This document shows positions 1 through 18,144 of a stretch of DNA of 18,144 nt, in pieces. Position numbers and translations under genes: made by a program. Numbering within the stretch: the stretch's first letter is position 1; each line of letters starts with the position of its first letter. The notes below the pieces were generated by a model. It searched no databases. It had not been told where the DNA came from and saw nothing but the letters and a program-made list of their open reading frames with translations. The DNA lies in assembly GCA_031367385.1 (NCBI GenBank), contig JANLPS010000452.1:1-18144 (forward strand). Direction: 5' to 3'. Origin of the DNA: Archangium sp. GTDB taxonomy: Bacteria; Myxococcota; Myxococcia; Myxococcales; Myxococcaceae.

Positions 1-81
1 CTCCGGTTGCCGCCGCGTGCCGATGCCACTCCGGCTCAGCTATTCAGCGCTCTTCGAAAGCGACTGATGACGCGGCGGTAA
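1..81 (+). CDS. possible 3' end of an upstream gene (partial)
   Basis: Frame 1 is open from the window edge (LRLPPRADATPAQLFSALRKRLMTRR) to TAA at 79-81; no recognisable motif. Confidence 0.25.
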   Translation, partial: LRLPPRADATPAQLFSALRKRLMTRR

Positions 82-295
82 CCGGGTCTCTCACGTGCCG
101 CAGATCGCGTCACCCTCGAGCCGATCCGCATCGCGTGGGTCTGAGCGACCTTCACGCCGTAGGGAAACCGGTCGTACCTCGACGCACACGTCTGCTCAGC
201 GCGGGTTGGTTCGAGAATGAGCGGGTTGCGCAGAAGAAGCGCTTCACGATCTTTCGAGATTTATGCAACTCGTCGTACTTACACGCCAAGCATCG

Positions 296-311
296 TGGCG
301 CGAGCCATGCT
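296..311 (+). promoter_or_regulatory. candidate sigma54 (-24/-12) promoter
   Basis: TGGCGCG-AGCC-ATGCT versus consensus TGGCACG-N4-TTGC(A/T), with exact GG-N10-GC spacing. Predicted +1 is about 322, just before ATG 324. Confidence 0.45.
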
Positions 312-323
312 CCACCGCAGCGA

Positions 324-1214
324 ATGAACAAACTGCTTCCTGCATTGGTAGTCCTGATCGGCTGCGGGCTCCCGAGCGAGCCGCAAACCGAAGCCTCGAA
401 GTCGCTGAGCCAAGAGTTGAGCGACGACAACGGCATGTCGGCCAATGGTTTCTCGGCCAACGGCATGTCTGCGAACGGCTTCTCGGCGAACGGGTTCTCA
501 GCGAACGGCTTCTCGGCCAATGGCATGTCGTACATCGCCGCCGACGGAGCCATCACTGCGCCCAGCGGCTCGAACTCCGCTTTCGCGACATGGTTCAACT
601 CGAACGTCGCCCAAAATGCAGCGTGGATGAAGTACGTCGTCAAGTGCGCGGTACCGCGCGGCGGCTCGGTGAGCTACGGCGGCTATACCTGGTACGGCTC
701 GGTAGGCGTCGCGCCCGGCTTCGTGACCGGCAACCCGACGGTCAGAGACCAAGAAGCGATGACGGCGTGTCTCATGGCGCACGTCAACGCCAATGGCAAT
801 TCGGTCGTCATCTCGCTGCTCAGCCCGAGTCTCGGCCTCACTTACGACACGGGGTACAACCAACCCGAGGGCGCCTTCTTCGGCAACATCTTCGCCCCGA
901 CCCGAACTGCGTACGCCTGCTCCCAGAGAATTGCGAAGCCCTCGTCGTGCCCGAGCGTGCCGGGTACCACCATCGAGTACGGCGATATCTCCAGCTACAA
1001 CCCCTCTGGTGGCACGGGGCGAAGCTGCGCCTCAACCAGTGGAGGCTGCACTGGCATGCTCTACGTCGGCACCTGTTCTTCCCGTTGCACCAGCTTCACT
1101 CCATGGGGGTCGTGCACCTACAACGGGCAAGTGTTTTCATCACCGATCACGTCGTACCAGCCGCCCGTCTCGACGACCGTCATTTGCGACACCTTTCGCT
1201 TCAAGTTCACGTGA
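324..1214 (+). CDS. Cys-rich secreted lipoprotein with NG(M/F)SA pentapeptide repeats (myxobacterial type, function unknown)
   Basis: ATG 324 gives a signal peptide with a lipobox-like Cys (MNKLLPALVVLIGC), then seven NGxS repeats, then YVVKCA...ACLMAHVN...EGAFFGNIF and a Cys-rich C-terminus. The track start at 135 adds an implausible leader. Confidence 0.8.
   Translation: MNKLLPALVVLIGCGLPSEPQTEASKSLSQELSDDNGMSANGFSANGMSANGFSANGFSANGFSANGMSYIAADGAITAPSGSNSAFATWFNSNVAQNAAWMKYVVKCAVPRGGSVSYGGYTWYGSVGVAPGFVTGNPTVRDQEAMTACLMAHVNANGNSVVISLLSPSLGLTYDTGYNQPEGAFFGNIFAPTRTAYACSQRIAKPSSCPSVPGTTIEYGDISSYNPSGGTGRSCASTSGGCTGMLYVGTCSSRCTSFTPWGSCTYNGQVFSSPITSYQPPVSTTVICDTFRFKFT
429..530 (+). repeat. 15-bp coding tandem repeat, 6 full copies plus 1 partial (AAYGGN-ATG/TTC-TCN-GCS)
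   Basis: AACGGCATGTCGGCC / AATGGTTTCTCGGCC / AACGGCATGTCTGCG / AACGGCTTCTCGGCG / AACGGGTTCTCAGCG / AACGGCTTCTCGGCC / AATGGCATGTCG; variation is synonymous except M/F. Confidence 0.95.
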
Positions 1215-1222
1215 GCGCTGAC

Positions 1223-3105
<1,883 letters not shown>

Positions 3106-3136
3106 GTGTGATGACCCCCTCGTCGACGCGGAGAAG

Positions 3137-4930
3137 TTATTCGATTTCGACGTTGAAGCTGACCCGTTGCTGGGCGAACAGGTTGAACGGCTCGCTCCAC
3201 TTCGATTGCCCGACCGTCACCAAGATGCGGTGGCTGCCCTCCCAGATTGACAGGTCGGCTTTCAGCGGAGCGACGCCCATGCGAACGCCGTCGATGAAGA
3301 TCACCGCCCCGTCAGGAGCCGTCACGTTGACCGTGCCCTTCTCGAACGCGAACTTTTGCGAGTACGGCTCACCCGCGCGCAGCTGCAGCACGCGCCCGGT
3401 GTTGATGCCCAGCTCTTTGTTCACCAGAGAAATCGGCCGCCGCCCAACGGGGAAAGTGCCGTGCCACGGCGTATGCCCCAACACTTCGCCATCGACCACC
3501 ACGTCGACCGAGGGCAGCGAATCGAGGTCGACCTCGACCGGCGCGTAGTTCACCGGGGTCGACGGCGTCGCCTGTGCGACCGCGGCGTCGGGCACCGCTG
3601 CGACCGGGTCGACCGCAACCGGCGCGCTCGAGCCTGCATCGTTCTCGATGGGAGGCGAGGTCAACGCCATTGCCGGGCCCGAATCAATCGTCGCCGCCGT
3701 GGTGGGCAGGCGCACGCCAGGTTGTTCTTCGCGCAGCAGCTCTGACTGCCCCAGCGGTTGATTCGACTTCTGAATGCCGTACCAAACGCCCGACGCCACC
3801 ACGAGCAGCAGGGCGAAGATCACCCACGGCATGTTCGATTTGCGATCTGGCTCGTCGTCTTCGTCAGGCGGAGGAAACGCCACGACCGACGCCTTGACCG
3901 GCGGGGCAGCCGCAACAGCAGCTGGAGGCGCGACGACCGACGCCGGCATCGAGGGCATCGTGTTCGGCGCCTTTTCGGTGGCCGACCACTGCCTGCGCAC
4001 GAAGTCGGCGATGCCCGCATCGATGGTGTGACGGCGGGCCGCGCGCACGTCATGCGACTCGGGGAAGAGGGTCTCGAGGTACTGCACCAGCTCATCGGTG
4101 CTCGCGATCTCAGCCCCGACCGCGCCTTCAATCGCTTCGCGCAACGCCAGCGGGTGAGGGTACCGCTCGAGCGCCTTCTTCGCGCAGGCCTTGACGATGA
4201 CCTTCTCGAGCTCTGGCGTCATGTCGCCCGGAGGCGCCGGAGGCAGCGGCAGCGTCAGCACCGCGTGATCGAAGAAGTCACCTTGATCAGCCCAGGGCAC
4301 GACGCCCGTGAGGCACTCGTAGAGCGTCAACCCCAGCAAATACACGTCGGTCGGTATCGAGATCGCTTCTCGCCCACCGATGATCTGCTCGGGCGCCGAA
4401 TGCACGCGGCGGCCCTTCACCCGCTGGCCACCAATCTCTCTCGGAGCGAACGCCAGCGCCCCATACCCGGTGATCTTGGTCACGCCGCCGAACGAGAGCA
4501 GCATCGTCTCGGGGCGCAGGTCTCCGTGCACCAGCGGCAGGCCGTCATCGTTGCCCGCGATGTGCGCGTAATGAACACCAGTGCACGCGTCGACGATGAT
4601 CTTCGCCGCGATTCGGGGCGGCAGCTTCTTGCCCAGGTCGAGAATCTTGCGCAGCGACTCGCCGTCGGCGAACTCGACCACGCGCGCGTTGCCCTCTTCG
4701 AGCGACGCAAACCCCATCACGGTCACGATGTTCGGGTGATCGAGCTTTGCCGCATGCTCGGTTTCACGCTGAATCTTGGCCAGCAACGTCGGGTCGCTCT
4801 GCGCCGCCTCAGGCACCCAGATGATGACGACCGGGCGCGCTTTGTTGTCTTCACTGACCGCGAGACCCAAGAAGGCGCGCGAGCCTTCGCCCGCCTGTAA
4901 CGGCCCCAAAGCCTGATAGCGGAAAGCCAT
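3137..4930 (-). CDS. membrane Ser/Thr kinase-like protein (probable pseudokinase) with TM helix and C-terminal PEGA-like domains
   Basis: Kinase fold motifs LDHPNIV, EFADGESL, HGDLRPE, APEQ and TDVYLLG; TM segment WVIFALLLVVASGVWYGI; PEGA-like VVVDGEVLGHTP and IFIDGVRMGVAPL. Confidence 0.9.
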   Translation of the reverse strand: MAFRYQALGPLQAGEGSRAFLGLAVSEDNKARPVVIIWVPEAAQSDPTLLAKIQRETEHAAKLDHPNIVTVMGFASLEEGNARVVEFADGESLRKILDLGKKLPPRIAAKIIVDACTGVHYAHIAGNDDGLPLVHGDLRPETMLLSFGGVTKITGYGALAFAPREIGGQRVKGRRVHSAPEQIIGGREAISIPTDVYLLGLTLYECLTGVVPWADQGDFFDHAVLTLPLPPAPPGDMTPELEKVIVKACAKKALERYPHPLALREAIEGAVGAEIASTDELVQYLETLFPESHDVRAARRHTIDAGIADFVRRQWSATEKAPNTMPSMPASVVAPPAAVAAAPPVKASVVAFPPPDEDDEPDRKSNMPWVIFALLLVVASGVWYGIQKSNQPLGQSELLREEQPGVRLPTTAATIDSGPAMALTSPPIENDAGSSAPVAVDPVAAVPDAAVAQATPSTPVNYAPVEVDLDSLPSVDVVVDGEVLGHTPWHGTFPVGRRPISLVNKELGINTGRVLQLRAGEPYSQKFAFEKGTVNVTAPDGAVIFIDGVRMGVAPLKADLSIWEGSHRILVTVGQSKWSEPFNLFAQQRVSFNVEIE

Positions 4931-4937
4931 GGGCGCG

Positions 4938-4965
4938 AAGGTAGAGTGTCAGGAGCGCACGTCAA
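4938..4965 (-). promoter_or_regulatory. candidate sigma70-type promoter for a leaderless kinase mRNA
   Basis: TTGACG-N16-TACCTT, then 7 nt to ATG 4930; no SD sequence. Confidence 0.4.
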
Positions 4966-4995
4966 CTCCTGTGACGCGCAAAGCCTTGAAAAGCG

Positions 4996-6300
4996 TCAAA
5001 AGGGCAGCGTGATGTAGTACCCGCGAGCACCCCGGCTCACCAGCAGCAGCACGCTCGGCGCCCCGCGCGCCTGAACGATGACGTCGCGGAACTCATCGAT
5101 ACCACTGAGGTTCTTGTTGTTGATTCGGCGAATGAGGTCGCCTGGCTCGAGGCCAACCCGCGCCGCCACCGAGCCCGGCCGCACCGAGGTGATCGCGACC
5201 CCACCCGGCGCTCCAGCGGTGGCCCCTGCCGAGGCCTTCACCCGCAGGCCCAACCGATCCCACACCGTGGAGTCGACCAGCTTGGTGGGAAATTCGGCCG
5301 GCGTCAGCACCACATCGATGCTCTGCCCGGCGCGAAAGAGCTGAATCTTGACCGGTGACTTGGCGGTGAAGCTCTTGAGCCGGCTCTTCAGATCATCGCC
5401 GTCTTCGACCTGCGTGGTGCCGACGGTGACGATGATGTCTCCTTTTTGAATGCCGGCGCTCTCGGCCGGGCTGCCCGGCTCGATGTTGGTGATGAGCGAG
5501 CCGTACGTTCGGTCCCACCCCAGGCGGCGCGAGAGGTCGAGCGAGAGCGGCTGCACGTCGATGCCGACCCAGGCTGGGCGCACTTTGCCGAACTGCGTCA
5601 GCTCGGTGACGATGCGCCTGACCTTGTCGGCCGGTATCGCGAACCCGATGTTCTGGGCGCTGGCGATGATCGCCGAGTTGATGCCGATGATCTCTCCGTC
5701 GATGTTGAGCAGCGGGCCGCCTGAATTGCCCGGGTTGATCGACGCGTCGGTCTGAATGAAGTCGTTGTACACGCGATCTTCGTTGCGAATGGTGCGGCCC
5801 AGCGCACTGACCACGCCCACCGTGACCGTCTTCTTGAGCCCCAACGGGCTGCCGATCGCGACGACCGATTCACCGATCATCAGGTCAGACGATGTACCCA
5901 ATTTGGCCACCGGCAGTGGCACCTTGGCATTCACTTTGAGCACCGCGAGGTCGTTCTCGGCGTCGCTGCCGATCACTTCGGCGTCGATTTGCCTGCCGTC
6001 GGCGAGCACCACGTGAATCTCCGAGGCGCCGCGAATCACGTGCTCGTTGGTCACGATCACCCCAGCCGAATCGATGATCACGCCCGAGCCGAGACCCTCG
6101 ACCGCGCGGCGCTCTTCACGAGGGCCGAAGAAGAAGTCGTCGAAGCCGCTGCGCTGCCGAAAGCGGGTTTCGACCACCTGCACGGTGCCAATGTAGACGA
6201 CGGCCGGCGAAACCTTTTCGACCACTTGCACGACTGGGCTGCGGCGCGAGGCGAGGTCTCCTGACACCAGACTCAGACACAAGAGAAGGGCATGGCTCAT
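4996..6300 (-). CDS. HtrA/DegP/DegQ-family serine protease with two PDZ domains
   Basis: GSGVII, TNEHV, DLAVLK and IQTDASINPGNSGGPL (intact His/Asp/Ser triad); two PDZ repeats (GSPAESAGIQKGD, GSVAARVGLEPGD). Confidence 0.95.
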   Translation of the reverse strand: MSHALLLCLSLVSGDLASRRSPVVQVVEKVSPAVVYIGTVQVVETRFRQRSGFDDFFFGPREERRAVEGLGSGVIIDSAGVIVTNEHVIRGASEIHVVLADGRQIDAEVIGSDAENDLAVLKVNAKVPLPVAKLGTSSDLMIGESVVAIGSPLGLKKTVTVGVVSALGRTIRNEDRVYNDFIQTDASINPGNSGGPLLNIDGEIIGINSAIIASAQNIGFAIPADKVRRIVTELTQFGKVRPAWVGIDVQPLSLDLSRRLGWDRTYGSLITNIEPGSPAESAGIQKGDIIVTVGTTQVEDGDDLKSRLKSFTAKSPVKIQLFRAGQSIDVVLTPAEFPTKLVDSTVWDRLGLRVKASAGATAGAPGGVAITSVRPGSVAARVGLEPGDLIRRINNKNLSGIDEFRDVIVQARGAPSVLLLVSRGARGYYITLPF

Positions 6301-6351
6301 GGCGGCCTTTGATTAACTCAACTCGCGCTTTCGTTGAGCTAAGAAGTGCGA

Positions 6352-7017
6352 ATGCGACAAGTGCTGAGCACCGCCGTGGTGTTGTTCGCCGTGAACGCCT
6401 TCGCCCAAGATGACGCCGAACCGAAGCGGGTGATGGTCACTTACCTGAATGCGTTGACCGGCAACGGCGACGAGGCGGGCAAAGACCTGCTGCTCGGCGG
6501 AGTCACCATGAACGCGCAGCTCTTCAGCCTCGAGAACTACACCATCGGCACCAAAGACCCGGTGAAGAAAGAAGAGGGCGACCTCGCGCACGCCGTGCAG
6601 ATGATGAATGACTACGACCGGGCCAGTCGGGCGGCGTTGAGCAAGTTGCTTGGCATCGAGGCGGTCGGTGATGACTTGAAGATGACCGAGGTCTCTCAGG
6701 CCGACGCCGCCAAGCTGCTCGGGCCCACGAGAGAAAAAGCACAGGCGTTCGAGAAGGCCCACAAGGTGCTGGCGCATGACGGCCTTCGGGTCGGCAAAGA
6801 GGTGTACTTTCACCCGAAGAACCCGATGCGCGCCGTGCTCGCCAAGGCGGGCAGCACCGGCAAGTACACGATTGAGATTCACCGGTGGAACATCACCACC
6901 ACCGAGGGCGCCGCGAAGACTCCGCGCACCTGGCCGATGCGCGTGATGCGTTTCAAGAGCGCGAAGATCGACACCGGGTGGAAAGTGATCCCCGCGTCGG
7001 ATTGGAACGCGGAGTAG
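6352..7017 (+). CDS. secreted hypothetical protein
   Basis: Sec signal MRQVLSTAVVLFAVNAFA|QD; GC3-rich codon usage; alternative GTG start at 6346. Confidence 0.8.
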   Translation: MRQVLSTAVVLFAVNAFAQDDAEPKRVMVTYLNALTGNGDEAGKDLLLGGVTMNAQLFSLENYTIGTKDPVKKEEGDLAHAVQMMNDYDRASRAALSKLLGIEAVGDDLKMTEVSQADAAKLLGPTREKAQAFEKAHKVLAHDGLRVGKEVYFHPKNPMRAVLAKAGSTGKYTIEIHRWNITTTEGAAKTPRTWPMRVMRFKSAKIDTGWKVIPASDWNAE

Positions 7018-7033
7018 GTCGCGCGTTCCCTCG

Positions 7034-8068
7034 TTATTTCTGCGAGCGCAGCGTCCACCCGATCATCTTGTAGAGCAGCCGGGCGCCGACGTTGCCGTCC
7101 CACTCGTTGCCGTCGGGCCCCGGTGAGACCTCATTCAAGTCGAACCCCACGATGCGCTTCTTCGCGCGCACGATGCCCTCGAGCAACGAGACCGCCTGCT
7201 GAAAGGTGAGCCCACCGGGCACCGGAGTCCCCGTGTTCGGGCACAGCGTCGGCTCCAGGCCGTCGATGTCCCACGAGAGATAGACGTCTTGCGGGAGCTC
7301 GTGAACGATCACGTCGACCTGCGAGTGCCATGACATGCCTTCGTGGCGCGCACGGGCCAGCCGCGCGTCGAAGAACGTGTGCACCCGGTTGTTCGAGGCC
7401 TGAATGAAGTTGTACTCGGCTTCTCCGAAGTCGCGAATACCGACCTGCACCAGCTTCGCGACGTTCGGCAGCTTGGTGGCCACGTTGAACATGATCGACG
7501 CGTGCGACCAGATGAACCCTTCGTACGCATCGCGCAGGTCGGCGTGCGCATCGAGGTGCAAGACGCCCATACCGGGGTGCGCTTCGGCACAGGCCTGAAT
7601 GTTGCCGTACGGGCTCGAGTGATCTCCGCCAACCACGCCGACGATCTTGCCCTGGGCGATGTACTTCTTGGCGTTGGAGTAGACCCAGCCGTTCATTTGG
7701 GCGCACAGCGCGTTGATCTTCGCGAGCGCGGTCGGGTCTTCAGCGACTCCGGCGTTGTCGATGATCGGCTTGGCCAGCGCTTTGGCTTCGTCATTCCACC
7801 GGCGCACGTCGGCGGGCTCGTCGAGCATCGCGATGCCCGCTTCGTAGGGTTTGCCGGTGTCGAGGTCGAAGAGGTCGACTTGCTTCGAGGCAGAGAGCAC
7901 GGCGGCGGGGCCGTCAGCAGTGCCTCCGCCGTAGCTGGTGGTGGCTTCGAAGGGCACCGGCAGCAGCACCACCTTCGCTTGCTCGGGTGTGTAGGGCAGG
8001 CCGAAGACGCCGGAGTTGAGTGGTGAGGCGCCGTTGGGGTCGAACGAGAGAGTCATGTGCGTAGTCAC
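7034..8068 (-). CDS. agmatinase / ureohydrolase family protein
   Basis: GGDHS, HLDAHADLR, WDIDGL, TGTPVPGG and DLNEVSP motifs. Start is GTG 8068 (GTGA overlap with the upstream stop) or ATG 8056. Confidence 0.92.
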   Translation of the reverse strand: MTTHMTLSFDPNGASPLNSGVFGLPYTPEQAKVVLLPVPFEATTSYGGGTADGPAAVLSASKQVDLFDLDTGKPYEAGIAMLDEPADVRRWNDEAKALAKPIIDNAGVAEDPTALAKINALCAQMNGWVYSNAKKYIAQGKIVGVVGGDHSSPYGNIQACAEAHPGMGVLHLDAHADLRDAYEGFIWSHASIMFNVATKLPNVAKLVQVGIRDFGEAEYNFIQASNNRVHTFFDARLARARHEGMSWHSQVDVIVHELPQDVYLSWDIDGLEPTLCPNTGTPVPGGLTFQQAVSLLEGIVRAKKRIVGFDLNEVSPGPDGNEWDGNVGARLLYKMIGWTLRSQK

Positions 8069-9039
8069 CAGGTCAGAACGATTTTTCCGTAGTTTTGGTT
8101 GTCGGCCATGCGCCCGAGGCCTTTGGCGATGTCGCTCATCGGTAACACCGAGTCGATCACCGGAGTCAGCTGCCCACTCGCAAACGCCGGCATCAGCCGT
8201 GACTCGAGGGCCTGTGCGACCGCTATTTTCTCTTCGAGCGGTCGGCTGCGAAGCGCGGTGCCTTGAATTCGAAGGCGTTTTTGCAACACCACACCGAGTG
8301 GCAGCTCGACCGTTGCGCCCGCGACGAGGCCGACCAGCAGCAAGGTGCCCTTCGGGGCCAGCGAGCGCACCGATTCAGGCACGAAGTCGCCGCCGACGAG
8401 ATCGAGCACGAGGTCGACTCCGCGGCCGTCGGTGAGTGACTTGACCTGGTCTGCGAAGGTCGGGCCCGAGGTGAGAATCGCGTCTTTGCCAAGGCCGACC
8501 CGCTCGAGCTTGCTGGCGGTGCGCGCGGTGCCGATGACTCGGGCCCCGTAGAGCTTGGCGAGCTGAACGGCGGCGGTGCCGACTCCGCTGGCGACGGCGT
8601 GAACGAGCACCTGCGAGCCGACGGTCATGCCGCCTTGAGTCACGAGTGCGTCAAATGCCGTTGAAAATGCTTCGGGTATCGCCGCGGCGTGCTCGAGCGT
8701 GACGGAGGCAGGCACGCGAATCGCTTCTCGTTCATGGGTCACCAAGGTTTGAGCCCACGCGCCCCCGCCGACGAGCCCCATCACCCGGTCGCCGACCTTC
8801 CATCGGGTCACGCGAGCTCCAACCGAGGCGACTTCACCCGAATATTCAATGCCGGGGATGTCTTGCACGATGCCGGCGGGGGCAGGGTAGAGGCCGCGGG
8901 TCTGCAGCAGGTCGGCTCGATTGAGCGCCGTTGCCTTGACCGTGACGGTGATCTCGTCAGGGCCGGCAATTGGGGCCGTGGCGTCGTCGATTCGCAGACC
9001 CGCCGGACCAGTCAGCTCAACGGCTCGAACGGCTTTCAT
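8065..9039 (-). CDS. NAD(P)H-quinone oxidoreductase, PIG3/zeta-crystallin (MDR) family
   Basis: ALNRADLLQTRGLYP, PGIEYSG, VHAVASGVGTAA, GTALRSRP and GKIVL; start reassigned to MKAVRAV at 9039. Confidence 0.92.
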   Translation of the reverse strand: MKAVRAVELTGPAGLRIDDATAPIAGPDEITVTVKATALNRADLLQTRGLYPAPAGIVQDIPGIEYSGEVASVGARVTRWKVGDRVMGLVGGGAWAQTLVTHEREAIRVPASVTLEHAAAIPEAFSTAFDALVTQGGMTVGSQVLVHAVASGVGTAAVQLAKLYGARVIGTARTASKLERVGLGKDAILTSGPTFADQVKSLTDGRGVDLVLDLVGGDFVPESVRSLAPKGTLLLVGLVAGATVELPLGVVLQKRLRIQGTALRSRPLEEKIAVAQALESRLMPAFASGQLTPVIDSVLPMSDIAKGLGRMADNQNYGKIVLTW

Positions 9040-9137
9040 GATCGAAGCGAGTAACACACTCCGGTAACGCCAAGGGGCCCCCAAAACTCTGCGACTCGTT
9101 AACTCTCATGGTGAGCCTGTCGAACCACGAACCGCTC

Positions 9138-10553
9138 ATGCGGTATGACCCCCTCATGCACTTCATTCAACGGCGCGAGCGCTTGCTGGGCACCCTCGAA
9201 CGACCCGTGGTTCTCTTCGCGGGAGGCCTGCGAGGCCGCAACTACACCGCGAACCCGTACGCCTATCGCGCCGACAGCAACTTCCTCTATTTCTTCGAGC
9301 GCCCCGAGCCGGGCAGCGCCGCCCTCTTCGACCCTGCAGACAAATCGGTCACGCTCTTCCTCCCCGCGCGCTCGCTCGACGACGTGATCTGGCACGGTGA
9401 GCTCGAGTCTTTCGCCGCCGCCCAAAAGCGTCACGGAGTCACTGCAGTGCTCGATGTCGAGCAGCTCGAGACCCACCTGGCGAAGCTGGGTAAAGGCCGT
9501 CAACTTTCGGCACTCGCGGTGGCCGATCACAACGCGCTGTACCGGGCCCGGGCCATCACCGGTGAGGACCTCTCGTTCGACGACGACGCGCGCTACGGCC
9601 TCTGGGCGGTGATGAACGCCATCGCGCAATTGCGACTGATCAAAGGCCCCGAGGAGCTCGCTGAGATGCGAAAGACCGCGAAGATCACGCACGAAGCCCA
9701 CGTCGCGGCGATCAAAGCCTCGAAGCCCGGAGTCACCGAGCAGGCCCTCATGGGTCACGTCGAGGGCACTTTCGCGAAGTACGGCTGCGTGCCGGCTTAT
9801 CTGACGATCTTGAGCGTGCGCAGCGAGGTGCTGCACAACCACGCGCACGACAAAGTGTTGCAATCGGGCGACGTGATGCTGCTCGACGGCGGCGCCGAAG
9901 ATTCGACCACGGGCTACTGCAGCGACGTCACCCGCTGTTGGCCCGTCGGAGGCCCATTCACCGCCGAGGGCCGCGATGTGTACGACACCGTGCTCAAAGC
10001 GCAGGAAGCCAGCATCGCCGCGGTCAAACCCGGCGTGCGTTTTCGCGACTTGCACTTGCAATCAGCGAAGGTCATGGCCGAGGGCCTGGTCTCGATGGGC
10101 CTGCTCAAAGGCAACGTCGACTCGTTGGTCGAATCGGGCGCCCACGCCGTCTTCTTCCCCCACGGGCTCGGGCACCAAATCGGCCTCGACGTGCACGACA
10201 TGGAGTCCTTCGGCGACCGCGTTCACTACCCCAACGGGCGCACGCGCAGCGCCCAGTTCGGCACCAAGTACCTGCGAATGGATCTCGACCTCGCCGAGGG
10301 CATGACCTTCACCATCGAGCCGGGTGTGTATTTCGTGCCTGCCATCTTGCGCAGCCCAGAGATTCAGAAGCAGTTCAAAGGCCAGGTCGACTTCGAGAAG
10401 GCCGAGAAATTCTTGGCGATGAATCAAGGCCGAGGCTTCGGGGGCATTCGCATCGAAGACGACGTGCTCTGCACGAAGGCCGGTATCGAAGTGCTCACCG
10501 CCTCAATCCCGAAAAAACGCACTGAAATCGAATCGCTCGTCGGCACAGCGTGA
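9138..10553 (+). CDS. pepP: Xaa-Pro aminopeptidase (M24B, aminopeptidase P)
   Basis: N-terminal YRADSNFLY, then LLDGG, YCSDVTR, HGLGHQIGLDVHD, TIEPG and GIRIEDD metal ligands. Start uncertain (9108/9138/9156). Confidence 0.92.
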   Translation: MRYDPLMHFIQRRERLLGTLERPVVLFAGGLRGRNYTANPYAYRADSNFLYFFERPEPGSAALFDPADKSVTLFLPARSLDDVIWHGELESFAAAQKRHGVTAVLDVEQLETHLAKLGKGRQLSALAVADHNALYRARAITGEDLSFDDDARYGLWAVMNAIAQLRLIKGPEELAEMRKTAKITHEAHVAAIKASKPGVTEQALMGHVEGTFAKYGCVPAYLTILSVRSEVLHNHAHDKVLQSGDVMLLDGGAEDSTTGYCSDVTRCWPVGGPFTAEGRDVYDTVLKAQEASIAAVKPGVRFRDLHLQSAKVMAEGLVSMGLLKGNVDSLVESGAHAVFFPHGLGHQIGLDVHDMESFGDRVHYPNGRTRSAQFGTKYLRMDLDLAEGMTFTIEPGVYFVPAILRSPEIQKQFKGQVDFEKAEKFLAMNQGRGFGGIRIEDDVLCTKAGIEVLTASIPKKRTEIESLVGTA

Positions 10554-11244
10554 TCCTCGCGCTCCTGCCGGGGATGGACGGGACCGGCACGATGTTTTCG
10601 ATATTGTCGAGGGTGCTGCCGCCACGCTTCGAGCCGCGCGTCATTGACTACCCTGCACGCGAAACCCTCTCGTACGACGCCTTGCTCGCACGAATCGAAG
10701 CGAGATTGCCGACCGATCAGCCGTACGCGGTGGTCGCTGAGTCGTTCTCAGAGCCGCTGGCAATTCGGCTCGCGGCGGCCAAACCGAAGGGCTGATTGCC
10801 GTAGTGCTGGTCGCCACGTTTCATGCCCGGCCGGTCTCGTGGGTGGTCGCCGCCGTGGGGCCGCTTCTCAGTGGGGCCGTGTTCTCGTTGCCACTGCCGG
10901 GCGCCGTGGTTCGGAGGCTCCTCGCAGGCACCAGTGCGCCTCGGGCGCTGATCGAGGCGTTTCAAGCGGCTGTGGCCTCGGTCGACCCGGTGGTGCTCGC
11001 CGATCGTGCGAGATCAGCGCTGGCCGTCGACGTTTCCACAGACGTGACGCGCGCTCAGGTCCCGATGCTGTTCATTCGAGCGACCCGCGACGCGTTGATC
11101 CGCGAAACCGTCGTCGATGAGCTGCGGGTGCTGAACCCAAGCATTGAGGTCACGGAAATCATCGCACCTCACCTCGTCTTGCAAGTCGCCCCCGAAGCGT
11201 CAGCTGCTGTGATTGCGGCCTTCGTCGACCGCCAGGCCCGCTGA
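10550..11244 (+). pseudogene. alpha/beta hydrolase split by a single-base frameshift near 10790 (pseudogene or assembly error)
   Basis: LLPGMDGTG and AESFS(E)P lie in 10550..10795; VLVATF...ATRDALI...APHLVLQ lies in the next frame. Adding one G to aagggctg restores K-G-L-I-A-V-V-L. Confidence 0.8.
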
Positions 11245-11290
11245 ATTGCGACACCCGCAACCGCTTCATGCCCAATCGGTACTCCTGGGC

Positions 11291-11665
11291 ATGTCACCTC
11301 GCGCTTCCAGAATCGCCGCTCAAATCATGCGTTTGTGCGCTGGCGTGCTCGCCCCGTTCGGCTGGCTCGCTGCCATTTACGGCGTCATGCTCGTCTTCCC
11401 CGTCATCTCGGCCTTCATGGGCACCTGGTTGCTCATCGAATACAGCCGCATCGCCAAGGGGGCGTCTTCGGTAGAGCGCTCCATCTCGATTTGGGTCATC
11501 TCGCTCGCCTTCAACCTGGCCGGCGTGGTGATCGTCGGCAAGCTCGCCCAGTCGTGGGACACCGCCTTGTGGGCGGTCTGGCCCCTCATCGCCAGCCTGG
11601 TCAGCGCCTGGGGCCTGAGCCTCGAGGCCAATGACGCAAAGGCCCATTCGCCCAGCGGCGCGTAG
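11291..11665 (+). CDS. small membrane protein (about 4 TM helices), unknown function
   Basis: Hydrophobic segments LAPFGWLAAIYGVMLVFP, ISIWVISLAFNLAGVVIV and LWAVWPLIASLVSAWGL; ATG 11291. Confidence 0.7.
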   Translation: MSPRASRIAAQIMRLCAGVLAPFGWLAAIYGVMLVFPVISAFMGTWLLIEYSRIAKGASSVERSISIWVISLAFNLAGVVIVGKLAQSWDTALWAVWPLIASLVSAWGLSLEANDAKAHSPSGA

Positions 11666-11706
11666 GGCTTGCTGACGACCACGACTCCCGGTACGAGCCT
11701 CCAGTC

Positions 11707-12570
11707 ATGTCGTCGCCCGCTTGGTTCCAGAAGAAGCCGAAGATCGCCACGCCAGACCCGGTCGCCGAGACCGACGCCAGCCTCGCCAGCCGCATGGAGG
11801 GCATCTGGGGCAAGTGCGACGAGTGCGGTGAAATTCTGCTCCGCGAGGAGTTCGAAAAAGCCCTCAACGTCTGCCCCTCGTGCAATCACCACATGCAGCT
11901 GACCGCGCGCGCCCGGCTCGCCTACATCTGCGACCCCGACTCGTTCGAAGAGTTCGACGGGCACCTCGAGGCCCTCGACCCGCTCGGGTTCACCGACTCG
12001 AAAAAGTACAAAGACCGCCTCAAGAGCACCAAAAAAGCCCTCGGTGAGAACGACGCGTTCATCGCCGGCACCGCTACCATCGAAGGCCACCAGGTCTCGA
12101 TCGGCACCTTCTTGTTCGAGTTCATGGGCGGCTCGATGGGCTCGGTCGTCGGTGAAAAAGTCACCCGCGTCTTCGAGCGCGCCTACGAGCTGCGCTGCCC
12201 CGCGATCGTCTTCTCAGCCTCGGGCGGAGCGCGCATGCAAGAGGGCATCTTCTCACTCATGCAGATGGCCAAAACCAGCGCGGCCATCAACCGTTTTCGC
12301 GGCGCCAAGCGCCCGTACATCTCAGTCATGCTGCACCCCACGACCGGCGGCGTCGCGGCCTCGTTCTCGTGGCTCGGAGACGTGATTCTCGCCGAGCCCA
12401 AGGCCCTGATCGGCTTCGCCGGCCCCCGCGTCATCGAGCAGACCATTCGCCAGAAGCTGCCCGAGGGCTTTCAGCGCAGCGAGTTCTTGCTCGAGCACGG
12501 CATGATCGACGCGATCATTCAGCGCAAAGACATGAAGGCGAAGTTGGCCCAAGTCATCGGGCTCATGTGA
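11707..12570 (+). CDS. accD: acetyl-CoA carboxylase carboxyltransferase beta subunit
   Basis: Zn finger WGKCDEC...VCPSCNHH, FMGGSMGSVVGEK, SGGARMQEG, PTTGGVAAS and FAGPRVIEQTI. Confidence 0.97.
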   Translation: MSSPAWFQKKPKIATPDPVAETDASLASRMEGIWGKCDECGEILLREEFEKALNVCPSCNHHMQLTARARLAYICDPDSFEEFDGHLEALDPLGFTDSKKYKDRLKSTKKALGENDAFIAGTATIEGHQVSIGTFLFEFMGGSMGSVVGEKVTRVFERAYELRCPAIVFSASGGARMQEGIFSLMQMAKTSAAINRFRGAKRPYISVMLHPTTGGVAASFSWLGDVILAEPKALIGFAGPRVIEQTIRQKLPEGFQRSEFLLEHGMIDAIIQRKDMKAKLAQVIGLM

Positions 12571-13826
12571 CGCCCGACGAGGGGCTGGCGTACTTCGCGT
12601 CGCTCCCGCCCTCGTCGATCAAGATGGGCCTCGACCGGGTGCAGGCCGCCCTCGCTCAATTGGGCAACCCCGAGCGCAGATACCCCGCGCTCCACGTGGC
12701 CGGCACCAACGGCAAGGGCTCGACCTGCGCCTTCGCTGCCTCGTGCTTATCGCAGCGATACCGGGTCGGTTTGTACACGTCGCCCCACCTGATTCGGGTG
12801 AATGAACGAATCAAGATCAACGGCGTCGACATCAGCGACGCGGTGCTGGGCCAACGCATCGCCGAGGTGCGCGCGCGGCTGCCCGACATCGATCTGACCT
12901 ACTTCGAGCTCGGCACCATCGTCGCGTTCTGGCACTTCGCTCAAGAAGGCGTGGCCATCGCGGTGCTCGAGACTGGGCTCGGAGGCCGCCTCGACGCGAC
13001 CACCGCGTGCGTGCCCAAAGTGACGGCAATCACTCCGATTTCGTACGATCACCAGGAGTACCTCGGCACGACCCTCACTGCCATCGCCGGTGAAAAGGCC
13101 GGCATCGCCAAGCCCGGAGTGCCGCTGGTCACCAGCCGTCAAAGCCCAGAGGCCGAGGCCGTCTTCGCGGCGCTCGAGGGCGTGCCGCGCATGCGCGAAG
13201 GCGTCGACTTCGAGGCCAAGAGCGAGCCCCGATTCTCGTACCGCGGCTTCGATCTGCGCATCAGCGGAGTGACCTTGCCGCTCCACGGCCCGCACCAGAC
13301 GCAGAACGCCGCGGTGGCGCTTGCCTGTCTCGAGTTGCTCGGCCGCGACGGTTTCCCCCTGCGTGACGAACAGATCAGACGAGGCCTCGAGCGCACCCAA
13401 TGGCCCGGCCGGCTCGAAGAGTTTCCCGGAGCTCCGCTCGTCGTGCTCGATGGCGCCCACAACCCGGGCGGGGTCGAGGCGCTGCTCCAAGCGATCGACA
13501 GCCTTTACACCAAGCGGCCCATTCACCTGGTCTTCGGAGTCTTCGCTGACAAAGATGCCGAGCCGATGATTCGCGCGCTCTTCGCCCGCGTGTCGGCGGT
13601 CACTTTGACGCCGATCGCGAACCCGAGGAGCCGGCCGCCAGAGCAGTATCTCGCGCTCGCGCAGTCACTCAACTCGAACGTACGTGTCGCCAGCGACGCC
13701 GCAACAGCGGTCAACGAGGCCAAGGCGCAGAGCCCCGCGAATGGAGTCGTGATCGTCGCAGGCTCGCTCTTTCTCGTGGGGCAGGTGCGCGCCGCGCTGC
13801 TCGAACGAGCTGCTATAACGCCTTGA
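12567..13826 (+). CDS. folC: folylpolyglutamate synthase / dihydrofolate synthase
   Basis: HVAGTNGKGST, YTSPHL, ETGLGGRLDAT, WPGRLE, LDGAHNP and GSLFLVG; GTG 12567 overlaps the accD stop; accD-folC is a conserved gene order. Confidence 0.96.
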   Translation: MTPDEGLAYFASLPPSSIKMGLDRVQAALAQLGNPERRYPALHVAGTNGKGSTCAFAASCLSQRYRVGLYTSPHLIRVNERIKINGVDISDAVLGQRIAEVRARLPDIDLTYFELGTIVAFWHFAQEGVAIAVLETGLGGRLDATTACVPKVTAITPISYDHQEYLGTTLTAIAGEKAGIAKPGVPLVTSRQSPEAEAVFAALEGVPRMREGVDFEAKSEPRFSYRGFDLRISGVTLPLHGPHQTQNAAVALACLELLGRDGFPLRDEQIRRGLERTQWPGRLEEFPGAPLVVLDGAHNPGGVEALLQAIDSLYTKRPIHLVFGVFADKDAEPMIRALFARVSAVTLTPIANPRSRPPEQYLALAQSLNSNVRVASDAATAVNEAKAQSPANGVVIVAGSLFLVGQVRAALLERAAITP

Positions 13827-14740
13827 TGCCAGTCAAAATGTCGAAGCGCGTGCGCCGTTTTCTCGACGATGCCCACACGCTCGCCGCGCTCCCGGTCGCC
13901 AAGAAATACCGGCCGCTGGTCGTCGACGAATACTCCTTCGACGCGCAATTGCTGACCATGAGCCGGTTGTACCGCGCCAGCCGCCAGTTCTACCGCGACC
14001 TGGGCGGCCGCTTCGCCGCGCGCATCTCCTGCGAGGCCCGCTCCCTCGACGGAGGCCTGTTCGCCGAGGAGATCGAGTTCGCTCCGGCCGAGACCGAGCT
14101 GCTCTGGTTCAAAGATCACCATGGCCAGGTGCACGATCTCGAGGCCGAGGTCAGCGGCCTGCTGCGGTTCAACGAGATCTCGCTCTTTCACGAGCAAAAT
14201 CATCGCGTCATCTGGCTGCTGCTACCCCCCGCACCCGATACCCAGGTCGATCTGAAGCGCTACTTGAACTTCGCCGAGAGCCTGGTGGTCGCGCTCGACA
14301 TCGCGCTCGCAGAAGCGACCGGTGCCCTGGCGGTGCCGTTTCAGCGAATGAACCTGCTCTACCGAAGGCCGGGCAAGAACACCTGGCACCGTCGCCCGAA
14401 GGCGGAGTACCGCAGGTACCTCACTGCGGTGGCCTACGCGACCTACTGCTTTCTCGGCCTGGTCGAGAACAAAGACGTCATCAAAGCCGTCGACTACGCC
14501 TTGCCGAATCAGAAGGAGATCAACCGAGACGCCGTTCGCTGCAGCCTCGGGTTGAGCGAACGGTTTGCGCTGGTGACCAACCCCACCTGGCAGAACAGCT
14601 TCGGCGAATTCGCGCTCTCGCGGCTCGAGGTCATTCAGGCAAAATCGAAAGAACCCAAGTTGGTTTTGCCCGCCGACCCGCTCGATTTCGAAGCCGAATT
14701 TTCGCTCGCCCAGAGAGTCTTCAAACACTACGGTCTGTGA
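13826..14740 (+). CDS. hypothetical protein with HExxH motif (possible metallopeptidase or metalloenzyme)
   Basis: SLFHEQNHRV (HEQNH at 14189-14203) and a downstream NFAES Glu. ATG overlaps the folC stop and the gene ends 3 nt before ycaO. Confidence 0.75.
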   Translation: MPVKMSKRVRRFLDDAHTLAALPVAKKYRPLVVDEYSFDAQLLTMSRLYRASRQFYRDLGGRFAARISCEARSLDGGLFAEEIEFAPAETELLWFKDHHGQVHDLEAEVSGLLRFNEISLFHEQNHRVIWLLLPPAPDTQVDLKRYLNFAESLVVALDIALAEATGALAVPFQRMNLLYRRPGKNTWHRRPKAEYRRYLTAVAYATYCFLGLVENKDVIKAVDYALPNQKEINRDAVRCSLGLSERFALVTNPTWQNSFGEFALSRLEVIQAKSKEPKLVLPADPLDFEAEFSLAQRVFKHYGL

Positions 14741-14743
14741 CTC

Positions 14744-16048
14744 ATGACCGAAGAGCTCGGGCGACAATATTCTCCACAAGCGCTCGCGAGCGCGCTGAAC
14801 AACAAAGAGAAGATCGTCTATTCGCTCAACGGCAATCGCGCCGCCAACGGCCGCACGTTCTTGAAGAAGATCGAGAAGCTGTGCCCGCTCGTCGGCGTGC
14901 GACGGGTCGGCGACATCTCGCATCTCACCGGCGCTCCGTACCCGGTGTTTCAAAGCTGCAGGCCCAACCTGTTGCTGCACACGGAGTACGGTCAGAACTC
15001 CGGAGCCCTGGGCAAGGGCACCACTGAAACCCAAGCCAAGATCTCCTGCATCATGGAAGCGATCGAGGGCTACTGCTCGGAGCCTCGCAGCCCCCACCTC
15101 ATTCGCGCCTCGTTTCGATACCTGGCCCAGCAGTATGCGGTGCTCGACCCGCGCAAACTGCTGACCCAATTCGACGTCGACCCGCCCTCGCTCGACGAGC
15201 CTTTGATGTGGACTCCGGCATATTCGGTGAAGACCGGCAGCGCCATCTGGGTGCCCGCGGAGACCGTCTATTGCCCCTTCGTCAACAAGCCGTATCGAAC
15301 CCGTTCGCTGTTCATCTCGGCCTCGAACGGGTTGTCGTCAGGCTCGACCTACCTCGAGGCCGTCGTGCACGGGTTGTACGAGCTGATCGAGCGCTACTAC
15401 CTCGCCAAGATGGAGCAGGGCGGGGTGACCGTCGAGGCGATGTTCGAAGATCAGGTCAAAGAGCGCTCGGTGCAGGCGTACCTGCGGGTGATGGGCGACG
15501 AAGATCAAGTTCAGCTCTACGGCATCGAGCTGCCCGGCGTTCGCAACCTGCCGATGATCATGTGCTGCCTCGTCGCCGACAACACCCTGCATCAAGGCTG
15601 GGGCTGCTCGCCGTCGATCGAAATGTCAGTCAGCCGCGCGTTCAGCGAAGCGATGCAATCTCGCGCCACGGTGATCAGCGGGAGCCGCGAGAATATGCCG
15701 TCGATTGAATCGGGCGCTCGGGCCGCCGAAGAGAGCATCTTCGGCAAAGCCACCCAGCCCGAGGAGCGCACCTTGAGCCTCAAGGCCCTCCGCGCTCGGG
15801 CGATCGACAAGCGCTTCACCTCGCTCGACCAGGAGTACCAATTCGTCTTGGCCTGGCTGCGAGCGCGCTCGCTCGACAACGTGATCATCGCCAATTTGAC
15901 TCGGCAGGGCATCGACGTCCCGGTGGTCAAAGTGCTCATCCCCGAGTTGGCGGTGCCCAGCCACTTTCGAACCCGCACCAAGACGCCCTACCAACCCCAA
16001 ACCTCGACCGAGCGGCAGTTTCGCACCATTCAGGTGGCCGCCGAATGA
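14744..16048 (+). CDS. ycaO: YcaO-family protein, TfuA-associated type
   Basis: GKGTTETQAKISCIMEAIE, SNGLSSGSTYLEAVVHGLYELIER, RAFSEAMQSRATVISGSRE and VPVVKVLIPEL; no terminal PxP motif. Confidence 0.92.
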   Translation: MTEELGRQYSPQALASALNNKEKIVYSLNGNRAANGRTFLKKIEKLCPLVGVRRVGDISHLTGAPYPVFQSCRPNLLLHTEYGQNSGALGKGTTETQAKISCIMEAIEGYCSEPRSPHLIRASFRYLAQQYAVLDPRKLLTQFDVDPPSLDEPLMWTPAYSVKTGSAIWVPAETVYCPFVNKPYRTRSLFISASNGLSSGSTYLEAVVHGLYELIERYYLAKMEQGGVTVEAMFEDQVKERSVQAYLRVMGDEDQVQLYGIELPGVRNLPMIMCCLVADNTLHQGWGCSPSIEMSVSRAFSEAMQSRATVISGSRENMPSIESGARAAEESIFGKATQPEERTLSLKALRARAIDKRFTSLDQEYQFVLAWLRARSLDNVIIANLTRQGIDVPVVKVLIPELAVPSHFRTRTKTPYQPQTSTERQFRTIQVAAE

Positions 16049-16719
16049 GAGTGAAGATCTACTGCGGCCCCGAGCTCGCCGAGTCGGTGCGCACCGTGCT
16101 GCCCGAGGCTGAGCTGGCTCCGCCGATCAAGCGCGGCGACGTACATCGCGACCTCGCCGCGGCTGTGAACGTGGTCGGCATCGTCGATGGTGACGTGCTC
16201 GAAGCGGTCTCGGTCGCGTCAACTGAGATTCTCGACGCGATCAGGGTCGGCGTGCGGGTCTTCGGCGCCGGCGGCCTCGGAGCGATTCGCGCCGCCGAGC
16301 TCGATCGACTCGGCATGACCGGCTGCGGCCTCGTCTATGATCACGTCAGGGCCAACCCATACTTTCGCGACGACGCGCTCGGCCTCGTGCACTTCAGCGG
16401 CCCCGATGCGTCGAGCACGATTTCACTCGTCGAGCTCGAGCTCACGATTGAGCGCCTGGTTGCGTCGAAGAAGCTCGCCGTGGGCGCCGCTCGAGGCCTG
16501 CTCCGGCGCTTTCGTGACCTGCATTTTTCGCAGCGCACCTTTGACCGTCTGCACGCCGACCTCGAATCGCGCAGCCGTGCGGCCGAGCTCGACGCACTCG
16601 CCCAGGTTCGCAAGCACCACGTGAGCCAGAAGGGTCGCGATGCGGTCGCGATGGCCAAGCTGATTCGCGCTGAGCTCGCACTCGTCGCGAAGCACAACCG
16701 GCAGCTCAACGGCGCCTGA
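16045..16719 (+). CDS. tfuA: TfuA-like protein (catalytic motifs divergent)
   Basis: IYCGP, PPIKRGD, VGIVDG, EILDAI..GVRVFGA..LGAIRAAEL, GMTGCGLVY, DD, LHFSQRT and SQKGRDA; ATGA overlap with ycaO. Confidence 0.9.
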   Translation: MRVKIYCGPELAESVRTVLPEAELAPPIKRGDVHRDLAAAVNVVGIVDGDVLEAVSVASTEILDAIRVGVRVFGAGGLGAIRAAELDRLGMTGCGLVYDHVRANPYFRDDALGLVHFSGPDASSTISLVELELTIERLVASKKLAVGAARGLLRRFRDLHFSQRTFDRLHADLESRSRAAELDALAQVRKHHVSQKGRDAVAMAKLIRAELALVAKHNRQLNGA

Positions 16720-16761
16720 AAATGAAGAAGCGGTCGGCCTCGAATCACGAGACCGACCGCT
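16719..16761 (-). terminator. intrinsic terminator downstream of the precursor gene (between convergent tfuA and precursor)
   Basis: Minus strand reads AGCGGTCGGTCTCG-TGATT-CGAGGCCGACCGCT: a 14-bp stem with one G-U pair, followed by TCTTCATTTT. Confidence 0.75.
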
Positions 16762-16787
16762 GCAAAACAGCACCGAGAGCGCCTGAA

Positions 16788-16892
16788 TTAGAACGCTGCG
16801 TGGCAGCTGGGCTTGCCGCCGACGACCTTCTTCAGGTCGGCATCGGCCAGGTTCTTGAGCTTCAGGGTGGGCTTCACTTTTTTGATCGACAT
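16788..16892 (-). CDS. putative RiPP precursor peptide, double-glycine leader (34 aa)
   Basis: Hand translation gives MSIKKVKPTLKLKNLADADLKKVVGG-KPSCHAAF*. GAAAGG SD lies 8 nt upstream, third positions are nearly all G/C, and a terminator follows. Too short for the ORF track. Confidence 0.85.
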   Translation of the reverse strand: MSIKKVKPTLKLKNLADADLKKVVGGKPSCHAAF

Positions 16893-17032
16893 GTGGGTTG
16901 CCTTTCGACTGCTGGTTGTGGCGAAGAGAGATGCTACCGCCGAGCACATTGTCGTACAGGCCGAAGTGAAGTTGCTTGTGGTGAAATTAAATACATTCCA
17001 CGAGCGATATCGGGCGCTTAACCTCGTGCTTC

Positions 17033-18144
17033 ATGCCTCGTTCTGTGCAGGTTGGAAGCGTCGTTTCGTACAACTACAGCCTTCGAAACCAGGCCGGGCG
17101 CCTGATCGAGGACTGTGTCGGCTGGCCCTTTCAATACGTTCACACCAAGCGGCCGAAGGTCATCGCCGGCGTGGTCAAGGCGCTGCTCGGTCACCACGCC
17201 GGAGACACGCTCCACTTCGCCGTACCTCCTGAGGAGGCCTACGGCGCGTATGACCCCGAGGCGGTGCTCACCGTGCCGCGCAAGCCGGGCACCAAGACCA
17301 CCCTCGCGATCGGAGACGACGTGGCCTTCAACGACGGCCAGCGCGACGTGACTGCCCGGGTTCGAAAAATCACGCCCCGCGCCATCGAGCTCGATCTCAA
17401 TGACTCACTGGCCGGGCAAACGCTGCACTTCGACATCGACATCGTCTCGATTCGCGAAGCCACGCCGCGCGAAATGCGCACTGGCCAGGTGTTCGACCCC
17501 TTCGACGGCGCTGAACGTCGCTCCACCGAGGCGCTCGACCCGCGGCGCTTTCCTTTCGATTTGTTCAACGACCCGGCGCTCTACAAGAAGATGGGGCGCG
17601 CCATCGAGTCGGTGTTGCCGTACTCGATGTTCCCTCCGTACCCGTGGGGGCAGCGACTGTACGGGCGCTTGTTCGAGCAGCGATGCAAGGGGCTCGAGGG
17701 CGACGTGATCGAGCTCGGAGTCGGCCGCGGAGGCATGTCGCTGTACCTGGCTCAGCTCGCGCAAAAAGCTGGCAAGCGGGTCTTCAGCTACGACAGTTAT
17801 GAGGGGTTGCCCGAGGCTGATTCGAGCAAGGACAACCCCGGCTTTCGCGCCGGCGATTATCGGGGCTCCAGCGAAAAAGAAGATCTGTTGGCCCGGTTCG
17901 AGGCCGCCGCGAAGAAGCTCAAGGTCAGCAAAACGATCACCCCGGTCAAGGGCTTCTTCGAGCACACCGTGCCCAAGATGGCGAAGACGCAGCGCTTCTG
18001 TTTCGCGCACCTCGACAGCGACCTCTACGACTCGGTCTTCTTTTCGCTCGAGCAGATCTACGACCGGGTCGCCGATGGCGCCGTGATCGTCATCGACGAC
18101 TATTTTCACCACGCCCAGGGCCCGGCACGCGCAGTCTCCGATTT
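17033..18144 (+). CDS. SlyD/FKBP-type PPIase domain fused to a TylF/MycF/NovP-type O-methyltransferase (3' partial)
   Basis: Hand translation is stop-free to the window end. FKBP part: VVSYNYSLRNQAGRLIED, VPPEEAYGAYD, DLNDSLAGQTLHFDIDIVSIREAT. TylF part: GDVIELGVGRGG, YDSYEGLP, VKGFFEHT, FAHLDSDLYDS, VIDDY. Confidence 0.88.
   Translation, partial: MPRSVQVGSVVSYNYSLRNQAGRLIEDCVGWPFQYVHTKRPKVIAGVVKALLGHHAGDTLHFAVPPEEAYGAYDPEAVLTVPRKPGTKTTLAIGDDVAFNDGQRDVTARVRKITPRAIELDLNDSLAGQTLHFDIDIVSIREATPREMRTGQVFDPFDGAERRSTEALDPRRFPFDLFNDPALYKKMGRAIESVLPYSMFPPYPWGQRLYGRLFEQRCKGLEGDVIELGVGRGGMSLYLAQLAQKAGKRVFSYDSYEGLPEADSSKDNPGFRAGDYRGSSEKEDLLARFEAAAKKLKVSKTITPVKGFFEHTVPKMAKTQRFCFAHLDSDLYDSVFFSLEQIYDRVADGAVIVIDDYFHHAQGPARAVSD

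Follow-up and report, generated by a model that had tools for sequence, protein, structure and literature searches.

The 34-codon open reading frame on the minus strand at 16788..16892 (ATG at 16892, TAA at 16790-16788; translation MSIKKVKPTLKLKNLADADLKKVVGGKPSCHAAF) is a real small gene, and very probably it encodes the precursor of the product of the gene cluster in which it lies. It is located in a stretch of 18,144 nt, hereafter called the window, which is the entire contig C215 in the assembly of its source genome (G000; 7.97 Mb, 562 contigs). Judging from the gene content, it is likely that the peptide is translated as the precursor of a RiPP and would then undergo thioamidation by YcaO and TfuA, methylation, and cleavage after a Gly-Gly pair. 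The role as a precursor is considered likely because the gene is kept beside a YcaO-TfuA pair and two methyltransferases.

The precursor gene is convergent with an operon of three plus-strand genes and divergent from a fourth gene on the same strand. The operon starts with a gene for a 304-aa protein containing an HExxH motif (13826..14740), in which the segments FHEQNHR and NFAES are invariant and which matches no family model. It continues with a YcaO of the TfuA-associated type (434 aa, 14744..16048; PF02624, E = 3e-59) and with TfuA (224 aa, 16045..16719; PF07812, E = 1e-22), the gene of which has a 4-nt overlap with the stop of the YcaO gene. The divergent gene (17033..18144) codes for a fusion of a SlyD-like FKBP domain with a TylF-type methyltransferase; the contig ends within this gene, the remainder of which is located on another one, C451. 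Genes for AccD and a FolC-like protein, recognized by Pfam and NCBIfam models, are also located on the plus strand of the window. The cluster continues beyond the window, because the end of C215 overlaps C451: it matches the reverse-complemented end of that contig over approximately 72 nt with one mismatch, and the part of the FKBP-methyltransferase that C215 lacks, its C-terminus, is encoded at this end of C451 (66% identical to residues 381-512 of the homolog from the metagenome locus L128). The join of the two contigs rests on this overlap of about 72 nt, the two gene halves, and synteny. Beyond the fusion gene, C451 carries in this order the gene of a 447-aa methyltransferase of the Trm112 type, a convergent second precursor gene, and grpE-like DNA. 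Six contigs, of which the longest has 51,509 bases, are on record for both precursor proteins, and this fits a single locus.

The original prediction had suggested that homologous ycaO-tfuA loci be searched for an ORF with a GG leader, and such an ORF is indeed a conserved companion of these genes in a second genome of the same genus (G001) and in L128. In G001, a convergent gene for MKKTTKKKPTMKPVVKLTGDDLKAITGGVADGKPSCH (...GGVADGKPSCH) comes after those for YcaO (55% identity) and TfuA. L128 encodes the HExxH protein, YcaO (64%), TfuA, the convergent MKKTQKALAKKKPVLKIKKISEADLKKVVGGWEDKPSCHICVEPGR (...GGWEDKPSCHICVEPGR), the FKBP-TylF fusion (60%) and the Trm112-type methyltransferase, which is the gene order deduced for G000. 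We infer a fourth locus, consisting of a precursor (P0013, ..GGSKPSCHVQE), a YcaO (P0140, 61%), an HExxH protein (P0023) and a methyltransferase (P0207), solely from the record of all four proteins on a contig of 13,407 bases. Thus, the precursor was found in three of three readable loci whose YcaO is at least 55% identical (the window, G001 and L128), and no KPSCH-type peptide was present in the loci with a YcaO of at most 47% identity (L129-L133). The cluster of G001 lacks the FKBP-methyltransferase and has other genes in its place. The original prediction did not cover the HExxH protein, either of the methyltransferases, the second copy of the precursor, or the paralogs described below.

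Thioamidation would be the most likely reaction of the YcaO/TfuA pair. The best models for both proteins are those of the pair that thioamidates McrA glycine, although both scores are far under the equivalog cut-offs (TIGR03266 for YcaO, 157.7 bits with a cut-off of 365; NF033432 for TfuA, E = 7.5e-37, 126.8 bits with a cut-off of 235.2). The best solved relatives of the YcaO are 6CI7 and 6PE3, two thioamide-forming archaeal YcaOs, with which the S-x3-E-x2-E, E..E..ER and R..E motifs align. The residues of these motifs presumably constitute the ATP/Mg-binding site, and S101, E105, E108, E205, E213, E216, R217, R298 and E302 are invariant across 10 homologs. A quick tree of 61 YcaO homologs places the YcaOs encoded on four KPSCH contigs in one clade with an SH-aLRT support of 100. 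Alternatively, the YcaO might modify the precursor as a cyclodehydratase or amidine former, yielding an azoline at Ser29/Cys30 or an amidine without any thioamidation. The adjacency of Ser and Cys within the invariant KPSCH would suit such a reaction, as would the match of the YcaO to the SagD model of the TOMM group (E = 1.4e-26), but this match of 93.3 bits stays below the cut-off of 219, and among the 23 window ORFs scanned there was neither an E1-like/Ocin-ThiF partner protein nor an FMN dehydrogenase; in azol(in)e RiPPs, YcaO has such a partner, either as a C protein or as an RRE fused to it, and often also the dehydrogenase. The stand-alone YcaOs of bottromycin and trifolitoxin biosynthesis are believed to be active without a C protein (PMC4603692). 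TfuA, however, is translationally coupled to YcaO and was kept in all three loci read, and the models and structures that score top are those of the thioamide type. Thioamidation is preferred for these reasons, namely the coupled TfuA, the best-scoring models and structures, and the lack of a cyclodehydratase partner and dehydrogenase; the azoline or amidine chemistry that had initially been proposed for the core appears less likely than thioamidation and, taken by itself, rather improbable.

The two methyltransferases of the cluster are unusual. The FKBP part of the fusion protein matches SlyD (PRK10737) over 150 residues with E = 5e-20, which is under the cut-off, and its methyltransferase part belongs to the TylF/Methyltransf_24 type. 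SlyD is a prolyl isomerase and chaperone. The SlyD-like character of the domain and the invariance of Pro in every class of core suggest that it may hold the invariant Lys-Pro segment of the peptide. For the 447-aa methyltransferase encoded on C451, the matching models are Methyltransf_11 and, in part, CARME. The protein starts with a CxxC...CxxC motif; in the ortholog of G001, this motif matches Trm112p with E = 3e-4. The C-terminal 100 residues of the enzyme weakly match Pfam PqqD (E = 0.0033, 18.2 bits, cut-off 23.4), the type of winged-helix domain that is found on modifying enzymes of RRE-dependent RiPPs. These 100 residues were modeled by AF2 as strands followed by three helices with a pLDDT of 76-95, within a full model that is poor (mean pLDDT 63.7). 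On the basis of these models, the C-terminal domain would be the part of the cluster most likely to bind the leader, as a candidate; a complex prediction of this domain with the peptide (score 0.02, mark 0.32) weighs neither way. When compared by BLASTP, the tail of the methyltransferase and the C-terminus of a JmjC protein encoded next to a paralogous peptide in G001 were not significantly similar (E = 0.17). The invariant His of the core is a candidate target of the Trm112-type enzyme, because the latter matches carnosine N-methyltransferase in part (E about 1e-7). Among 5.8 billion proteins, this methyltransferase family has five cluster representatives at E <= 1e-10: the protein of G000 itself, those on contigs of 7,628, 13,407 and 11,122 bases (the last from G001), and P0206, a 75% relative on a contig of 1,755 bases. 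Three of the five sit on contigs whose lengths match those of other KPSCH loci. With so few representatives, found mostly at KPSCH loci, the Trm112-type methyltransferase is therefore a near-exclusive marker of these loci.

The double-glycine leader is real as a feature of the sequence. It comprises residues 1-26 (16815..16892, minus strand), is rich in lysine and ends with Gly-Gly; K7, P8, L15, K21, G25 and G26 are invariant in six members of the family. The consensus of GG leaders combines a pair of glycines at positions -2/-1 with an acidic residue at -8 and hydrophobic ones at -12, -7 and -4. Read directly, the segment LADADLKKVVGG has L, D, L, V, G and G at -12, -8, -7, -4, -2 and -1. The precursor thus fits this consensus, and G25/G26 are kept in all six aligned members; a database relative (P0010) has Ala-Gly in place of Gly-Gly. 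Among the NCBIfam and Pfam models of GG-leader and bacteriocin families, no curated family was reached above its cut-off, the matches to bactofencin A (E = 0.0033, 17.7 bits, cut-off 35) and BLP_Lacticasei (E = 0.04, 13.9 bits, cut-off 40) being below. One relative of the precursor carries the name 'bacteriocin-like protein' in its source. The core, KPSCHAAF, extends over residues 27-34 (16791..16814, minus strand) with the KPSCH part at 16800-16814. It had been predicted as a unit of eight residues, of which KPSCH is conserved and the AAF tail is variable: KPSCH is invariant in five of five members of this class, and the residues after His are AAF, AAA, none (G001), ICVEPGR or VQE. The spacer between Gly-Gly and the core measures 0, 1, 1, 3 or 4 residues in these members and thus varies by whole-codon indels.

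A leader of this kind had been taken as a sign of processing by C39 peptidase-containing transporters. The leader type is borne out by the alignment, whereas a C39 exporter or any other transporter is absent from the cluster (the window, contig C2 of G001, and L128). Two complete genes of the C39+ABC_membrane+ABC_tran architecture are located elsewhere in G000, on contigs C365 and C277, with OEP or HlyD neighbors, and a regular-expression scan beside them revealed no convincing GG-type ORF. As no exporter is encoded in the cluster itself, cleavage at Gly-Gly by these two is putative. These observations also bear on the possibility that the peptide is an ordinary bacteriocin or pheromone with a GG leader, which is exported by a C39 transporter and is no substrate of YcaO and TfuA. 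Its adjacency to their genes would then merely reflect co-inheritance, and the two enzymes would act on another peptide or protein. The exporters without an adjacent GG-type ORF would be consistent with such a role, and so would the weak leader matches to bacteriocin models and the occurrence of the same leader type in peptides of quite different clusters; a core of 5-9 residues would be very short for an unmodified bacteriocin, however, and the four nearest orthologs of the YcaO all co-occur with a KPSCH peptide. Moreover, no other conserved small ORF was found at the KPSCH loci, and it is a methyltransferase family almost confined to these loci that carries the PqqD-like tail. Hence we regard an unmodified peptide as improbable and the precursor role as the better explanation.

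The precursor is a member of a small family of peptides. G000 contains two paralogs, which were detected with E-values of 3.5e-9 and 0.56 in a single-peptide search and of 8e-22 and 2e-18 in a profile search. A six-frame regular-expression scan of this genome retrieved exactly three copies, including the precursor itself. The second precursor, on C451, is MKNTKQKPVIKLKNLSDTDLKKVTGGWKPSCHAAA (GGWKPSCHAAA). When a profile of six peptides was searched against 1.84 billion representatives, it obtained 16 matches, 13 of them small family peptides, with E-values down to 3e-17. Behind one common leader type, these peptides show four classes of core: KPSCH (five members), GWPSH (three members, in addition to the own copy of G000 on contig C413), IVGL(P/V)P (three members) and HGMPSIF (one member). 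Pro (P28) is invariant in all of them. In a sample of the taxonomic family, the profile matched two of 201 genomes (G000 and G001), and in a sample of the phylum it matched seven of 401, namely the same two, four from a single further genus, and one weak case. In this further genus, a long Cys-rich core stands behind the leader, 5' of a LanB-like ORF that by eye resembles a lanthipeptide dehydratase. Paralogs with the same leader adjoin JmjC/cupin genes and have no YcaO gene beside them; the leader is therefore not specific for YcaO. Its presence in clusters with different enzymes argues instead for a common role in export and cleavage. The JmjC neighbors of two paralogs are dissimilar to each other. 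The GWPSH and LPPP cores of paralogs contain no Cys, which does not bear on the chemistry of YcaO because their loci also lack a YcaO gene. Altogether, the KPSCH family is extremely rare in the data at present, being represented by four to five loci in Myxococcaceae-type MAGs or in sediment and other metagenomes.

Codon composition also marks the precursor frame as coding. Its GC content at codon positions 1/2/3 is 0.53/0.35/0.88, and the flanking genes have a GC3 of 0.81-0.83. In the in-frame upstream extension to an ATG at 16949 the values are 0.42/0.68/0.63, and plus-strand ORFs that overlap the precursor have a GC3 of 0.46-0.56. The difference between the frame and its upstream extension implies that the coding frame consists of the 34 codons from 16892. 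A 53-aa form of the protein that starts at 16949 (P0003) is present in the NCBI, ENA and Logan collections; this form is probably mis-started, and its existence makes it doubtful that the gene can be called unannotated. Whatever its product does, the precursor illustrates well how the start of a small, hidden gene can be misplaced by gene callers. The Shine-Dalgarno-like GAAAGG (16901..16906, minus strand) is located 8 nt 5' of the ATG, and the other five family members have purine-rich elements at the equivalent upstream place. Downstream of the stop codon, an intrinsic-terminator-like hairpin (16729..16761, minus strand) has 14 pairs, 10 of them G-C, and is followed by the T-rich TCTTCATTTT. 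Its predicted stability is -36.3 kcal/mol (z = -4.4; 0 of 200 shuffles equally stable). Both elements had been proposed earlier as signs of an independent small gene and were confirmed in place. A -10 element (TAGCAT) that had been proposed along with them found no counterpart in a sigma-70 promoter scan of 16500-17200, which returned zero promoter-like sites. No families were detected in an Rfam scan of the window or in a Pfam scan of the 34-aa peptide. Counts of synonymous versus non-synonymous codons were uninformative because of the strong codon bias. The G+C content of the window (64.2%) and its wealth of spurious ORFs (109 with 60 aa or more in 18 kb) might lend some credit to the assumption that the frame arose by chance in the G+C-rich DNA that separates its convergent and divergent neighbors. 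This assumption is highly improbable in view of the protein-level conservation in two genomes and a metagenome despite varied spacers and tails, the profile E-values, which reach 3e-17 among 1.84 billion proteins, and the codon-position GC, SD-like site and terminator. The stretch is represented in six DNA sequencing runs from two studies of sediment and freshwater sediment metagenomes, and zero RNA runs with it were found. Contigs aligned over 16000-18144 contain zero variants, and two of them (X1 and X3) extend beyond the end of the window.

The HExxH protein presents a different picture. FHEQNHR and NFAES do not vary across 89 sequences of its family, a pattern that resembles gluzincin metallopeptidases. 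The AF2 model is confident (pLDDT 92.5) and all-helical. Foldseek found zero matches in the PDB at E <= 0.001, and a profile of the family had no relevant match among PDB sequences; the neighbors in the ESM Atlas belong to zincin-type families (score 0.83). As a lead, the models point to a putative zincin-like metallopeptidase, and a function as a leader or tail peptidase would be a guess. In the sample of the taxonomic family, the HExxH profile matched two of 201 genomes, which are the same two as for the peptide profile (G000 and G001). In total, 311 homologs were found at E <= 0.001; those in many Bdellovibrio are about 50% identical, and the family is near-universal in this genus. Among the best 80 HExxH genome loci, 79 have no YcaO or TfuA gene within 6 kb, and the only peptide of the precursor family found at these loci is that of G001. 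Among five complete Bdellovibrio-type genomes, TfuA was found in none, and the peptide profile obtained two matches with E-values of 0.4-0.7. The role of the HExxH protein in the cluster is uncertain, because its Bdellovibrio relatives mostly occur without YcaO and TfuA. It seems that the protein has a separate life elsewhere and was recruited into the KPSCH cluster. A candidate assignment of the HExxH gene to an accD-folC housekeeping operon was rejected, as folC is a neighbor in none of the 80 loci and, within the taxonomic family, the gene occurs solely together with the peptide. In one Bdellovibrio-type genome, it is located between a Smr-domain gene and ORFs of no known function.

Based on these data, a sequence of events can be proposed for the cluster. 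The leader would present the short core to the enzymes, and YcaO together with TfuA would replace at least one backbone carbonyl oxygen in or next to KPSCH by sulfur, which would create a thioamide. The two methyltransferases could add methyl groups, for which His, Cys, Lys and the termini are candidates, while the SlyD-like FKBP domain may hold the Lys-Pro segment. The modified peptide would then be cut after Gly-Gly, either by one of the C39-ABC exporters encoded elsewhere or by the HExxH protein of the cluster, and the variable tail after His might be dispensable or trimmed. The expected product would be a thioamidated and methylated peptide of 5-9 residues, which could serve as a metal binder, signal, or antibiotic. 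A more far-reaching interpretation, which we put forward tentatively and consider doubtful as a whole, is that the cluster represents a new RiPP class with the invariant KPSCH core as its hallmark. Thioamidation by YcaO/TfuA and the action of two unusual methyltransferases would build a ligand set of thioamide, thiol(ate) and imidazole, and the product might function as a copper or zinc binder or as a signal. Substrate capture would be achieved by the SlyD-type domain fused to the methyltransferase and not by a classical leader-binding domain on the side of YcaO, and the leader would be a portable export tag of Myxococcaceae that is common to JmjC- and LanB-type clusters. If the product indeed binds metal or signals in these social myxobacteria, it would be a new minimal scaffold.

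To our knowledge, few thioamide-containing ribosomal peptides have been characterized, and most bacterial YcaO-TfuA pairs have no known substrate. Here, a candidate substrate of such a pair is pinned by synteny, and five invariant residues delimit the segment that would be modified. With seven genes in about 7 kb, the full set is compact enough for heterologous expression and in vitro reconstitution to be feasible. RiPP-type clusters with YcaO and TfuA are of a known kind (PMC6511847, PMC8120280). With the thioamidated RiPPs of such clusters (thioamitides such as thiostreptamide S4 and thioholgamide, thiovarsolins, and the families from the RiPPER survey of 2019 and the global mining survey of 2021) the KPSCH cluster shares the adjacent YcaO and TfuA genes, a short precursor, a conserved leader, and a small core. 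The tailoring of thioamitides also includes AviCys-forming enzymes. A study of this group further describes the combination of thioamidation with His methylation (TsaH/TsaI, TsaG, TsaJ) and names a His methyltransferase of pfam06325 and an oxygenase of pfam05721 as families involved (PMC8153245). These two families and the AviCys-forming ones are absent among the ORFs of the window and of G001. The methyltransferases of the KPSCH cluster, one of the TylF/Methyltransf_24-FKBP type and one of the Methyltransf_11/CARME-like type that has a PqqD-like tail in addition to a Trm112 zinc ribbon, differ from the thioamitide family, as do the core of 5-9 residues with its invariant KPSCH and the host, a Myxococcaceae MAG. 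A possible methylation of His would nevertheless parallel that described for thioamitides in the same study, albeit with an enzyme of a different family (PMC8153245). Thus, the cluster is neither of the thioamitide nor of the azoline RiPP type, and it reaches no curated bacteriocin family.

Peptides with GG leaders that are cut by C39 peptidases, such as class II bacteriocins, competence pheromones and some lanthipeptides, have a similar leader pattern, and C39-ABC exporters are encoded in the genome; in contrast to these peptides, the KPSCH precursor has no exporter in its cluster and a core much shorter than that of a typical unmodified bacteriocin. Trifolitoxin, after which TfuA was named, has a short C-terminal Cys-containing core behind a Lys-rich leader. 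Its likeness to the KPSCH system, a ribosomal peptide combined with tfuA, is drawn from its description and not from sequence. It is a ribosomal peptide antibiotic of Rhizobium, the production of which involves tfuA (PMC4603692). The main text of a mining survey from 2021, as far as considered here and apart from its supplements, does not mention Myxococc-, double-glycine or FKBP (PMC8120280). Literature searches on KPSCH, on TfuA with YcaO in myxobacteria, and on myxobacterial thioamide RiPPs, which did not extend to the supplements of mining surveys, retrieved neither this precursor nor this gene combination among the papers listed. The one on thioamidated biarylitides deals with an engineered hybrid. 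The assembly of the HExxH family, a SlyD-like FKBP-TylF fusion and a methyltransferase that is Trm112/CARME-like and has a PqqD-like tail was likewise not found in the literature searched.

The window's end overlaps another contig of the same assembly: about 72 nt (18073-18144) recur, in reverse complement and with one mismatch, at the end of C451 (locus L043, about 8787-8858), and the two halves of the gene for the FKBP-TylF methyltransferase, one at each contig end, join up. Because the ends overlap and the halves fit, the biosynthetic cluster is divided between two contigs and includes a second precursor gene, located at 6919-7023 of C451 and carrying the sequence GGWKPSCHAAA.

The leader of the KPSCH precursor also precedes other cores. 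In the Archangium assembly, a paralog on the minus strand of contig C413 (L003 1492-1599) has the core GGIGWPSHAAA, and the same-genus genome G001 encodes two more, likewise on minus strands, with the cores GGIVGLPPPYAAN (contig C423, L039 1495-1608) and GGHGMPSIF (contig C472, L041 1492-1590). Genes for Cupin_8/JmjC-type oxygenases, without a YcaO, adjoin the paralogs on C413 and C423. The leader of the KPSCH-type peptides looks like a portable tag that serves different modifying enzymes. In four genomes of another genus of the phylum (L153-L155 and L157), peptides with the same leader type consist of MKKPTKKLTLSKDTLRALNETELKQVAGG and a Cys-rich core of roughly 35 residues, and lie immediately 5' of an ORF that, judged by eye, resembles a lanthipeptide dehydratase. 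On contig C2 of G001, a small plus-strand ORF (L042 6960-7283) directly precedes a LanC-like gene, 1 kb away from the KPSCH precursor; it contains Gly-Gly motifs, and its tail is rich in Cys and Thr (...EVGGVKGGVRCQTNGTCAPGSW). In this genome the KPSCH precursor itself shares 4 nt with the stop of a 242-aa ORF that lies upstream and has no family assignment.

The HExxH protein encoded by the first gene of the ycaO-tfuA operon (window 13826-14740, 304 aa) belongs to a family that has no Pfam or NCBIfam model and extends at about 50% identity across Bdellovibrio and Pseudobdellovibrio (79 of 80 loci kept). Its AF2 model is all-helical and confident (pLDDT 92.5), and a Foldseek search of the PDB with this model returned no match. 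The protein may represent an undescribed zincin-like fold.

The metagenome locus L129 has a YcaO-TfuA of 47% identity, and its ycaO is preceded (3-765, plus strand) by a ThiF-like fragment, a 99-aa ThiS-like ORF with a Gly-Gly end, and a 30-aa ORF. This set may supply a sulfur carrier for thioamidation. In the window, a plus-strand gene of the Xaa-Pro aminopeptidase type (9108-10553; AMP_N and Peptidase_M24 domains) lies 3 kb upstream of the biosynthetic cluster and probably is a housekeeping gene. A Lys-Pro N-terminus is the type of substrate that would suit such an enzyme, and an M24 gene also adjoins the distant HExxH locus L122.
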